A stretch of DNA of 64,000 bases from Bacilli bacterium (lineage in GTDB: Bacteria; Bacillota_I; Bacilli_A; RFN20; DUOF01), in assembly GCA_045118975.1 (NCBI GenBank), contig JBGVCT010000003.1, positions 17,780 through 81,779 on the forward strand. Reading direction: 5' to 3'. Shown one piece after another: positions 1 through 64,000 of the stretch (its first letter is position 1; each line of letters opens with the position of its first letter). Position numbers and translations under genes: made by a program. Under the pieces are notes generated by a model. The model was given only the letters and a program-made list of their open reading frames with translations. It did no database searches and was not told the DNA's origin.

Positions 1-411
1 GAATCTTCTATAAGAGTCATATGCAAATTGTGCATTACCTGTTAATTCAATTAAAGTTTCAACGATTTCATCATTGATACCTAAGTTTAAAACAGTGTCC
101 ATCATACCAGGCATTGATACTCTAGCACCACTTCTTACTGATAATAATAATGGATTGTTTTTATCTCCTAATTTCTTACCAACACTATTTTCAAATTTTT
201 CTAATGCTACTAAAACTTCTTCTCTGATTTCTGGATGTAATGTTTCATTATCATCATAGTATCTAACACAAGCTTCAGTAGAAATTGTGAATCCACCTGG
301 AACTGGTAAACCAATGCTTGTCATCTCTGCTAATCCAGCACCTTTACCACCAAGCGTATTTCTCATACTAGCGTTTCCTTCGCTAAATAAGTAAACATAT
401 TTTTTAGCCAT
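1..411 (-). CDS. ppdK: pyruvate,phosphate dikinase, N-terminal fragment (runs off the left edge)
   Basis: My own minus-strand translation from the ATG at 411 reads [37 protein letters not shown]..., the canonical PPDK N-terminus. A GGAGGGAG RBS lies upstream. It is absent from the ORF track because it is truncated. Confidence 0.85.
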
Positions 412-457
412 GTTTTATTTCTCCCTCCATAACATTTTTATTATATTATTTATGCCT

Positions 458-1399
458 TTACTCCTCAATATTATTGGCTATTTCTTTTATTTTTCTAAGA
501 CGATGATTTATACCACTTTTGCTAACATTAGTCCCATATAAAGAATTGAATATGTCAGCAATTTCTTGCATATTAGCTTCTGGGTTTTCTTTTCTTATAC
601 TTATAATTTTTTTATCCTTTTCATCAAGGAGATATTCTTTAGAGTGGGCATATATCTTTTCTATGTACTCTAATTGAGTATTCGCAGATTTTATGGTTTT
701 AACCTCATTTGATACCTCACATATAGTTAATCTATTATTTGAGTTCCAATAATCTTTATTTATTCTCTCTTCTTCAAAATCCAAAACACAGTTATTTGCG
801 TTAATAATTCTTAGGAAGTCACTAATTTCTTCACTCTTTTTAATATAAACCACATAGACATTTCTTCTTTTAATAATTTTTGCATTAAGCTCAAATTTAG
901 AAATAATTTTAGTTAGAAATTCAGCATGCTTATCACTATGAGTTGTTATCTCTAAATGATAATTTTTGCTTACAGGGTCATTTACACTACCACTCGCTAA
1001 AAAACTTCCCATCAAGTAGGCTCTTAAATCTCCTGTATTCTTCAAAATATCTTTGTTTGGATTATGATCTAATTTACCATTTTTATAAATTTGTAAATCT
1101 TCAAGAATCTCGATCCCTCTATTACCAACTTGTAATAAATAAACATTATTCTTCTTTAGTTTCATTTTTTTAGCTACAAGAATTCTAGCGTCAACATTGT
1201 ATAAATCCTTAATTATCACAAATAACAATTTTGCAATCTTGGCATTTTCACTTCTTATTTCTAAAGCGACTCCACCCTTACCCATAGAGATTGTTCCATT
1301 TATTCTAGCAAGCGATGATAATAATGCTTTTTTTTCGCCATCATTAGCAAACTCATATCTAACTATTTCTTCTTTAACATCTATTGAAAAAGACATCAT
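458..1399 (-). CDS. whiA: DNA-binding sporulation/cell-division regulator WhiA
   Basis: The 313 aa product has a WhiA-like N-terminus (MSFSIDVKEEI...LLSSLARINGTISM), a degenerate LAGLIDADG-type core and a C-terminal HTH (NVSKSGINHRLRKI). Confidence 0.9.
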   Translation of the reverse strand: MMSFSIDVKEEIVRYEFANDGEKKALLSSLARINGTISMGKGGVALEIRSENAKIAKLLFVIIKDLYNVDARILVAKKMKLKKNNVYLLQVGNRGIEILEDLQIYKNGKLDHNPNKDILKNTGDLRAYLMGSFLASGSVNDPVSKNYHLEITTHSDKHAEFLTKIISKFELNAKIIKRRNVYVVYIKKSEEISDFLRIINANNCVLDFEEERINKDYWNSNNRLTICEVSNEVKTIKSANTQLEYIEKIYAHSKEYLLDEKDKKIISIRKENPEANMQEIADIFNSLYGTNVSKSGINHRLRKIKEIANNIEE

Positions 1400-1507
1400 T
1401 AACCACTCCTTCTAGTATTCTACCACAAATACTACTTTTTTAGGCTTTAAATAGTGAAAATTTAGATATAATAAAGTATACTATTATAAAAAGTGAGGTA
1501 ATGAATT

Positions 1508-2062
1508 ATGGCTCTAGTAGAGATTGAATTAACAGACTTAGTGGATGCTTTAGATGAAACAGGATCAGAGTATGCCGCATTTTTCCGTCCAATGCTTGGA
1601 TATGAAGCAGTTTTAAAATTATATTTAGGTATCACAGATGATGTTGAACCACTTCTTGTAGAAATCGAAGATGAAAGTTCATTCGAATTTCCACCTGATT
1701 TAGTTTCATTCTATATGTGTACTAATGGTGGAGAATTTGGAGATTTAGAATTATATCCATTAACTACTGATGCTTCAGTTACAAATAGTTTACACAAATT
1801 AAATGTAACAGATAAGAGTTTCAAAGAATCTATCGGATTAGATAATAAAACTCTATTGATTGGTGGATATCCAGATGATCCAGACACATACATAACTTGC
1901 AAATTAAATCCTGATGGATCATATGCATATCAAATGTATGATGCAACAAAGAAAAAAGCAAAAATGGAGTTTGAGTATATTATTCAATTAGTAGCACTTG
2001 AAGTTAATTATGTAACTGACTATGATGCTCTAGTAGATTATGCAAATGGAAAAGGAGAATAA
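1508..2062 (+). CDS. SMI1/KNR4 (SUKH-1) family protein
   Basis: The 184 aa product carries the motif FEFPPDLVSFYMCTNGGEFGDLELYPL, typical of SUKH-1/SMI1-KNR4 domains. RBS GTGAGG lies upstream. Confidence 0.55.
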   Translation: MALVEIELTDLVDALDETGSEYAAFFRPMLGYEAVLKLYLGITDDVEPLLVEIEDESSFEFPPDLVSFYMCTNGGEFGDLELYPLTTDASVTNSLHKLNVTDKSFKESIGLDNKTLLIGGYPDDPDTYITCKLNPDGSYAYQMYDATKKKAKMEFEYIIQLVALEVNYVTDYDALVDYANGKGE

Positions 2063-2078
2063 ACATTCTCCTTTTTTT
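2052..2078 (+). terminator. rho-independent terminator after the SUKH gene
   Basis: Hairpin AAGGAGAA-taaaca-TTCTCCTT followed by TTTTT. The stop codon lies in the loop. Confidence 0.6.
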
Positions 2079-2562
2079 ATTTATTTATATATTTTTTTAT
2101 TAATGCTACGCTAGCATCAACGTTTTCAAGTTGCTCTATTTTATATTTTTCTGTATTAGTAATAATTACTATATATCCTGTTTTAAATTCAAAATTAATA
2201 TATGGACCAGATACAGTATCTTTTACACCTTTTACTTTTGTTATATCTGATACTTTAATTTGTCTTATTGTATCATCATATATAAAAATAAAATCATGAT
2301 CATATACTATTGCCTCTTTAGGATATGTATTTAATCTCCTTATTTTTTCTCCCGCCTTAGAAACAAGCCATATAATAAGAACATATATGATACATAATAC
2401 TAAAAACACATAGCCCATTGTGGTAGCAAAATCTTCTTGCATTGGGTTAATAAAACATACAACACAAAAGATAAATAATACAGCAAAAAATACCCATAAA
2501 AGTCTTATTGTTATTTTTGTATTATCTTTTTTTATTTGTCTATAGGCTAATACCTCTTTCAA
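2077..2562 (-). CDS. membrane protein, unknown function (two TM helices plus a small C-terminal beta-rich domain)
   Basis: The track start (TTG at 2598) lies inside the secG terminator hairpin. The TTG at 2562 is preceded by AGGAGGG. Two hydrophobic helices are present (LLWVFFAVLFIFCVVCFI and VFLVLCIIYVLIIWLV). Confidence 0.6.
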   Translation of the reverse strand: MKEVLAYRQIKKDNTKITIRLLWVFFAVLFIFCVVCFINPMQEDFATTMGYVFLVLCIIYVLIIWLVSKAGEKIRRLNTYPKEAIVYDHDFIFIYDDTIRQIKVSDITKVKGVKDTVSGPYINFEFKTGYIVIITNTEKYKIEQLENVDASVALIKKYINK

Positions 2563-2575
2563 TCCAATCCCTCCT

Positions 2576-2603
2576 AAAAAAAAATCTTTGCTTTGCAAAG
2601 ATT
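2576..2603 (-). terminator. rho-independent terminator of secG
   Basis: On the minus strand, AATCTTTGC-aaa-GCAAAGATT is followed by a T8 run. Confidence 0.7.
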
Positions 2604-2609
2604 CCTTTA

Positions 2610-2843
2610 TTATCTTCCCATTAAGAAGTGCATTATAATTGCTAGAGTAAAGAATAAGATTCCTAAAACAAAAGTAATTCTTGAAACAACCACTTCAGGA
2701 CCTCTTTCTTTTTTATCTGCAAATGTATTAGCAATACTTTGTCCACCAATTACACCTAGTCCACTATCTTTTCCACTTTGTAACAATGTAATAACGATTA
2801 TAAGTACAGATATAATCATGAATATAATATTTAATACTAACAT
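2610..2843 (-). CDS. secG: preprotein translocase subunit SecG
   Basis: The 77 aa product has two TM helices and the SecG signature LLQSGKDSGLG... Confidence 0.85.
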   Translation of the reverse strand: MLVLNIIFMIISVLIIVITLLQSGKDSGLGVIGGQSIANTFADKKERGPEVVVSRITFVLGILFFTLAIIMHFLMGR

Positions 2844-2900
2844 TAAGATTCCTCCCTTAGCCTACATAAGTATAACAAATTGATTTTTAAATTTAAACAA

Positions 2901-4871
2901 TTAATTACCAATATCTCCTTTTAATTCGAAAATAATATCTCTAAGTTGCATAGCCCTCTCAAAATCCAATAATTTCGCAGCTTCTTTCATCTCTTTTTCT
3001 AAATCCAATATCATTACTTCTTTTTCTCTTTTAGATATCTTTTTAGATTTACTAGTAAAATAATCTTTATAATCTTCTTTTAATTTTATTGGTTTTCTTA
3101 TTTCTTTTATTATAGTTTGAGGAATTATATTATGCTTCAAATTATATTCTGTTTGAATATTTCTTCTACGTTCAGTTTCCATAATTGCCGCTTTCATTGA
3201 ATCAGTCATGTTATCTGCATACATAACAACTTCTCCATTTGCATTTCTAGAAGCTCTACCTATAATTTGAATAAGCGATCTACTACTTCTTAAAAATCCC
3301 TCACTGTCTGCATCCAATATAAGCACTTGAGAAACTTCTGGGATATCTAATCCCTCTCTTAATAAGTTTATTCCCACTAAAATATCATATTTACCTTTTC
3401 TTAATTCATAAATTATTTGTGTTCTTTCAAGTGTTTTGGTTTCACTATGTAAATATGCAACTTTATATCCTAAGTTTTTTAAATAAGCTGTTAAATCCTC
3501 TGCCATTCTAATAGTTAAAGTAGTAACTAATGTTCTTTCATTTTTCTTGATTCTATCATTTATTCTTTCCACAATATCATCTATTTGATTAGTTTTAGAA
3601 ACAACACTAACCTTTGGATCAACTAATCCCGTTGGCCTTATAATTTGTTCACTTACTTTTCCATTTACTTTCTCTAATTCATAGTCTCCAGGAGTTGCGC
3701 TAACAAAAATAATATTGTTTCCCTTCTTTTCAAACTCCTCGAATTTTAATGGTCTATTATCAAGTGCACTAGGAAGTCTAAATCCATACTCAACAAGCGT
3801 TTCTTTCCTGCTTCTATCTCCATTAAACATTCCTCTAAATTGTGGTAAAGAGACATGTGACTCATCAATAACTATCATATATTCCCCATCAATATAATCA
3901 AATAATGTATATGGGGTTTCTCCGCTCTTTCTGCCATCAATTTTAGCACTATAGTTTTCCACACCTGGACACGTACCAAGTTCCTTTAAAGACTCCATAT
4001 CATGATTAGTTCTTTCTTCTAATCTTTGTGCCTCAAGCAATTTTCCATTATCTTTAAAATATTTAAGTCTTTCTATTAGCTCTTCTTTTATTGAGGGAAT
4101 AGCCCTTAAAATTCTCTCCTTTGATGAAGAATAGGCATAAGCAGGATAAAAAGGATATACACTATATGTTTCCAACACCTTATTTGTTAATACATCAACT
4201 TTACATATCCTTTCAACTAAATCATCGAATAATTCTATTCTGATATAGTAATCATCATTAGTGGCAACTGATACCTCGATATTTTCTCCTCTTACTTTAA
4301 AACTTCCTGGGGTTCTATCGACATCATTTCTATAATATTGAGCTTCTACTAGCTTTGCTAGAAATGCTTTTCTATCTATAGTCTCCCCTTTAACAACATT
4401 AAAAACAAGTGCACTATATTCACTAGGGTCACCAAGCCCATATATAGCAGCAACAGAGGCCACAACGATAGTATCTTTTCTTTCAATAAGAGAATTAATT
4501 GCACTACTTCTCATCATTTCTATTTCTTGATTTGTTAACGCATTCTTATCTATGTATGTATCGGTTTTAGGCAAATAGGCCTCGGGTTGATAAAAATCAA
4601 AATTAGAAATAAAATACTCAACCCTATTATTAGGAAAAAACTCTTTAAGTTCAGCATAGAGTTGCCCTGCAAGAGTTTTATTGTGAGCCATAATAATAGT
4701 AGGTTTATTTACATTTTTAATAACGTTAGAAATGGTAAAAGTCTTACCTGTGCCAGTAGCACCTAGTAAGACTTGATATCTTTTATTTTCTTTTAATACG
4801 CCATCACTTAATTCTTTTATTGCTTTTTCTTGATCTCCTTGTGGAGAAAACTTACTAACCAAATCAAACAT
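2901..4871 (-). CDS. uvrB: excinuclease ABC subunit B
   Basis: Features include Walker A GATGTGKT, the beta-hairpin region, helicase motifs and the C-terminal UVR motif (LDFERAMQLRD). The ATG at 4871 follows GAGGTGAG. The track TTG at 4889 is an over-extension. Confidence 0.95.
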   Translation of the reverse strand: MFDLVSKFSPQGDQEKAIKELSDGVLKENKRYQVLLGATGTGKTFTISNVIKNVNKPTIIMAHNKTLAGQLYAELKEFFPNNRVEYFISNFDFYQPEAYLPKTDTYIDKNALTNQEIEMMRSSAINSLIERKDTIVVASVAAIYGLGDPSEYSALVFNVVKGETIDRKAFLAKLVEAQYYRNDVDRTPGSFKVRGENIEVSVATNDDYYIRIELFDDLVERICKVDVLTNKVLETYSVYPFYPAYAYSSSKERILRAIPSIKEELIERLKYFKDNGKLLEAQRLEERTNHDMESLKELGTCPGVENYSAKIDGRKSGETPYTLFDYIDGEYMIVIDESHVSLPQFRGMFNGDRSRKETLVEYGFRLPSALDNRPLKFEEFEKKGNNIIFVSATPGDYELEKVNGKVSEQIIRPTGLVDPKVSVVSKTNQIDDIVERINDRIKKNERTLVTTLTIRMAEDLTAYLKNLGYKVAYLHSETKTLERTQIIYELRKGKYDILVGINLLREGLDIPEVSQVLILDADSEGFLRSSRSLIQIIGRASRNANGEVVMYADNMTDSMKAAIMETERRRNIQTEYNLKHNIIPQTIIKEIRKPIKLKEDYKDYFTSKSKKISKREKEVMILDLEKEMKEAAKLLDFERAMQLRDIIFELKGDIGN

Positions 4872-4881
4872 TTTCTCACCT

Positions 4882-6249
4882 CTAGCCAATCAATCCCAAA
4901 ACTGTCTCTAATTGATTGTTTTGGAACTCAAGTTTATCATCATAAATTAATTTTGCAAAAAAGCCTAATGTAGCAGCATCATATTTTCCAGTTGGGGTTA
5001 AGCCATTGTTTGTTTGGAAAGCAATTAATGCATCTCTTGTTTCCTCATCAAAAAAAGAATGAATTGGCCCTGTATATAAACCCAATTTTGACAATATAAT
5101 TTGTAAGCTCTTTACACCTTTTCCATAGTCATATAATTTATATTCTTCCTCGTATAAATCAACGCTAGAAATACCTGTATTAACATCCATAACACTTGGT
5201 ACAACACCAATATGATTTATTGTTTTATTTGCAGGAGTTTTCCATATTGCATATGTATAGTGGAAATATGTGCCATCTTCAAAATGATATGTTTTTTGAG
5301 CACTTCCTTTTCCAAATGTTGTATCTCCATATAAAACAACATTATTTAAATGATAATCCATAGCAGCTGCCAAAGCTTCTGCTCCAGAAGCACTATTATT
5401 ATCAATTAATACATATATTTTTTCAAACAAATAATCATCATCATCTATAGTTTTAACTGTAGAAATACTACCATGTTTGTCTTCTGTATACATTACAACT
5501 TTATTAGCCCTGACAAAAATATCTAAAACTTGTTGAACAGCACTAATGTATCCACCAGGATTTCCCCTCAAATCTATGATTAGATTTAACGGTAATTCAT
5601 TATTCAAAGTTTCAAAATAATTTCTAATATATTCTGCAGTATCTGAATTAAATTCAGTAATTTGAACATATGAAGTATTTTCATATTCTTTTGTAAAGAC
5701 AGTTATAGGCTCATAGCTTTTAACTGGTACATTAATTGTAAATTTATTATTAGGATCTAAAGATCCATCTCTTACAAGACCCAAAGCAACATTACTTTTA
5801 TTAGTAATCATTGATTGAATATCCTCTATAGTTTTACCTTTTAAATCAACACCATTAATAGAAACTAACAAATCATTAACTTTTACTCCAGCATCTATTG
5901 TCGCTTTAGATGATATTTCACTGATAATATAATAATCACCATAGGCATGAATAGTTACCCCAATTCCAGTATAAGAATCAGCCAAAGACCCAAGAGAAGT
6001 TAAATATTTTGTATACGGATCCTTTACTGGGTCTTGCAAAGAAAGAATCATTTTATTTTCAAGAGTATTAGAAATATCTTCGTCTTCCACCCCATAATAC
6101 CATTCGTTCTCCATAATTTCTTGAATGATTTCTAATTTTGTCTTTTCTTTTTCATTCACTCTATAAGAAAAATAGTATCCAAAGCACAACGAAAACAAAC
6201 AAGTTAGACATAATGCAATTATCCAAACTTTTTTCTCACTCTTGTTCAT
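4882..6249 (-). CDS. S41 carboxy-terminal processing peptidase with PDZ and C-terminal peptidoglycan-binding domains
   Basis: The product has an N-terminal TM anchor, a PDZ domain (GVKVNDLLVSINGVDL), the S41 motifs DLRGNPGG and NSASGAEALA, and a PG_binding_1-like tail (LQIILSKLGLYTGP...ALIAFQTNNGLTPTG). Confidence 0.85.
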   Translation of the reverse strand: MNKSEKKVWIIALCLTCLFSLCFGYYFSYRVNEKEKTKLEIIQEIMENEWYYGVEDEDISNTLENKMILSLQDPVKDPYTKYLTSLGSLADSYTGIGVTIHAYGDYYIISEISSKATIDAGVKVNDLLVSINGVDLKGKTIEDIQSMITNKSNVALGLVRDGSLDPNNKFTINVPVKSYEPITVFTKEYENTSYVQITEFNSDTAEYIRNYFETLNNELPLNLIIDLRGNPGGYISAVQQVLDIFVRANKVVMYTEDKHGSISTVKTIDDDDYLFEKIYVLIDNNSASGAEALAAAMDYHLNNVVLYGDTTFGKGSAQKTYHFEDGTYFHYTYAIWKTPANKTINHIGVVPSVMDVNTGISSVDLYEEEYKLYDYGKGVKSLQIILSKLGLYTGPIHSFFDEETRDALIAFQTNNGLTPTGKYDAATLGFFAKLIYDDKLEFQNNQLETVLGLIG

Positions 6250-6258
6250 TACTTTCCC

Positions 6259-7110
6259 CTACTTTCTAGATATCATTTCAAATCCATTACCATATACATT
6301 CACAGCCTTATATACACTTATAAATGCATCTTTATCAATTTTTTGGATTTCATGTTTGATTTTGTAATATTCTTTTTCGTTAAATATTACTTCAATCATT
6401 CCCTTATCATCGCCTCTAATTCCACCCTTGGCACTGATAATTGTAGACCCTCTCTCTAAATCATTAATAATGTAATCATTAATTACTTCCATCTTGTCAC
6501 TTACAATATGCATCATGTAACTAGAATTTCCTCTAATTGTAATGATTTCGATTAAATAAGAAGCAATAATTACACATATAATTCCATATAAAGATGAACT
6601 AACATTAACCATAAATAATCCTAATGCTACTATTATAGAATCAATGATAAATGTGGAATGGGATATTTTTACACCAAGATGTTTATGCAATAAAACAGAT
6701 ATCACATCTAACCCACCTGTGCTTCCACCAACCTTATATACTAACCCCAAACCAACTCCCACAAGTATTGCGGCCATAATTGAGGCTAAAAGTGGATCAT
6801 TTAAATCCTTTATAATATATTGTGCACAATTTGTAAAATGCAATAAATTTACCACAAGAGGATAAACTATCGTAGACAACAGTGTCTTAAGTGCAAAATC
6901 TTTCTTTAAAAAGATAAATCCCACAGCAAACAAAATCCAGTTAAGGACAAAAATCACTATAGCAGGATCAAACCATCGCTCTAAAACCACCGAAATTCCT
7001 GAAAGTCCACCATTATCTATACTAAATGGCAAGATAAAAATACTAGTAGCAATCGCTAACATTGTATTTCCTAGTATTATTATTAACGAATTCAGTATTT
7101 TATCTTTCAT
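6259..7110 (-). CDS. YitT-family membrane protein (DUF2179 C-terminal domain)
   Basis: The 283 aa product is polytopic with a C-terminal soluble domain, and its overall sequence resembles YitT/YpjC. Confidence 0.75.
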   Translation of the reverse strand: MKDKILNSLIIILGNTMLAIATSIFILPFSIDNGGLSGISVVLERWFDPAIVIFVLNWILFAVGFIFLKKDFALKTLLSTIVYPLVVNLLHFTNCAQYIIKDLNDPLLASIMAAILVGVGLGLVYKVGGSTGGLDVISVLLHKHLGVKISHSTFIIDSIIVALGLFMVNVSSSLYGIICVIIASYLIEIITIRGNSSYMMHIVSDKMEVINDYIINDLERGSTIISAKGGIRGDDKGMIEVIFNEKEYYKIKHEIQKIDKDAFISVYKAVNVYGNGFEMISRK

Positions 7111-7111
7111 A

Positions 7112-8218
7112 TTAGTTATTCCTCATTTTTAAATATGCACTTATAAAATCTTCTAAGTCACCATCCATAACTTTATTAACATCACTAACCTCAAAGTTAC
7201 TTCTGTGATCTTTTACCATTGTATATGGACAAAAAACATACGACCTTATTTGAGAGCCCCACTCATTAGCCATAGATTCACCTTTGATTTTAGCTAATTC
7301 CATTTCTTTTTCTCTCATTTTCTTTTCATATAATTTGCTTTTTAAAACATTCATACAATATTCTCTATTTTGTATTTGGCTTCTTTGCGTTTGGCAAGAA
7401 ACTACAATACCTGTAGGAATATGAGTGATTCTCACAGCACTGTCTGTTTTATTAACGTGTTGTCCACCCGCTCCACTAGCTCTATAAGTATCAACTTTTA
7501 TATCTTCATCTCTAACTTCAATTTCTATGTTATCCTCAAATATTGGAGACACCTCTACTGAAGCAAATGATGTATGTCTTCTCTTATTTGCATCAAAAGG
7601 AGAGATTCTTACAAGTCTATGCACACCTTTCTCACCCTTTAACATACCATAAGCATTATCCCCTTTAACCTCAAAAGTAACACTTTTGATACCAGCTTCT
7701 TCTCCACTTAAATGATCAATAATATCCACCTTGAAATCATTTTGTTCACAATATCTAAGATACATTCTATATAACATATCAGCCCAGTCATGAGCCTCAA
7801 CGCCACCCGCTCCTGGATGAATCTCCACAATTGCGTTTGTGTCATCAAATGGCCCAGATAACAATATTTCTAGTTCCATTTTTTCTAACAATTGCTCACT
7901 AGCTTTTATATGGTCTTCTAACATGGTATTTAATTCTTCAGAATCCTCTTCGCCAATCATAGCAATCAAATCTTTAAAATCACTAATCATTGAATCAAGT
8001 TCTAAGACTTTTTCAATATTGTTTTTATCTTTACTAATCTTTTTTAAGATTTTACTGGCCGCTCTATTATCATCCCAAAAATCACTAGCATTAGTTTGTT
8101 CCTCTAAAGATGCTATTTCCTTTTTTAATTCTTCTATATTCAAACATTCCTTTAAGTCATTTACCCTTTTAGAAAAATCATTATATAAAAGATTTATTTC
8201 ATACATGTCTTTAAACAT
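7112..8218 (-). CDS. prfB: peptide chain release factor 2, encoded as one uninterrupted frame
   Basis: It carries the SPF tripeptide (RISPFD) and GGQ (SGAGGQHVNKT). Its length is 368 aa and the start overlaps the secA stop. Confidence 0.95.
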   Translation of the reverse strand: MFKDMYEINLLYNDFSKRVNDLKECLNIEELKKEIASLEEQTNASDFWDDNRAASKILKKISKDKNNIEKVLELDSMISDFKDLIAMIGEEDSEELNTMLEDHIKASEQLLEKMELEILLSGPFDDTNAIVEIHPGAGGVEAHDWADMLYRMYLRYCEQNDFKVDIIDHLSGEEAGIKSVTFEVKGDNAYGMLKGEKGVHRLVRISPFDANKRRHTSFASVEVSPIFEDNIEIEVRDEDIKVDTYRASGAGGQHVNKTDSAVRITHIPTGIVVSCQTQRSQIQNREYCMNVLKSKLYEKKMREKEMELAKIKGESMANEWGSQIRSYVFCPYTMVKDHRSNFEVSDVNKVMDGDLEDFISAYLKMRNN

Positions 8219-10619
8219 CTATAACATCCCCTGCTTGTTTTTCATTAATCTTTTTACCATCAGGAGTAACAAAGATTATTCTAAACTTTAAATTTAATGT
8301 TCTAGCAGCAACTTCCAAAGCAATATGATCATTTACTTCTTCAAACATTTCAAATCCTCTATTAGTATATGTATGAATAGGATCTTTTTGCTCATACTTT
8401 AAATATTCAACAGCCTTGTGGAACTTATCCATATTATCTATATGTTCAGTCCAATGCTTATCAAACACAGCTAACGCTACAGCTTTTTCTTGTTTATATA
8501 ATTCACTAGCAGGAATACTCTTATATTTAGTTTCCAAAACATCTACAAGAGTATCTCTAACTTTATCTTTTACTTCATCAACTTCACATCCATCAAAAGA
8601 TCCATCTGGGAAGTCAATATATACTTGTATGTGTTGCTTAATTAGTGCTTCTAACATTCTTTCATCAATTGCCAAATCTCCATCAACTTCTGTTACAGAA
8701 TGTTCAACCAAATAATCAGCTGCCTCTCTATATAGCTTTAAGATGATATCTTTAGGATCTTCACACGCTAAAATTTCATCTCTTCTTCTATACATAATTT
8801 CTCTTTGTTCTCTTAAAACCTCATCATACTTTAATAAATATTTACGATGGTCAAACTTTAATCCTTCAACCCTAAGTTGAGCAACAGATAACATCTTAGT
8901 TAAGAATGGTGAATCTATAGAATCACCTTGTAAATGTTTCTTTAACAATGCATTGTTTTGTAATTTTTCTTCATCGAAATGCTTCATTAAATTGTCATGA
9001 ATAGAAACATAGAATTTAGAATATCCTGGATCCCCTTGTCTACCACTACGTCCTCTTAATTGGTTATCAACACGTCTTGAATCATTTCTCTCACTTCCAA
9101 GAACAGCAAGTCCGCCCAGTTCTCTAACGCCCTCGCCAAGCTTAATGTCAGTACCTCTACCTGCCATGTTAGTAGCAATTGTTACCGCACCTTTTTGTCC
9201 AGCAAGTGCAACAATCTCTGCTTCTCTAGCATTATTTTTAGCATTTAAAACTTCGTGTTTTATTCCTCTTTTCTTAATAAGACTAGATAAATACTCACTC
9301 ACTTCTACTGAAGATGTACCAATAAGTACTGGTTGTCCAACAGCATGCCTTCTTTCTAAATCTGCAATTAAAGCTTCATATTTTTCTTTTAAAGAATAAT
9401 ACATTGAATCTACATCATCTATTCTTTGAACTGGTTTATTTGTTGGAATAACAACAACTCTCATATTATATATGTTAGTTAATTCTTCTTCTTCGGTTTT
9501 AGCAGTACCAGTCATACCACTCAACTTGTTATATAATCTAAAGAAATTTTGGAAGGTTATCTTAGCTAGAGTTATTGTTTCTCTTTTTATTGTTAAACCT
9601 TCTTTTGCCTCTATTGCTTGGTTCAAACCTTCACTATATGCTCTACCAGGAAGTTTTCTACCTGTGTTTTGGTCAATAAGCATAATTTCTCCATTATCAA
9701 CCATATAGTCAATATCTCTTTTCATAACATAATTAGCCTTTAAAGCATTACCTATAAGGTGAACTAATGAAGCATTATCAATATCAAACAAATTCTTTAA
9801 TCCAAAGAATTTTTCAGCAGCAGCCACACCACTTTCAGTTAATACAGCTGTTCTAGATTTTTGATCATATGTATATTGACTATTATTTAATGATTTAGCA
9901 AACCTATCAGCAGGTTGATATTGATTAGAGGTCTCTTTACTTCCTCCTGATAGAATAAGAGGAACACTACCCTCATCAATTAAAACAGAGTCAGCCTCAT
10001 CTACCAAAGCAAAATTAAGTTCCCTTAAAACTTTGTCTTTAAGATTATTAACTCTATTATCTCTTAGATAATCAAAACCAATTTCGCTACTTGTTGTATA
10101 AGTTACATCGCATAAAAATGCTTCTCTTTTTTGATCGTTTGTTAATTCTCTGGCATTAACACCAACAGTTAATCCTAAGAATTGATAAACTCTTCCCATC
10201 CACTCAGCATCTCTTTTTGCCAAATATTCATTAACTGTAACAACATGAACACCTTTTCCAGATAAAGCATTTAAATAAACAGCCATAGTAGCAGTAAGTG
10301 TCTTACCCTCTCCTGTTCTCATCTCAGCAACATCGCCATTATCTAAAACAAGTGCTCCCATTATTTGAACCTTATAAGGAAACTCACCTAAAACTCTTCT
10401 ATCTGCTTCTCTAGCAACCGCATATGCTTCATACTTAATATCCTTAAGTTGTTTACCATTAGCTAGTTGTTCTTTAAAGTAAGTTGTCTTAGCTTGTAAC
10501 TCTTCATCAGTCAATTTAGACATTTCTTCTTCGTATTTTAAAACTTCTTCAGTTTCTTTTAATATTTTCTTAAGTCTTCTCTCGTCAACTCTAAATAATT
10601 TATTAATAAATGCACCCAT
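8211..10619 (-). CDS. secA: preprotein translocase ATPase SecA
   Basis: The 802 aa product has Walker A MRTGEGKT, the DEAD-like box VDEADSVLIDE, and preprotein cross-linking and helical scaffold regions. Confidence 0.97.
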   Translation of the reverse strand: MGAFINKLFRVDERRLKKILKETEEVLKYEEEMSKLTDEELQAKTTYFKEQLANGKQLKDIKYEAYAVAREADRRVLGEFPYKVQIMGALVLDNGDVAEMRTGEGKTLTATMAVYLNALSGKGVHVVTVNEYLAKRDAEWMGRVYQFLGLTVGVNARELTNDQKREAFLCDVTYTTSSEIGFDYLRDNRVNNLKDKVLRELNFALVDEADSVLIDEGSVPLILSGGSKETSNQYQPADRFAKSLNNSQYTYDQKSRTAVLTESGVAAAEKFFGLKNLFDIDNASLVHLIGNALKANYVMKRDIDYMVDNGEIMLIDQNTGRKLPGRAYSEGLNQAIEAKEGLTIKRETITLAKITFQNFFRLYNKLSGMTGTAKTEEEELTNIYNMRVVVIPTNKPVQRIDDVDSMYYSLKEKYEALIADLERRHAVGQPVLIGTSSVEVSEYLSSLIKKRGIKHEVLNAKNNAREAEIVALAGQKGAVTIATNMAGRGTDIKLGEGVRELGGLAVLGSERNDSRRVDNQLRGRSGRQGDPGYSKFYVSIHDNLMKHFDEEKLQNNALLKKHLQGDSIDSPFLTKMLSVAQLRVEGLKFDHRKYLLKYDEVLREQREIMYRRRDEILACEDPKDIILKLYREAADYLVEHSVTEVDGDLAIDERMLEALIKQHIQVYIDFPDGSFDGCEVDEVKDKVRDTLVDVLETKYKSIPASELYKQEKAVALAVFDKHWTEHIDNMDKFHKAVEYLKYEQKDPIHTYTNRGFEMFEEVNDHIALEVAARTLNLKFRIIFVTPDGKKINEKQAGDVIDV

Positions 10620-10684
10620 ATTATCTTCCTCTCTTCAACAAATAATATTCTACCACAAATATTATAATTTATTTATAATATTTT

Positions 10685-10712
10685 AAATAAAAATAGGAAC
10701 CCAAAGGTTCCT
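10685..10712 (-). terminator. rho-independent terminator of the cold-shock gene
   Basis: Hairpin AGGAACC-tttg-GGTTCCT followed by a T-rich run on the minus strand. Confidence 0.6.
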
Positions 10713-10718
10713 TTTTAA

Positions 10719-10922
10719 TTATTTAACTAGAGTCACAACATTTTGCGCTTGAGGCCCTTGAGAAGTTTCAAGTAATTCAAACTCCACCTCTTGCCCTTCT
10801 TGAAGAGTTTTATAGCCATCATAAACGATTTGGCTATAGTGTACAAATATGTCTTGTCCCTCTCCTCTATTAATGAATCCATAACCCTTGTTAGCATTAA
10901 ACCATTTAACTTTTCCTGTCAT
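10719..10922 (-). CDS. cspA: cold-shock protein (CSD)
   Basis: The 67 aa product has RNP1 KGYGFI and RNP2 VFVHY. Confidence 0.95.
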
Positions 10923-10986
10923 TCATTATCACTCCTTTTTGTTTAATTACTTACAAACTAATTTTATTTATTTTTATTAATTCTAA

Positions 10987-11589
10987 TCAAACATTTTCGT
11001 TCCCCTCAAATCGACAATTGCTAGCCAAAACGAGTGCCTTTATAGCAATATTTGTCGGTAATAATCCAATTATAGTTTTAAGCGTCGACAAAGATGTGGT
11101 AACATCATCTAAAATTAATACACGCTTAACATTCTTTAGCTTACTTTTGTCGATTTTTATAATATTTTTTACTGCATTTCTATCCTTCATTTTCTGATCT
11201 GACTGCTTATAATTTTTTGATTTTCTCAAACAATCAATTATTGGTAGACCAAGAACTTTTGCAATCTCAGTTATATGATTAAAACCTCTTTTTTTATCAT
11301 CTCCTTTATAGCTTGGAGCGCAAACTATAAAATGGTTTTTATACTTTCTTTTCAACCTAACTATATAATTGTTTAAAAATGCATCCTTAAGTAGATAATC
11401 ATAACACCCTTTGTACCGGTATAATATTTCTTTAAAGAAATCATTGTACTTATATAAAATTAGCACCTCTACTTTATCTAATAAGATAGTTTTTTCCATT
11501 ACCTCAAATCGATCAATACAACTTTTACACACTTTAAGAGGAACTATTGTCTCTTCAACAGAGTTGAAACATATAAGACATTTATTCAT
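10987..11589 (-). CDS. comFC: ComF family protein ComFC (phosphoribosyltransferase-like)
   Basis: It has N-terminal Cys pairs (CLICF...CKSC) and the PRT motif VLILDDVTTS. It overlaps comFA. Confidence 0.8.
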   Translation of the reverse strand: MNKCLICFNSVEETIVPLKVCKSCIDRFEVMEKTILLDKVEVLILYKYNDFFKEILYRYKGCYDYLLKDAFLNNYIVRLKRKYKNHFIVCAPSYKGDDKKRGFNHITEIAKVLGLPIIDCLRKSKNYKQSDQKMKDRNAVKNIIKIDKSKLKNVKRVLILDDVTTSLSTLKTIIGLLPTNIAIKALVLASNCRFEGNENV

Positions 11590-12670
11590 TCGCTCTTTTT
11601 AACTCCTTTATAGTGAGTCTAACATTCCTACTTTTATGATTTACTAAAAATAATATTTCTCCATGCGGATAATCTTTTTTTCTCCCCACTCTGCCAGAAA
11701 TTTGAACCAAATTCTCATATCCAAACAAAGAACTATCTGCTTTAAAGACTATAACATGACAATTTCTAAATGTTATCCCTCTTTCAAGTACTAATGTTGT
11801 CAATATAATTCCCTTTTCTAATTTATGAAATCTATATAGTAAGTTGTTTCTATCACTTACTTTTGAATTAATCAAAAAGAAGTCATGCTTAAATTTCTTA
11901 GAAAACTTTATTTGTTCTTTTATAGTAGGAAAATATATAAGCACTAAATCGTTTTTATGTCTTTTTATAAATCTCTCTATTTCCCAATTAAAAAACATAT
12001 ATCTAATCTTTGGTATATCTAACTTTTCCCCATGATATCTCTTATTTAAATAATATGTATGTTCAGTGTTTAACCCTTTTGGAATTGTGGCACTCATATA
12101 AAAGATATTGCCTTTTGAGGCATTATGCAAAAACCTTTGCAAAAGCAGGTTTCCCCTATATGGAAACGCATCTACCTCATCTATAATTACTAAATCAAAG
12201 TAATTATTATATCTATATAGTTGATGTGTTGTTAGTATAACTATATCAGAGTTTAACTCTTTAGCATGTCCTCCATATACTGAAACAACACTCGAACTTT
12301 TAAAATCCTTTTCAATTCTTTTACACAATTCAATTACTACATCTTTTCTAGGAATTGCCACAGCCACTTTCAAATTATTCTTTACGCAATATTTTATACA
12401 ATCATATATAATTTCTGTTTTTCCTGCACCTGTAACAGCCTTTAAAGTTGCATCTTTTCCTTCCTTAAGACTAGAAAGTAAAAATTCACTTGCCTTTAAT
12501 TGATCATTAGTCAAATCATAGTCTAATTTATATTCACCATCGCCATGAAAATATGTTTGTTCTCTATCAAACTTGTAACTTAAACAAACCCTGCAAACCC
12601 AAACTCCACCCCTACGCATAAATAACTCTTTGTTTCCATTACCACATCTTGGACACCTCATTTCTATCAC
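11582..12670 (-). CDS. comFA: competence helicase ComFA-like (DEAD/DEAH box)
   Basis: It has an N-terminal zinc ribbon (CPRCG...CRVC), Walker A TGAGKT, the box IIDEVD and helicase C motifs. Confidence 0.8.
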   Translation of the reverse strand: MIEMRCPRCGNGNKELFMRRGGVWVCRVCLSYKFDREQTYFHGDGEYKLDYDLTNDQLKASEFLLSSLKEGKDATLKAVTGAGKTEIIYDCIKYCVKNNLKVAVAIPRKDVVIELCKRIEKDFKSSSVVSVYGGHAKELNSDIVILTTHQLYRYNNYFDLVIIDEVDAFPYRGNLLLQRFLHNASKGNIFYMSATIPKGLNTEHTYYLNKRYHGEKLDIPKIRYMFFNWEIERFIKRHKNDLVLIYFPTIKEQIKFSKKFKHDFFLINSKVSDRNNLLYRFHKLEKGIILTTLVLERGITFRNCHVIVFKADSSLFGYENLVQISGRVGRKKDYPHGEILFLVNHKSRNVRLTIKELKRANE

Positions 12671-12765
12671 CTAAGGCCATATTAACATGATTACTATCCA
12701 TAAAAATCTCAACTTTGTCTCAACTTTACCTTTATATGATATATAATATATTTAGGGTGAGAGAT

Positions 12766-13338
12766 GTGAAAACTATAAACAGAGAATTATCTTATATAGA
12801 AATTATAAAGAAATCTAAATTTCTTACTTTTTTACACCCCATAACAAGCGCTAATCAAGCAAAAGAAATTCTAGAAAATTATAAAAAAGAATATAGTGAT
12901 GCAACACATATTTGCTACGCCTATATTCTAGATGAAAATACATTTAAATATTATGACGATGGAGAACCTTCTTCAAGTGCAGGTGCCCCTATCTATCAAT
13001 CGCTAAAAAATCATGATGTTATATATACTCTAGCGATAGTTATTCGCTACTTTGGAGGCACAAAATTAGGTGTAGGTGGTCTAACTAGAGCTTATGCAAG
13101 TGGAGTATTATCGCTAATTGCCAATAACCTTGTTGAATACAAAAAATATGAAGAATACATCGTAGAGATTCCCTATTCTTTATATGATAGTTTTACATAC
13201 CACATAAATAATAAAGGAATTGCCCTTAACGATAAGCAATTCCTTGATAATATATTCATTTCTTTAAACTTAGATGAAGATAGCCTTATTGAATTAAAAG
13301 AACTATTTCCATCACTAGATTTTATTTTATCAAAATAA
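12766..13338 (+). CDS. yigZ: YigZ/IMPACT family protein (UPF0029)
   Basis: The sequence EIIKKSKFLTF...DATHICYAY...DDGEPSSSAG...VVIRYFGGTKLG matches the YigZ N-domain. The start is assigned to the GTG after the AGGGTGAGAG RBS; the track TTG at 12715 is probably an over-extension. Confidence 0.8.
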   Translation: MKTINRELSYIEIIKKSKFLTFLHPITSANQAKEILENYKKEYSDATHICYAYILDENTFKYYDDGEPSSSAGAPIYQSLKNHDVIYTLAIVIRYFGGTKLGVGGLTRAYASGVLSLIANNLVEYKKYEEYIVEIPYSLYDSFTYHINNKGIALNDKQFLDNIFISLNLDEDSLIELKELFPSLDFILSK

Positions 13339-14046
13339 ATCTCCGACAATACCTGCAATAGTATTTAATATAGCCAATAAGAATATTGCTACACCAAAGA
13401 AAGCAAAAGCTTTAAGTTTTTCTTTTCTGACTTCTGGTTGATCTGCATATCTAGCAATATCTATACCTAGAAGTATACCTTTAATTACTAACACTATTCC
13501 TAAAATAGCATAAATAATGTAAATAATATATGTTTTACAAAAGACTACAATCTTTTCAATCCACGTTAAAGCTTCTTCTGCATATTTATCTTCGCTTCTT
13601 TCTTCATTAAAAGAAGCGTTTTCTTTTATGTATTCAAATTCAACATCTAATTCTCCTGGTGATTCTGAATCTATCGCAGCAGGATATTGTTTAAACTCTG
13701 CTGTTACTTTCAAAGTATAGGTAACTCCATTACTCATTTCAAAATACTCAGTCAGATAGAAATCAACATAGCCACCAGAAGTATATTGTTCATTGAATTC
13801 TTTTATAGTAGGCTCTACAATCCCACAACTATTCTTAGGACAAAGGGTAAGTTTTACATTTTCCGCTTTGTATTTAAATGACACTCTTACAACATAATCA
13901 TCATAGACAGTAAAACTTCCAACTTCTCCCTCTCCTGGATATATAACCGTTGAATACCCATAAGAAGAACGTGCATCTACTGTAGTTGGGTTCAAAAACA
14001 ATATCCCTATAAGTAGTAAAAATATTGATAATAACTTCTTTTTCAT
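13330..14046 (-). CDS. secreted protein with a VirB2/TrbC-like C-terminal two-helix hairpin (putative pilin-like T4SS component)
   Basis: It has a signal peptide (MKKKLLSIFLLLIGILFLNPTTVDA|RS), an ectodomain of about 140 aa, and then the hairpin YAILGIVLVIKGILLGIDIARYADQPEVRKEKLKAFAFFGVAIFLLAILNTIAGIV. Confidence 0.45.
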   Translation of the reverse strand: MKKKLLSIFLLLIGILFLNPTTVDARSSYGYSTVIYPGEGEVGSFTVYDDYVVRVSFKYKAENVKLTLCPKNSCGIVEPTIKEFNEQYTSGGYVDFYLTEYFEMSNGVTYTLKVTAEFKQYPAAIDSESPGELDVEFEYIKENASFNEERSEDKYAEEALTWIEKIVVFCKTYIIYIIYAILGIVLVIKGILLGIDIARYADQPEVRKEKLKAFAFFGVAIFLLAILNTIAGIVGDLF

Positions 14047-15320
14047 TAGATAAATCCTACCATCAACTCAGCAATAGCTTCTACAATATCAGTAAAGAAC
14101 CATACGATTACCATTATAATAACCAATGACACAAATAGTGCAACCAAGTGTTTAATATTATCTCTTCTAACATCTGGCTCATCACTAGCCTTAACTATTC
14201 CAACTATCAAAATTGTTCCCCTTACAAGCAACAATACTCCTAAACCTATTTCTAGAATTGGTCTTATATATTCTTGGAATATTTGTATAAATTCTTCTAA
14301 TTTTTCATTATCTATTAATTTACCAGGAGTCATTGCTACAAGACCTGCAACTTGATCCACATAAGTAAGCGTTTGAGTTCTAAGTTCATAATCGCTATCA
14401 ACAACATCAGGAGCAGCTGCATTAGTAAATACATTTGTATTAGAAACAATAGCAGTATCACTAGGACTCCTTACTGAAGCAACATTTAAGAATTGTGCTT
14501 TTGTTGTTAACATTGTATTAATATGGTAAGTAATTCTTGATGTTCCTTCTGGATCTGATGAATCTGGAGCAGTAACTGACATTGTTACAATAACATAAGC
14601 TCCTGATGAATAAGCCATATTTCTTACTCTATCTGGCATATGTTCTATTACATTATATTTATTATAAATAACTCCAGCATCATTTGTTATTTTATTAAAT
14701 CCATTTGCTTCCATTGTAATTTCAGTAAATGATAAGTTTCCATATTTACCCTCATTTTGCCAAGTACCATGATTAGCATCCACTGTACTATTGATTTTTT
14801 TTGCATGATTACACAATTTATAACCACCTGAAGGATTTGTACAAGCAACATATACAGTGCTACTATGATCATTATCTGTTAAACCAGCGATAGAATAATA
14901 AATATCAAGTTTTGATATTTCTATGTCATTTTGAAGTCTTACAGTCAAATTAGAGTACTCATCCACATAAAATTGAGCAACCGCAGATTTCAATTCGTTT
15001 CCACTACACAAGATATTTCCTACCTTATTCCAATTATTAAAGTTAGTAGAAGCAGTACATAAATCATCTGAGGCATTCAGTAATTTACTTTCCGAAATAG
15101 GAGATGGCCCTACATCATTATCAAGCGTGAATGAAGATTTATATAACGCTTGCCTAACTGAATAAAGTCCTGAGTATTCAGTTTCAGAACGTTGAATTAA
15201 AGCCCCATACACTACTATAGTTCCATCATCTTGAGCAGCATAAACTTTTTCTGTAGTTTTTATTGGCATCATTATTAAAATCAATAAAAATGTTGCAACT
15301 AATGAGAATATTTTTTTCAT
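14046..15320 (-). CDS. secreted protein with a VirB2/TrbC-like C-terminal two-helix hairpin (paralogous tail to 13330-14046)
   Basis: It has a signal peptide (…KVYA|AQ), an ectodomain of about 320 aa, and then LEIGLGVLLLVRGTILIVGIVKASDEPDVRRDNIKHLVALFVSLVIIMVIVWFF. An ATGA overlap joins it to the next gene. Confidence 0.45.
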   Translation of the reverse strand: MKKIFSLVATFLLILIMMPIKTTEKVYAAQDDGTIVVYGALIQRSETEYSGLYSVRQALYKSSFTLDNDVGPSPISESKLLNASDDLCTASTNFNNWNKVGNILCSGNELKSAVAQFYVDEYSNLTVRLQNDIEISKLDIYYSIAGLTDNDHSSTVYVACTNPSGGYKLCNHAKKINSTVDANHGTWQNEGKYGNLSFTEITMEANGFNKITNDAGVIYNKYNVIEHMPDRVRNMAYSSGAYVIVTMSVTAPDSSDPEGTSRITYHINTMLTTKAQFLNVASVRSPSDTAIVSNTNVFTNAAAPDVVDSDYELRTQTLTYVDQVAGLVAMTPGKLIDNEKLEEFIQIFQEYIRPILEIGLGVLLLVRGTILIVGIVKASDEPDVRRDNIKHLVALFVSLVIIMVIVWFFTDIVEAIAELMVGFI

Positions 15321-15342
15321 TACAAATCACACCCTTATTTCA

Positions 15343-15371
15343 ATTATATATTTTTCAAAATATATAATCAA
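15343..15371 (-). promoter_or_regulatory. sigma-A-type promoter for the pilin-like gene pair
   Basis: On the minus strand, TTGATT is followed by 17 nt and then TATAAT, about 22 nt upstream of the ATG at 15320. Confidence 0.4.
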
Positions 15372-15396
15372 CATAGCAAGAGCAAATTGCTTAAAA

Positions 15397-15419
15397 ATAA
15401 AAAACTCCCTAAGGAGTTA
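15397..15419 (-). terminator. rho-independent terminator of spoIIQ
   Basis: Hairpin AACTCC-ttag-GGAGTT followed by T6. It overlaps the stop codon. Confidence 0.55.
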
Positions 15420-16061
15420 AATATCTTTTATGTTTTTAGAAATATTGGCAAGTGGATTAATATACTTGCCGTTTTTTAACAAAGAAAAATTCAAATGATT
15501 GCCCATATTAGAATGAATTGTATTAGTGCCTGCTTTACCTATCAAATCACCTTGTTTAACAACATCTCCAACTTTTAAAGAAACATCTGTCAAACTAGAA
15601 TATGTCGCTACCAATCCATTTTCATTTTCTATGATTACACTCAATCCATACATTGGATCAACCACTTTGTCTACAACCTTTCCAGAAAAAGAAGAAACGA
15701 CTTCAAAGTTATGATTGTTATAAAAATAATCCACCCCATTTGAAGGAGTATAACTACCATTATAATAAACTAATGCTTTTTCTCTTTTACTCGCATCATC
15801 ATTTAAATCATAGTAGTAAGTTTTAATTTGAGCATTAACTTTGAATGGAAGTTGCATTTTTTCTTCTGTTATAACAACAATTTCTTCTTCCTTTTCCTCT
15901 TCTTTTTCCACAACACTATCACTAACTACTTCACTCTCTTCATTATCGCTAATGGATATCCCAATAATTCCAGCACCCAATATTCCAACCAAAAAAGTAG
16001 TTAATATTGTGTATTTTGTAGCTTTAGTTAATTTAATTTCTCTTAGTTTTTCCTTTTCCAT
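15417..16061 (-). CDS. spoIIQ: stage II sporulation protein Q (degenerate LytM/M23 domain)
   Basis: An N-terminal TM anchor is followed by REKALVYYNGSYTPSNGVD...SGKVVDKVVDPMYGLSVIIENENGLVATYSSL...VKQGDLIGKAG...GNHLNFSLLKNGKYINPL. From memory, this is collinear with B. subtilis SpoIIQ. Confidence 0.75.
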   Translation of the reverse strand: MEKEKLREIKLTKATKYTILTTFLVGILGAGIIGISISDNEESEVVSDSVVEKEEEKEEEIVVITEEKMQLPFKVNAQIKTYYYDLNDDASKREKALVYYNGSYTPSNGVDYFYNNHNFEVVSSFSGKVVDKVVDPMYGLSVIIENENGLVATYSSLTDVSLKVGDVVKQGDLIGKAGTNTIHSNMGNHLNFSLLKNGKYINPLANISKNIKDI

Positions 16062-16079
16062 TATCTTTCACCTCAATAA

Positions 16080-16110
16080 TAAGTTTTCCACCTATTTTGA
16101 GATTTATACA
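16080..16110 (-). promoter_or_regulatory. candidate sigma-F-type promoter of spoIIQ
   Basis: On the minus strand, TGTATA is followed by 15 nt and then GGAAAACTTA. The recalled B. subtilis sigma-F consensus is GYATA-15-GGnnAnAHTR, which gives one mismatch. Confidence 0.3.
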
Positions 16111-16116
16111 ATTATT

Positions 16117-16563
16117 TTAATGAGTATTTTCGTATTCACTAATCATGTTTATTCTAACAGTGTGTTGCTCCCCTAAAAATTCAGTATTAACTAATTCTTT
16201 AACCATCAAAAAAGCCTCATCAAGATTAGTTTTTTCTGCCCCTAAAGCAATTGCGTTTGCATTAATATGTGCTTTAGCTCTAGCAACATCACTAGAAGTA
16301 ACCGCTAATGTGCACCTAATCCCTTTAACCTTATTTGCAGCCACACAAACTCCATCCCCTGAACCACATATAACCATGGCATAGTTAGATTCATTTTTAG
16401 AAACGCTCTCAGCAGCTTTAAAAGCATATATAGGGAAGTCACATCTAGTTTCACCTTCACAACCAAAGTCTAAACACTCATATCCTAACTCTTCTTTTAC
16501 TTTTTTCATCAATTCTTCTTTTAATTTATATCCTCTATGATCTGAACAAAATGCTATTTTCAT
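16117..16563 (-). CDS. rpiB: ribose-5-phosphate isomerase B
   Basis: The 148 aa product belongs to the RpiB/LacA family (MKIAFCSDHRGY...VICGSGDGVCVAANK). Confidence 0.9.
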   Translation of the reverse strand: MKIAFCSDHRGYKLKEELMKKVKEELGYECLDFGCEGETRCDFPIYAFKAAESVSKNESNYAMVICGSGDGVCVAANKVKGIRCTLAVTSSDVARAKAHINANAIALGAEKTNLDEAFLMVKELVNTEFLGEQHTVRINMISEYENTH

Positions 16564-16598
16564 AATATCACTCCCACTACAATACTAGCACATAATTT

Positions 16599-16994
16599 TT
16601 ATTTTACAAAAAACTTAGAGAAAAAGAATTTAACTCTTATGTTTGAGTCATCACATGTATTTCTCTTTAAATTACCTTTTATAGAATCTCCCTTTGCCTC
16701 TCCAATAAATATAATGATTTTTCCACCTCTATATTCGCCACGACTTCCCTCAAGAGCAAATCTATCAATGTTTGCTTCAACTGCTTTTGCCACTAATGAT
16801 TCTTCAAGACTAGAAATAACAAGATTATATTCATTTATCAAATGTTCTTTATAAATATATCCTTGTATTACATCTTTATTTTCATTGCTATTTAAAACTA
16901 TTTCATACTCATAATTAAACTCTTTTTTACTGACACTAAACCCACAAAATAGCACGCTTAACCCTAATACAAGTACACAAACCTTTTTATACAT
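16599..16994 (-). CDS. small exported or anchored protein, unknown function
   Basis: It is 131 aa with an N-terminal hydrophobic signal or anchor (VCVLVLGLSVLFCGF). I recognise no family. Confidence 0.5.
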   Translation of the reverse strand: MYKKVCVLVLGLSVLFCGFSVSKKEFNYEYEIVLNSNENKDVIQGYIYKEHLINEYNLVISSLEESLVAKAVEANIDRFALEGSRGEYRGGKIIIFIGEAKGDSIKGNLKRNTCDDSNIRVKFFFSKFFVK

Positions 16995-17035
16995 TTTATC
17001 ACCACTAATAGTCTAGGCACTAATTTCTCATTAAA

Positions 17036-17059
17036 ACAAAAAAGAGCGATAATCGCTCT
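17036..17059 (-). terminator. rho-independent terminator of typA
   Basis: Hairpin AGAGCGA-tta-TCGCTCT followed by T6. Confidence 0.65.
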
Positions 17060-18888
17060 TAATTATTATATGAATTTGCCTCTCTTATTCTTTGTTTCTT
17101 TCTCTCTGTTTCATTTAAAATTTTCTTTCTCATTCTAAATGTTGATGGAGTGATTTCTACAAGTTCATCTTCATTTATATAATCTAAACAAGATTCAAGA
17201 GAGAATCTTCTTGGTTTCTTTAATACAACAGTTGTATCCTTATTACTACTTCTCATGTTAGTCAAATTCTTTGCCTTAGCAACATTAACAGCCAAGTCGT
17301 TTTCATAAGCATTTTCACCAACTAGCATACCCTCATACACTTCAATACCTGGTTCAACAAACATAATTCCTCTGTCTTCAACTTGTCCAATACCATAAGC
17401 AGTAGCTTTTCCAGCGTTAGCAGCAACTAATACACCATTTTTTCTTTCTCCAACATTAACATTCTCTCTAGGTCTATACTCTTTATAAGTATGGTTTATA
17501 ATTCCATATCCTTTAGTTAAAGTCATAAAATCTGTAGAGAATCCAATTAATCCCCTTGAAGGAATTACATAGTTAACCCTAGTTTGACCATTATTACTAA
17601 TCATGTTTTCCATAATAGCACCTCTAGTACCTAAAGCTTCTATTACTCCACCAATTGACTCATCTGGGCATTCTATTTGTAAATCTTCATATGGTTCACA
17701 AATTACTCCATCGATTTCTTTTGAGATTACTTGAGGTTTTGATACTTGTAATTCGAAGTCTTCTCTTCTCATGTTCTCAATTAAAATAGATAAATGAAGT
17801 TCTCCTCTTCCTTTAACTAGCCATGATTCGCTATTTGGAATTCTAGTAAATCTTAAACTTACATCTCTTTGTGCTTCCTTTGCCAATCTCTCTTCAATTT
17901 TTCTAGCAGTAACATTCTTTCCTTCTAATCCAGCAAATGGCGAATTATTAGTAGAGAAAGTCATCTCAAGAGTTGGTTCATCAATTCTAAGTGGAGGAAG
18001 AGCTTCTAAACAACCTGTTTCGCAAACAGTTTCTCCAACACCAATATCCTCTAATCCAGCAATAGCACAAATATCTCCAGCACTTACGCTTTCAACTTCC
18101 ACTCTTTTAAGACCACTGAAACCATATAACTTTTGAATTCTAAATTGCTTGTTAGTACCATCAAGTCTCATGCAAGTAACAGTTTGGTTAACCTTAATAA
18201 CACCTCTAGCAACTCTACCAACACCAATTCTTCCAACATAATCATTATAGTCTAATAAAGCAGGTTGGAATTGTAATGGTGAAGAACTATCCATGCTTGG
18301 AGCAGGAACATATTTAATAATTGTTTCATATATTGGGTCCATAGTTTCGCTTTGAGTAGATATATCTTCTTCATAGCTACTTGTTCCCTTAAGACCACTA
18401 GCAAAAACTATAGGGAAATCTATTTGCTCATCTGTAGCATCTAAATCCATAAATAACTCATATACTTCATCGATTACTTCATGAATTCTAGTATTAGGTC
18501 TATCCACCTTATTGATTACTACTATTGGTTTAACATTAGCCTCTAACGCTTTCTTTAAAACAAATCTAGTTTGTGGCATTGTTCCTTCATAAGCATCAAC
18601 AACAAGAAGAACACCATCAACCATTTTCATAATTCTCTCTACTTCTCCACCAAAATCAGCGTGTCCTGGAGTATCAAGAATGTTAATCTTGTAATCCTTA
18701 TATGTTATAGCAGTTGGCTTAGCTAAAATTGTTATTCCTCTTTCTCTTTCAATATCATTACTATCCATTGCTCTTTCTTCTACAACTTCATTAGTTCTAA
18801 ATGTTCCAGATTGTTTAAGAAGTTGGTCTACTAATGTTGTCTTACCATGGTCAACGTGAGCAATGATAGCTATATTTCTTATCTCCAT
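17059..18888 (-). CDS. typA: translational GTPase TypA/BipA
   Basis: It starts [19 protein letters not shown], has DTPGHADF and NKVD, and is 609 aa long. Confidence 0.97.
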
Positions 18889-18925
18889 ATTTACACCTTC
18901 AATCCTAATTAAAAATAACTAACAT

Positions 18926-18954
18926 ATTATACTCATTTTAATATGCTATTACAA
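18926..18954 (-). promoter_or_regulatory. sigma-A-type promoter of typA
   Basis: On the minus strand, TTGTAA is followed by 17 nt and then TATAAT. The -35 lies within the 8-bp inverted repeat ATTACAAA/TTTGTAAT (18948-18967). Confidence 0.4.
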
Positions 18955-18974
18955 ATACTTTTGTAATCTTTGAA

Positions 18975-18998
18975 AAGAAAAAGGAAATTAATTTCCCT
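18975..18998 (-). terminator. weak rho-independent terminator after the VirB4-like gene
   Basis: The palindrome GGAAATTAATTTCC spans the stop codon and is followed by TTTTTCTTTT on the minus strand. The stem is AT-rich. Confidence 0.4.
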
Positions 18999-21591
18999 TA
19001 TTCTTCTTAAAGTTTTGGTCATCTGTAGATTTTTTAAATGCTCTTTCTTCTTTTTCGCTAACCAAAATCTTATGCATAGTAATTCTTTGTCCTGGTGCAA
19101 CAACAAATAAACATTGTCCAATACCTGCGTTAGCGATAAAGTCTTTTTCTTGATCTGAGAATCCACCAACAGATGCATACAAGTCAATAAGTGACTGCAA
19201 GTCAGCAGGGTTAAGACCGAATATAAATGAGTATTGACAACCATTTATAATCGCCGTTGTATATTTTTTAATATTAACCGCACCAACAAAGTCGTTTACG
19301 TTTTGTGTGATAACAACGAAGATACCATTGTATTTTCTAATACGCTTAATCATGTTGTGCATGAATAGCAATGCAGCAGGGCTCTTTTCATCAATGAATA
19401 CGTGTGCCTCATCTACTACGATAGCAATGTGTCTATTATCACCTTTTGCCAAGTTGTGTTCTCTGTTTTTGCTTACTTCATTTTCTAAGAATCTAAGTAC
19501 AAGCATCATTTGAGCGTTCATTACTTGGTCATTTTTAGAGTTTGTCATTTTTCTAAAGTCAAACAGGATTAAATCACTGTTCTTTGTATCAATTGTAGTA
19601 GGTCCATTCCATAAGTTAGATAGCGAACCTTCTCCACACAATCTATCCATATAAACTTCTAGGTTTCTTAAATCATTTAATTCACTACCAACCTCTACAG
19701 CTCTATTACTATCTTTAACAATAATATCGCTAAGTTCAGCAATTCTTTGTTTAATAATGTTCATGATATCATCCATTACAGGGAAATCAGTAGCCTTATA
19801 TTTTACAAAGTCTTCATATTTAGAAATTCCTTTTTCTTCATATGCTTGGCTAAACATTTTAGAAAGTCTTGAAACCTCTCTGTTTGTCATATCAGGAATT
19901 AAGTTTTGCATAAATTGTTCTAAGAATTGAATGTGGCTAGAGAAAATAGATCTATAACCATCTCTCATTTCTTCTTTTGTTAACACCTTATCTCCCGCTT
20001 CTTCTTGCATTACACCAAAGATATGGAAAGGGTTAATTCTAGAGTTATTACCACTACCAACGTCGATGATTTGACCACCAAGTCTTTGAGTCATGATATC
20101 ATATTCTCCTTCAGGGTCAACAATGAATGTTTTAACACCCTCAAGAATCATCTTAAGTAACATTTTCTTTGTAAAGTGAGACTTACCACTACCAGACTTA
20201 CCAATAATCATCATGTTAGAGTTAGTTCTAGAAGGACTTCTTGTTTTAGGGTCAAAGAAAATCAAACTTGATTCATTATAACCCAATAAGAATCCATCTC
20301 TATCTTTAAGATCTTGGAACATAAATGGGAAAGATGCACCTAAAGTTGATGAAGGGATATCTCTACCATTAGTTAAAATAAGATCATCTCTTGGAGATGG
20401 TAACATAGATATAAGACCAGTCATTTGTCTCATAAGTAGCTTATCTACTTTAAATCTATGTTGTTTAAATTGGTTAAGCACTTTTCTATTTGTTGTTCTT
20501 AATTCTTTTTCATTCTCAGCATATGTCATTACATAAATACCGATTAATTTTAAGTATTCATTACCTCTTTCAATATCTCTTAAAACTTCAACGAAAGAAT
20601 CTAATTGAGCTCTTTTAGCCATGTTTTCAGACATCTTTCCTCTTTCAAGAATTTGAGTGTTAATTTCTCTTATCGCCTTATCCATTAAAGCTTTGGCAGT
20701 AGATTGTTCTACATTTCTAATATTCATAACACATGTTGTATTTGGCATACCAACAAGAGGAGTTAACCAAGCTCCAGTTACTTCTCCTGGATAATCATAT
20801 GTTGAGAAAATAGATTCATGCACAGTATCTGTTTTAATCTTTGTTGCAAAGAACTCAATATTCTCTGGCATAATCTCTTTTTTATAATCAACCTCAGGAT
20901 GGCTAAAGAATGACTCTTTTCTTCTTCCTGTTGGATTATAGAAATAATAATACATAGTTTTAATTTCTGCATCATTACAAACTTTTGGTTCAAGTTTAGT
21001 AATAGCAAGTTTTTCGTAAGCATCATCTGTAGCACCTAAAACAGTCTCTTTGCTACCATGATATAAGATGATATAGAAAGACTTAATCATAACCGGATAA
21101 TCAGTGTTGTAAGCATTGATTAAATCATATTCATATTGAATTTGATTTTTTCTTTGTTTATATCCATCCTCTGACATTTCCTTGTCTGCAAATTTTTTAT
21201 CAAGTAGCCCAAACATACCTACTTGTTTATCTACAGAAGTAGTCAAATCTAACTTTCTTTCTAATTTTAAAATTGTACAATCCGTACTTACGCTATTAAA
21301 TACACTAGCAAGTTGTCTCATTTTAGACATTTGCTCTTCATGAGAAAGGTATGAAATGTTTAAAGAACCAACCTTAATAACTTTACCATACTTACCGTTT
21401 GTAAATGTAATAAGTCCATTTTCAATACTACGAATAGGAAGGAAATCTAAAATATCTCCACCTTTTCTTGCTGCGTTTTTAGCAGCTTGTTCTTTTCTTA
21501 GTTTTTCTTGTCTTTCAGCTTCTTTTTTCTTAGCGTCCTCTGCTTTCTTTATGCTAGGATCTGCTTTTTCTATAACCTTACTTCTTGCCAT
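18988..21591 (-). CDS. VirB4/PrgJ/TrsE-family type IV secretion ATPase
   Basis: The 867 aa product has the Gram-positive VirB4 N-domain (DFLPIRSIENGLITFTNGKYGKVIKVGSLNISYLSHEEQ), Walker A IIGKSGSGKS (20179-20202), Walker B HIAIVVDEAH, and VVITQNVNDF. Confidence 0.9.
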   Translation of the reverse strand: MARSKVIEKADPSIKKAEDAKKKEAERQEKLRKEQAAKNAARKGGDILDFLPIRSIENGLITFTNGKYGKVIKVGSLNISYLSHEEQMSKMRQLASVFNSVSTDCTILKLERKLDLTTSVDKQVGMFGLLDKKFADKEMSEDGYKQRKNQIQYEYDLINAYNTDYPVMIKSFYIILYHGSKETVLGATDDAYEKLAITKLEPKVCNDAEIKTMYYYFYNPTGRRKESFFSHPEVDYKKEIMPENIEFFATKIKTDTVHESIFSTYDYPGEVTGAWLTPLVGMPNTTCVMNIRNVEQSTAKALMDKAIREINTQILERGKMSENMAKRAQLDSFVEVLRDIERGNEYLKLIGIYVMTYAENEKELRTTNRKVLNQFKQHRFKVDKLLMRQMTGLISMLPSPRDDLILTNGRDIPSSTLGASFPFMFQDLKDRDGFLLGYNESSLIFFDPKTRSPSRTNSNMMIIGKSGSGKSHFTKKMLLKMILEGVKTFIVDPEGEYDIMTQRLGGQIIDVGSGNNSRINPFHIFGVMQEEAGDKVLTKEEMRDGYRSIFSSHIQFLEQFMQNLIPDMTNREVSRLSKMFSQAYEEKGISKYEDFVKYKATDFPVMDDIMNIIKQRIAELSDIIVKDSNRAVEVGSELNDLRNLEVYMDRLCGEGSLSNLWNGPTTIDTKNSDLILFDFRKMTNSKNDQVMNAQMMLVLRFLENEVSKNREHNLAKGDNRHIAIVVDEAHVFIDEKSPAALLFMHNMIKRIRKYNGIFVVITQNVNDFVGAVNIKKYTTAIINGCQYSFIFGLNPADLQSLIDLYASVGGFSDQEKDFIANAGIGQCLFVVAPGQRITMHKILVSEKEERAFKKSTDDQNFKKNKGN

Positions 21592-21886
21592 TTTTTACTA
21601 CACCACTTCTCTTTTTATAATATTTTTCTTGAGAAAAGAAATCAAAGATAACACCAAATGATTGATATCCTTTCTTGTTAGTGATAAATGATGGTGAAAC
21701 CATCACTAAAGCAGCAAGACCCATAAAAACAATTATAACAATTTTAACACCTAGGTTCCATTGTGTGTTAAATACTAGTAAAGCAAGAACAACAGTTGCA
21801 GCTAGGATTCCAGCCTCTGGCAATCCTAATCCTTTAAAAAGTTGTAATTTTACATTTCTAGCAGATTTTGGTATCAAGTATCCCAT
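21578..21886 (-). CDS. PrgI/VirB3-like small T4SS membrane protein
   Basis: The 102 aa product starts IPKSARNVKLQLFKGLGLPEAG and then has two TM helices. It overlaps the virB4 start by 14 nt. The position and architecture match PrgI/ORF17-type proteins. Confidence 0.6.
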   Translation of the reverse strand: MGYLIPKSARNVKLQLFKGLGLPEAGILAATVVLALLVFNTQWNLGVKIVIIVFMGLAALVMVSPSFITNKKGYQSFGVIFDFFSQEKYYKKRSGVVKNGKK

Positions 21887-21892
21887 AATTCA

Positions 21893-23833
21893 TTATTCCC
21901 CTTTCTTTTGATTCTCGTAGAAGTGAGCAGCCTTATTACTTGCGCTCATCAATCTCTCTCTTTGCTTATCCGCTTGTTCTTTTAATTTAAGAGCTTCTGA
22001 AGTAGACATTCTTTCTCCATTCATTTTTTGAAGTTTAGATGCTGTCTTTGCATAATCTAGTTGAGCTTTTCTATATGAATTAGAAATATTTTTAAGTTCT
22101 TCTTTTGTTTGTTTAGAAATCTCACTAGTCATTGTAGTTGTTGCTCTTTGTTCAAACTTCCTATAGTTATCAGCTAATATATCAGCTTCTTTTTTATAAG
22201 CAGCGGCATAGTCATTAAATGATTTATTCATTTGTGCACTATCATTACTGTTTATTGCAGCAGTGAAGTTATTGCTTGCACTCTTATAATCATTAATCAT
22301 GTTATTTGCAACTTTAGTAGCAGCCTTATCCATCATCTTCCATTCATTAGTAGAAGAAACATTTACATCAGGTTTTACAGATGAGTTTATATAAACAACT
22401 CCTGGACTAACTTTCTCTCCACTATAGTTGCCTTTAGCAACCCCATCTTTAACTGTTCTATTGTTAATTGTGTTAGTTGAATTAAACTTATTTGTTATAG
22501 TTACATTTTGAGTAACATGATTTGTTGTCTTATTAGCAGAATCTTTTCCACCAATATTTCCTCCACCAGAGAATGAACTTTGTCCAAGTCCTCCAGGTTG
22601 TTGAGATTCAATAAATACAGTTTCTCTTTTTGTAGTAGTTGTATTTCTAGTAACTGTTCTTGTTCTAGTTGTTGGTTGACTAGGTTTAGAAGATATTCTT
22701 GATAGTACGTTTTCAAGTAAAGCATCAGTTTTAGTTTCTTTACCTTTAAGAATATCTGCAAGCATTTTAGCACTACTTCTTGTTACACTTGCCGCAGTCA
22801 TTATGATTAATGTTCTACCAACACCATTTAATAATGAGAATGTTGAAGTTACAACCTCTTCTTCAGGAGTAGCACCAGGTTCTGGTTCAAATATGTCACC
22901 AAGCCCTGTATCTTCCTCTACTGATGGCTCTGTAGCTGCAAGTGAATCTAAATTTATATTATTTATCACATTAACCAATGCAACAAATATCATAAACGTA
23001 CCCATTTGAGTTAAGAATAATACAAATTCATAAATCAATTTACCTTGCCATTCTTTAAAACTCTTACCATCATCTAATACCATCTTTGAGATTGCCATTG
23101 GAGAAGCCACATATAATATTACAATGTTGAATAATCTTTTAACCATTTCAAACACAATAACACCCAGGTTGTACAAAACAAATGCTCCACCAAGCAATGA
23201 TATATACCAATGGTAAGCTAATGGAGTTGTTTCTACTCCTGGATCAACTGGAGCTGGATACATTAAGTCGTATAGGAATCCATTACCCAACTCTCTAAAT
23301 GAAGTATAACTAGTTCCAAATGTTTCATTGTATACCTCTATCAAGTTTCCTGAGTTGTTAAATATTGCATCCGCTATACTTATAGATGTGTTATTTCCAA
23401 ACCCGGCAATCCAAACCGCAAGATTACTTACCGCAGAAATTGCAAATAATACAATCGGTCCCATAACAGCGATGAGCAAGAAGGCAAGAGCCATATTTTT
23501 AAGCATTGGGGCCAAACTCCTGTGCTCCTCTTTTGTCATAGTCCTAAGTATTGTAACGAGACTAAATATTAAAATTAGTCCCAAGGCAAAAATTAGTAAT
23601 ATCGCGTAAGCAGTAGTTATTACATTTTGTCCAAGTATTTGATCAATTATACTGGCCTTTTCTACAACGCCATTATTAATATTGATACCAGCCACTTTAT
23701 AAAACAATTTGGTAATCTCATCAACAAGAGATAAAACTGAATAAGTCAGTTTCCAAACTATTTCATACAAAACATATAAGATACCCCTCGCGGCATTTTC
23801 ATAACCTTTACCTGCTAAAGATAAAAAATTCAT
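21893..23833 (-). CDS. VirB6/PrgH-like polytopic membrane protein with a long C-terminal tail
   Basis: At least 6 TM helices fill the first ~380 aa, followed by a T/N/S/G-rich and coiled-coil tail. The ATG at 23833 follows GGTGAT. The track TTG at 23902 is the -35 box of the operon promoter. Confidence 0.55.
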   Translation of the reverse strand: MNFLSLAGKGYENAARGILYVLYEIVWKLTYSVLSLVDEITKLFYKVAGININNGVVEKASIIDQILGQNVITTAYAILLIFALGLILIFSLVTILRTMTKEEHRSLAPMLKNMALAFLLIAVMGPIVLFAISAVSNLAVWIAGFGNNTSISIADAIFNNSGNLIEVYNETFGTSYTSFRELGNGFLYDLMYPAPVDPGVETTPLAYHWYISLLGGAFVLYNLGVIVFEMVKRLFNIVILYVASPMAISKMVLDDGKSFKEWQGKLIYEFVLFLTQMGTFMIFVALVNVINNINLDSLAATEPSVEEDTGLGDIFEPEPGATPEEEVVTSTFSLLNGVGRTLIIMTAASVTRSSAKMLADILKGKETKTDALLENVLSRISSKPSQPTTRTRTVTRNTTTTKRETVFIESQQPGGLGQSSFSGGGNIGGKDSANKTTNHVTQNVTITNKFNSTNTINNRTVKDGVAKGNYSGEKVSPGVVYINSSVKPDVNVSSTNEWKMMDKAATKVANNMINDYKSASNNFTAAINSNDSAQMNKSFNDYAAAYKKEADILADNYRKFEQRATTTMTSEISKQTKEELKNISNSYRKAQLDYAKTASKLQKMNGERMSTSEALKLKEQADKQRERLMSASNKAAHFYENQKKGE

Positions 23834-23872
23834 TAAAATCACCACGTATTTCCGGTCACTAGACCTACATAA

Positions 23873-23902
23873 ATTATAACCTAGTATTTTTTGTTTTTTC
23901 AA
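23873..23902 (-). promoter_or_regulatory. sigma-A-type promoter of the T4SS-like triad
   Basis: On the minus strand, TTGAAA is followed by 18 nt and then TATAAT. This leaves a leader of about 40 nt before the ATG at 23833. Confidence 0.45.
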
Positions 23903-23962
23903 TTATTTACCAAGATTAAAAAAAATATGTGTAAATTTTGATTAAAAAATATATTTTTTAAA

Positions 23963-23990
23963 GAAAAAAAGAGTAACTTTCTCGTTACCC
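23963..23990 (-). terminator. rho-independent terminator of spoIVA
   Basis: Hairpin GGGTAAC-gagaaa-GTTACTC with one mismatch, followed by T7. Confidence 0.45.
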
Positions 23991-23991
23991 T

Positions 23992-25467
23992 TTAAAAAAC
24001 CACTGCAATCAGATTGTTTTTACCCTTGTTAGAAATTGTCTTCATTAAATTTTGCAGTTTAACTTTTGTGTTTTCTGGAAGTGTAGTGAGTTTACCACTT
24101 ATTCCACCCTGTAAAACCACACCCATATTTTGCCCAAATATTTGTTTATCAAATATTGCTTTACTATCTTCTTCCATACCTTCACTTAAATATTCCACTA
24201 AAGACTCACTTTGTTCTTTTAAACCAATAAGGGGAGAAAAAGTAGACTCTACATCAACTCTTATTATATGCAGTGTCGGTGCACTCGCTTTTACACTTAC
24301 TCCATATCTATTTCCTTGTTTTATTAATTCCGGCTTTTCAATAGTAATTTTATCCACACCAGGAGTAGCAAATCCATAACCACTAACCATCGCCATCTCT
24401 ACAGCACTAGAAATGTAGGCATATTCTCTTTTAAGCTTTGCATAATCCTGCATAACCCTTAATAATTCACTAGGATCATCTATATCAAAACCCATAATTT
24501 CTTTTAAAATCCCCTCATATAAAGAATCATCTGTCTCTATCTCTATTTCCACAACACCAGCATTCATGTCGACATTATTGATTTTAAATTCCTTTATGTA
24601 TTCATTATCTTTAATAACATCTTTTATTCCTTCAATATCCTTTATCTTTTTAGCATAATTTAGTGCTCCCTCTACACTAGTATCAATAGACTTTCTAAGC
24701 CAATGATCTTTATCCAACACACTGACCCAACTAGGAAGAGAAATCTCAATGTTTGAAACCGGGAATTCATATAAGGCTTCTTTTAAAATTAAATCTATAT
24801 CTTCTTGTTTCATATTTGCAAGATCCAAGGAGATGACTGGAACATTGTATTTACCAGACAAATCACTTGCAACATTACTTGCTTTTTCTCCACTCGGATT
24901 TTTACTATTAACAACGATTACAAACGGCTTATTAATTTTTACTAGTTCATCTATGACTTCTTTTTCTGCTTCTTCATACTTTTCTTTTGGAATATCTAGT
25001 ATAGTACCATCACTTACAACAACCACCCCTATTGTGGAATGATCACTAATAACTTTTTGTGTTCCTATTTTAGCGGCCTCGTTAAATGGTATTGCCTCTT
25101 CAAACCATGGAGTTTTAACCATTCTAACACCATCTTCATCCTTATATCCTTTTGCATCGTCAATTACATATCCAACACAATCTACTAATCTAGTGTTAAT
25201 ATGAATACCCTCAACACTTATATCAACACCCTTATTTGGTACAAACTTAGGCTCCATTGTAGTAATTGTTTTTCCTTCTCCTGAAATAGGAAGTTCATCA
25301 ATCGCCCTTTGCTTCTCATCCTCGTTTTCAATATTAGGAATAATAGCAAGTTCCATAAACTTTTTAACAAAAGTAGACTTACCTGTTCTTACAGGCCCCA
25401 CAACACCTAAATAAACATCACCATTTCCCCTACTAGCCAAACTAGCCAATAATTCATTTCTATTCAT
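23992..25467 (-). CDS. spoIVA: stage IV sporulation protein A (spore coat morphogenetic ATPase)
   Basis: Full-length collinearity with SpoIVA as I recall it. Matching segments include GDVYLGVVGPVRTGKSTFVKKFMEL, TTMEPKFVPN, LYEFPV, LPSWV..HWLRKS and VDVESTFSPLIG. Confidence 0.97.
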   Translation of the reverse strand: MNRNELLASLASRGNGDVYLGVVGPVRTGKSTFVKKFMELAIIPNIENEDEKQRAIDELPISGEGKTITTMEPKFVPNKGVDISVEGIHINTRLVDCVGYVIDDAKGYKDEDGVRMVKTPWFEEAIPFNEAAKIGTQKVISDHSTIGVVVVSDGTILDIPKEKYEEAEKEVIDELVKINKPFVIVVNSKNPSGEKASNVASDLSGKYNVPVISLDLANMKQEDIDLILKEALYEFPVSNIEISLPSWVSVLDKDHWLRKSIDTSVEGALNYAKKIKDIEGIKDVIKDNEYIKEFKINNVDMNAGVVEIEIETDDSLYEGILKEIMGFDIDDPSELLRVMQDYAKLKREYAYISSAVEMAMVSGYGFATPGVDKITIEKPELIKQGNRYGVSVKASAPTLHIIRVDVESTFSPLIGLKEQSESLVEYLSEGMEEDSKAIFDKQIFGQNMGVVLQGGISGKLTTLPENTKVKLQNLMKTISNKGKNNLIAVVF

Positions 25468-25487
25468 AAAATCCCCCTGACTAATAC

Positions 25488-25516
25488 ACTTTATGAATAG
25501 TTACATAAAAATATGC
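25488..25516 (-). promoter_or_regulatory. sigma-E-type promoter of spoIVA
   Basis: On the minus strand, GCATATT is followed by 14 nt and then CATAAAGT. The recalled B. subtilis sigma-E consensus is (G/T)(A/C)ATAnn-14-CATACAhT. The AGGGGGA RBS follows. Confidence 0.5.
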
Positions 25517-25519
25517 AAT

Positions 25520-25542
25520 AAAAAAAGCCGATTCCTCGGCTT
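25520..25542 (-). terminator. rho-independent terminator after the 140-aa gene
   Basis: Hairpin AAGCCGA-ggaa-TCGGCTT followed by T7. Confidence 0.7.
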
Positions 25543-25963
25543 ATCTTCTTTTCGTACTTGTATTTTTTTTGTTTCTCTCTATTTGATCAACAACTTCATT
25601 ATATTGAGGTTCTACTTGATCTAGTAATTTATTAGCGTTTCTTTCAAGCACTGTCAATTGGAATTCACATGCTCTTGTATCTTCTTGAGCATTAGATTCT
25701 CTTGTTCTAGAATTCATTTCTATTCTCTTGTCTAAATCATCAATAGCACATGCAAGAACTAATGTGTGATCAATTTTTTCAATTTGCGCTTTTGTGTAAC
25801 CTTTTCTTTTAGCCACTTCTTCTAACGCTTTTCTATTTGCTTTTAAAACATCGTCATAATGTTTTGATAATGACGCCTCTAATTTATCATAATTCAAAGG
25901 TTCTTTAACTCTTGATTTAGCCCATTGCATTTTTGTGCTTTCTTCTGTTACCTTCTTAGCCAT
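25541..25963 (-). CDS. hypothetical protein (140 aa, helical, charged)
   Basis: The ATG follows the AGGTGAG RBS. I recognise no family. It shares a short KGY...motif region with the next gene (AKRKGYTKAQIEK versus AKQKGYQLKEW). Confidence 0.6.
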   Translation of the reverse strand: MAKKVTEESTKMQWAKSRVKEPLNYDKLEASLSKHYDDVLKANRKALEEVAKRKGYTKAQIEKIDHTLVLACAIDDLDKRIEMNSRTRESNAQEDTRACEFQLTVLERNANKLLDQVEPQYNEVVDQIERNKKNTSTKRR

Positions 25964-25987
25964 ATTAACTCACCTAACCTTAATTAG

Positions 25988-26016
25988 ATTTTACCATTAT
26001 CGATATCATTTATCAA
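25988..26016 (-). promoter_or_regulatory. sigma-A-type promoter of the 140-aa gene
   Basis: On the minus strand, TTGATA is followed by 17 nt and then TAAAAT. The leader TAAAATCTAA..TAGGTGAGT is shared with the promoter at 27916-27944. Confidence 0.4.
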
Positions 26017-26037
26017 ACATTCATTACTTTTTCCACA

Positions 26038-26526
26038 CTATACTTTTTTTCTAGGTGGATTATTTTCATATTTTGCTAAAACATTTGGACACAACTTACT
26101 TGTCTCATTAATAAATACATTCATTATTTGAATAATTTCAGCAATATATGTATGTCCTCTTCTTTGACTTTTATCAACTTTATATTCATCTAAGAACTTC
26201 TTTAATATATCTTGTTGTTTTTCTAAAAGATCCCTTTTGATTGCAGCCAATCTTCTAGCTTGAACTAGAGCTACATGCCACTCTTTTAGTTGATATCCTT
26301 TTTGCTTAGCAATCTTTCTTACATTCTTTTCTATTTCTTTTAACTCTTTCTTTGTCCCCTCTGGGCAAGTATCTATCCAATCTGCAATAAACTCAGAAGG
26401 ATCTTCTTCATATTCAGGAATTCTAAAAGGAGATTTACCATTTGGGTTTATCCATTTTTTTCCTGCTGCTTTGTTTTTTTCCATCATCGCTGTGATTTCT
26501 TTAATTTCGGCTTCATATTTAAGCAT
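26038..26526 (-). CDS. hypothetical protein (162 aa)
   Basis: The ATG at 26526 follows GGAGTG; the track GTG at 26535 is an over-extension. I recognise no family. Confidence 0.6.
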   Translation of the reverse strand: MLKYEAEIKEITAMMEKNKAAGKKWINPNGKSPFRIPEYEEDPSEFIADWIDTCPEGTKKELKEIEKNVRKIAKQKGYQLKEWHVALVQARRLAAIKRDLLEKQQDILKKFLDEYKVDKSQRRGHTYIAEIIQIMNVFINETSKLCPNVLAKYENNPPRKKV

Positions 26527-26547
26527 ATCTATCACTCCATCGATAAT

Positions 26548-26576
26548 ATTTTATCATTGCAAACGAGTGTTTTCAA
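26548..26576 (-). promoter_or_regulatory. sigma-A-type promoter of the 162-aa gene
   Basis: On the minus strand, TTGAAA is followed by 17 nt and then TAAAAT. Confidence 0.35.
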
Positions 26577-26579
26577 TCA

Positions 26580-27092
26580 TTATTTTCTAGCCTTATCAAT
26601 AAATCTTTTTCCTATTTTTTCTTTCAAAAAAGTATCAAATTCTTCTTCACCAATACCTACAAAACCATTTCTCTCCATAATAAAAGCCTGCGTTCTAGTA
26701 ATAAACAAAAAATAGTACTCTTTACTTTTGTATACAGAGAGTAACTCTTTATAGTAGTATTCATCGTTAAAGTCACCTAATTTGGAAACTTGATTTATAC
26801 TAACGCATTCATCAAGAAACGAAAATGTTTGCCTTGCCCCACATCTGAGTAATGCATTCTTTTTAATATTTTCGCTTTCTAATAGTTTAATAAAATAATG
26901 CACAAATATCGGTAAACTTATAGCTAAAACAAGATATATGTATCCCGCATATTGAAAAAACAATAATAAAACTCCAATTAAGCACAACAAAAAAGAAGTT
27001 ATATAAGAAAGTAGTTTAACCTTTTTATATAACAACTTTTGAAATGCTTTATAACTTTTTATAGTATAAACAGAAACATTAATCCTTTTCAT
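26580..27092 (-). CDS. YcxB-like membrane protein (two TM helices plus a C-terminal YcxB/PH-like domain)
   Basis: The 170 aa product has a TM pair (FLLCLIGVLLLFF and IYLVLAISLPIFVHYFI) and then a soluble domain with a pattern similar to YcxB-family proteins. Confidence 0.5.
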   Translation of the reverse strand: MKRINVSVYTIKSYKAFQKLLYKKVKLLSYITSFLLCLIGVLLLFFQYAGYIYLVLAISLPIFVHYFIKLLESENIKKNALLRCGARQTFSFLDECVSINQVSKLGDFNDEYYYKELLSVYKSKEYYFLFITRTQAFIMERNGFVGIGEEEFDTFLKEKIGKRFIDKARK

Positions 27093-27098
27093 GTTTTT

Positions 27099-27893
27099 TT
27101 ATGGTCTTGTAACAGAGCCCATTCTAAGTCTATTTCTAGTTGTTTGTCTGTTTTCTGTTGTAATTTTTTCTGGGCCTTCTGTTGTAGATTCTGTTGTAGA
27201 TTCTGTTGTATTTTGTTTTTGGTCATTAACGATAGATCCAGATCCCTTCCCCACCATAGCAACTGTTTGAGCATATTTGCTTGGATCATATTTTAAACTA
27301 TCATATCGTGTTGATCTAGGAGATGGTAACCCCTTAAGAATGTTATTTATATCTGTTGAAGTTGCTTTTGCTGGTGATTTACTTGCCATATCTACACCAA
27401 GTCCCAGTTTAGCATCTTTTTGCCCCGCTTTATTTCTTTTTGCTAAATTTTTAAGTTCACTCTTTTTGGTTTGATCATTAAGCTTTTTGAAGTTTTCCCT
27501 GTTTTCCTTCATTTGATTTTTTATATTTTTATAGTCTTCTTTACTTTGCATAAGTTTTTCACGAATCTTCATTAGTTCAAGCGCCATTCTTTTTTTCTTG
27601 CCAACTTTTTCTTCAATTCGTGCTCTAACTAGTAAATCGCTGTACTTATTGTACATTTCTTCCATGTGATCAAAAAGTTCTTGTCTTTCTTCTTCTAAAA
27701 GATCATATTCTCCATTTAAAAATTCTTGTATTACTAAAGAAGCATACAAGCATTCTTCCATTTCCTTTAATTCATCTTCGCTTAGTTCGCCTTCTTTTAA
27801 TATTTCTAATCTTTCTTCTACTTCTTTATCAATTAAAAGTCTAGTTTCTTCGTCCATGCGCCTAGCAATATTAGCTATTTCTCTTTTTGTCAC
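27099..27893 (-). CDS. hypothetical coiled-coil protein with a T/E/S-rich tail
   Basis: The start is assigned to the GTG at 27893, 5 nt after AGGTGAG. The track GTG at 27902 lies inside that RBS. The product is acidic and helical at the N-terminus, K-rich in the middle, and carries TTESTTESTTE near the C-terminus. Confidence 0.6.
   Translation of the reverse strand: MTKREIANIARRMDEETRLLIDKEVEERLEILKEGELSEDELKEMEECLYASLVIQEFLNGEYDLLEEERQELFDHMEEMYNKYSDLLVRARIEEKVGKKKRMALELMKIREKLMQSKEDYKNIKNQMKENRENFKKLNDQTKKSELKNLAKRNKAGQKDAKLGLGVDMASKSPAKATSTDINNILKGLPSPRSTRYDSLKYDPSKYAQTVAMVGKGSGSIVNDQKQNTTESTTESTTEGPEKITTENRQTTRNRLRMGSVTRP
27177..27210 (-). repeat. 12-nt tandem repeat (about 2.8 copies) inside a CDS
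   Basis: On the plus strand, TTCTGTTGTAGA occurs twice plus a partial copy, encoding TTESTTESTTE. A degenerate copy lies at 27153-27164. Confidence 0.8.
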
Positions 27894-27915
27894 AGCACTC
27901 ACCTACTCTATTTAG

Positions 27916-27944
27916 ATTTTATATAAAAATGTTATCTTAGTCAA
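27916..27944 (-). promoter_or_regulatory. sigma-A-type promoter of the 27099-27893 / YcxB-like operon
   Basis: On the minus strand, TTGACT is followed by 17 nt and then TAAAAT, then the leader CTAAATAGAGTAGGTGAGT. Confidence 0.4.
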
Positions 27945-28028
27945 ATAATCATCTATCAAGATTACACTTTTCCACACTCTAATTATTTAAATCCCCAAAT
28001 AAACATTATTTTTTCTCATTTACCTTCT

Positions 28029-28060
28029 AAAAAAAATAAAAGCATATCATTTAGATATGC
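28029..28060 (-). terminator. rho-independent terminator of spoVIF
   Basis: Hairpin GCATATC-taaat-GATATGC followed by TTTTATTTTTTTT. Confidence 0.65.
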
Positions 28061-28067
28061 CCTTATT

Positions 28068-28304
28068 CTATAAATTTTTATCCAAGTTCTTTGGTATTTT
28101 ATCTTTTATAATAGCATCAATAATTTTTTCTTCTCTTTCTTTACTAACTTCTTTTCCCGCAAGTTTAGCAACATCTTTAATAATTTTTCTTAGTTCATCT
28201 TCATCTTTCAAATTTTTATTTTGTATAGATTTAGCAAGTGAAACTATATCCTCTTTTTTTACTTTTGTTTTAGCTTCTACTTTAGAAAAAATATCATTAT
28301 TCAT
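28068..28304 (-). CDS. spoVIF: stage VI sporulation protein F
   Basis: The 78 aa product starts at an ATG preceded by GGGAGGA. MNNDIFSKVEAKTKVKKEDIVSLAKSIQNKNLKDEDELRKIIKDVAKLAGKEVSKEREEKII is collinear with B. subtilis SpoVIF (YjcC) as I recall it. The track start at 28370 is an over-extension. Confidence 0.7.
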   Translation of the reverse strand: MNNDIFSKVEAKTKVKKEDIVSLAKSIQNKNLKDEDELRKIIKDVAKLAGKEVSKEREEKIIDAIIKDKIPKNLDKNL

Positions 28305-28350
28305 ATAAATCCTCCCAGTAGAATATATGCTAATGCCTACTTTTTTGTTA

Positions 28351-28381
28351 ATAAAAAAGAAGCCTAGCAAAACTAGACTTC
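28351..28381 (-). terminator. rho-independent terminator of the CPBP protease gene
   Basis: Hairpin GAAGTCTAG-ttttg-CTAGGCTTC with one G-U pair, followed by TTTTTTATT. Confidence 0.55.
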
Positions 28382-29110
28382 TTTATTTTTCTTTAAAGAC
28401 ATAGCAAGATATAAAGCATATCCTCCAGTAATGATTGCAAGTAATATAGCACTAATCATTTGCGCTTCAATAGTAGCATTTGCCTCATTTGAAAAAGCAC
28501 TCAAAGCATTAAACAGGCCATGAGAAGCAATACACAAAAGTAAACTACCACTCTTATAATATATCATCACAAACATAAATCCTGCCGCCGTGGCATAAAC
28601 AACTTGTAATAAATTAGATATTAATTGCATTCCTGAACCATTAAACAAATTAATAATATGTCCTATACCGAAAGTAATGCTTGAAACTATAATAGCAGCC
28701 TTTAAACTATCTTGCTTCATCCCATTGAATAACAATCCCCTAAAAATTATCTCTTCTAGAAGCCCAACAAAGAGCATAGTTAAAACATAAAATATTGTTT
28801 CTATCACTCCATAATTTAAAGTCAAACCATACCATAAATTAGCTGTAAGCATAATTAAAATAGGTATATAAAAAAGCATGTTCTTAGCTTTTATATCACT
28901 TTTACAAATCCCATGCTCTTTCAATAACTTATGTTTAGTTAAAAACCATACCAGTATAATAGAAAGACCTAGACTTATAGCAAGCGTGATTGACTTTTCC
29001 ACACCTATGAGCACAGAAAAGTAATCACCAACAGACATTAACACACAATATGCAATAATCCAGGTGATTGCAAACCATATTTTACTTTTATCATATAGTC
29101 TTTTTAACAT
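28373..29110 (-). CDS. CPBP-family intramembrane glutamic endopeptidase (CAAX protease-like)
   Basis: It is polytopic, with the motifs EEIIFRG and FGIGH plus HGLFN. Confidence 0.85.
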   Translation of the reverse strand: MLKRLYDKSKIWFAITWIIAYCVLMSVGDYFSVLIGVEKSITLAISLGLSIILVWFLTKHKLLKEHGICKSDIKAKNMLFYIPILIMLTANLWYGLTLNYGVIETIFYVLTMLFVGLLEEIIFRGLLFNGMKQDSLKAAIIVSSITFGIGHIINLFNGSGMQLISNLLQVVYATAAGFMFVMIYYKSGSLLLCIASHGLFNALSAFSNEANATIEAQMISAILLAIITGGYALYLAMSLKKNKEV

Positions 29111-29132
29111 ATTACACCTCTTGGTTTAAAAT

Positions 29133-30443
29133 TTATTCTTTTTTGCTTCTACACTTAATAACTATAGGCGTCCCCTCAAATCCAAACGCCTCTCTTAATT
29201 TATTTTCAATAAATCTTTGGTAAGAAAAATGAAGATATTTTGGGTCGTTTACAAACAAAACAAAATATGGAGGTTGAGCACTAACTTGATTAGCATATAA
29301 CACTCTCAAAATTCCCCCATTAAATTCTAATGGTGGTGTTCTAGTAATTGCTTCAAGTAAAACATCGTTTAATACTGAAGTAGAAATTCTTTTTGTAGAA
29401 CTTTCATAGCTTGTTGTTATTGCTTTAAACAAAGTATCAATTCTCTCATTTTTTAAAGCACTAACAAAAACAATCTCAGCATAACTTAAAAACTTAAATT
29501 CATTTCTAATTTGTTTTTCCATTGCAGCCATTGTATGGGTATCCTTAACAACAGCATCCCACTTATTAACAACAATAACAACAGCTTTACCTGCTTCATG
29601 AGCATATCCTGCTACATGTTTATCTTGCTCTTTAATTCCATCTTTTCCATCAATAACAATACAACAAACATCACTTCTGTCAATTGCACTAAGAGCCCTT
29701 AATGCAGCGTATTTATCAATCGATTCAAATATTTTTCCCTTTTTCTTTAGTCCAGCCGTATCTATTGCAACATATTGAACTCCATCTCTAGTAAAAGGTG
29801 TGTCTATTGCATCTCTAGTAGTTCCCTCAATATTAGAAACAATAACTCTATCTTCTCCTAAAATAGCATTAGTCAAACTAGATTTTCCTACATTTGGTCT
29901 ACCAATAAAAGAGAATCTAACACTTCCTTCATAGTCCTCATATTCTTTATTTGGAAATGATTTAACTATTTCATCTAGTAAATCACCAATACCAACACCA
30001 TGAATACCACTAACTGCAATTGGATCTCCTAATCCTAAAGTATAAAAATCATAAATACTATTCTTCTTACTTCCATCATCAACTTTATTAACCGCAAGAA
30101 TAACCTTTTTCTTACTTCTTTTTAGTAAAGAAGCAATATACATATCATCATTATCGCAACCTGTTCTACCATCACAAATATAAACAATAATATCTGCTTC
30201 TTCTATAGCAATTTGAGCTTGCATTCTAATTAATTCTTGGAATGGAGCATCTTTCAATTCAATACCACCTGTATCAATTACTCTAAAATCCTTCCCAAGC
30301 CAACTTGCCTTTGCATACAATCTATCTCTAGTTACTCCAGGAGTATCTTCTATAATAGATTTTCTTTCACCAATTATACGATTAAATATTGTAGACTTTC
30401 CTACATTTGGCTTACCTATAAATGCTACAACTGCCTCTATCAT
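29133..30443 (-). CDS. der: ribosome-associated GTPase Der/EngA
   Basis: It has two tandem G domains (GKPNVGKST and GRPNVGKSS) and a KH-like C-terminus. Confidence 0.97.
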   Translation of the reverse strand: MIEAVVAFIGKPNVGKSTIFNRIIGERKSIIEDTPGVTRDRLYAKASWLGKDFRVIDTGGIELKDAPFQELIRMQAQIAIEEADIIVYICDGRTGCDNDDMYIASLLKRSKKKVILAVNKVDDGSKKNSIYDFYTLGLGDPIAVSGIHGVGIGDLLDEIVKSFPNKEYEDYEGSVRFSFIGRPNVGKSSLTNAILGEDRVIVSNIEGTTRDAIDTPFTRDGVQYVAIDTAGLKKKGKIFESIDKYAALRALSAIDRSDVCCIVIDGKDGIKEQDKHVAGYAHEAGKAVVIVVNKWDAVVKDTHTMAAMEKQIRNEFKFLSYAEIVFVSALKNERIDTLFKAITTSYESSTKRISTSVLNDVLLEAITRTPPLEFNGGILRVLYANQVSAQPPYFVLFVNDPKYLHFSYQRFIENKLREAFGFEGTPIVIKCRSKKE

Positions 30444-30447
30444 ATAC

Positions 30448-31107
30448 TCACACCCTTTCTTCTACTAATCTTAGAACACAATTAACCACTTCATCAAAAC
30501 TCATGTTTGTTGTATCAATCACTATTGCTTCATCAACTTTTACTAAAGCCTTAGAAACATAAGTATCCACATAATCTCTATGTTCTAGATTTTTTAATAC
30601 ATCTTCATAACTTGTATTAATTCCCTTTTCTAAATTTTCTTTATAACGTCTATCCGCCCTTACACTTAAATCTGCTATTTGATATATCTTCAATTCTGCA
30701 TCTTTTAAAACAACTGAAGCAATATCTCTTCCATCCATTATTACCCCTCTTGCTTTACCCATTTCTTGTTGTTTAACTACAAGTGCACTTCTAACAACAG
30801 GATTAGCAACAATCTTAGGTAACATTTCATTAACCTCTTTACTCCTTATTTGTACGGTAACATTCTCACCATTTAAAAATACTTCACCATCTTTAGCAAC
30901 ATAGTCATATTTTTCATTTAATATAGTTTCAATTTTATTATCATCACTAGAAGAAATTTTGTTTTTAACTAATAAATAAGCAACACATCTATACATACTT
31001 CCGGTATCAACATAAGTATAGCCTAGTTTCTTAGCAACAACTTTTGCCACACTAGATTTACCACTGCCAGCTAATCCATCTATTGCAATATTTATCTTTT
31101 TCATCAT
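30448..31107 (-). CDS. cmk: cytidylate kinase
   Basis: It starts IAIDGLAGSGKSS, has YVDTGSMYR, and is 219 aa long. Confidence 0.95.
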   Translation of the reverse strand: MMKKINIAIDGLAGSGKSSVAKVVAKKLGYTYVDTGSMYRCVAYLLVKNKISSSDDNKIETILNEKYDYVAKDGEVFLNGENVTVQIRSKEVNEMLPKIVANPVVRSALVVKQQEMGKARGVIMDGRDIASVVLKDAELKIYQIADLSVRADRRYKENLEKGINTSYEDVLKNLEHRDYVDTYVSKALVKVDEAIVIDTTNMSFDEVVNCVLRLVEERV

Positions 31108-31121
31108 TTCCCCTCCTTACA

Positions 31122-31150
31122 ATAAAAAAGTACTTTTTAGCTAAGTACTT
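31122..31150 (-). terminator. rho-independent terminator
   Basis: Two copies of the self-complementary AAGTACTT, separated by 7 nt, form an 8-bp stem. TTTTTTATT follows on the minus strand. Confidence 0.5.
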
Positions 31151-31151
31151 T

Positions 31152-31871
31152 TTAACTCCTTAAAATAACAATTGAGATAGCAACACCTATTGCAACAATT
31201 GCCACTAATAGTATCGATAGCATTGCTATTGCCCTACCATTAGATTTTCTTATCTTTATATTTAACTCTTTTCTTACATCCACACCAGTATGTTGATTTA
31301 TATTTTTTTGCATCATCTCTGCTGTATATGTATCAGTAACAGGTGATCTTTTGTGTCCTCTGTTTTGATCAATTAACTCTTTTTGTCTTTCAAACTTAGC
31401 TCTAAGAATTTCTTCAGCTTTAAGCAGTTTGTTATAACTTACTGGTTGCTCAATAGAGAATTCATTATCCTCTTTCACCATTGGAACCTTCTTTGATTTC
31501 TTAGCCTCTTTTTTTGAAACTTCTTCAACTTGAGGCGCTTTTATATCTTTAAAAGTCTCCGCTAAATCGCTCAAATCAGAAATGTTAAAATTTGCACTTT
31601 TTTGATCTGCCACATCTGCTAAATCCTCTACAACAAATGCATCTTTTTCCTTGTCTGCAATATCTCCTAAATCTTCAACAATTAAAGAATCCTTTTCTTT
31701 ATCTGAAAGGTCTGCTAAATCCTCTATTACCAAAGAATCCTTTTCTTTATCTGACACATCACCTAAATCTTCTAACTCAAAAGCATCAAGATTTAATCCA
31801 TGTGAGTTACTATCAACAGTATCTATTTGATCATATAATTTTTTGTTCTTTTCAACACGGGATTTTTTCAT
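31152..31871 (-). CDS. acidic tandem-repeat protein with a C-terminal TM anchor, unknown function
   Basis: The ATG at 31871 follows GGAAGGTGAAG. There are three and a half 16-aa repeats, EDL(G/A)D(V/L/I)(S/A)DKEKD(S/A)(L/F)(V/I)(I/V). The C-terminus AIAMLSILLVAIVAIGVAISIVIL is a tail anchor. Confidence 0.65.
   Translation of the reverse strand: MKKSRVEKNKKLYDQIDTVDSNSHGLNLDAFELEDLGDVSDKEKDSLVIEDLADLSDKEKDSLIVEDLGDIADKEKDAFVVEDLADVADQKSANFNISDLSDLAETFKDIKAPQVEEVSKKEAKKSKKVPMVKEDNEFSIEQPVSYNKLLKAEEILRAKFERQKELIDQNRGHKRSPVTDTYTAEMMQKNINQHTGVDVRKELNIKIRKSNGRAIAMLSILLVAIVAIGVAISIVILRS
31580..31775 (-). repeat. 48-nt in-frame tandem repeat (about 3.5-4 copies)
   Basis: The period was read directly from the codons. 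The Glu codons of successive EDL units fall at 31626-28, 31674-76, 31722-24 and 31770-72. Confidence 0.8.
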
Positions 31872-31924
31872 AAACTTCACCTTCCACATATATCTAATAT
31901 AAGTATATTTTAAATTACCTTTTA

Positions 31925-31953
31925 TTGCAAATAAATATTAGTTACTTTATAAT
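31925..31953 (+). promoter_or_regulatory. sigma-A-type promoter of the ferredoxin gene
   Basis: TTGCAA is followed by 17 nt and then TATAAT. The GGGAGGAG RBS is downstream. Confidence 0.5.
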
Positions 31954-31983
31954 TTATTTTGTATCGGGAGGAGATATATAAAT

Positions 31984-32178
31984 ATGAAAAAAGCTGTTGT
32001 AAAAAAAGATGTTTGCATCGGTTGTGGCCTTTGCACATCAATAGCAAGTGAAGTATTTGGCTTCGCTGATGATGGATTAGCAGAGAATATTCTTGGTGGA
32101 GACGTTCCTGCAGGAAGTGAAGATGCAGTTCAAGAGTCTGCAGATTCTTGCCCAGTAGGCGCTATCGAAGTAGAATAA
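31984..32178 (+). CDS. small ferredoxin (single [Fe-S] cluster type)
   Basis: The 64 aa product has CIGCGLC...CP. Confidence 0.85.
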   Translation: MKKAVVKKDVCIGCGLCTSIASEVFGFADDGLAENILGGDVPAGSEDAVQESADSCPVGAIEVE

Positions 32179-32184
32179 AAAAAC

Positions 32185-32212
32185 AATTGGAACCTTGCGT
32201 TCCAATTTTTTA
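32185..32212 (+). terminator. rho-independent terminator of the ferredoxin gene
   Basis: Hairpin AATTGGAAC-cttgc-GTTCCAATT followed by TTTTT. Confidence 0.75.
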
Positions 32213-32277
32213 TTTCTAACAACATTTATTAGCGAAAATATCAATAATTTATTATACTATTTCTCGAGGTGCATTTT

Positions 32278-33054
32278 ATGAAAAAATATTCAAACCACAT
32301 CATAGTTTTAGATTTAGATGAAACTTTATTAACTTCAGACAAAAATATTACTCCTAATACTTTGAATACTCTTTCAAGGTGTAAAGAAAAAGGATTTAAT
32401 ATCGCTATTTCTTCAACTAGAGGTTATGGTTCATGTATTAATGTTGCAAATCTTATTGATGCCGATTATATTTGTTGCCAAGCTGGAAATATGATCGTAG
32501 ATAAAGATAAAAACATTCTTTATAAACATCCTTTTTCCACACAAGATATATCAGATTTCATAGATTATTTTAGTAAGTATACTAATAATTTTATAATTGA
32601 TTCCGACACTGCCCTTTATGGTGGAGTAGATGATGATTTTTCTCATTCTTGGGGCGTTATTTATAAAACAAATGAGGAACTAAAAAAGTTGCCATCATAT
32701 AAAATTTGTGCCTATTATGAACCCCATTATAAGCAAGAAATGATAGATTATTGCAAAAAGCATAATTTTGTATGCATCGAGATGAGAGGAAATGATTTTA
32801 TTATGCTTATAACACCTGCAAATAGCGATAAATATTATGCTCTTGAGCAACTAATAAACATACTTAATACAGATCATTCAAAACTTGTGGTTTTTGGCGA
32901 TGACACAAGTGATTTATTATCTATTCAAAAAGCCGGATATGGTGTTGCGATGGCTAATTCTAGACAAATTGTTTTAGAAAAGGCAAAATACATCACTCTT
33001 TCAAATGATGAAGATGGAGTTGCTCACTTTTTAAACAAAACATTTGAAATATAA
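32278..33054 (+). CDS. Cof-type HAD-IIB phosphatase
   Basis: It has IIVLDLDETLL (DxD), STRG and FGDDTSDL. The ATG follows GAGGTG. Confidence 0.8.
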   Translation: MKKYSNHIIVLDLDETLLTSDKNITPNTLNTLSRCKEKGFNIAISSTRGYGSCINVANLIDADYICCQAGNMIVDKDKNILYKHPFSTQDISDFIDYFSKYTNNFIIDSDTALYGGVDDDFSHSWGVIYKTNEELKKLPSYKICAYYEPHYKQEMIDYCKKHNFVCIEMRGNDFIMLITPANSDKYYALEQLINILNTDHSKLVVFGDDTSDLLSIQKAGYGVAMANSRQIVLEKAKYITLSNDEDGVAHFLNKTFEI

Positions 33055-33073
33055 TTTTATAAAGCTCATCGGG

Positions 33074-33102
33074 TGAAGAATTTAGTATTCTTCATCTTTT
33101 TA
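33074..33102 (+). terminator. rho-independent terminator
   Basis: Hairpin TGAAGAAT-ttagt-ATTCTTCA followed by TCTTTTT. Confidence 0.6.
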
Positions 33103-33153
33103 TTTTCCTCCTTATACACTTTTGGTTTATTTTTTTATAAATTTCATTTATAG

Positions 33154-34323
<1,170 letters not shown>

Positions 34324-34324
34324 T

Positions 34325-35344
34325 ATGAGAACTGATGATTTTGATTATTTTTTACCAGAAGAATTGATTGCTCAAACTCCCCTTTTAAAAAGAGAAACAT
34401 CTAGACTATTAGTGCTAGATAAAAAAAGTGGCACTTATGAAGATAAACACTTTTACGATATTATAGATTATTTAAATCCTGGCGATATTCTAGTTAGAAA
34501 TAACACAAAAGTTATACCTGCTAGAATATTTGGAACTAAAAAAGATACTGGTGCTCATGTAGAGGTTTTAATTTTAAAAGAATTGGATTCAGCACATGAA
34601 TGTTTAGTTGGTAATGCAAGAGTTGTAAAAGTAGGAACAGAAATAATCTTTAGTGATAAATTAAAAGCAACGTGCCTAGAAGTTAAAGATGAAGGAATAA
34701 GAATTTTAAAATTTGAAGCGAAAGGAATCTTTTTAGAAGTTTTAGAGGAAATTGGAAACATGCCTCTTCCTCCATACATAAAAGAAAAACTTGAAGATAA
34801 AAACAGATATCAAACTGTATATGCAAAATTTAATGGTAGTGCCGCTGCTCCTACTGCAGGATTACACTTTACAGATGATTTATTTACTAAGTTAAAAGAA
34901 AAAGGAATTGAAGTGTTAGATGTTACATTACATGTTGGCTTAGGTACTTTTAGACCTGTTAAAGTGGATGATGTCAAAAATCACGTAATGCACAAAGAAG
35001 AGTATTTTATGAGTGCGGAAGTTGCAGAAAAATTAAATAACGCTAAGCAAGATGGAAAAAGAATTATTGCAGTGGGAACAACTTCTACTAGAGTTTTAGA
35101 AACTGTGATGAATAAGTATGGTAAATTTAAAGAGTGTCATGAGGAAAGCGACATCTTTATCTATCCAGGATATGAGTTTAAAGCCATTACTTCTTTAATA
35201 ACTAATTTTCACTTACCTAAATCCACACTCATTATGCTAGTTAGTGCTCTTGCGGGAAAAGAAAATATTATGGAGGCATACAAGCACGCTGTAGAAGAAC
35301 AATATAGATTCTTCTCTTTTGGTGATGCTATGTTTATAAAATAA
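34325..35344 (+). CDS. queA: S-adenosylmethionine:tRNA ribosyltransferase-isomerase
   Basis: It has [27 protein letters not shown] and VGTTSTR. Confidence 0.95.
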
Positions 35345-35345
35345 T

Positions 35346-35978
35346 ATGAGAGTATTTACTAACTATCAAAAATTTTTAAATCAAATAGAAGAAGTAAAAA
35401 AACTGGATTATAAACCAAAGTTGTTATTACACTCTTGTTGTGGACCTTGCTCTTGCTACCCACTTTTAGTATTAAAAGATTATTTTGATATTACTATTTT
35501 TTACAATAATTCTAATATTTACCCACATAGTGAGTTTGATTTAAGATTTGATACCTTAAATGACTATGTAAATAAAATCAATTTAGAACATAATGCCAAT
35601 ATCAAAATAATTAAATGTGATTATAAAAACGAAGAATTCAATAATGTTTTAGAGAAACGAAAAGATGACAAGGAAGGTAGTATACGTTGTTTTATGTGTT
35701 ATTCCCTTCGTTATAAGCATCTTTGTGAATATGCAAGTGAAAATAACTATGAATATGTTTGTTCAGTTATGACTATTTCAAGGCAAAAAAACGAAGAAAT
35801 GATCAATAAAATTCTTGCTGGATACGCATCTAAACACACAAATTTAAAATATCTTTATAGTAATTTCAAGAAAGATAAAGGGTTAGAAAAAGCACAGCAA
35901 ATAGTGAAAGAGACAAGAATGTACTCTCAAGATTATTGTGGTTGTAAATTCTCTATAAGAGAAAACACGAATAAATAA
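35346..35978 (+). CDS. queH: epoxyqueuosine reductase QueH (DUF208)
   Basis: It has LLHSCCGPCS, a C-terminal CGC motif, and is 210 aa long. Confidence 0.85.
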   Translation: MRVFTNYQKFLNQIEEVKKLDYKPKLLLHSCCGPCSCYPLLVLKDYFDITIFYNNSNIYPHSEFDLRFDTLNDYVNKINLEHNANIKIIKCDYKNEEFNNVLEKRKDDKEGSIRCFMCYSLRYKHLCEYASENNYEYVCSVMTISRQKNEEMINKILAGYASKHTNLKYLYSNFKKDKGLEKAQQIVKETRMYSQDYCGCKFSIRENTNK

Positions 35979-36014
35979 TCTCCACATATTAGATATTCTA
36001 GGGCTCATTTTTGT

Positions 36015-36043
36015 TTGAAAAGTTAGGGAAGTCAATGTATAAT
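36015..36043 (+). promoter_or_regulatory. near-consensus sigma-A promoter
   Basis: TTGAAA (36015-20) is followed by 17 nt and then TATAAT (36038-43), with TG immediately 5' of the -10. Confidence 0.55.
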
Positions 36044-36066
36044 GATAGTAATCGGAGGTGACTCTT

Positions 36067-36657
36067 ATGAACAAGCAGCTTAGAAATTCACGTACTCTTG
36101 AAAGTGTATACGCTATAAACCCTGTTACGTTAGAGTCATCAGGTCGTCTTATTAAGGCCCAAAGACAAACATGCGGGTTAACAACTAGCGATAAAGAGAG
36201 ACTACAATGTGAATATAATTTAACTAGATCACTTCAAAAGCATATTATGATACTTCAAGAAGGAATTATTTTAGGTGCAGGACAAGCACCTAGCAAGATT
36301 ATTTCTCCTGAAGTAGCAAAAAGATTAACAAGCCTAACAGCTTCACCTATTGCTTATAGCGAAGGAAAATTTAGTTATGTTGATGTTGACACACTAAGAA
36401 GCTTAGAAGTTTTAAACAAATCTGTTGTATTAACAAAGAATGTTGTTTTACCAATTAAAGTTAAATCTGGTGGATACAAATTAAATGCGCAAATTGTTTT
36501 GTCACAAAACAACGTATTAAGTTATGCTTCTAATGGCTTAGGATATGAAGAAAATTATGCTAAATTATATAGACCCGTAAAGATTGAAAGATTAGGAAAC
36601 GGAATTAAAAAGAACGAAATTATTGAAAAAGCAAACGCTAATAGCGCTACTAGATAA
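36067..36657 (+). CDS. hypothetical protein (196 aa), no family recognised
   Basis: The ATG lies 7 nt after GGAGGTG; the track GTG at 36058 lies inside the RBS. It is followed 12 nt later by a DUF1292 gene with an AAGGAGGGG RBS. Confidence 0.6.
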   Translation: MNKQLRNSRTLESVYAINPVTLESSGRLIKAQRQTCGLTTSDKERLQCEYNLTRSLQKHIMILQEGIILGAGQAPSKIISPEVAKRLTSLTASPIAYSEGKFSYVDVDTLRSLEVLNKSVVLTKNVVLPIKVKSGGYKLNAQIVLSQNNVLSYASNGLGYEENYAKLYRPVKIERLGNGIKKNEIIEKANANSATR

Positions 36658-36669
36658 GGAGGGGTATAG

Positions 36670-36966
36670 ATGGATGATTATAGCTTCACTATAATTAATG
36701 AACAAGGCATGGAAGTTAAATGTGATGTTATCTCTGTTGTAAGTGATAACGAAACTAACCAAGTATATATTGTTTACACAGACTATCTATTAACAAAGAC
36801 AAACAAATTTAGAATTCTAATTTCTGAATTAACTGAAGTTAATGGAGAATATACTCTTAAAGATATAAATGATTCGCGTAAACTAGAAGAAATCAAAAAT
36901 ACTTCCTTAACGCTACACGCTAAGGCTTATCAAAGATTACAAGAAAAATATAAAGACATGAATTAA
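36670..36966 (+). CDS. DUF1292 (UPF0473/YrzB-like) family protein
   Basis: The 98 aa product shows the pattern ..INEQGMEVKCDVISVV...NQVYIVYTD.......ISELTEVNGEYTLKDI, typical of DUF1292. Confidence 0.6.
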   Translation: MDDYSFTIINEQGMEVKCDVISVVSDNETNQVYIVYTDYLLTKTNKFRILISELTEVNGEYTLKDINDSRKLEEIKNTSLTLHAKAYQRLQEKYKDMN

Positions 36967-36990
36967 GGTGAGAAATCACCTTTTTTCTTT
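36965..36990. terminator. bidirectional rho-independent terminator (DUF1292 gene / spmB)
   Basis: Hairpin AAGGTGA-gaaa-TCACCTT followed by TTTTTC on the plus strand. It sits between convergent genes. Confidence 0.65.
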
Positions 36991-36993
36991 TTA

Positions 36994-37518
36994 CTATATT
37001 CCCAAAAATATAATAGACAAAAACACTCCTACCCCAATTCCTACAACATCTGCAATTAAACCGGCTTTAAGAGCATGTTTCCATTTTGTAACCCCTATAC
37101 TAGAAAAATATAAAGATAACACATATAAAGTTGTATCAGTACTCCCTTGAATTACACTTCCCACTTTACACACAAGTGAATCTGGGCCATACTCTGAGCA
37201 AATACTTGAAAACACACTTATCGAGGCACTCCCCGATATTGGTCTAAATAAAATAAGTGGAATTAATTCACTACTACTTTTATCAATATTAAAGATTTTA
37301 GCAATCAAATTACCAATATCACTTATTACTCCACATCCTCTTAATACCCCCACAATGGTAAGTGTAGCTAAAAGGGTTGGAAAGACTTCGCCAATTAATC
37401 CCATCCCTTCTTTTGCTCCTACTAAAAACGAATCATATACATTAACTTTTTTAACACTAGCAACAATCATGATGGTTATACACAATACAGGAATTATAAA
37501 GTAACTAATATTATTCAT
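36994..37518 (-). CDS. spmB: spore maturation protein B
   Basis: It is a 174 aa polytopic protein of the nucleoside-recognition (Gate) family, and it overlaps spmA by 4 nt. Confidence 0.8.
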   Translation of the reverse strand: MNNISYFIIPVLCITIMIVASVKKVNVYDSFLVGAKEGMGLIGEVFPTLLATLTIVGVLRGCGVISDIGNLIAKIFNIDKSSSELIPLILFRPISGSASISVFSSICSEYGPDSLVCKVGSVIQGSTDTTLYVLSLYFSSIGVTKWKHALKAGLIADVVGIGVGVFLSIIFLGI

Positions 37519-38090
37519 ACTTTATTCCTTCTATATAAATAATCCACAAACAATCCTGCTAAACAAGAACAGAAAGTAGCAATTATTGGCAAGAATATCA
37601 TATCGCTTGGATTGTTACTCCCTAAGGCTGATCTAATTGAAATAACTGTAGTAGGTATTATTGTAACTCCTGCAGTATTTAACACTAAAAAAGTAACCAT
37701 TTCATAAGTTGCTTCCTTTTTATCACCCTTATTTAATTCCTGCATCCTCTTTATTGCTTTTAGTCCACTAGGAGTGGCCCCATAACCAAGACCTAACATA
37801 TTGGAAACAATATTAGTAGACATATATTCAAGTGCTTCTTTATCCTTAAACTTAGGCATTATAAGATTAAAAAGCGGAGAAATCTTTTTAGACATCCACG
37901 ATATAAACCCCGCCTCAGTTAAAATGTTCATCATCCCATTCCAAAAACAAGCACTACTAACAAGCGTAATAAGCAAACTAACACTTTCTTTAGGAATATT
38001 TAATATAGCATTAGATACATTAACAACCCTTCCACTTAACACTCCATACATACAAGAAATAAAAAAGATACAAAGCCATATCTTGTTCAT
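37515..38090 (-). CDS. spmA: spore maturation protein A
   Basis: It is collinear with B. subtilis SpmA as I recall it (NMLGLGYGATPSGLKAIKRMQELN...FLVLNTAGVTIIPTTVISIR). Confidence 0.85.
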   Translation of the reverse strand: MNKIWLCIFFISCMYGVLSGRVVNVSNAILNIPKESVSLLITLVSSACFWNGMMNILTEAGFISWMSKKISPLFNLIMPKFKDKEALEYMSTNIVSNMLGLGYGATPSGLKAIKRMQELNKGDKKEATYEMVTFLVLNTAGVTIIPTTVISIRSALGSNNPSDMIFLPIIATFCSCLAGLFVDYLYRRNKV

Positions 38091-38131
38091 TGAATCACCT
38101 AAAACAATATATGAGATTGTATCTTTATTTA

Positions 38132-40729
38132 TTATTTTTTATTATTATTTTTCTTTTTTGAAAACGACTTTTCAATCCTATCAAAATGTGAATCTAAATA
38201 TCCTAAATATCTATAACATTCTTTTTTTACTTCCCCAATAGAGGAAATTCCTAACTCTATTAAAATATCTTCACCTATAGTCCCTTTTAAATATAAACCT
38301 TCTAAAACATTTATATTTTTTTCCCATTCTTTATTTCTGGAAGGATTTAGTTGATTTTTCATTACAATTAAATACCTTTTTTTATCATCCTCATTTGCAT
38401 TATTCATTAACAATGACAGTTCTTCTACACTATACTTTCTTATACCATTTTCATCTATCTTATATTCATAGGTCAAAGACTTATATTTCTTTTTAAAACT
38501 ATCAAGACCTATTAAATCAATATAATCCTTATCAATGATTTTGATAAAGAAGTCATCTAAATTCATGCTTTTTTTGTCTTTGTCGACCCTTTTAATGCTA
38601 TGACTATACTTTAATGAACTTTCAATTTTTTCAAGTTGTGCCATCTTTTCGTCAAGAGACTTATTTGGATTATCCAAACCAAACAATGCATCTGTTAAAA
38701 GTTTAGCTTTAAACTCTGTATCAAATTCAAAACTCACCCAATCATAATTACTCTTATAATAATCTTCTCCTAAAATATCTCTCAATATTTCATCTTTTGC
38801 ATAATAATTAATATCCGGATCATCATCAAAATTAGCTTCTTCAATATTCTTGAACTGTATAGCGTGATTTATCTCATGATGTAAAGTTTTAATCATATCA
38901 TAAACACTTCTATCATGCCCATTATATAAACTAACTCTTTTATGTTCTCTATTTTCGCAACCATAAGTATCTTTATCTTTACTATAGTCAAACACTTCAA
39001 CAGAATAATCACCAACACCATTTTTATTCAATACTTTAAGTGCATACATTTTAATAGCTAACATTTCTTCAAGTGTTAACTCACTTCTTTTTTTGTGTTG
39101 AAGAGAAACTATAACATCTTCTAATGACTCTTCTTTTTTCATGATTTTAAGAAGATACTGCTCATCTTTTTGTTCATACAAATATCTTTTAAAAGTTGTC
39201 TTTTCAAGCAAAACTCTAGTGTGATGATTAACATTCAACTTATCCAGTATATCTTGTCTAGTAAGATAATTACTAGATAACATGCTCATAGCTAAAGTGC
39301 CATCTTTAAAAGCGTCTAAAATTAAGTCTATGTCTCCTTCTTTAAACTCATTACTATATCTATTTCTTGGGATATCCAAAATTAAATTTCTAAGCCTAAA
39401 GTAGGTATCTTCAAAGAAGTTACTTTTATCAAGTTCATTCTTTTTTAATAAAATATTTTTCAATATTTCCATTGCATAATGAGAAGGGATATCCAAAAAA
39501 GTCTCTTCATCATATCTAACTCCAAGCATAATTGCAGCCATATTTACATCTATTTCGCTAAGAACTCTAAGCGCCCTATAATCAGCATACATAACAAAAG
39601 AATCCACATTTAAAATATCATGATTTAAAATAACCTCTTTATATCTAGCATATTCTTCATCGCTTATTTCATGACTTGTAAACTGCTCGATATACTCCAT
39701 ATCTCCTCGATCAAAAGCTTCTTTTAAGACTCTAGCTGTTCCATCAAAATCATTGCTTAAAGATGCTAAAACAAAATTAAAATTAATATTAGCAACTCTA
39801 GGATAATTACTCAATTTAAAATTGGTATCTTTTAAAAGTTCATATAATCTCTTTGAATCATTATCAGATAATAAAACCCTTATATAAGAACCCTCTATAT
39901 TGTTTAAAAAATTCTTATATGCATGTTTATTTTCTAAACACGAAAAAAATAACTCTGGTTCTATATTAAATACCCCAAGCATTTCTATTATCTTCTTTTT
40001 TTCTTCCTCACTATGAGGGTTAGTAAAAATTTCTTCTAATCTAATTAAACACTCTATATATAATTCATCATTATCTTTAATAGCTTTTAAAATTTGATAT
40101 GCCCTAACATATAAAGTCTCTATCGCATCCTTTTCTAAAGACACTTTGATTAAATCATGATATGCACATGCAACTTCAATGCTATTTATATCAATAACAA
40201 AATTATGCCTTTTTAATATCTCTCTAAACTCTTCCCTGTCTTCACTAGAAATAGGAATATTTAAATGTTGTTTTAGAAAATCTAAAGTATCTTCATAATT
40301 GTTATTTAATGATACATTTATTAACCAAGGATTTTGATGTGCAAAATAAGCCATGTTATTATTTATAACAAATCCTTTATTCTTTAATATAGACTTTATA
40401 TTATTATTTACACTTAGCTTACAGCCATGTTTAATTAAACAAGAAAGTGTATATTCATAATTGTAAGATAAACTTTTTTCTAAGAGTTCTTCATTACAGG
40501 CAAAAGCGCTATAATTATAATCATTAATCCTAACACTATCTTTACTTAACAAATAGTCACTAACTTCTCTAGGATATTTTTTAGACACCCACTCCATGTA
40601 ACTTTTGTTATTTACAACCCTTGAAGGAGTAGAACTATCTAGAATATATTGCTCTCTTTTTAGAATTTCTATTTCTTCTTTTGAAAGTGGTGTATCACTA
40701 TTATTTTTTAAAACATCTTCTAATTTCAT
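38132..40729 (-). CDS. large repeat protein with a C-terminal HExxH zincin-like module (paralogue B, 865 aa)
   Basis: The ATG at 40729 lies 5 nt after AGGTGG, which overlaps the TAG stop of the upstream paralogue. There are about 6 degenerate ~55-67-aa repeats, and HEINH lies at 38864-38878. No signal peptide or TM helix is present. Confidence 0.75.
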   Translation of the reverse strand: MKLEDVLKNNSDTPLSKEEIEILKREQYILDSSTPSRVVNNKSYMEWVSKKYPREVSDYLLSKDSVRINDYNYSAFACNEELLEKSLSYNYEYTLSCLIKHGCKLSVNNNIKSILKNKGFVINNNMAYFAHQNPWLINVSLNNNYEDTLDFLKQHLNIPISSEDREEFREILKRHNFVIDINSIEVACAYHDLIKVSLEKDAIETLYVRAYQILKAIKDNDELYIECLIRLEEIFTNPHSEEEKKKIIEMLGVFNIEPELFFSCLENKHAYKNFLNNIEGSYIRVLLSDNDSKRLYELLKDTNFKLSNYPRVANINFNFVLASLSNDFDGTARVLKEAFDRGDMEYIEQFTSHEISDEEYARYKEVILNHDILNVDSFVMYADYRALRVLSEIDVNMAAIMLGVRYDEETFLDIPSHYAMEILKNILLKKNELDKSNFFEDTYFRLRNLILDIPRNRYSNEFKEGDIDLILDAFKDGTLAMSMLSSNYLTRQDILDKLNVNHHTRVLLEKTTFKRYLYEQKDEQYLLKIMKKEESLEDVIVSLQHKKRSELTLEEMLAIKMYALKVLNKNGVGDYSVEVFDYSKDKDTYGCENREHKRVSLYNGHDRSVYDMIKTLHHEINHAIQFKNIEEANFDDDPDINYYAKDEILRDILGEDYYKSNYDWVSFEFDTEFKAKLLTDALFGLDNPNKSLDEKMAQLEKIESSLKYSHSIKRVDKDKKSMNLDDFFIKIIDKDYIDLIGLDSFKKKYKSLTYEYKIDENGIRKYSVEELSLLMNNANEDDKKRYLIVMKNQLNPSRNKEWEKNINVLEGLYLKGTIGEDILIELGISSIGEVKKECYRYLGYLDSHFDRIEKSFSKKKNNNKK

Positions 40730-40738
40730 AACAACCAC

Positions 40739-43700
40739 CTACGAAATCTTTCTTTTAAATTCTTCAGTAGAAATTCTTTTATCGCTTTCAATAATTTTTT
40801 CAGCAATACCTAAATATTTGCTAACAAAAACCTCATTTTCCTTAACAAACATCCTATATTCATCATTCAACTCATCCAAAATTTCTTCTAAAAGACCATT
40901 TAATTCCTCATCACCTTTAATAGTTTCCATAAATAAATCTATATCTTCCATATAACTAGAATTATAAAGCGGATCTAATCTACATCTAAATATAGATTTA
41001 TAAACCTCTTTATCCAATTCATTTGCTTGCTTATATGAAGACACTAATTCTTTTACATCATATTTTTTTACTGGTGATGAACTTATATCGTATTCATATT
41101 TAATTATCGGATATTGTTTCATTAATTCCTCAATATCTATAATCCCAGTACGCACACAAATATTTAAGCAATATTCAAACAGGTCATCCAAAAGATAATC
41201 TTGACCATCAAAAGATCTGTGAGCAGTTAATGAATACTTATTACGCTCTGCCCCAAATCTAGTTAGACTCTCCCTATCAACTAAGGTAGAGACATCTTCC
41301 CCTTTATGTAAAAGTTCTCCCTCTAATCTTAAAACTTTTAAAGCTTCCATTTGAGATTTAAGCTCCGTATCATATTCAAAACTTATAGCCCAATAATTTT
41401 CCATATAATAATCAAAATGGCAATAATTTCTAAGCACTGTCCTAATTATCTCATCTTTTGTATATAATATAATATCTGGATCGCTTGTAATATCTAAAGT
41501 AGTTATATCTATCTTTTGCTTTGCATGATTATTTTCATGAATAATAGTTTCTACCATACCATGTATCGATTCATCATGACCATTATAAAGCCTTAATTTA
41601 GATCCTCCATATGCCCCTAAATTTGTCTTAGAAGGTCCATAAACATAGGTGTCTACTTTACAATTTTCAATTCCTTTTTTATATTGATCTTTTTTAGCAA
41701 AAAACGCTAGGGCCAACATTTGAGTAAGGGATAAATCTTTTTTAGTCTTAGATATACTTTGTAAATATGCAAGTTCATCTTCAATGCTATCAAATTTACT
41801 ACCCAAACATTTTAGTAATCTTATTTCATCTTCTTTAGAGTAAACATAAGATTGATTAAAATATATCTTTTCATATAATTCTTCAACCTCTTTGCTCTCT
41901 AAATATGGTGCTATTTGTTCAAGGCTCTCAAAAGGAATATAAGCAAGTGGCGCCCCATGATCTATAAGAAATTTCATATACTTTTCTGTTTGACCATTCT
42001 TTTTTTTCTTTTCATCACCAAAAATTCCCCATGCTATAATAGAGACAAACTTTGGATATTTGCTTAAGTCTACTTTTCTAGTCTCACTTATACTTATAAG
42101 TTTTTCCATTACCTTTTCACTACTTGCTTTGTCCATCATAGCAAGTGGCCTATCATTTCTTTCTACCTCTTCCATTAACTTATCAAAATTTTTCTCTAAC
42201 CTTCTTACCATTAAAGAAGGAGTTCTTGAAAGTAACCTATAAAATAGTTCCTCATCTTGCCCGCTATTCCACAATATAGAAACAATTTTACTAGCTTGTT
42301 CATCATTTATCTCTACATCATTTATAGGTAACTTAGAATTCATTAAAAAGCTTCTTGTACCATAATAATCATTTTCTAAAGCCGCAATTAAGAATAAAGG
42401 ACTTAGAAATAGTAACCCACCTGTTTCCTTAGTAAATGTAAAATTATTAGATCTTAAAATATTATATATGGCCGCCATTGCCTCAGGATTATTTATTCTT
42501 AATTGAGTATTTCTATCTCCCTTTGCCATATTTGCAATAGTTCTATCATAATTTTGATGTAAAGCTTGAACTAAAATGTCGTTATCTTGAGAAATAAATT
42601 CTCTAATTGTAGAATTAAATTTTATATCGTTTTGAGTAATTCCCTCTACCATTAATTTTCTAACAGTAGATGGAAACATAGTAACCTTCTCTTTTACAAA
42701 ATCCTCAAGGACAAACAACTCATGAATACCATGTTTCATTGTCTTTACAAAATCATTTTTTAAAGACACCTCAAACATTAAATCCACTAAATATGGATTA
42801 TTATCTTTATAACCAGCAACATAACCTTTATTTTTTAGTTCATCTTTTATAAAAGCAGATGTAATAGACTCAAACTTACTCACATCACATGAAGCAAGAA
42901 GTTTTAATCCCTCCACATAATTATCTTTTAATATTTCTCTAATAACTGAAGGTCTTTTATTAACCAAACTTGTAAGTGCTTTTCTTGCATCATATGATGG
43001 ATGTAATCTATCCACATTTTCTACAAGAATTTTCTTAATTATTTCCTTATTATTGTCTATATCTAAATAATCCCAAATATGTTCTCCTGATGTTAAGGTA
43101 GCAAAAGGATCATTTCTAAATGATTTTCTTATTATTCTAGTCATTACATCATTGCTAACTAAACTCTTAAAAGACATATATAAATCAGAGTCTATAACAA
43201 AACCTGGTTTAGATGTTAAAATTTCTTCTACATCTAAATTCAATAAATATTCTCTAAATTCTCTTGTATGTCTCCCTTTAGCTAAAGTAACAACTGTGGT
43301 ATATGGGTCATTTTCCATAGATATATCAGCTATGCCGGGACTTAAATGCAATAAATTCAAAGTAGATACACTTAAAACAAAATTATTGCTTTGTAAAATA
43401 GGCTTAATTGTCCTATATAAATCGTAAGCTCTGCTATTAGTAAGTCCAGATTGAGACATATCTGATAAAACAGATAGAGTTTGAGCATAATCATTTTTTA
43501 ATGAAAGCTCAGCAACTTCTGGCCATATCTTCACAAGTCTAGCGCTATTTGTATCAATAACAAAATTAGGGCCCAAAACCTCTATTATATCTCTTGGAGA
43601 AATTCCATATAAATATATTCTGCACTCTTCTATCTTTCTAAAAGTATATTCAGGATCGTTTCTTAAAGATACTGCAATTAAATATGGTTGAGCTACAACT

Positions 43701-44341
43701 AAATCAACATTATCCTCATCTATTAGAAAATCGTGATTATTATCAATATATTCATTAATTATTTCTTTTGTTAAAATCCCTTTCAATGAAGAACTATATC
43801 TTTTTAAATACTCAAGCGTTGCTTCTTTGTTATTTTTAAATGACCTAACAAGCTTAACTCTAGCCATATCGTCCCCATCAAATATATTATCCATATTTGA
43901 CCCATCAACACCCAATACAAAAGTTTCATCTTGTTTTATATTATCTTCCAATATTTTATATACTTGAGGATTTAAAAAATCTATCCAAGTGTCCTTAAGC
44001 GCATCAATAACCTCATCATATCTATACTCTAATAACTTACCCTTTATAGAGGGACAAAGCAAGTATGCCTCTACGTTGGTATTATTAATTATAATTGTAT
44101 TTGGATCCACAATCGATTCGATAATATCTCCAACTCCAGGTATAGTTCCATATTTAGATACAAAAGTCGCAAAAAAAGCAGCACCTGACTCATATGCATA
44201 TCTAACAATCTCTGGATATTGTAAAATCACATTTTGAATTTCCTCAATACCTGGCTCTGTTAAAACATATGATCTTAAAAAGCGTTCTTTCTTTTCGTTA
44301 TCTAAATTCTCCAAGATGTTAACCATATCTATATTAGCCAT
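40739..44341 (-). CDS. large repeat protein with a C-terminal HExxH zincin-like module (paralogue A, 1200 aa)
   Basis: It has RBS GGAAGGTG, about 10 degenerate ~60-aa repeats (NF[VT][IL]...P.L[IV]..SL.ND[YPF]..T), and HENNH at 41525-41539. No signal peptide or TM helix is present. Confidence 0.75.
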   Translation of the reverse strand: MANIDMVNILENLDNEKKERFLRSYVLTEPGIEEIQNVILQYPEIVRYAYESGAAFFATFVSKYGTIPGVGDIIESIVDPNTIIINNTNVEAYLLCPSIKGKLLEYRYDEVIDALKDTWIDFLNPQVYKILEDNIKQDETFVLGVDGSNMDNIFDGDDMARVKLVRSFKNNKEATLEYLKRYSSSLKGILTKEIINEYIDNNHDFLIDEDNVDLVVAQPYLIAVSLRNDPEYTFRKIEECRIYLYGISPRDIIEVLGPNFVIDTNSARLVKIWPEVAELSLKNDYAQTLSVLSDMSQSGLTNSRAYDLYRTIKPILQSNNFVLSVSTLNLLHLSPGIADISMENDPYTTVVTLAKGRHTREFREYLLNLDVEEILTSKPGFVIDSDLYMSFKSLVSNDVMTRIIRKSFRNDPFATLTSGEHIWDYLDIDNNKEIIKKILVENVDRLHPSYDARKALTSLVNKRPSVIREILKDNYVEGLKLLASCDVSKFESITSAFIKDELKNKGYVAGYKDNNPYLVDLMFEVSLKNDFVKTMKHGIHELFVLEDFVKEKVTMFPSTVRKLMVEGITQNDIKFNSTIREFISQDNDILVQALHQNYDRTIANMAKGDRNTQLRINNPEAMAAIYNILRSNNFTFTKETGGLLFLSPLFLIAALENDYYGTRSFLMNSKLPINDVEINDEQASKIVSILWNSGQDEELFYRLLSRTPSLMVRRLEKNFDKLMEEVERNDRPLAMMDKASSEKVMEKLISISETRKVDLSKYPKFVSIIAWGIFGDEKKKKNGQTEKYMKFLIDHGAPLAYIPFESLEQIAPYLESKEVEELYEKIYFNQSYVYSKEDEIRLLKCLGSKFDSIEDELAYLQSISKTKKDLSLTQMLALAFFAKKDQYKKGIENCKVDTYVYGPSKTNLGAYGGSKLRLYNGHDESIHGMVETIIHENNHAKQKIDITTLDITSDPDIILYTKDEIIRTVLRNYCHFDYYMENYWAISFEYDTELKSQMEALKVLRLEGELLHKGEDVSTLVDRESLTRFGAERNKYSLTAHRSFDGQDYLLDDLFEYCLNICVRTGIIDIEELMKQYPIIKYEYDISSSPVKKYDVKELVSSYKQANELDKEVYKSIFRCRLDPLYNSSYMEDIDLFMETIKGDEELNGLLEEILDELNDEYRMFVKENEVFVSKYLGIAEKIIESDKRISTEEFKRKIS

Positions 44342-44362
44342 AACCTACACCTTCCTAATAAA

Positions 44363-44371
44363 ATTATAACA
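44363..44371 (-). promoter_or_regulatory. extended -10 promoter element upstream of giant paralogue A
   Basis: On the minus strand, TGTTATAAT lies 21 nt upstream of the ATG and downstream of the TPR-gene terminator. Confidence 0.4.
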
Positions 44372-44411
44372 TGGTTATAATTCACTTCCTATTTTTTTTA
44401 AACATATTCCC

Positions 44412-44442
44412 CAAAATAAAAATAGAGATTTTACTCTCTATT
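44412..44442 (-). terminator. rho-independent terminator of the TPR gene
   Basis: Hairpin AATAGAGA-gtaaaa-TCTCTATT followed by TTTTATTTT. The stop codon lies in the loop. Confidence 0.6.
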
Positions 44443-45324
44443 TATAAATTCTTTAACTATTGAATTATAGTCAATAGGTATGCCCTCTTTTATAGCCACA
44501 TCAATAAATTCTTCTTCATTAAATTCTAAATCTCTATCTAAAGGTTTAATCTCTTTTAATTCCTCATATAATTCTTTTACTGGATTCAAACTATAACTCT
44601 TTTGATACATTAAAAACTCATAGTCTTTATTAATAAATTTATAACAATAATTACCTACAAAATAATAAAAATCCCCTAAATCTTCTTGTCTATGTATATA
44701 TTTGTGAACTTTTAATAGCTCTTCTTTTGCTTCTTCAAATTTCTTATTTACCTTAAGTAGCAAAGCCTTAAAAAAATACGCTTCCTTTAGGAATGGATTG
44801 TATGTTTTAGCCAAATCAAACGACAATAAAGCTTCATTAGTTTTATTTTCTTCAAGTAAAATTCTACCATACATAAAATAAGCAAAACCTTTATTAAGAT
44901 CTGTATATATAATCTCTCTATCATCATCATTAATTAGATTATATAACTCTCTTTCCTCTTCGTTATCAATATATACAATATTAGCAAACTCATCATTCAA
45001 ATAACTATTAGAAAAAGATTTAATCATTGATTCCAATAATTCTTTTACTTCTTTTATTTTTCCCTTTTCAAAATATTCATTTCCAAGAGCAATTCCATAA
45101 TTAATGCTCTCATTATACTTAGCTAGCATTTCTAAATAGGCCTCTTTTTGAGGCTTATCTAGATATAATTTTTCCTTTATTAAAATCTTATCTAACAGAT
45201 TCTTATATCTTGGATGACTCTTGTATTTTTCCTTTTTTATATCAAGAATCTCTAAATTACTTTGATAGTCATTACTCAAATCTCCAAAAACATCATCAAG
45301 CAATTCTTTTATTTCCTTTTCCAT
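44431..45324 (-). CDS. TPR-like helical repeat protein
   Basis: The 297 aa product has TPR-like A/Y/F periodicity (EALLSFDLAKTYNPFLKEAYFFKALLLKVNKKFEEAKEELLK). Confidence 0.5.
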   Translation of the reverse strand: MEKEIKELLDDVFGDLSNDYQSNLEILDIKKEKYKSHPRYKNLLDKILIKEKLYLDKPQKEAYLEMLAKYNESINYGIALGNEYFEKGKIKEVKELLESMIKSFSNSYLNDEFANIVYIDNEEERELYNLINDDDREIIYTDLNKGFAYFMYGRILLEENKTNEALLSFDLAKTYNPFLKEAYFFKALLLKVNKKFEEAKEELLKVHKYIHRQEDLGDFYYFVGNYCYKFINKDYEFLMYQKSYSLNPVKELYEELKEIKPLDRDLEFNEEEFIDVAIKEGIPIDYNSIVKEFINRE

Positions 45325-45335
45325 TTAATCACCCC

Positions 45336-46166
45336 TTAAGCCTCAACTTTATAACTTAGTACATCTAATACAGTTTCTCCATCAATTTGAAGTGGTGTTG
45401 GTTTATCAAATGTCACTTCAATTACTTTCCCTTTTGTCATTCTTACATTGTTTTTATATTTAGGATGTTTTCCTTTAAATATACTTGGGAAAATAAATAA
45501 TGTTTTAAGTTTACTTCTAGAAAAATAAACTACATTAGTAAGTAACTTTTCTTCTCTATTTTGATATGGGGCAATCATCATTCCTCCCCCAAAATATCTT
45601 CCTTTCATACTTGGAGCAAGCCATACATTTTTATATTTATTAACAACCCCATCAACATTAACTATAGCATTCACCCTCTTATAAGCAAAAAGTAATCCCT
45701 TTAGTGCTATTGTAGTATAGTTTATTTTCTTTTTAGATTTAGCTTTAGCCCTATCGCCTTCCATTGTACAATAACCATCAATACCATATCCTATACCATT
45801 TATAAAATATCTAGTCATACCATTAACATATACTTTTGGTAAATTGACTAAATATTTATTTATAATAGTAAAATCCTCTTTTGCCTCAATATCATTTAAA
45901 AAATCATTTCCAGTACCCGCTCTATAAAGGTAGATATCATTATGTATATCATCCAAATCAATATCATTAATAAAATGATTAAGTGTTCCATCTCCACCCA
46001 CCAAAATAACATCATCATTGCTCGATAAATTTTCCATAAATGACTTAGCATCTAATCCAATCAAATTAATAACTTCACATTTTCCTTTAAGTTTAGTTTT
46101 AGCTTCTTCTACAGTTTTTTCGCCTCTTTTATTGTTAGAAAGTGGATTATATAATAAATACTTCAT
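45336..46166 (-). CDS. diacylglycerol/lipid kinase family protein (YegS/BmrU-like)
   Basis: It has ILVGGDGTLNHFIN and AGTGNDF. Confidence 0.8.
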   Translation of the reverse strand: MKYLLYNPLSNNKRGEKTVEEAKTKLKGKCEVINLIGLDAKSFMENLSSNDDVILVGGDGTLNHFINDIDLDDIHNDIYLYRAGTGNDFLNDIEAKEDFTIINKYLVNLPKVYVNGMTRYFINGIGYGIDGYCTMEGDRAKAKSKKKINYTTIALKGLLFAYKRVNAIVNVDGVVNKYKNVWLAPSMKGRYFGGGMMIAPYQNREEKLLTNVVYFSRSKLKTLFIFPSIFKGKHPKYKNNVRMTKGKVIEVTFDKPTPLQIDGETVLDVLSYKVEA

Positions 46167-46168
46167 AA

Positions 46169-46996
46169 TTATTCTCCTTTATCATACTCATCTAAATAAG
46201 AAATATATTTGTCACCTTTTTTATATCCTAAAATCATGTCCATATTAACATTACTAGCACTCGAGAAAATATTGCTTTCTACAAACTGATTATAAGATAT
46301 TAATTCTTTTATAAGCATCTTTGTCTTTAACCTTTGAGAACTAACCTTATCATTTTTTACCTCATCAGTAAACTTACAAGCACACTCTATAAATTCTAAT
46401 TCATTTCTTTTGCACCAACCCTTTATATCCTTCTCCCTTACTAAATATAATGGTCTAATTAATTCCATTCCCTCATAGTTATCACTATGTAATTTAGGAA
46501 GCATAGTTTGAAATGTTCCTGAATTTAACATATTCATTAAAGTTGTCTCAATTACATCATCATAGTGATGTCCCAAAGCAATTTTGTTGCACCCAAGTCC
46601 TTGAGCAATATTATATAAAGCGCCCCTTCTCATTTTAGCGCACAAATAACAAGGACTCTTAACTTGAATTGCAGCAACTTCAAATATATCTGTTTCAAAA
46701 ATTTTTGCATCAATGTTTAAAATCTCTAAATTTTCTTTTATCTTATCCAGATTCTTTTTATTATATCCCGGATTCATAACTATAAATTCAACATCGAAAT
46801 AAACATCGCTGTGTCTTTTTAATTCTTGAAATAGTTTAGCCATAACCATTGAATCTTTACCACCAGATATACAAACACAAATCTTGTCATTTTCTTTTAT
46901 GAGCTCATACTCTTTTATGGCCCTCATAAACTTACTCCAAAGCCTAGACCTGTATGTAGTTATGATACTTCTTTCTATCTCCTTATATCTTTCCAT
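46169..46996 (-). CDS. ttcA: tRNA 2-thiocytidine biosynthesis TtcA-family PP-loop ATPase
   Basis: It has the PP-loop CISGGKDS and CYLCAKMRRG. Confidence 0.8.
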   Translation of the reverse strand: MERYKEIERSIITTYRSRLWSKFMRAIKEYELIKENDKICVCISGGKDSMVMAKLFQELKRHSDVYFDVEFIVMNPGYNKKNLDKIKENLEILNIDAKIFETDIFEVAAIQVKSPCYLCAKMRRGALYNIAQGLGCNKIALGHHYDDVIETTLMNMLNSGTFQTMLPKLHSDNYEGMELIRPLYLVREKDIKGWCKRNELEFIECACKFTDEVKNDKVSSQRLKTKMLIKELISYNQFVESNIFSSASNVNMDMILGYKKGDKYISYLDEYDKGE

Positions 46997-46998
46997 AA

Positions 46999-47700
46999 TT
47001 AACTCCTTAATAAATCTTTGATTACTTCACCAGCTATAATAAGACCTGCCACAGATGGTGTAAAAGCATTACTTCCTGGAATAGCCCTTCTACCATCTTC
47101 GCCAACATTTATAACTTTCATTGGTTCCTCTTTTGAATAAACAACCTTCAATTTTTTGATATTCCTATTCTTTAATTCTTTTCTCATAACCTTAGCCAAA
47201 GGACAAACACTTGTTTTATAAATATCGCTAACTTCAAATCTAGTCGGATCCATTTTATTCCCAGTTCCCATACAAGAAATAACCCTGCACCCTTCATTAT
47301 TTGCCTTGACCACTATTTCGATTTTTCCACTTACAGTGTCAATACAATCAACCACATAATCATATTTAGTAAAATCAAATTGACTACTATTTTCAGGTAA
47401 AAAGAAAGTTTTATAAGTATTAACAATACACTTTTCATTTATACTTAAGATTCTCTCTTTTGCCACTTCCACTTTATCTTTTCCAATTGTAAAATTTGTC
47501 GCAATTATTTGTCTATTTATATTAGATTCACTTACTACATCATTATCTATTAAATCAAAATTTTGAATACCACTTCTAGCTAGTGCCTCAACAACATATC
47601 CACCAACTCCACCAATTCCAAAAATAGCAATGCGCTTATCTTTCAGTTTTTGAAATCCTTCTTTAGTAAATAGCATTTCACTCCTAATAAATTTAGACAT
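46999..47700 (-). CDS. tcdA: tRNA threonylcarbamoyladenosine dehydratase (ThiF/E1-like)
   Basis: It has the Rossmann motif IFGIGGVGGY. The ATG at 47700 follows GGAGTGG; the track GTG is at 47709. Confidence 0.8.
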   Translation of the reverse strand: MSKFIRSEMLFTKEGFQKLKDKRIAIFGIGGVGGYVVEALARSGIQNFDLIDNDVVSESNINRQIIATNFTIGKDKVEVAKERILSINEKCIVNTYKTFFLPENSSQFDFTKYDYVVDCIDTVSGKIEIVVKANNEGCRVISCMGTGNKMDPTRFEVSDIYKTSVCPLAKVMRKELKNRNIKKLKVVYSKEEPMKVINVGEDGRRAIPGSNAFTPSVAGLIIAGEVIKDLLRS

Positions 47701-47756
47701 GTAAACCACTCCTAAAAATATTTTACAAGGTTATGATAAAAATGTAAAAATTTATA

Positions 47757-48737
47757 TTAATTTATTATCCTACATTGACCCACTAAACTTTCTTTTTTTT
47801 CCTCAATTAAATATACACTAATCTTTTCTCCACCAATTTTATATAACAACGTATAGTTTTTACCCTCACCTTCTAAAGAAACATATATATCTTTTTTACA
47901 TTGGATAAAATAGTCCTCTATATGATTATTTCCCTTATTAAAAACCTTAATTGATATATATTTATCAAAATTTTTCTCACATAAAAACTTATGAAAATTA
48001 AAATCATTACCACAATCTAAAGTCACAACAACTAAAGTAGTATCTCCTTTTTTTGATGCTGTAACTAGAGTTCTTCTGGCTTTATCTGTAAATCCAGTTT
48101 TTCCTCCAATATTATATTTATAACTCGTTAATAATTTATTTTTATTCTTCCAAACACCTATTTCGCTTTTATAAGTTTTAGTGGAAATTATTCTCAAAAA
48201 AACTTCATTCTTGAGAGCATATGACATAAGGAGTCCCAAATCATAACTGGTAGATATATTTCCTTCATCCTCAATATCAAGCCCACTTGGATTATTAAAT
48301 TTAGAATTTTTCATCCCTATCTCCAAAGCCTTTTCATTCATCAAATAAACAAATCCCTCTTCACTACCACCAACATATCTAGCAATAGCTTTAGCAGCAT
48401 CATTTCCACTTCTAAGCATTAGCCCATAAACCAAATCTAGTAAAGATAAAGTATTTCCTTCTTTTAAATAGATGCTGCTTCCATATGTCTTTAAATCTTC
48501 TTTTATTATTTCTACATTTTCATCTAAGTTACCCTCTTCAATAGCCACAATAGCAGTCATAATTTTAGATACTGAAGCAACACTTCTAGCAAGATGAATA
48601 TTTTTCCCCTCTAATACATTATTAGTTAGAGAATCCATCACTATATAACTTTTATTAACGTACTGATTATATTCACTATTTGAATTTAAACTTGTTATAA
48701 CAAATAAAGAAATAAAAAAACACACAACTTTTTTCAA
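47757..48737 (-). CDS. D-alanyl-D-alanine carboxypeptidase (S11, PBP5-type)
   Basis: It has a signal peptide, SxxK (SVSK), SGN and KTGFT. Confidence 0.85.
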   Translation of the reverse strand: MKKVVCFFISLFVITSLNSNSEYNQYVNKSYIVMDSLTNNVLEGKNIHLARSVASVSKIMTAIVAIEEGNLDENVEIIKEDLKTYGSSIYLKEGNTLSLLDLVYGLMLRSGNDAAKAIARYVGGSEEGFVYLMNEKALEIGMKNSKFNNPSGLDIEDEGNISTSYDLGLLMSYALKNEVFLRIISTKTYKSEIGVWKNKNKLLTSYKYNIGGKTGFTDKARRTLVTASKKGDTTLVVVTLDCGNDFNFHKFLCEKNFDKYISIKVFNKGNNHIEDYFIQCKKDIYVSLEGEGKNYTLLYKIGGEKISVYLIEEKKESLVGQCRIIN

Positions 48738-48785
48738 AATATCACCATTAAAAGTTATGTGTTTATATTTTTATTTATGTGTTAG

Positions 48786-49310
48786 TTAATCTAAGTAATG
48801 ATCAATTCTATTTAAAAGTTTATCAGCTAAATATGTATTTGCATATCCAAGTTCACTATGAATCAAACTTCCCTCTTTTACATATCCTTCTCTTTTTTCC
48901 TTACTCCATCCTTTTGGAGCACATCTAAGATTGTAAACTCTATCAGCAAGTTTAACTATAGCAACCTCTTTTCTAAGCTTCTTAATCCTTGCAATTGAGT
49001 CAGCCATTCTAAGTTCTTTGTCAATATTTTCATTTTTACTCAAAGCACTTACCCCATCTGCTATATCCTTACCAAACTTAGAGACAATATCAAGGTAGGT
49101 AACACTAGTATCTTCCATAGTATCATGCAACATAGCAACTTTCAAAGCATAGTCTAAATCAAAATCCTTGTCCCCATTTTCATACGCTTCTAAAACATTA
49201 CTAGCAACCCCTACAATATGCGTTACATAACATACTTGTGGTTCAAACATCTTTTGTCCCTCATGGGCAATAGAGGCAAACATTAATACTTCTTCTAAAT
49301 CCTTAATCAT
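48786..49310 (-). CDS. HD-domain (p)ppGpp hydrolase-like protein (small alarmone hydrolase type)
   Basis: The 174 aa product has AHEGQ, H...LHDTMEDT and VKLADRVYNL, as in the RelA/SpoT hydrolase domain. Confidence 0.7.
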   Translation of the reverse strand: MIKDLEEVLMFASIAHEGQKMFEPQVCYVTHIVGVASNVLEAYENGDKDFDLDYALKVAMLHDTMEDTSVTYLDIVSKFGKDIADGVSALSKNENIDKELRMADSIARIKKLRKEVAIVKLADRVYNLRCAPKGWSKEKREGYVKEGSLIHSELGYANTYLADKLLNRIDHYLD

Positions 49311-49323
49311 TACTACACCTCAA

Positions 49324-51138
49324 CTATCTTTTATTGTTATTTGTATTGTTTTGAAGTTTCTTTTTTTCATTTAGTAATTCTTTTAATTGTCTTATAGCAT
49401 TCTTTAAATCACTAAATAAAATATCATATGGTTCATCACTTTCAAGATCAACACCAACTTTCTTTAGTATTGCATCTGGGTAATCATTTCCACCACTCTT
49501 TAACAATTCAAAATATTTCTCTTTCATGTTATTTTTATCATTCAAGATACATGTTGCAATATAGTTAGCGCTAGTAAAACTTGTTGCGTATTTATAAACA
49601 TAGAAAGGTCTATAAAAATGAGATATTCTAATCCATTCATATTCTAATAGTTCATCTACTTCTACAACTCCACCAAAATGCTTATCCAATACTTTGCGAT
49701 ACTCTTGTTTAATAACTGGTAAATTAACAGGAACTTCTTGCTCAATAAGAGAATGCATTTTTTCTTCAAATTCACTAAACATAGTTTGTCTAAATACTGT
49801 AGACTTAATATTTTTTATATATCTATCCAAATAATAAATCTTGTCATCGATATCTTGGCTATTTTCTAACATATACTTATTCAATAAAATCTCATTAACT
49901 GTAGAAGCAACTTCTGCTACATATATAGCATATCCTGCAGTTTCATATGGTTGATTCTTATTTGAATAATAACTATGCATCGCATGTCCTGCTTCATGTG
50001 CTAAAGTTGACATACTATTATAGTCATCAGTATTATTTAAGAAAATAAATGGATGTGTATCATAACTTCCAAATTGATATCCTCCACTAGATTTTGTATC
50101 ACTAGGATATACATCTATCCATCTTTCATTATAAGCCCTATCAAGTAAAGAAACATATTCCTCACCAAGTACTGCCAAGGCTTCTTTTACTATCTTAAAT
50201 TGAGTTTCATAATCAAATTCTTTATCTAAAGAACTTATTGAAATATATGTATCATAATATTTAAATTCATCAAGTCCTGATTCGCTCTTCAATAAAGAAA
50301 AATATTCCTTCATAACATCAACATTTTCGCTTACTTTGTTCACAAGATTGTAATAAACACCCTCAGGAATTCTACTACTCTTTAATACTGCACTTAAGTA
50401 TGAATCATGATTTCTAATTGATAAATCCGATGATCCAGACTTTAAATGATATACAAATAGTTTAGAGAATGTATGTGCAAATTGTTTATATACATCATAT
50501 AGTCCAGTATATGCTTTTTCTCTTACTTCTCTATTCTTATCGCTCATGTACAAACCATATAGTTCATCTGTAAGCTTGTACTCTTTATCTCCCACTTTAA
50601 ATGATTTGAAAGCTAAATTTGTGTCAATCAAGGTGTCATAAATATCACTGAATCCACCATCATAACTTGAAGTGATAGATAAAGCTCTCTCTTCAATTTC
50701 ACTCAATACATGCTTCTTGTTTTGAATAATAGACTCAAAGCTAATCTTATGATCCTTAAACTCTTCTTTTTCTAATAATTTCAAATAGAAGTCATCATTA
50801 TTTGCAGCAAGTTCTGGACTAATAAATGATGTAGCCATAGATAATTTATATTGTAAATTTTCAATTTTATTTAAATTAGTTTGAAATGTGTCATCTTTTA
50901 AGGCTACATCATGTCCTAAATAACTATATAAGTATAGATTCATAAACTTTCTAGAATACCATTCATTAAATTCTAAATATTCTTTTAACACTTCTTCAGT
51001 ATTTAATCTTCCTTTATATTCTTCATATTTTCCTACATTAGCCATAAGTTCTTCATAATCTTGATCCCATGCTTCTTGACTAGGATATATATCTTTTAAG
51101 TTCCACTTATACTTTTCTAAAGCTTCTTCTCTTTCCAT
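49324..51138 (-). CDS. pepF: oligoendopeptidase F (M3B)
   Basis: It has HEAGHAMH and is 604 aa long. Confidence 0.9.
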   Translation of the reverse strand: MEREEALEKYKWNLKDIYPSQEAWDQDYEELMANVGKYEEYKGRLNTEEVLKEYLEFNEWYSRKFMNLYLYSYLGHDVALKDDTFQTNLNKIENLQYKLSMATSFISPELAANNDDFYLKLLEKEEFKDHKISFESIIQNKKHVLSEIEERALSITSSYDGGFSDIYDTLIDTNLAFKSFKVGDKEYKLTDELYGLYMSDKNREVREKAYTGLYDVYKQFAHTFSKLFVYHLKSGSSDLSIRNHDSYLSAVLKSSRIPEGVYYNLVNKVSENVDVMKEYFSLLKSESGLDEFKYYDTYISISSLDKEFDYETQFKIVKEALAVLGEEYVSLLDRAYNERWIDVYPSDTKSSGGYQFGSYDTHPFIFLNNTDDYNSMSTLAHEAGHAMHSYYSNKNQPYETAGYAIYVAEVASTVNEILLNKYMLENSQDIDDKIYYLDRYIKNIKSTVFRQTMFSEFEEKMHSLIEQEVPVNLPVIKQEYRKVLDKHFGGVVEVDELLEYEWIRISHFYRPFYVYKYATSFTSANYIATCILNDKNNMKEKYFELLKSGGNDYPDAILKKVGVDLESDEPYDILFSDLKNAIRQLKELLNEKKKLQNNTNNNKR

Positions 51139-51179
51139 CTACTTTTCACCTCTATATATTTTGTAACTATATTTTTAAA

Positions 51180-52499
51180 TTAATCTGCTAAAGTTCCCAT
51201 TGGATCCCATGGATTTAAATGTATAGGCTTTGATTTTAATTGTTTCTTTTGTTCATCGCTTAAATACTTCTTATCCACAACTGCTTGATATACAAATCTA
51301 TCAAACCATGTATCACTACACATATAATATCCTTTATAAGCAACATCTCCACCCCAAGAGTTTTCTATCTTCCACTTAGTTGGTATATCATCTACTAAAT
51401 TAACACCAGTTAAAACCATCGCATGATTCATTGCACTATTTCTATAAAGTAATGATTCTTCTTTAGTTAAATTAAAATCTATTCCAAAACTTTCATTATA
51501 TGTAAACAACTTATCATCCCAATTACCTTTACTTCTATCACCATAATTAGAACAATCGCTACCAAACCAAACAATCTCCTTGTTAGTTAATTGTTTTAAA
51601 ACAAGATTTTTAAATTCTTTCATCTCAAGATTTAAATATAAAATATCTTCTCCATCAATAACATTACCAAGATAATCTACAGTATATGTTTTATTAAATG
51701 GTTTATCTTTTGTAGGAGCATTAATAATACTTACATAGTTTTTTAATACATCACCAACATAATTGCTATAGAATTCTAGTGGCATGATGTCTTTGATCAT
51801 GTGATATTCTTTATTTTTATCAACATATTCAAAATCGAACTTAGTAGGAGGCACACCAAAACAAGTGCACAATAAGTTATATGCATCCACCATAACCTTA
51901 TCTTTTAAATCTCTAATTTTATCTTCATTTTTTTCTTTTCTAATATCAGCATTAAACTTTCTAAGCATTGAATTGATTAAATAGTTCATTTGTCTAGTTC
52001 CACTACTAGCGCTTGTTTCAGGCATAGCGTCCTTACTAACTAAACCGTATTTTTCAACAACATTAACAAACATATCCCATTGTCCACCATCGGCAATACC
52101 CGTAGACAATAACCAAACTAACACTCTATCATCTTCATCTTTATTTCTAAGTTCAATTGATTTTTCTAAGATAAAATTAATCTTTTCTAGTTTATCGTAA
52201 AAAGCAACATAGTTTTGAGAAAATTCAAAGTTTTCAATATTATATTTATGACCAATAATTTCTCTTAAGAAATTAAGACCGGCAAAAATCCAACATCTTC
52301 CACTTTGCTTTTGATTAGTTGCACTCATTGTAGGAATATCCACGCTAAATCTAAATGCATCTTTCCCCTCTGCTTCTATATTATAAGTAGAGTTATTTAT
52401 ATCATTTTTTGCTATTGCTCTTCTTAGAGTAGTTAAATTAACATTCTTTTTATAATCTTTATTTGCCATTTCTAGCCATTCTTTTGTTATTTCTTTCAT
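51180..52499 (-). CDS. pepC: aminopeptidase C (C1B, bleomycin hydrolase-like)
   Basis: It has the catalytic-Cys motif QKQSGRCWIFA, NHAMVLTG and ENSWG. Confidence 0.9.
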   Translation of the reverse strand: MKEITKEWLEMANKDYKKNVNLTTLRRAIAKNDINNSTYNIEAEGKDAFRFSVDIPTMSATNQKQSGRCWIFAGLNFLREIIGHKYNIENFEFSQNYVAFYDKLEKINFILEKSIELRNKDEDDRVLVWLLSTGIADGGQWDMFVNVVEKYGLVSKDAMPETSASSGTRQMNYLINSMLRKFNADIRKEKNEDKIRDLKDKVMVDAYNLLCTCFGVPPTKFDFEYVDKNKEYHMIKDIMPLEFYSNYVGDVLKNYVSIINAPTKDKPFNKTYTVDYLGNVIDGEDILYLNLEMKEFKNLVLKQLTNKEIVWFGSDCSNYGDRSKGNWDDKLFTYNESFGIDFNLTKEESLLYRNSAMNHAMVLTGVNLVDDIPTKWKIENSWGGDVAYKGYYMCSDTWFDRFVYQAVVDKKYLSDEQKKQLKSKPIHLNPWDPMGTLAD

Positions 52500-52582
52500 A
52501 AAAACACCTCTTATAAAAAAAATTATACTCCAAAATTGTCCCGTTTTTAAATAAATGTTACGATATTTTATAGGGTGATTAT

Positions 52583-53722
52583 ATGATTTTTGATGTTAAC
52601 AATTTACCACAAGAGAGAAAAGTTTGTTTTGGTTACTATTTAAATGTACAACACATTGTTCCATTCATTGTGGGCATGATGTTTTTATTAGGTGGTCTAT
52701 TTATGGCTTTTACTGGATTATCAATTGACCCTCCTGGTAGTTATATTTTACTAGGCGTTGGAGGCACCATCGCTTCTATTGCATTGATTGCGTTTTTATT
52801 AGTTATTGCAAAAATGAGTTTCTATCCAAAAATGGTTAAGCATGGTACTAGACTATTTGTAGAAGTAGTTCATGTAGGTGAAGATTCAATGCTATTACAT
52901 GGAACTGTTGATGGAAAAGAAATATCTTATAAAGTTAATATGCCTGCTAGATTTTCTAAACTGTATGGAAAATACACATATATTCCTGCTTTTTACCATA
53001 ATGATCGATTAATGCCTGACTGGAAAAACATACCAGATTATGGAAGTATAGATGCTCCTAGTAAGGGAGAAAATACTCCAATTAATGTAGTAAAAGAAAA
53101 TGTAAATATGGCAGCTAAAGCAGCAAATGACGCCAACGTTAATACTCAATATACAAAAAATCAATTAGAGGATTCATTTAGAGGTAGATACATATCATTT
53201 ATATGCTCTAATTTTGTTATGTCAGGTTTATTATTAATCTTTTTAGGAAGAAAGATAACAGATACAATTTTAGTATTAATTAATGGTGGTGCATTTGATC
53301 CATTTGAAATGTTATTACCAACCATTATTACAATTTATATAGTTTATGCTTTATTTCTTTCTATATTAACTTTAGGTGCATTTGCAAAATATACAACTGC
53401 ATATAAAAAAGGAGAAAGAGTAGTAGCAAGCGTAAATTTCTATAGTTCTAAACACCATTACAAATCTCATAATAAATTTCTATCTCCTTTCAATCAAAAC
53501 GTAAAAGGTGGAACAATTATAGAATTTACATATTCTAATCACAATGGGGAATCTTGCAGTGGAGCATATTCATTTAATCCTGCATATTACAATGATCTTA
53601 AAGATGAAACATCTTTACCAGCAATAGTATATAAAAATAAAGTGTATCCTAACTGGGCTGGTATAGTAAGACATATAGAATTAAGAGATGAAGAATTAAG
53701 ACAACAAAGAGAAGGGCAATAA
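52583..53722 (+). CDS. membrane protein with two TM-bundle plus beta-domain modules, unknown function
   Basis: The 379 aa product has two hydrophobic segments, each followed by a soluble region (TRLFVEVVHVGED... and ERVVASVNFYSS...). This architecture resembles DUF3592. Confidence 0.5.
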   Translation: MIFDVNNLPQERKVCFGYYLNVQHIVPFIVGMMFLLGGLFMAFTGLSIDPPGSYILLGVGGTIASIALIAFLLVIAKMSFYPKMVKHGTRLFVEVVHVGEDSMLLHGTVDGKEISYKVNMPARFSKLYGKYTYIPAFYHNDRLMPDWKNIPDYGSIDAPSKGENTPINVVKENVNMAAKAANDANVNTQYTKNQLEDSFRGRYISFICSNFVMSGLLLIFLGRKITDTILVLINGGAFDPFEMLLPTIITIYIVYALFLSILTLGAFAKYTTAYKKGERVVASVNFYSSKHHYKSHNKFLSPFNQNVKGGTIIEFTYSNHNGESCSGAYSFNPAYYNDLKDETSLPAIVYKNKVYPNWAGIVRHIELRDEELRQQREGQ

Positions 53723-53800
53723 GCTCTTCTTTTTTTATAATTCTTTAGTTTCCACTATTAGAAAAATAATGTATAATACTTCTTGGTTAGGAGGGTTTAT

Positions 53801-54529
53801 ATGGAAAGATTGCAAAAAATAATTGCGCAGGCTGGTATTTGTTCAAGAAGAAAAGCAGAGGAACTTATAAGCGAAGGAAGAGTTAGCGTAAATGGAAAAG
53901 TTATAACAGAGCTTGGATTTAAAGCAGATATTAGCGATAAAATTACCGTAGATAATAAACCAATATTTAAAAAAGAAAAATTAGTTTATCTTGTATTAAA
54001 CAAACCAAGAAATACGGTTGCTACAGTTAAAGATGATAGAGGAAGAAAGACAGTTTTAGATTGTATTGAAAATGTTAACAAAAGAATTTATCCTGTAGGA
54101 AGATTAGATTATGATACTACTGGCGTTCTTTTATTAACAAATGATGGAGATTTAGCAAATAAATTAACTCATCCTTCTAGTGAGATCGATAAAGTATACA
54201 TTGCTACAATAAAAGGTGAAATCACCAAAGATGATTTAGCTAAACTTGAAGAAGGCGTGGAATTCGATGGTAAAAAATCTTCTCCATGCAAAGCAGTTTT
54301 AAATAAATACAACAAAGATAAAGACAAATCAATTGTAGAACTAACAATTCATGAAGGAAGAAATCACCAAGTAAAAAAAATGTTTGAAGCTATTGGTAAA
54401 GAAGTTATTAAACTTCATAGAGATTCTTTTGCAGGAATATCTAGCAAAGGTTTATATGAGGGACAATCTAGAAGACTTACTGAATCAGAACTAAAAGAAC
54501 TTAAAAAATTAGTACAAAAAGAAAAATAG
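53801..54529 (+). CDS. rluB: 23S rRNA pseudouridine synthase (RsuA/RluB family)
   Basis: It has an S4 domain (RLQKIIAQAGICSRRKAEELI) and the catalytic motif GRLDYDTTG. The ATG follows AGGAGGG, and a TATAAT lies at 53772-77. Confidence 0.9.
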   Translation: MERLQKIIAQAGICSRRKAEELISEGRVSVNGKVITELGFKADISDKITVDNKPIFKKEKLVYLVLNKPRNTVATVKDDRGRKTVLDCIENVNKRIYPVGRLDYDTTGVLLLTNDGDLANKLTHPSSEIDKVYIATIKGEITKDDLAKLEEGVEFDGKKSSPCKAVLNKYNKDKDKSIVELTIHEGRNHQVKKMFEAIGKEVIKLHRDSFAGISSKGLYEGQSRRLTESELKELKKLVQKEK

Positions 54530-54553
54530 TCACGAATTTGTGACTATTTTTTT
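54527..54553. terminator. bidirectional rho-independent terminator
   Basis: Hairpin TAGTCAC-gaattt-GTGACTA, flanked by T7 on the plus strand and T5 on the minus strand. Confidence 0.65.
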
Positions 54554-54930
54554 CTACTATTTCTTATATAATCTTGGACTTCTTCATCCATTTTTATTTC
54601 TTTTATTATTTCTACAGCGTGATCCTTATACCATTTTGTAAATTCATTAACACTTGAAAATTCTTTAGCACCTTCTTTTTCTTCGATGATTCTATTACAC
54701 TCTAACTCATATAAAGTCATATCATCTTCACAATAAAGTTTAAATCTTATCGAATAAGCCCTTCCTTGACTTTTTCTAGAGGCGTTAATCGCCTTAGTAA
54801 TCTCGTGAATTGCAACCAAAGATTTTTTATCTTCATAAATTCTTTTTGGGTCTTGGTTAATTATTGCCATGATATTTTCTTTTCTTTTTGAAACACTTGG
54901 AGTTTCTATAACTACAAACTTATCTGCCAT
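54544..54930 (-). CDS. hypothetical protein (128 aa), paralogue of 55015-55362
   Basis: It shares the pattern KFV.[IL]E.P...K....NI..II.Q.P......[KR]..L..I.....IN..RKS..G.Y...F...F..WY with its neighbour. Confidence 0.6.
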   Translation of the reverse strand: MADKFVVIETPSVSKRKENIMAIINQDPKRIYEDKKSLVAIHEITKAINASRKSQGRAYSIRFKLYCEDDMTLYELECNRIIEEKEGAKEFSSVNEFTKWYKDHAVEIIKEIKMDEEVQDYIRNSRKK

Positions 54931-54994
54931 CTAAATCACATCCTTATTAAAATTATAAAATAAGCTCTCTTCCCTTGCAATAGTTATCCACAAT

Positions 54995-55016
54995 ATAAAA
55001 AACCCCTGTGGGGTTT
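54995..55016 (-). terminator. rho-independent terminator
   Basis: Hairpin AACCCC-aca-GGGGTT followed by TTTTT. Confidence 0.65.
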
Positions 55017-55362
55017 ATCTTTTTATATTTTTTAAATCTTTTTTAGATTTTTCCTCTAATTCTTCCTCAATTAATTTAGGCCCATACTCATTTACATACC
55101 AATTGGCAAAATCACTGATAGTTTCAAATACTGGTATATCATGGCTTTTTTCATCTATTTCACTAGATAAATGAAGCGTTAATGTGTACCCTCCAGTAAT
55201 ACTTTTTCTAATTTCATTAATTCTTGCTGCTACAGATTGAATACTTAATAAACACTCTCTATAATTATGCACTTCAGATGGTGGTTGAGTTATTATTCCT
55301 AAAATATTCTTTTCCTCTTTAGCATTATGAGGCAATTCAAGCATTACAAACTTCTTTTCCAT
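55015..55362 (-). CDS. hypothetical protein (115 aa), paralogue of 54544-54930
   Basis: See its paralogue. It has its own terminator, and I recognise no family. Confidence 0.6.
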   Translation of the reverse strand: MEKKFVMLELPHNAKEEKNILGIITQPPSEVHNYRECLLSIQSVAARINEIRKSITGGYTLTLHLSSEIDEKSHDIPVFETISDFANWYVNEYGPKLIEEELEEKSKKDLKNIKR

Positions 55363-55435
55363 TAAAGGTCACTTCCTTTGCCTTACCATTTTAAAACAAC
55401 ACTCATAAAATTACAACACTCTTTTTTCCCTAGAA

Positions 55436-55464
55436 AATAAAAAAAGATAAGTAATTCTTATCTT
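55436..55464 (-). terminator. rho-independent terminator ending the parAB transcription unit
   Basis: Hairpin AAGATAAG-aatta-CTTATCTT followed by T7. Confidence 0.65.
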
Positions 55465-55750
55465 AATTTATCTTTTGTATAGTACCAATAAAAATGTTTT
55501 TCTTACTCTTTACATGTTTTAAAATGAATTGCTCGTATTTTTTATTATAAGATTCACTAGTTTCTTTTCCTATATAAAGAGCCATGAATTCCTTGGTTTC
55601 TGTTTCAATATTTAAAACATTCTCAGCGAATTCTCTAAGGAACATATTAGTTTTCCCCATAATAGTCCCATTCATAAATTTCACAATTTCTTTTTGGTAG
55701 TCTATTTTTATTTCTATAACATCTCCATTTTCGTATGTTAATGAAGACAT
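55463..55750 (-). CDS. hypothetical protein (95 aa), co-transcribed with parB
   Basis: It starts 1 nt after the parB stop. I recognise no family. Confidence 0.55.
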   Translation of the reverse strand: MSSLTYENGDVIEIKIDYQKEIVKFMNGTIMGKTNMFLREFAENVLNIETETKEFMALYIGKETSESYNKKYEQFILKHVKSKKNIFIGTIQKIN

Positions 55751-55751
55751 A

Positions 55752-56600
55752 TTATAATAACTCCATTATTCTCTTTAATGTATTTTCATCCTTAAATGAA
55801 ATTCTAATTTCATTATCTTTAATTTTAACTTTAGTCTTAAACTTCTTGTGTAAAGCACTAGTTACATATTCATAATATGGATTGAAATCTTTTTGTTCTG
55901 GCTTTTTAGCTCTGTTAATTTCTCTACCATGTGCTAAATTTGCTAATGCCTCAATTTGTCTAGAAGTATATCCAAGTTCGATTGCATCATTTGCAATTTT
56001 AATGGCATCGCTTTCACTTAAATTAATAAGTGGCTTAACTTGACCCATAGTCAATACACCATTAATTACATAATCTTGAATAACTTGTGGTAAATTCAAT
56101 AGTCTCATGATATTAGCAATATATGATCTAGATTTACCTACTCTTTGTCCAATTTGTTCTTGAGTAAGACCTAATTTGCTACACAAACTATCATATGCCT
56201 TTGCTTCTTCAATAACATTTAATTCTTCTCTTTGAATGTTTTCAATGATAGATAACTCCATCATTTGCTTATCATCAAATTCTGCTACAATTGCAGGAAC
56301 TTTAGTTAAACCAGCAATTTTACTAGCTCTAAATCTTCTTTCTCCAGCCAAGATTTGATATCTTCCATCACTTGTTTTTCTAAGTAAAATTGGAGAAATA
56401 ACACCATAAGTCTTAATTGATGTTGCTAATTCTTGTAATTTAACTTCATCAAATATTTTTCTTGGTTGATATGGGTTAGTATCAATTAACTTAGTAGAAA
56501 CTTCTTGTCTAGATTCACTAGTAGCATATTCCTTTAATTTTTCAATTTCTTTTAATTCTTCACTTATTTCAAATACATTAATCTTGCTCTGACTTTGCAT
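55752..56600 (-). CDS. parB: chromosome partitioning protein ParB/Spo0J
   Basis: It has the ParB box LAGERRFRA, the N-terminal motif NPYQPRK, and an HTH (LTQEQIGQRVGKSRSYIAN). Confidence 0.95.
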   Translation of the reverse strand: MQSQSKINVFEISEELKEIEKLKEYATSESRQEVSTKLIDTNPYQPRKIFDEVKLQELATSIKTYGVISPILLRKTSDGRYQILAGERRFRASKIAGLTKVPAIVAEFDDKQMMELSIIENIQREELNVIEEAKAYDSLCSKLGLTQEQIGQRVGKSRSYIANIMRLLNLPQVIQDYVINGVLTMGQVKPLINLSESDAIKIANDAIELGYTSRQIEALANLAHGREINRAKKPEQKDFNPYYEYVTSALHKKFKTKVKIKDNEIRISFKDENTLKRIMELL

Positions 56601-57360
56601 TACCTATTACCTCCCTAGCGAAACTCATATAAGCATCAAAAACAGGTGTACCTGGAGCGTACTCCACAATTGTCTTCCCATGTTTTTGTGATTCAATAAT
56701 TTTGTTACTTCGTGGTAAAGTTGTTCTATAAACTCTACTGTTAACAAACATCTCTCTTATTTCTTTTTCTATTTCTTTGTTTATATTAAACTTTGGATCA
56801 TACATGTTAAGTACGATACCACTTACATATAATTTTTTGTTAAAAGAATTCTTAATTCTTCTAACCGCAGCATACGCTTCTATTAAACTTTCTTTTGAAA
56901 AATAATGACATACAGAAGGAATAATTACATCATCACTTGCATTCAATACATTAACATTTAATCCCATTCCTGGAGGACAATCTATAACTATATAATCATA
57001 CTTTCTTCTAGTATTTTTTAGGATTTCCTTTAGTCTAGAATATCTGTTTTTCTCATACAAAGTAGCAAGCTCAACATCCGCACCAGCAAGAAGAGGCGAT
57101 GAAGGAATAAAATCTAACTTTTTCACTCCTGTTTTTCTAATAATTGTAGAAATATCAGCTTTATCAACTAAAGCCTCGTATAAACTAGATCCTACATTAT
57201 ATCTATCAAATCCCAAACCCATTGTGGCATCACAAATAGGATCGGTATCTATTAACAATGTTTTTTTTCCAAGATAAGCTAAAGACGCAGCTAAATTAAT
57301 AGCAACAGTTGTTTTTCCAACTCCGCCTTTTTGATTTACAATTGCAACAACTTCCGCCAT
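56578..57360 (-). CDS. parA: chromosome partitioning ATPase ParA/Soj
   Basis: It has the deviant Walker A NQKGGVGKTT. Confidence 0.95.
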   Translation of the reverse strand: MAEVVAIVNQKGGVGKTTVAINLAASLAYLGKKTLLIDTDPICDATMGLGFDRYNVGSSLYEALVDKADISTIIRKTGVKKLDFIPSSPLLAGADVELATLYEKNRYSRLKEILKNTRRKYDYIVIDCPPGMGLNVNVLNASDDVIIPSVCHYFSKESLIEAYAAVRRIKNSFNKKLYVSGIVLNMYDPKFNINKEIEKEIREMFVNSRVYRTTLPRSNKIIESQKHGKTIVEYAPGTPVFDAYMSFAREVIGNAKSEQD

Positions 57361-57374
57361 TGTATATACCTCCC

Positions 57375-58079
57375 TTACAGTGGTTTTTTCTTCATTTTAT
57401 TATAATCTCTAGGATACTTATGTGGAGTATAATCTAATTTAGTATAAATAAGGTTGTATCTTTTACCAAAACTCTTTGGTAATATAATCTTTTGTTTTTG
57501 AGTTAAATCTAGCTTAAGTTCTCTACAAGCAGCATCACACTCTGCAGCTTCTTCCTTAGCTAAAGGTCCTTTTAAAGCGATGAATTTTCCACCAACTTTT
57601 ACCATTGGAGAACTTAATTCCATTAACACATTTAATCTAGATACTGCTCTAGCTGTAACATAGTCATATTCTTCTCTATGTTCTCTTCCATAATCTTCAG
57701 CTCTAGCAACAACAACATCAATGCCTTCTAATCCTAACTCCTCGATAACTAATTTTACAAAATCCATTCTCTTATTCATTGAATCTAGAGCGATTACATG
57801 TAAATCTGGGAAAGCAATTTTTAATGGGATAGATGGGAATCCCGCACCAGTTCCTACATCACACAATGTTTTACCATTTAAGTCATTTTCAAATGATAAT
57901 GTTAAGCAATCATAAAAGTGTTTCTCATAAACATCCTCTTTTTGAATAATTGTTGTTAGATTTAATCTTTCATTCCAAATTTGAAGTAATTCAAAATATC
58001 TTCTAAATTGTTTTTCTTGTTTCTCAGTTAATATAATATCGTGTTCTGCTAATAAATCTTTAAATTGTTGTTCATTCAT
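57375..58079 (-). CDS. rsmG: 16S rRNA (guanine527-N7)-methyltransferase
   Basis: It belongs to the GidB family and has the SAM motif DVGTGAGFP. Confidence 0.93.
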   Translation of the reverse strand: MNEQQFKDLLAEHDIILTEKQEKQFRRYFELLQIWNERLNLTTIIQKEDVYEKHFYDCLTLSFENDLNGKTLCDVGTGAGFPSIPLKIAFPDLHVIALDSMNKRMDFVKLVIEELGLEGIDVVVARAEDYGREHREEYDYVTARAVSRLNVLMELSSPMVKVGGKFIALKGPLAKEEAAECDAACRELKLDLTQKQKIILPKSFGKRYNLIYTKLDYTPHKYPRDYNKMKKKPL

Positions 58080-59940
58080 CGTTTTTTACCCCTTTCATTT
58101 TTAAATACATTAACAATATTGATATATCACTTGGATTTACACCAGATATTCTAGATGCTTGCCCTATATTCAAAGGCTTAACTTTATTTAACTTTTGCCT
58201 TGCTTCTAGAGCTAAATTATCTATTTGGTCATAATCTATATTTTTATCCAAAGTTAAGTTTTCTAGTTTTTTGCTATTCAAAGCCGCTTTTTCCTCTTTG
58301 GATATATATCCAGCAAATTTTATTTGTATTTCTACTTCTTCTAAAATTTCATCATCATAATCTAATTTATCACTAAATTGTTGAATATCCTTGTATGAAA
58401 TGTTTGGCCTTTTTAGTAATTCATAGTATGACAAGCTATTTTCTATACTTTCATTTTTTTCGTTCTTTAACCACTCGCAAAATTCACTATTCTTTTTAAA
58501 TTTGTACTCTTTCAATAATTCCTTGAGCGATTCAATAGTTTTAACTTTCTCTACAAATTTTTCATATCTTTCCTCACCAAGTAATCCAACATCATATCCA
58601 TGTTTACAAAGCCTAAGATCTGCATTGTCGTGTCTCAATATCAAACGATACTCAGCTCTGGAAGTTAACATTCTATAAGGTTCTTTTGTTCCCTTGGTAA
58701 CTAAATCATCTATCATAACTCCAATATAAGCTTCATCTCTTTGCAAAATAAGTGGATCTTTTTCTTTTAACTTCAAGCAAGCATTTATACCAGCCATAAG
58801 TCCTTGAGCTGCCGCCTCTTCATATCCACTTGTTCCATTTATTTGTCCCGCTGTGAATAGATTCTTTATAACTTTACTTTCTAGACTTGGCCACATAGTA
58901 AGTGGATCTATTGCGTCATATTCGATAGCATAAGCGAATATCTTCACCCTAGCGTTTTCAAATCCTGGCAAAGAGTGAATCATTTCAAGTTGTACATCCT
59001 CAGGCATTGAAGTTGAAAACCCTTGCAGGTAAATTGTATCTAATTCTTCTGACTCAGGCTCAACAAATAATTGGTGTCTCTCTTTATCAGAGAATCTAAC
59101 AATTTTATCTTCTATAGATGGACAATACCTAGGACCAATTCCCTCAACTACCCCACCATACATAGCAGACTTTTCTAGATTTGCCATAATAATTTCTTTA
59201 GTTTTATCGGTCGTATGAATCAAATAACACAATCTTTGTTCTTCTAGTGGTTTAAATTCTTTTGTAGTATATGAGAATGATAAATTTCCTTCACTTCCTG
59301 GTTGAATTTCCATATTAGAATAATCCACACTATCAGCATAAATTCTAGCAGGAGTTCCTGTTTTCAATCTTTGGATAGGAATACCCAATTCTTCCAGGTT
59401 TTTTGATAACCCCTTAGCTGATGGTTCATTGTCTGGCCCCTCAATTACAGATTTATGACCTCTTAATGTTCTGGATTCTAAATATGTTCCTGTTGTTAAT
59501 ATGACAGATTTAGATTCTATTTCTTTTCCATCATTTAACACTACACCTTTACACTCTTGATTCTCGCATATAAGTTTAACAACCATTCCTTCAATTACAT
59601 CTAAGTTAGGTTGATTGTATAATGTTTGTTGCATCGTTCTTTTATATAGCAATTTATCACTTTGTGCTCTAAGGCACCTAACGCCAGGCCCCTTTGCAGT
59701 ATTCAACATTTTCATTTGTAAATACGTTTGATCAGCGTTAATTCCCATTTGTCCACCAAGCGCATCAATTTCTCTAACAATTACTCCTTTTGCAGGACCA
59801 CCTATCGATGGATTACAAGGCATGGAAGCAATATTGTTCTTGGTTAAAGTAATTAGTAATGTGGACATACCAATTCTAGCAGATGCCAAAGCAGCTTCAA
59901 CACCAGCATGGCCGCCACCCACTACGATTACATCGTACAT
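58072..59940 (-). CDS. mnmG: tRNA uridine 5-carboxymethylaminomethyl modification enzyme
   Basis: It has the FAD motif YDVIVVGGGHAGVEAA and is 622 aa long. Confidence 0.97.
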   Translation of the reverse strand: MYDVIVVGGGHAGVEAALASARIGMSTLLITLTKNNIASMPCNPSIGGPAKGVIVREIDALGGQMGINADQTYLQMKMLNTAKGPGVRCLRAQSDKLLYKRTMQQTLYNQPNLDVIEGMVVKLICENQECKGVVLNDGKEIESKSVILTTGTYLESRTLRGHKSVIEGPDNEPSAKGLSKNLEELGIPIQRLKTGTPARIYADSVDYSNMEIQPGSEGNLSFSYTTKEFKPLEEQRLCYLIHTTDKTKEIIMANLEKSAMYGGVVEGIGPRYCPSIEDKIVRFSDKERHQLFVEPESEELDTIYLQGFSTSMPEDVQLEMIHSLPGFENARVKIFAYAIEYDAIDPLTMWPSLESKVIKNLFTAGQINGTSGYEEAAAQGLMAGINACLKLKEKDPLILQRDEAYIGVMIDDLVTKGTKEPYRMLTSRAEYRLILRHDNADLRLCKHGYDVGLLGEERYEKFVEKVKTIESLKELLKEYKFKKNSEFCEWLKNEKNESIENSLSYYELLKRPNISYKDIQQFSDKLDYDDEILEEVEIQIKFAGYISKEEKAALNSKKLENLTLDKNIDYDQIDNLALEARQKLNKVKPLNIGQASRISGVNPSDISILLMYLKMKGVKNDE

Positions 59941-60031
59941 TAATGTTCCCTCCTCTTCTATTTTACATAATTCATTTAATCACTTTAAAAAAGTGTAGTC
60001 AATAATTCAGTTCCGTTTCATGTGAAACATT

Positions 60032-60068
60032 TAAAAAAATCCGAGATTTCATTATTTTATCCCGGATT
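60032..60068 (-). terminator. rho-independent terminator of the hydrolase gene
   Basis: Hairpin ATCCGGGAT-(11 nt)-ATCTCGGAT with one G-U pair, followed by T7 on the minus strand. Confidence 0.55.
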
Positions 60069-60103
60069 TCAATATATGTTAACAGCTTTTATCGCTGTTA
60101 TAT

Positions 60104-61201
60104 TTATTTGATTGTTTTAATTACTAAACTATCGTCTGCTTCTTGCAAAGCATCAAATCTAGCAGGATTAACAACAGGTTCTTCTATTACTGTGACAATA
60201 TTAGTTTCTTCTTTAACTGGAGCTCCAACAACCTCAACTTCAGGTTGTGCTTGTGTAACAACTTCTTTAACTTCGCCAACAACACCATTTTCAGCCCAAG
60301 CAATAATAGAATCCATGAATTCAAATCTATTTGTTTCAAACAATAATTCATGTCTTCCAGGAACAATAACAGAAGATGCATTAGTGAATCCTCTAAGTCT
60401 ATAATAGCGTTCCATAGCAATTGTTCTTCTACCACGTAATGTAGTTAAATCATGATCTCCAGAAACAAATAGCATAGGCATTGTTTTATCTGTGTGTTTA
60501 AATCTCATAAATAAATGAGGTGTAAATACCTTTCTTAAGTAATAGTAGAAATAGTGTCCTACTGTACCAGGTGTATCTAAATATTTTCCATTAACAAGTT
60601 TTTGAACTTGACTAGCATCACTTGATAACCAAGAATATTTGCTTCCGCCTTCAAATCTAATTGCTAATCCCTTGTTCTTAGAGAAATGAGCGAACTTGCA
60701 AGTTCCATTATCCCATAAGAATAATTTTCTTAAATATGATGAAAGTAAAAATCCAACATCTTGTGCCCTTGGCATTCCCCAACCAATAGTAACAAGCCTA
60801 TCAATTACCTCTGGGAATTCTTTAATCAAACATAGAGATAACATTGCTCCAAAATCATTTCCAATAAGACAAATCTTTGCGTTTGGATGTTCTCTTTTTG
60901 CAATAACAGTTAATGAATGAACATTATATGCAGCATAATAAGAATCTTTTCTACCCCAGTTTTTATAAACGTGTTTCTTGTTTACTTCACCAGTTTTTCC
61001 ATATTGCCATTCGTCAATAGCATATAAAGCATGCCCTTTTGAGTCTAAATAGTCAGCGATCTCATTATATAAAGATCCAGTTCCTTCCATACCTGTAGCT
61101 ATAACAAATACTTCTTTAGTACTGTTTTTAGTCTCAGCAGTCTCATTTGAATAATAGTAATAAGTTTTTAAATTAGGTCCTACAGCCTTGTGTTCATACA
61201 T
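60104..61201 (-). CDS. alpha/beta-hydrolase fold protein with an acidic C-terminal extension
   Basis: The 365 aa product has lysophospholipase-like architecture. The nucleophile elbow reads GNDFG, with Asp where Ser is usual. Confidence 0.65.
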   Translation of the reverse strand: MYEHKAVGPNLKTYYYYSNETAETKNSTKEVFVIATGMEGTGSLYNEIADYLDSKGHALYAIDEWQYGKTGEVNKKHVYKNWGRKDSYYAAYNVHSLTVIAKREHPNAKICLIGNDFGAMLSLCLIKEFPEVIDRLVTIGWGMPRAQDVGFLLSSYLRKLFLWDNGTCKFAHFSKNKGLAIRFEGGSKYSWLSSDASQVQKLVNGKYLDTPGTVGHYFYYYLRKVFTPHLFMRFKHTDKTMPMLFVSGDHDLTTLRGRRTIAMERYYRLRGFTNASSVIVPGRHELLFETNRFEFMDSIIAWAENGVVGEVKEVVTQAQPEVEVVGAPVKEETNIVTVIEEPVVNPARFDALQEADDSLVIKTIK

Positions 61202-61288
61202 ATTTAATCACCTCAACAATTTGATTATAACACCATCAAACAAAGAAATAAACATTTTTTTATCTCCCCGTGTGGATTAGTTTTCTTA

Positions 61289-62131
61289 TCATTTATTTTT
61301 ACACACTAAATCATAAACATAATTTTTCTTTAAATTATATTTATCTGTCAATAAAGCAACAATCTCTTTACTAGACATACTGGTTAACATTGATTTTATT
61401 TCCTCAACCAATTCTTCTTCAGTTATTGTCTTTTCCTTCTCTAAATTTCCTTCAACAATAACAACCATTTCCCCCTTTAAGGAAGGAGCCACTTCAAGCA
61501 CTTCACTAGCCATTCCCCTTACATATTCTTCAAATTTTTTAGTAAGTTCTCTGGCCAAAACAACACGTCTATTACCAAAAACTTTGATCAAATCTTCCAA
61601 GAACTCCTCAATTCTATGTGGAGACTCATAGAAAATTAATGTTTCTTTATTCTTTTTTAACTCCTCTAATTCTTTCACCCTAGATGAACTTTTAGCATCT
61701 AAAAAGCCAACAAAAGTAAATCTAGAAAGAGAAAATCCCGAAGAAACAAGAGCATTCAAAAACGCACTCGCCCCAGATATTGTGGTTACATTAAATCCTC
61801 TTTTTATAACCTCATTAACAAGAACACTACCTGGGTCACTAACAAGAGGATACCCAGCATCGCTAATAAGAGCGATGTCTTCCCCTTTTTCTAAAATCTC
61901 AATAAATCTTTCTACACTCTCTTTTTCATTGAATTTATGGTAAGAAAGTAATGGAGTATCAATTTCAAAATGAGAAAGCAATGTTTTACTTGTCCTAGTA
62001 TCTTCACACCCTATTACGCTCACAGATTTCAATGTTTCAATAGCGCGAGGAGTAAATTCACTTAAATTTCCAACAGGTGTAGCAACAAGATACAATGTTG
62101 GTTTATTATTTACAAACGTTTGTTGTCTCAT
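61289..62131 (-). CDS. rsmI: 16S rRNA (cytidine1402-2'-O)-methyltransferase
   Basis: It has LYLVATPVGNL, IGCEDTR and YESPHR. Confidence 0.92.
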   Translation of the reverse strand: MRQQTFVNNKPTLYLVATPVGNLSEFTPRAIETLKSVSVIGCEDTRTSKTLLSHFEIDTPLLSYHKFNEKESVERFIEILEKGEDIALISDAGYPLVSDPGSVLVNEVIKRGFNVTTISGASAFLNALVSSGFSLSRFTFVGFLDAKSSSRVKELEELKKNKETLIFYESPHRIEEFLEDLIKVFGNRRVVLARELTKKFEEYVRGMASEVLEVAPSLKGEMVVIVEGNLEKEKTITEEELVEEIKSMLTSMSSKEIVALLTDKYNLKKNYVYDLVCKNK

Positions 62132-62943
62132 TATTTCATCATCCCATTTACATCATCAAAGCTTATAACTTTAATTATCTCTTTATCACTACTTTCTATT
62201 TTTACTGTTTTAGAAAGTAAATTTACACCAGTTATTTTGTAGTCTACACCATCATGTTTAAATCTTGTTCCATATCTAGGCGCATCCTTTTTTAATTCAG
62301 TATAATCTTGATCTTCATATTTCAAACAACACAAAAGTTTTCCACATTGACCAGATAGTTTTTGAATATTCAATGCCAAAAATTGATTCTTGGCCATATT
62401 AATACTAATACCTTCAAACTCACTTAAAAATTTCTTACAACAAAGAGGCAACCCACATATTCCAATACCACCAGTTATTTTACTTCTATCTCTTGGTCCA
62501 ATTTGTTTTAGTTCTATTCTACACTTTAACTTATTAGATAAATCCTTTAGTAGTTCTCTAAAATCAACTCTCTCTTCAGAAACATATCTGAATAAAATTT
62601 TACTTTTATCCAAAACATAAAAAGCATCTACAAGTCTCATATTTAATTTTAAAGTATTTACGGCATCATTAAATATTTTTGAGGCTTCATTTGCACTTTC
62701 TTTATTAACATAATAAAACTTCATATCCTCCTCACTTGCTAATCTTAGGATAGACTTGTAAGAATACCCTTGGCTTTCACTCTCTAAAACAGGCTCTTTG
62801 CAAACTTTTGCAACTTCTACACCAAACTCAGTTTCTACAACAACATAATCACCTTTTTTTATGTTAGAAAAAGAAGAATAAAAATAATTTTTTTCTTTAC
62901 TAGAATCTAGTTCTACTTCTAAATAATAACCTTCATTCATCAC
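62131..62943 (-). CDS. ricT: PSP1-domain regulator RicT/YaaT
   Basis: It has a PSP1 C-terminal domain with a Cys cluster (GICGLPLCCKKF and GKLLCCLKYE). Confidence 0.88.
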   Translation of the reverse strand: MMNEGYYLEVELDSSKEKNYFYSSFSNIKKGDYVVVETEFGVEVAKVCKEPVLESESQGYSYKSILRLASEEDMKFYYVNKESANEASKIFNDAVNTLKLNMRLVDAFYVLDKSKILFRYVSEERVDFRELLKDLSNKLKCRIELKQIGPRDRSKITGGIGICGLPLCCKKFLSEFEGISINMAKNQFLALNIQKLSGQCGKLLCCLKYEDQDYTELKKDAPRYGTRFKHDGVDYKITGVNLLSKTVKIESSDKEIIKVISFDDVNGMMK

Positions 62944-62945
62944 TA

Positions 62946-63905
62946 CTATTCTCCTTTCAAATTAATAATTACACTATCAAGTAAAAGTTTTAAATTTGCA
63001 TTTAAATCAATTTGACTTCTATATCTCATGATTTTTTCTACCTTATTAGATATATTAGGCATTAGCGCATTAACTTTCTTTAATAACTCCTTATGTTCAA
63101 CAAAATTAACATCTTCATTATCACAATTAACAACATCAAGTAAAAATAAGTTTAATATATCTAAGAACAATCTAAAATTAACTTTATCAGACGCTACATC
63201 TCCCATTTCTACTTGCGCAAAGTATAAAATGTTTTCATTTTCTACATACTCATTAAACATTTCTATCACAAGGTCTTTTAAAGAAATATATTTAGTATTA
63301 TTATAACATTCCTCAATAAGAGATACACTTCCATTAAAAGAAGCAAGAACAAGAGCATCCTCTAATGTTATACCTTTTTTAATAACCTCTACAACTAATT
63401 CTCTTTTACTTGCTTTTGATAATCTCAAATTTAAACATCTAGAGATAATTGTCGGTAATACATTATTTATATTTTCTGTAGTTATTATCGCATATGTATC
63501 TTGATCTGGTTCTTCTAAAAATTTAAGCAAAGAGTTAATCGCCTCATTAGTGGAATGTTCAATCAAATTAATGATATAAATTCTTTTAGCATTTTCTTCT
63601 ATACTACTAAGAGAAAATCTTTCTTGCATTTTTTCTATTTCGCCTTTTTTTATTGTTTGATTTTTACCATCAATAATAATTAAATCGGCGTAATTACCAT
63701 TGTTAATCTTGATACATTTAATATCGTCTTCATTAGGCTCATCTCCATCACAGACAATCCAAGAAGCACTATATTTAGCTATTTCTAGAAGCGGAATATC
63801 TTTGCTACCATTTAATAATATTGCTTGTGGGAATTTTCCTCTTTTTTTGGAATTTAATAAAGTGTTATAAAATACACTTTGATACTTACTTAGATACTCT
63901 TTCAT
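62946..63905 (-). CDS. holB: DNA polymerase III delta' subunit
   Basis: The 319 aa product has an AAA+-like fold with a degenerate P-loop (AILLNGSKDIP) and PTIISRC. The tmk-holB-ricT-rsmI synteny matches Bacillus yaa/yab genes. Confidence 0.75.
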   Translation of the reverse strand: MKEYLSKYQSVFYNTLLNSKKRGKFPQAILLNGSKDIPLLEIAKYSASWIVCDGDEPNEDDIKCIKINNGNYADLIIIDGKNQTIKKGEIEKMQERFSLSSIEENAKRIYIINLIEHSTNEAINSLLKFLEEPDQDTYAIITTENINNVLPTIISRCLNLRLSKASKRELVVEVIKKGITLEDALVLASFNGSVSLIEECYNNTKYISLKDLVIEMFNEYVENENILYFAQVEMGDVASDKVNFRLFLDILNLFLLDVVNCDNEDVNFVEHKELLKKVNALMPNISNKVEKIMRYRSQIDLNANLKLLLDSVIINLKGE

Positions 63906-64000
63906 AATTTTGTTCCTCTAATTTAGCTTTAATAATGTTATAAACATCATTAATTACTTGCTCAAATGATTTACTAGCATCCACAACCACAATTCTATCT
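63886..64000 (-). CDS. tmk: thymidylate kinase, C-terminal fragment (runs off the right edge)
   Basis: My own translation gives ...DRIVVVDASKSFEQVINDVYNIIKAKLEEQNYERVSK*, which resembles a Tmk C-terminus. It overlaps the holB start by 20 nt. Confidence 0.55.
   Translation of the reverse strand, partial: DRIVVVDASKSFEQVINDVYNIIKAKLEEQNYERVSK

Follow-up and report, generated by a model that had tools for sequence, protein, structure and literature searches.

We propose that the C-terminal ~370 residues of two adjacent proteins, A and B, encoded on the same strand of a 64,000-nucleotide stretch of DNA (the window) from an uncultured small-genome gut bacterium, probably constitute a previously uncurated zincin-like metallohydrolase module, with a core of the type seen in IrrE/ImmA (M78) and SprT/Spartan. 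The two genes are tandem paralogues whose repeat arrays are expanded, and both proteins keep the full conserved set of positions described below. The two genes and their C-terminal modules are laid out as follows:

40739..44341, minus strand: gene A (1200 aa), with an N-terminal repeat array and a C-terminal zincin-like module (ORF list and translation).
38132..40738, minus strand: gene B, the shorter paralogue of A, with 868 aa from the GTG at 40738 or, likelier, 865 aa from the ATG at 40729.
40742..41899, minus strand: conserved C-terminal module of A, residues 815-1200 (BLASTP against B; alignment A2).
38135..39232, minus strand: conserved C-terminal module of B, residues 503-868, which is the sequence modelled with AlphaFold2.

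The ATG is the most likely start of B and is the one used in the database entry P0003; its Shine-Dalgarno sequence (GGTGG) overlaps the stop codon of A (TAG, 40739-40741) at the gene junction, and the two genes are probably translationally coupled. Residue numbers for B are given here in the 868-aa frame, i.e., +3 relative to the 865-aa frame.

The peptides quoted in the preliminary description, along with its two HExxH placements, are all present on the minus strand, and the elements central to the argument are these:

41525..41539, minus strand: HENNH of A (H935, E936, H939), followed by A-K-Q.
38864..38878, minus strand: HEINH of B (H621, E622, H625), followed by A-I-Q.
41363..41383, minus strand: SFEYDTE of A, with E989, its first Glu, as candidate for the third metal ligand.
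38714..38734, minus strand: SFEFDTE of B, with E671, its first Glu, as candidate for the third metal ligand.
41252..41746, minus strand: zincin-like core of A, residues ~866-1030 (alignment to B).
38603..39085, minus strand: zincin-like core of B, residues ~552-712 (model secondary structure, Foldseek and hhalign).

There is exactly one HExxH in each protein. Shuffled sequences of matched composition contain one or more such motifs with a probability of 0.018 (A) and 0.041 (B); therefore, its single occurrence proves little. Chance is instead rejected as the source of the motif by its alignment and conservation: the two copies fall at aligned positions within a 321-residue BLASTP alignment (34% identity, E = 5e-36), and the motif is invariant across orthologues and, among the family representatives of 240 aa or longer, in all 121 in which it is present. 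Conservation in orthologues had been named beforehand as the point on which the peptidase reading would turn, and the HExxH is preserved in 9/9. Other details of the initial account needed revision: LYNGHD and HExxH are separated by 11 residues rather than 12; of the signature claimed to be shared, LYNGH is kept in close orthologues only, whereas the HExxH is conserved across the family; the downstream Glu is indeed conserved, but lies 46 residues (B, E671) or 50 residues (A, E989) from the second His rather than about 45; and the surroundings, thought to have diverged heavily, are instead part of a conserved module comprising the whole C-terminal ~370 aa, over which A and B share 34% identity. 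In the alignments of diverse members (A5 and A7) the downstream Glu is invariant, and in two others (A3 and A4) its conservation is 90% or more.

A profile search of 1.84e9 proteins recovered 144 representatives of the family at E<=1e-3, 97 of them at E<=1e-10. A word-indexed search for homologues, seeded with 62 aligned sequences, retrieved no more than 4 proteins, which restricted how deep the alignments for structure prediction could be. The positions conserved family-wide are T-x-x-H-E-x-x-H-x-x-Q, K-D, Y-Y-x-x-N-Y, S-x-E-x-D-A and a later Arg. Across 123 aligned sequences the H, E and H are invariant, with the Q(+3), Y, N, Y and downstream E conserved in at least 90%; in a 55-sequence core alignment the only invariant columns are H-E-H-E. 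No conserved His follows the HExxH in the family alignments. Nearly all matches come from two families of genomes, f1 (5/10) and f14 (9/49), the latter with genomes of 0.8-1.3 Mb, and a cluster look-up yielded no informative names. Thus defined, this rare and unnamed family numbers about 144 sequence clusters, nearly all of them metagenomic and belonging to uncultured Bacilli with small genomes. While it leaves the knowledge of zincins in general unchanged, its curation would annotate proteins that are now 'hypothetical' or without a name and furnish a catalytic hypothesis for them.

The predicted structure of the module points in the same direction. Built on shallow alignments of 10-12 sequences, the AlphaFold2 model of the B module has a mean pLDDT of 84.8 and a pTM of 0.80, and a core-only model has a pLDDT of 76. 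Both display the same succession of a helix, three strands, the HExxH helix, two short helices and a Glu helix. In the module model the first helix spans 54-70 and the strands 77-79, 91-94 and 99-102, whereafter HEINH (residues 119-123 of the modelled fragment) lies inside helix 110-131 in a block with pLDDT of 89-95, likewise in the core-only model; E671 is near the start of helix 167-184. As regards the fold, the inspection suggested in the preliminary description finds a zincin-like topology in the models, with the HExxH on an alpha-helix directly preceded by an N-terminal helix and a small beta-sheet. A Foldseek search of the PDB with the core model placed zincins at 16/20 of the top matches (IrrE 3dti, PprI, Spartan 6mdx, jannalysin/selecase, MATCAP, CapP and Wss1 among the zincins matched); these are weak, the best (IrrE 3dti) having an E of 0.039, and no solved structure matched at E<=1e-3. 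Against the predicted structures of BFVD, the top named matches were almost all IrrE-N-like or SprT-like phage proteins (E from 7e-4 to 5e-2, probability about 1.0), with the IrrE-like at 7.2e-4 and the SprT-like at 1.8e-3.

Sequence profiles converge on the same relatives at a remote level. Scans of A and B against Pfam, NCBIfam, PADLOC and PHROGs returned no family at threshold; PHROGs gave weak matches alone, to families of unknown function, and the sub-threshold HMM matches fell on zincin families only (DUF6782, SprT-like, M48, MPTase-PolyVal and Zn_peptidase_2). Nor did the single module or two profiles find anything significant when searched against PDB sequences; the sole PDB match of the core profile was to Spartan, across the strand and HExxH helix. 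The comparison with zincin families proposed at the outset yields no curated HMM at its cut-off. Profile-profile alignment with hhalign connects the module to M78 (91.8% probability, E = 7e-7, 71 columns) and to SprT-like (69.7%), as against 54% for M78 versus SprT-like themselves and at most 0.5% for negative controls. The alignment to M78 spans the helix, the small sheet and the HExxH helix; the hhalign alignments end shortly after the HExxH, placing the third-ligand region outside this homology support.

Peptidase_M78 (PF06114; Deinococcus IrrE/PprI, Bacillus ImmA) is the best match by profile-profile comparison and by Foldseek in both PDB and BFVD. It has in common with the module a minimal cytoplasmic zincin core of a helix, small sheet, HExxH helix and downstream Glu, in the module a candidate ligand. 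However, the A/B family is set apart by Q, YYxxNY and SxExDA motifs of its own, by N-terminal repeat arrays and by an extension of ~150 aa at the C-terminus. It also lacks an adjacent HTH repressor partner, no HTH families being found in Pfam scans of the neighbours of A and B. Its Glu spacing of 46-50 residues is longer than that of IrrE, which is about 27. A six-frame genome search with the PF06114 HMM (gathering cut-off 22 bits) gave no match in A or B at E<=10; what it matches elsewhere in the genome includes a genuine M78 protein as well as PepF, an M3 peptidase. The SprT-like/Spartan/Wss1 family (PF10263) has in common with the module the strand-turn-helix 'G...I.I...(T)l.HExxH', and Foldseek matched 6mdx and Wss1 together with numerous SprT-like proteins of phages. 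SprT-type enzymes have a third His after the HExxH, in contrast to the invariant Glu, and no conserved third His, of the A/B family. The PF10263 HMM (gathering cut-off 25.6 bits) does not match A or B at E<=10 and weakly matches 3/76 distant family members (best E 3e-4). The only Pfam model with a repeatable match (5/10 close members) is the putative metallopeptidase DUF6782 (PF20573), which covers the strand and HExxH helix with 58/241 model positions aligned at 17.9-20 bits, below its gathering cut-off of 27; a literature search on DUF6782 found nothing. Finally, the minigluzincins (jannalysin, abylysin, selecase) and the M48/HtpX core have the HExxH-plus-Glu logic in common with the module and match its core in short local structural alignments of 75-105 columns, some with an rmsd of 2.9-3.5 A, but with E from 0.19 to above 1 and no sequence-level relation.

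The preliminary description had instead pointed to the DUF4157 (eCIS_core) type of zincins, found on polymorphic toxins or contractile-injection (eCIS) cargo, on account of the spelling HExxHxxQ. That the module belongs to this type is extremely improbable. The PF13699 HMM (gathering cut-off 22 bits) has no match on A or B at E<=10 in the six-frame genome search, its best weak match falling elsewhere, and is absent from the Pfam matches of the family members scanned, 10 at E<=10 and 76 at E<=0.01. We accordingly reject DUF4157 membership, PF13699 matching neither A, B nor any of these 86 family members; the nearest families are M78, SprT-like and DUF6782. Moreover, no eCIS, toxin-immunity or secretion context was seen among the neighbours of A and B, and the PADLOC scan had no match; a phage, defence or toxin locus is likewise rejected.

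In terms of mechanism, we infer that the module binds metal and acts catalytically, as a peptidase rather than through other hydrolase chemistry. The two His of the HExxH and the downstream Glu (E671 in B, E989 in A), or possibly the Asp two residues after this Glu, would hold a metal ion, probably zinc. Given the conserved downstream Glu, placed on a helix of the model, a gluzincin-type arrangement as envisaged earlier is plausible. The Glu of the motif (E622 in B, E936 in A) would serve as the general base for peptide-bond hydrolysis, with the family-specific Q, YYxxNY and Arg positions probably lining the active site. It could be argued that a zincin fold has here been turned to hydrolysis of another bond, or to a non-catalytic metal-binding scaffold, given that no peptidase-family match reaches threshold and that the YYxxNY, Q and Arg have no counterpart mapped onto M78 or SprT-like proteins. 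We consider this quite unlikely: the catalytic Glu of the HExxH is invariant together with the ligands, as expected for active zincins, and the nearest relatives by both fold and profile are proteases.

The neighbours of A and B encode a TPR-like 297-aa protein, a DAG kinase and SpmA/SpmB-like proteins. A and B might act at the sporulation stage, as proteases or in morphogenesis, from a transcript shared with spmA-spmB (spore core maturation), and would then hold the upstream position that dacB has in the dacB-spmA-spmB operon of Bacillus subtilis. The stop codon of B is 41 nt upstream of the spmA-like gene without a terminator-like hairpin between them, the first hairpin following spmB; both genes downstream of B have the Gate/nucleoside-recognition domain typical of SpmA/SpmB; and the order u297-A-B-spmA-spmB-u199-queH is kept in a MAG of the same genus. 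Nevertheless, a sporulation role appears unlikely, as the u297-A-B-spmA-spmB synteny is seen within one genus only, and elsewhere in that family, in other genera, the short homologues have different neighbours: desulfoferrodoxin and RNase J on either side, or HD and UDG genes next to them. Further, the domain family extends to the second family of genomes (f14), with its 0.8-1.3 Mb genomes, and A has its own extended -10-like promoter, as judged by a consensus match only. A comparison of gene neighbourhoods across six homologous loci found no conserved partner gene and hence no pointer to a substrate, and a related-locus search of genome contigs recovered a single locus, in a sheep-rectum Bacilli MAG.

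The initial suggestion that these proteins might be exported is not borne out. No signal peptide and no hydrophobic or membrane segment were seen in A or B, the maximum Kyte-Doolittle 19-residue mean being 1.37; on these grounds a secreted or membrane protein is rejected, and A and B would be cytoplasmic. The lack of a signal peptide would also fit substrates or effectors of a type IV secretion-like machine, chromosomally fixed in these lineages and recognizing a basic C-terminal tail; the C-terminal 20-mers have a median net charge of +2, compared with an overall -0.6 per 20 aa. In f1 (10/10) and f14 (48/49) virtually every genome has a VirB4-like ATPase, which is sporadic elsewhere, though with only two lineages this association is not a statistical test. 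VirB4 lies 17 kb from A/B in the window, and in another genome (G419) the end of a VirB4/VirD4 cluster is about 5 kb away from the A/B homologue. Against this, the ATPase does not track the zincin gene within either lineage, where its very universality makes the co-occurrence uninformative; the two genes are on different contigs in most genomes, and in G419 unrelated genes intervene. Such export is thus very unlikely, and we give equally little credence to the idea that, in these two families of small-genome gut Bacilli, a conjugation apparatus has been repurposed to deliver A, B and their shorter relatives to adjacent cells as metalloprotease effectors.

Turning to the N-terminal regions, iterated HMM searches delineate the following arrays:

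42272..43852, minus strand: array of A, residues 164-690, with about 9 degenerate ~60-aa repeats (iterated single-unit HMM).
39689..40528, minus strand: array of B, residues 71-350, with about 4-5 of the ~60-aa repeats of A (iterated HMM).

The repeat array noted in the preliminary description is hence real, and it travels with the zincin-like domain: the repeat is present in the N-termini of 31/142 family representatives, and the family thus combines a novel ~60-aa repeat with a predicted minimal metal-hydrolase core of IrrE/SprT-like type. These repeats might act as a scaffold recruiting a substrate or partner. Identity between A and its orthologues P0009-P0013 is 38-59% within the C-terminal module and 28-50% across the whole protein. 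Relative to the repeats of the family at large, the arrays of A and B are expanded; together the two genes occupy 6.2 kb of a genome of about 1.07 Mb, and so large an investment in two expanded copies by a reduced genome suggests that their role is important.

Genes A and B, tandem paralogues, lie on the minus strand of a window with a G+C content of 27–33% and a strong strand bias:

40739–44341, minus strand: gene A, an open reading frame of 1200 aa
38132–40738, minus strand: gene B, 868 aa if read from a GTG, its frame adjoining that of A

The TAG stop of A is directly followed by GGTGG and then by an ATG at 40729; hence, B probably starts at this ATG and has the 865 aa given in database entry P0003, with possible translational coupling to A. 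The translated frames bear out the peptides and coordinates that the preliminary description gave for both motifs, HENNH in A (41525–41539) and HEINH in B (38864–38878), while its 12-residue spacer between LYNGHD and HExxH is actually one of 11 residues. It had further portrayed the motif as surviving amid heavily diverged sequence. The C-terminal ~320 residues of A and B align with 34% identity (E 5e-36); therefore, the motif is part of a conserved module rather than an island of conservation.

At the composition of A or B, the chance of one HExxH is 0.02–0.04, and a single occurrence thus means little by itself. It is conservation that settles the question: the HExxH of A and B is not a chance occurrence. 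A word-indexed search recovered nine orthologues, five A-type and four B-type, across which the H, E, H, A and Q of the motif are invariant, as are a D, KD, YxxNY, ExDT and several later positions. An HMM built from the module alignment, searched exhaustively against 1.84 billion representatives, recovered 144 proteins at E≤1e-3; of these, 97 reached E≤1e-10 and 51 reached E≤1e-30. Every family representative covering the region has HExxH, nearly always with xxQ next. In an alignment of 123 sequences, invariance is confined to the H, E and H columns, and Q, Y, N and Y, like the Glu further downstream, are conserved in at least 90%; in a 55-sequence alignment of the core, i.e., the zincin-like part of the module, the four invariant columns are H-E-H-E. 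Loss of the motif from orthologues had been named beforehand as grounds for abandoning the peptidase reading; given these columns, the motif is retained.

For the last 366 residues of B, AlphaFold2 with a 10-sequence alignment produced a model with a mean pLDDT of 84.8 and a pTM of 0.80, comprising, in order, helix 54–70; strands 77–79, 91–94 and 99–102; helix 110–131; two short helices; and helix 167–184. HEINH occupies residues 119–123, within helix 110–131, and the conserved downstream Glu lies near the start of helix 167–184. A core-only model has identical topology at lower confidence (pLDDT 76). In Foldseek searches of the PDB the whole module has no significant match, its weak matches including PprI, Spartan, jannalysin, CapP and Wss1; with the core model, zincins account for 16 of the top 20 matches, the best E being just 0.039. 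Among predicted viral structures the top matches are IrrE-N-terminal-like and SprT-like proteins (E 7e-4 to 5e-2, probability about 1.0).

Pfam DUF6782 scores 18–20 bits in five of 10 close members, below its 27-bit cut-off, and 76 distant members give only stray weak matches to SprT-like, DUF6782, M48 and MPTase-PolyVal. NCBIfam and PADLOC scans returned no match, and the sole match of the core profile among PDB sequences is Spartan, over the strand and HExxH helix (E 0.69). In six-frame searches of the genome, the eCIS_core (DUF4157), SprT-like and Peptidase_M78 (IrrE/ImmA) profiles all leave A and B unmatched at E≤10. For eCIS_core, this leaves the resemblance to DUF4157-type domains proposed earlier unsupported, and a toxin-type domain of that kind is rejected. 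The genome's sole weak eCIS_core match (G000:C3:148462-148563; 17.7 bits, below cut-off) sits about 67 kb past the window's end, within a frame of 229 aa. We also compared alignments by hhalign, with true M78 (n=20) and SprT-like (n=9) ORFs from Bacilli genomes as references:

Profile–profile comparison of the family core with zincin families
Family core vs M78: 91.8% probability, E 7e-7, 71 columns
Family core vs SprT-like: 69.7% probability, E 4e-5, 41 columns
SprT-like vs M78 (yardstick): 54% probability, E 1.3e-4, 38 columns
Any of these vs an unrelated repeat alignment: ≤0.5% probability, E 0.13–0.49, 1–9 columns

By these figures the family and M78 are no further apart than recognised zincin families are from one another; the alignment stops soon after HExxH. 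Two peptidases are encoded 5–8 kb upstream:

49324–52499, minus strand: oligoendopeptidase F (Peptidase_M3, 604 aa) and a C1-like aminopeptidase (439 aa)

The M3 enzyme has a weak M78 cross-match of 18–21 bits, showing that zincin HMMs cross-react around HExxH. The family of A and B is a member of none of the curated families. It is uncurated, probably falls within a well-known fold class and has a motif set of its own (HExxHxxQ, YYxxNY, SxExDA and a distal Arg) together with a repeat that is novel.

This degenerate ~60-aa repeat, which matches no Pfam family, occupies the N-terminal parts in about nine copies in A and 4–5 in B. In 31 of 142 representatives, one to four copies stand ahead of the module; the ancestral architecture is therefore repeat plus module, expanded in A and B. 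Neither a signal peptide nor a hydrophobic segment was seen in A or B. For C-terminal 20-mers of the family the median net charge is +2, compared with an overall value of −0.6 per 20 aa. Many short members (representatives P0016–P0036) close with a conserved tail, K-Y-x-G-Y-F-Y-K-x-x-G-N-K-R; Lys/Arg-rich tails end B and its orthologues, and A is without one (+1).

The evidence best supports reading A and B as cytoplasmic hydrolases that depend on a metal, and most likely as peptidases. Going past the motif, its conservation and the predicted fold, we infer that H621, H625 and E671 (or D673) of B, in the 868-aa frame, would be candidate ligands holding the metal, that E622 would activate water and that the repeats would serve as a binding scaffold. 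Since each retains the full conserved set, both paralogues are probably active, and the possible translational coupling suggests joint action. The domain may alternatively be a non-peptidase zincin.

The gene neighbourhood consists of housekeeping genes:

Upstream of A: a TPR-like 297-aa protein, DAG kinase, a PP-loop protein, ThiF and D-Ala-D-Ala carboxypeptidase
44431–45324, minus strand: the 297-aa protein, immediately upstream of A, with only a faint TPR_2 match
44342–44430, minus strand: gap upstream of A, with a weak AT-rich hairpin and T-run after the 297-aa gene
Downstream of B: two SpmA/SpmB-like genes, without a terminator ahead of them

Within the gap there is also TGtTATAAT, an extended −10-like element, with a poor −35 at a distance of 17 nt; hairpin and promoter elements alike are assigned purely by consensus match. 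In a same-genus MAG the 297-aa protein is 79% identical and unchanged in position. Gene order around A and B is kept within the genus, and this local synteny, seen in one genus only, is what would speak for a sporulation role tied to spmAB. In other genera short homologues sit in unrelated neighbourhoods; hence, no partner gene in the neighbourhoods compared hints at a substrate. One relative (locus L016, G034:C6:27900-44600) has two family members of 537 and 533 aa, ~6 kb apart on opposite strands, implying that gene duplication occurred more than once.

The window's genome is about 1.07 Mb (85% complete); its relatives with a name are "Bacilli bacterium" MAGs, among them one from sheep rectum. 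Among other genomes, the zincin-like family occurs in five of 10 from the window's own taxonomic family (f1) and nine of 49 from a second (f14; genomes of 0.8–1.3 Mb), and is nearly absent from the rest of those searched. A T4SS-like cluster in the window bears on a speculative reading, that A, B and their relatives are T4SS cargo:

18988–21591, minus strand: VirB4/TraG-P-loop ATPase of the T4SS-like cluster

Homologues of this ATPase are present in 10 of 10 f1 and 48 of 49 f14 genomes, and sporadically elsewhere in the class; nearly every member of the zincin-like family comes from f1 or f14. The cargo reading rests on the family coinciding, at the level of lineages, with a fixed VirB4-like ATPase, on the basic C-terminal tails and on the loose proximity of T4SS-like genes. 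In a distant small-genome relative (locus L030, G419:C3:38500-56500), genes for a VirB4-like ATPase, a SpoIID-domain protein and a VirD4-type coupling protein form a cluster; about 5 kb separates its end from the zincin-family gene downstream, an interval with genes for a formate/nitrite transporter, YhcG nuclease and RmuC.
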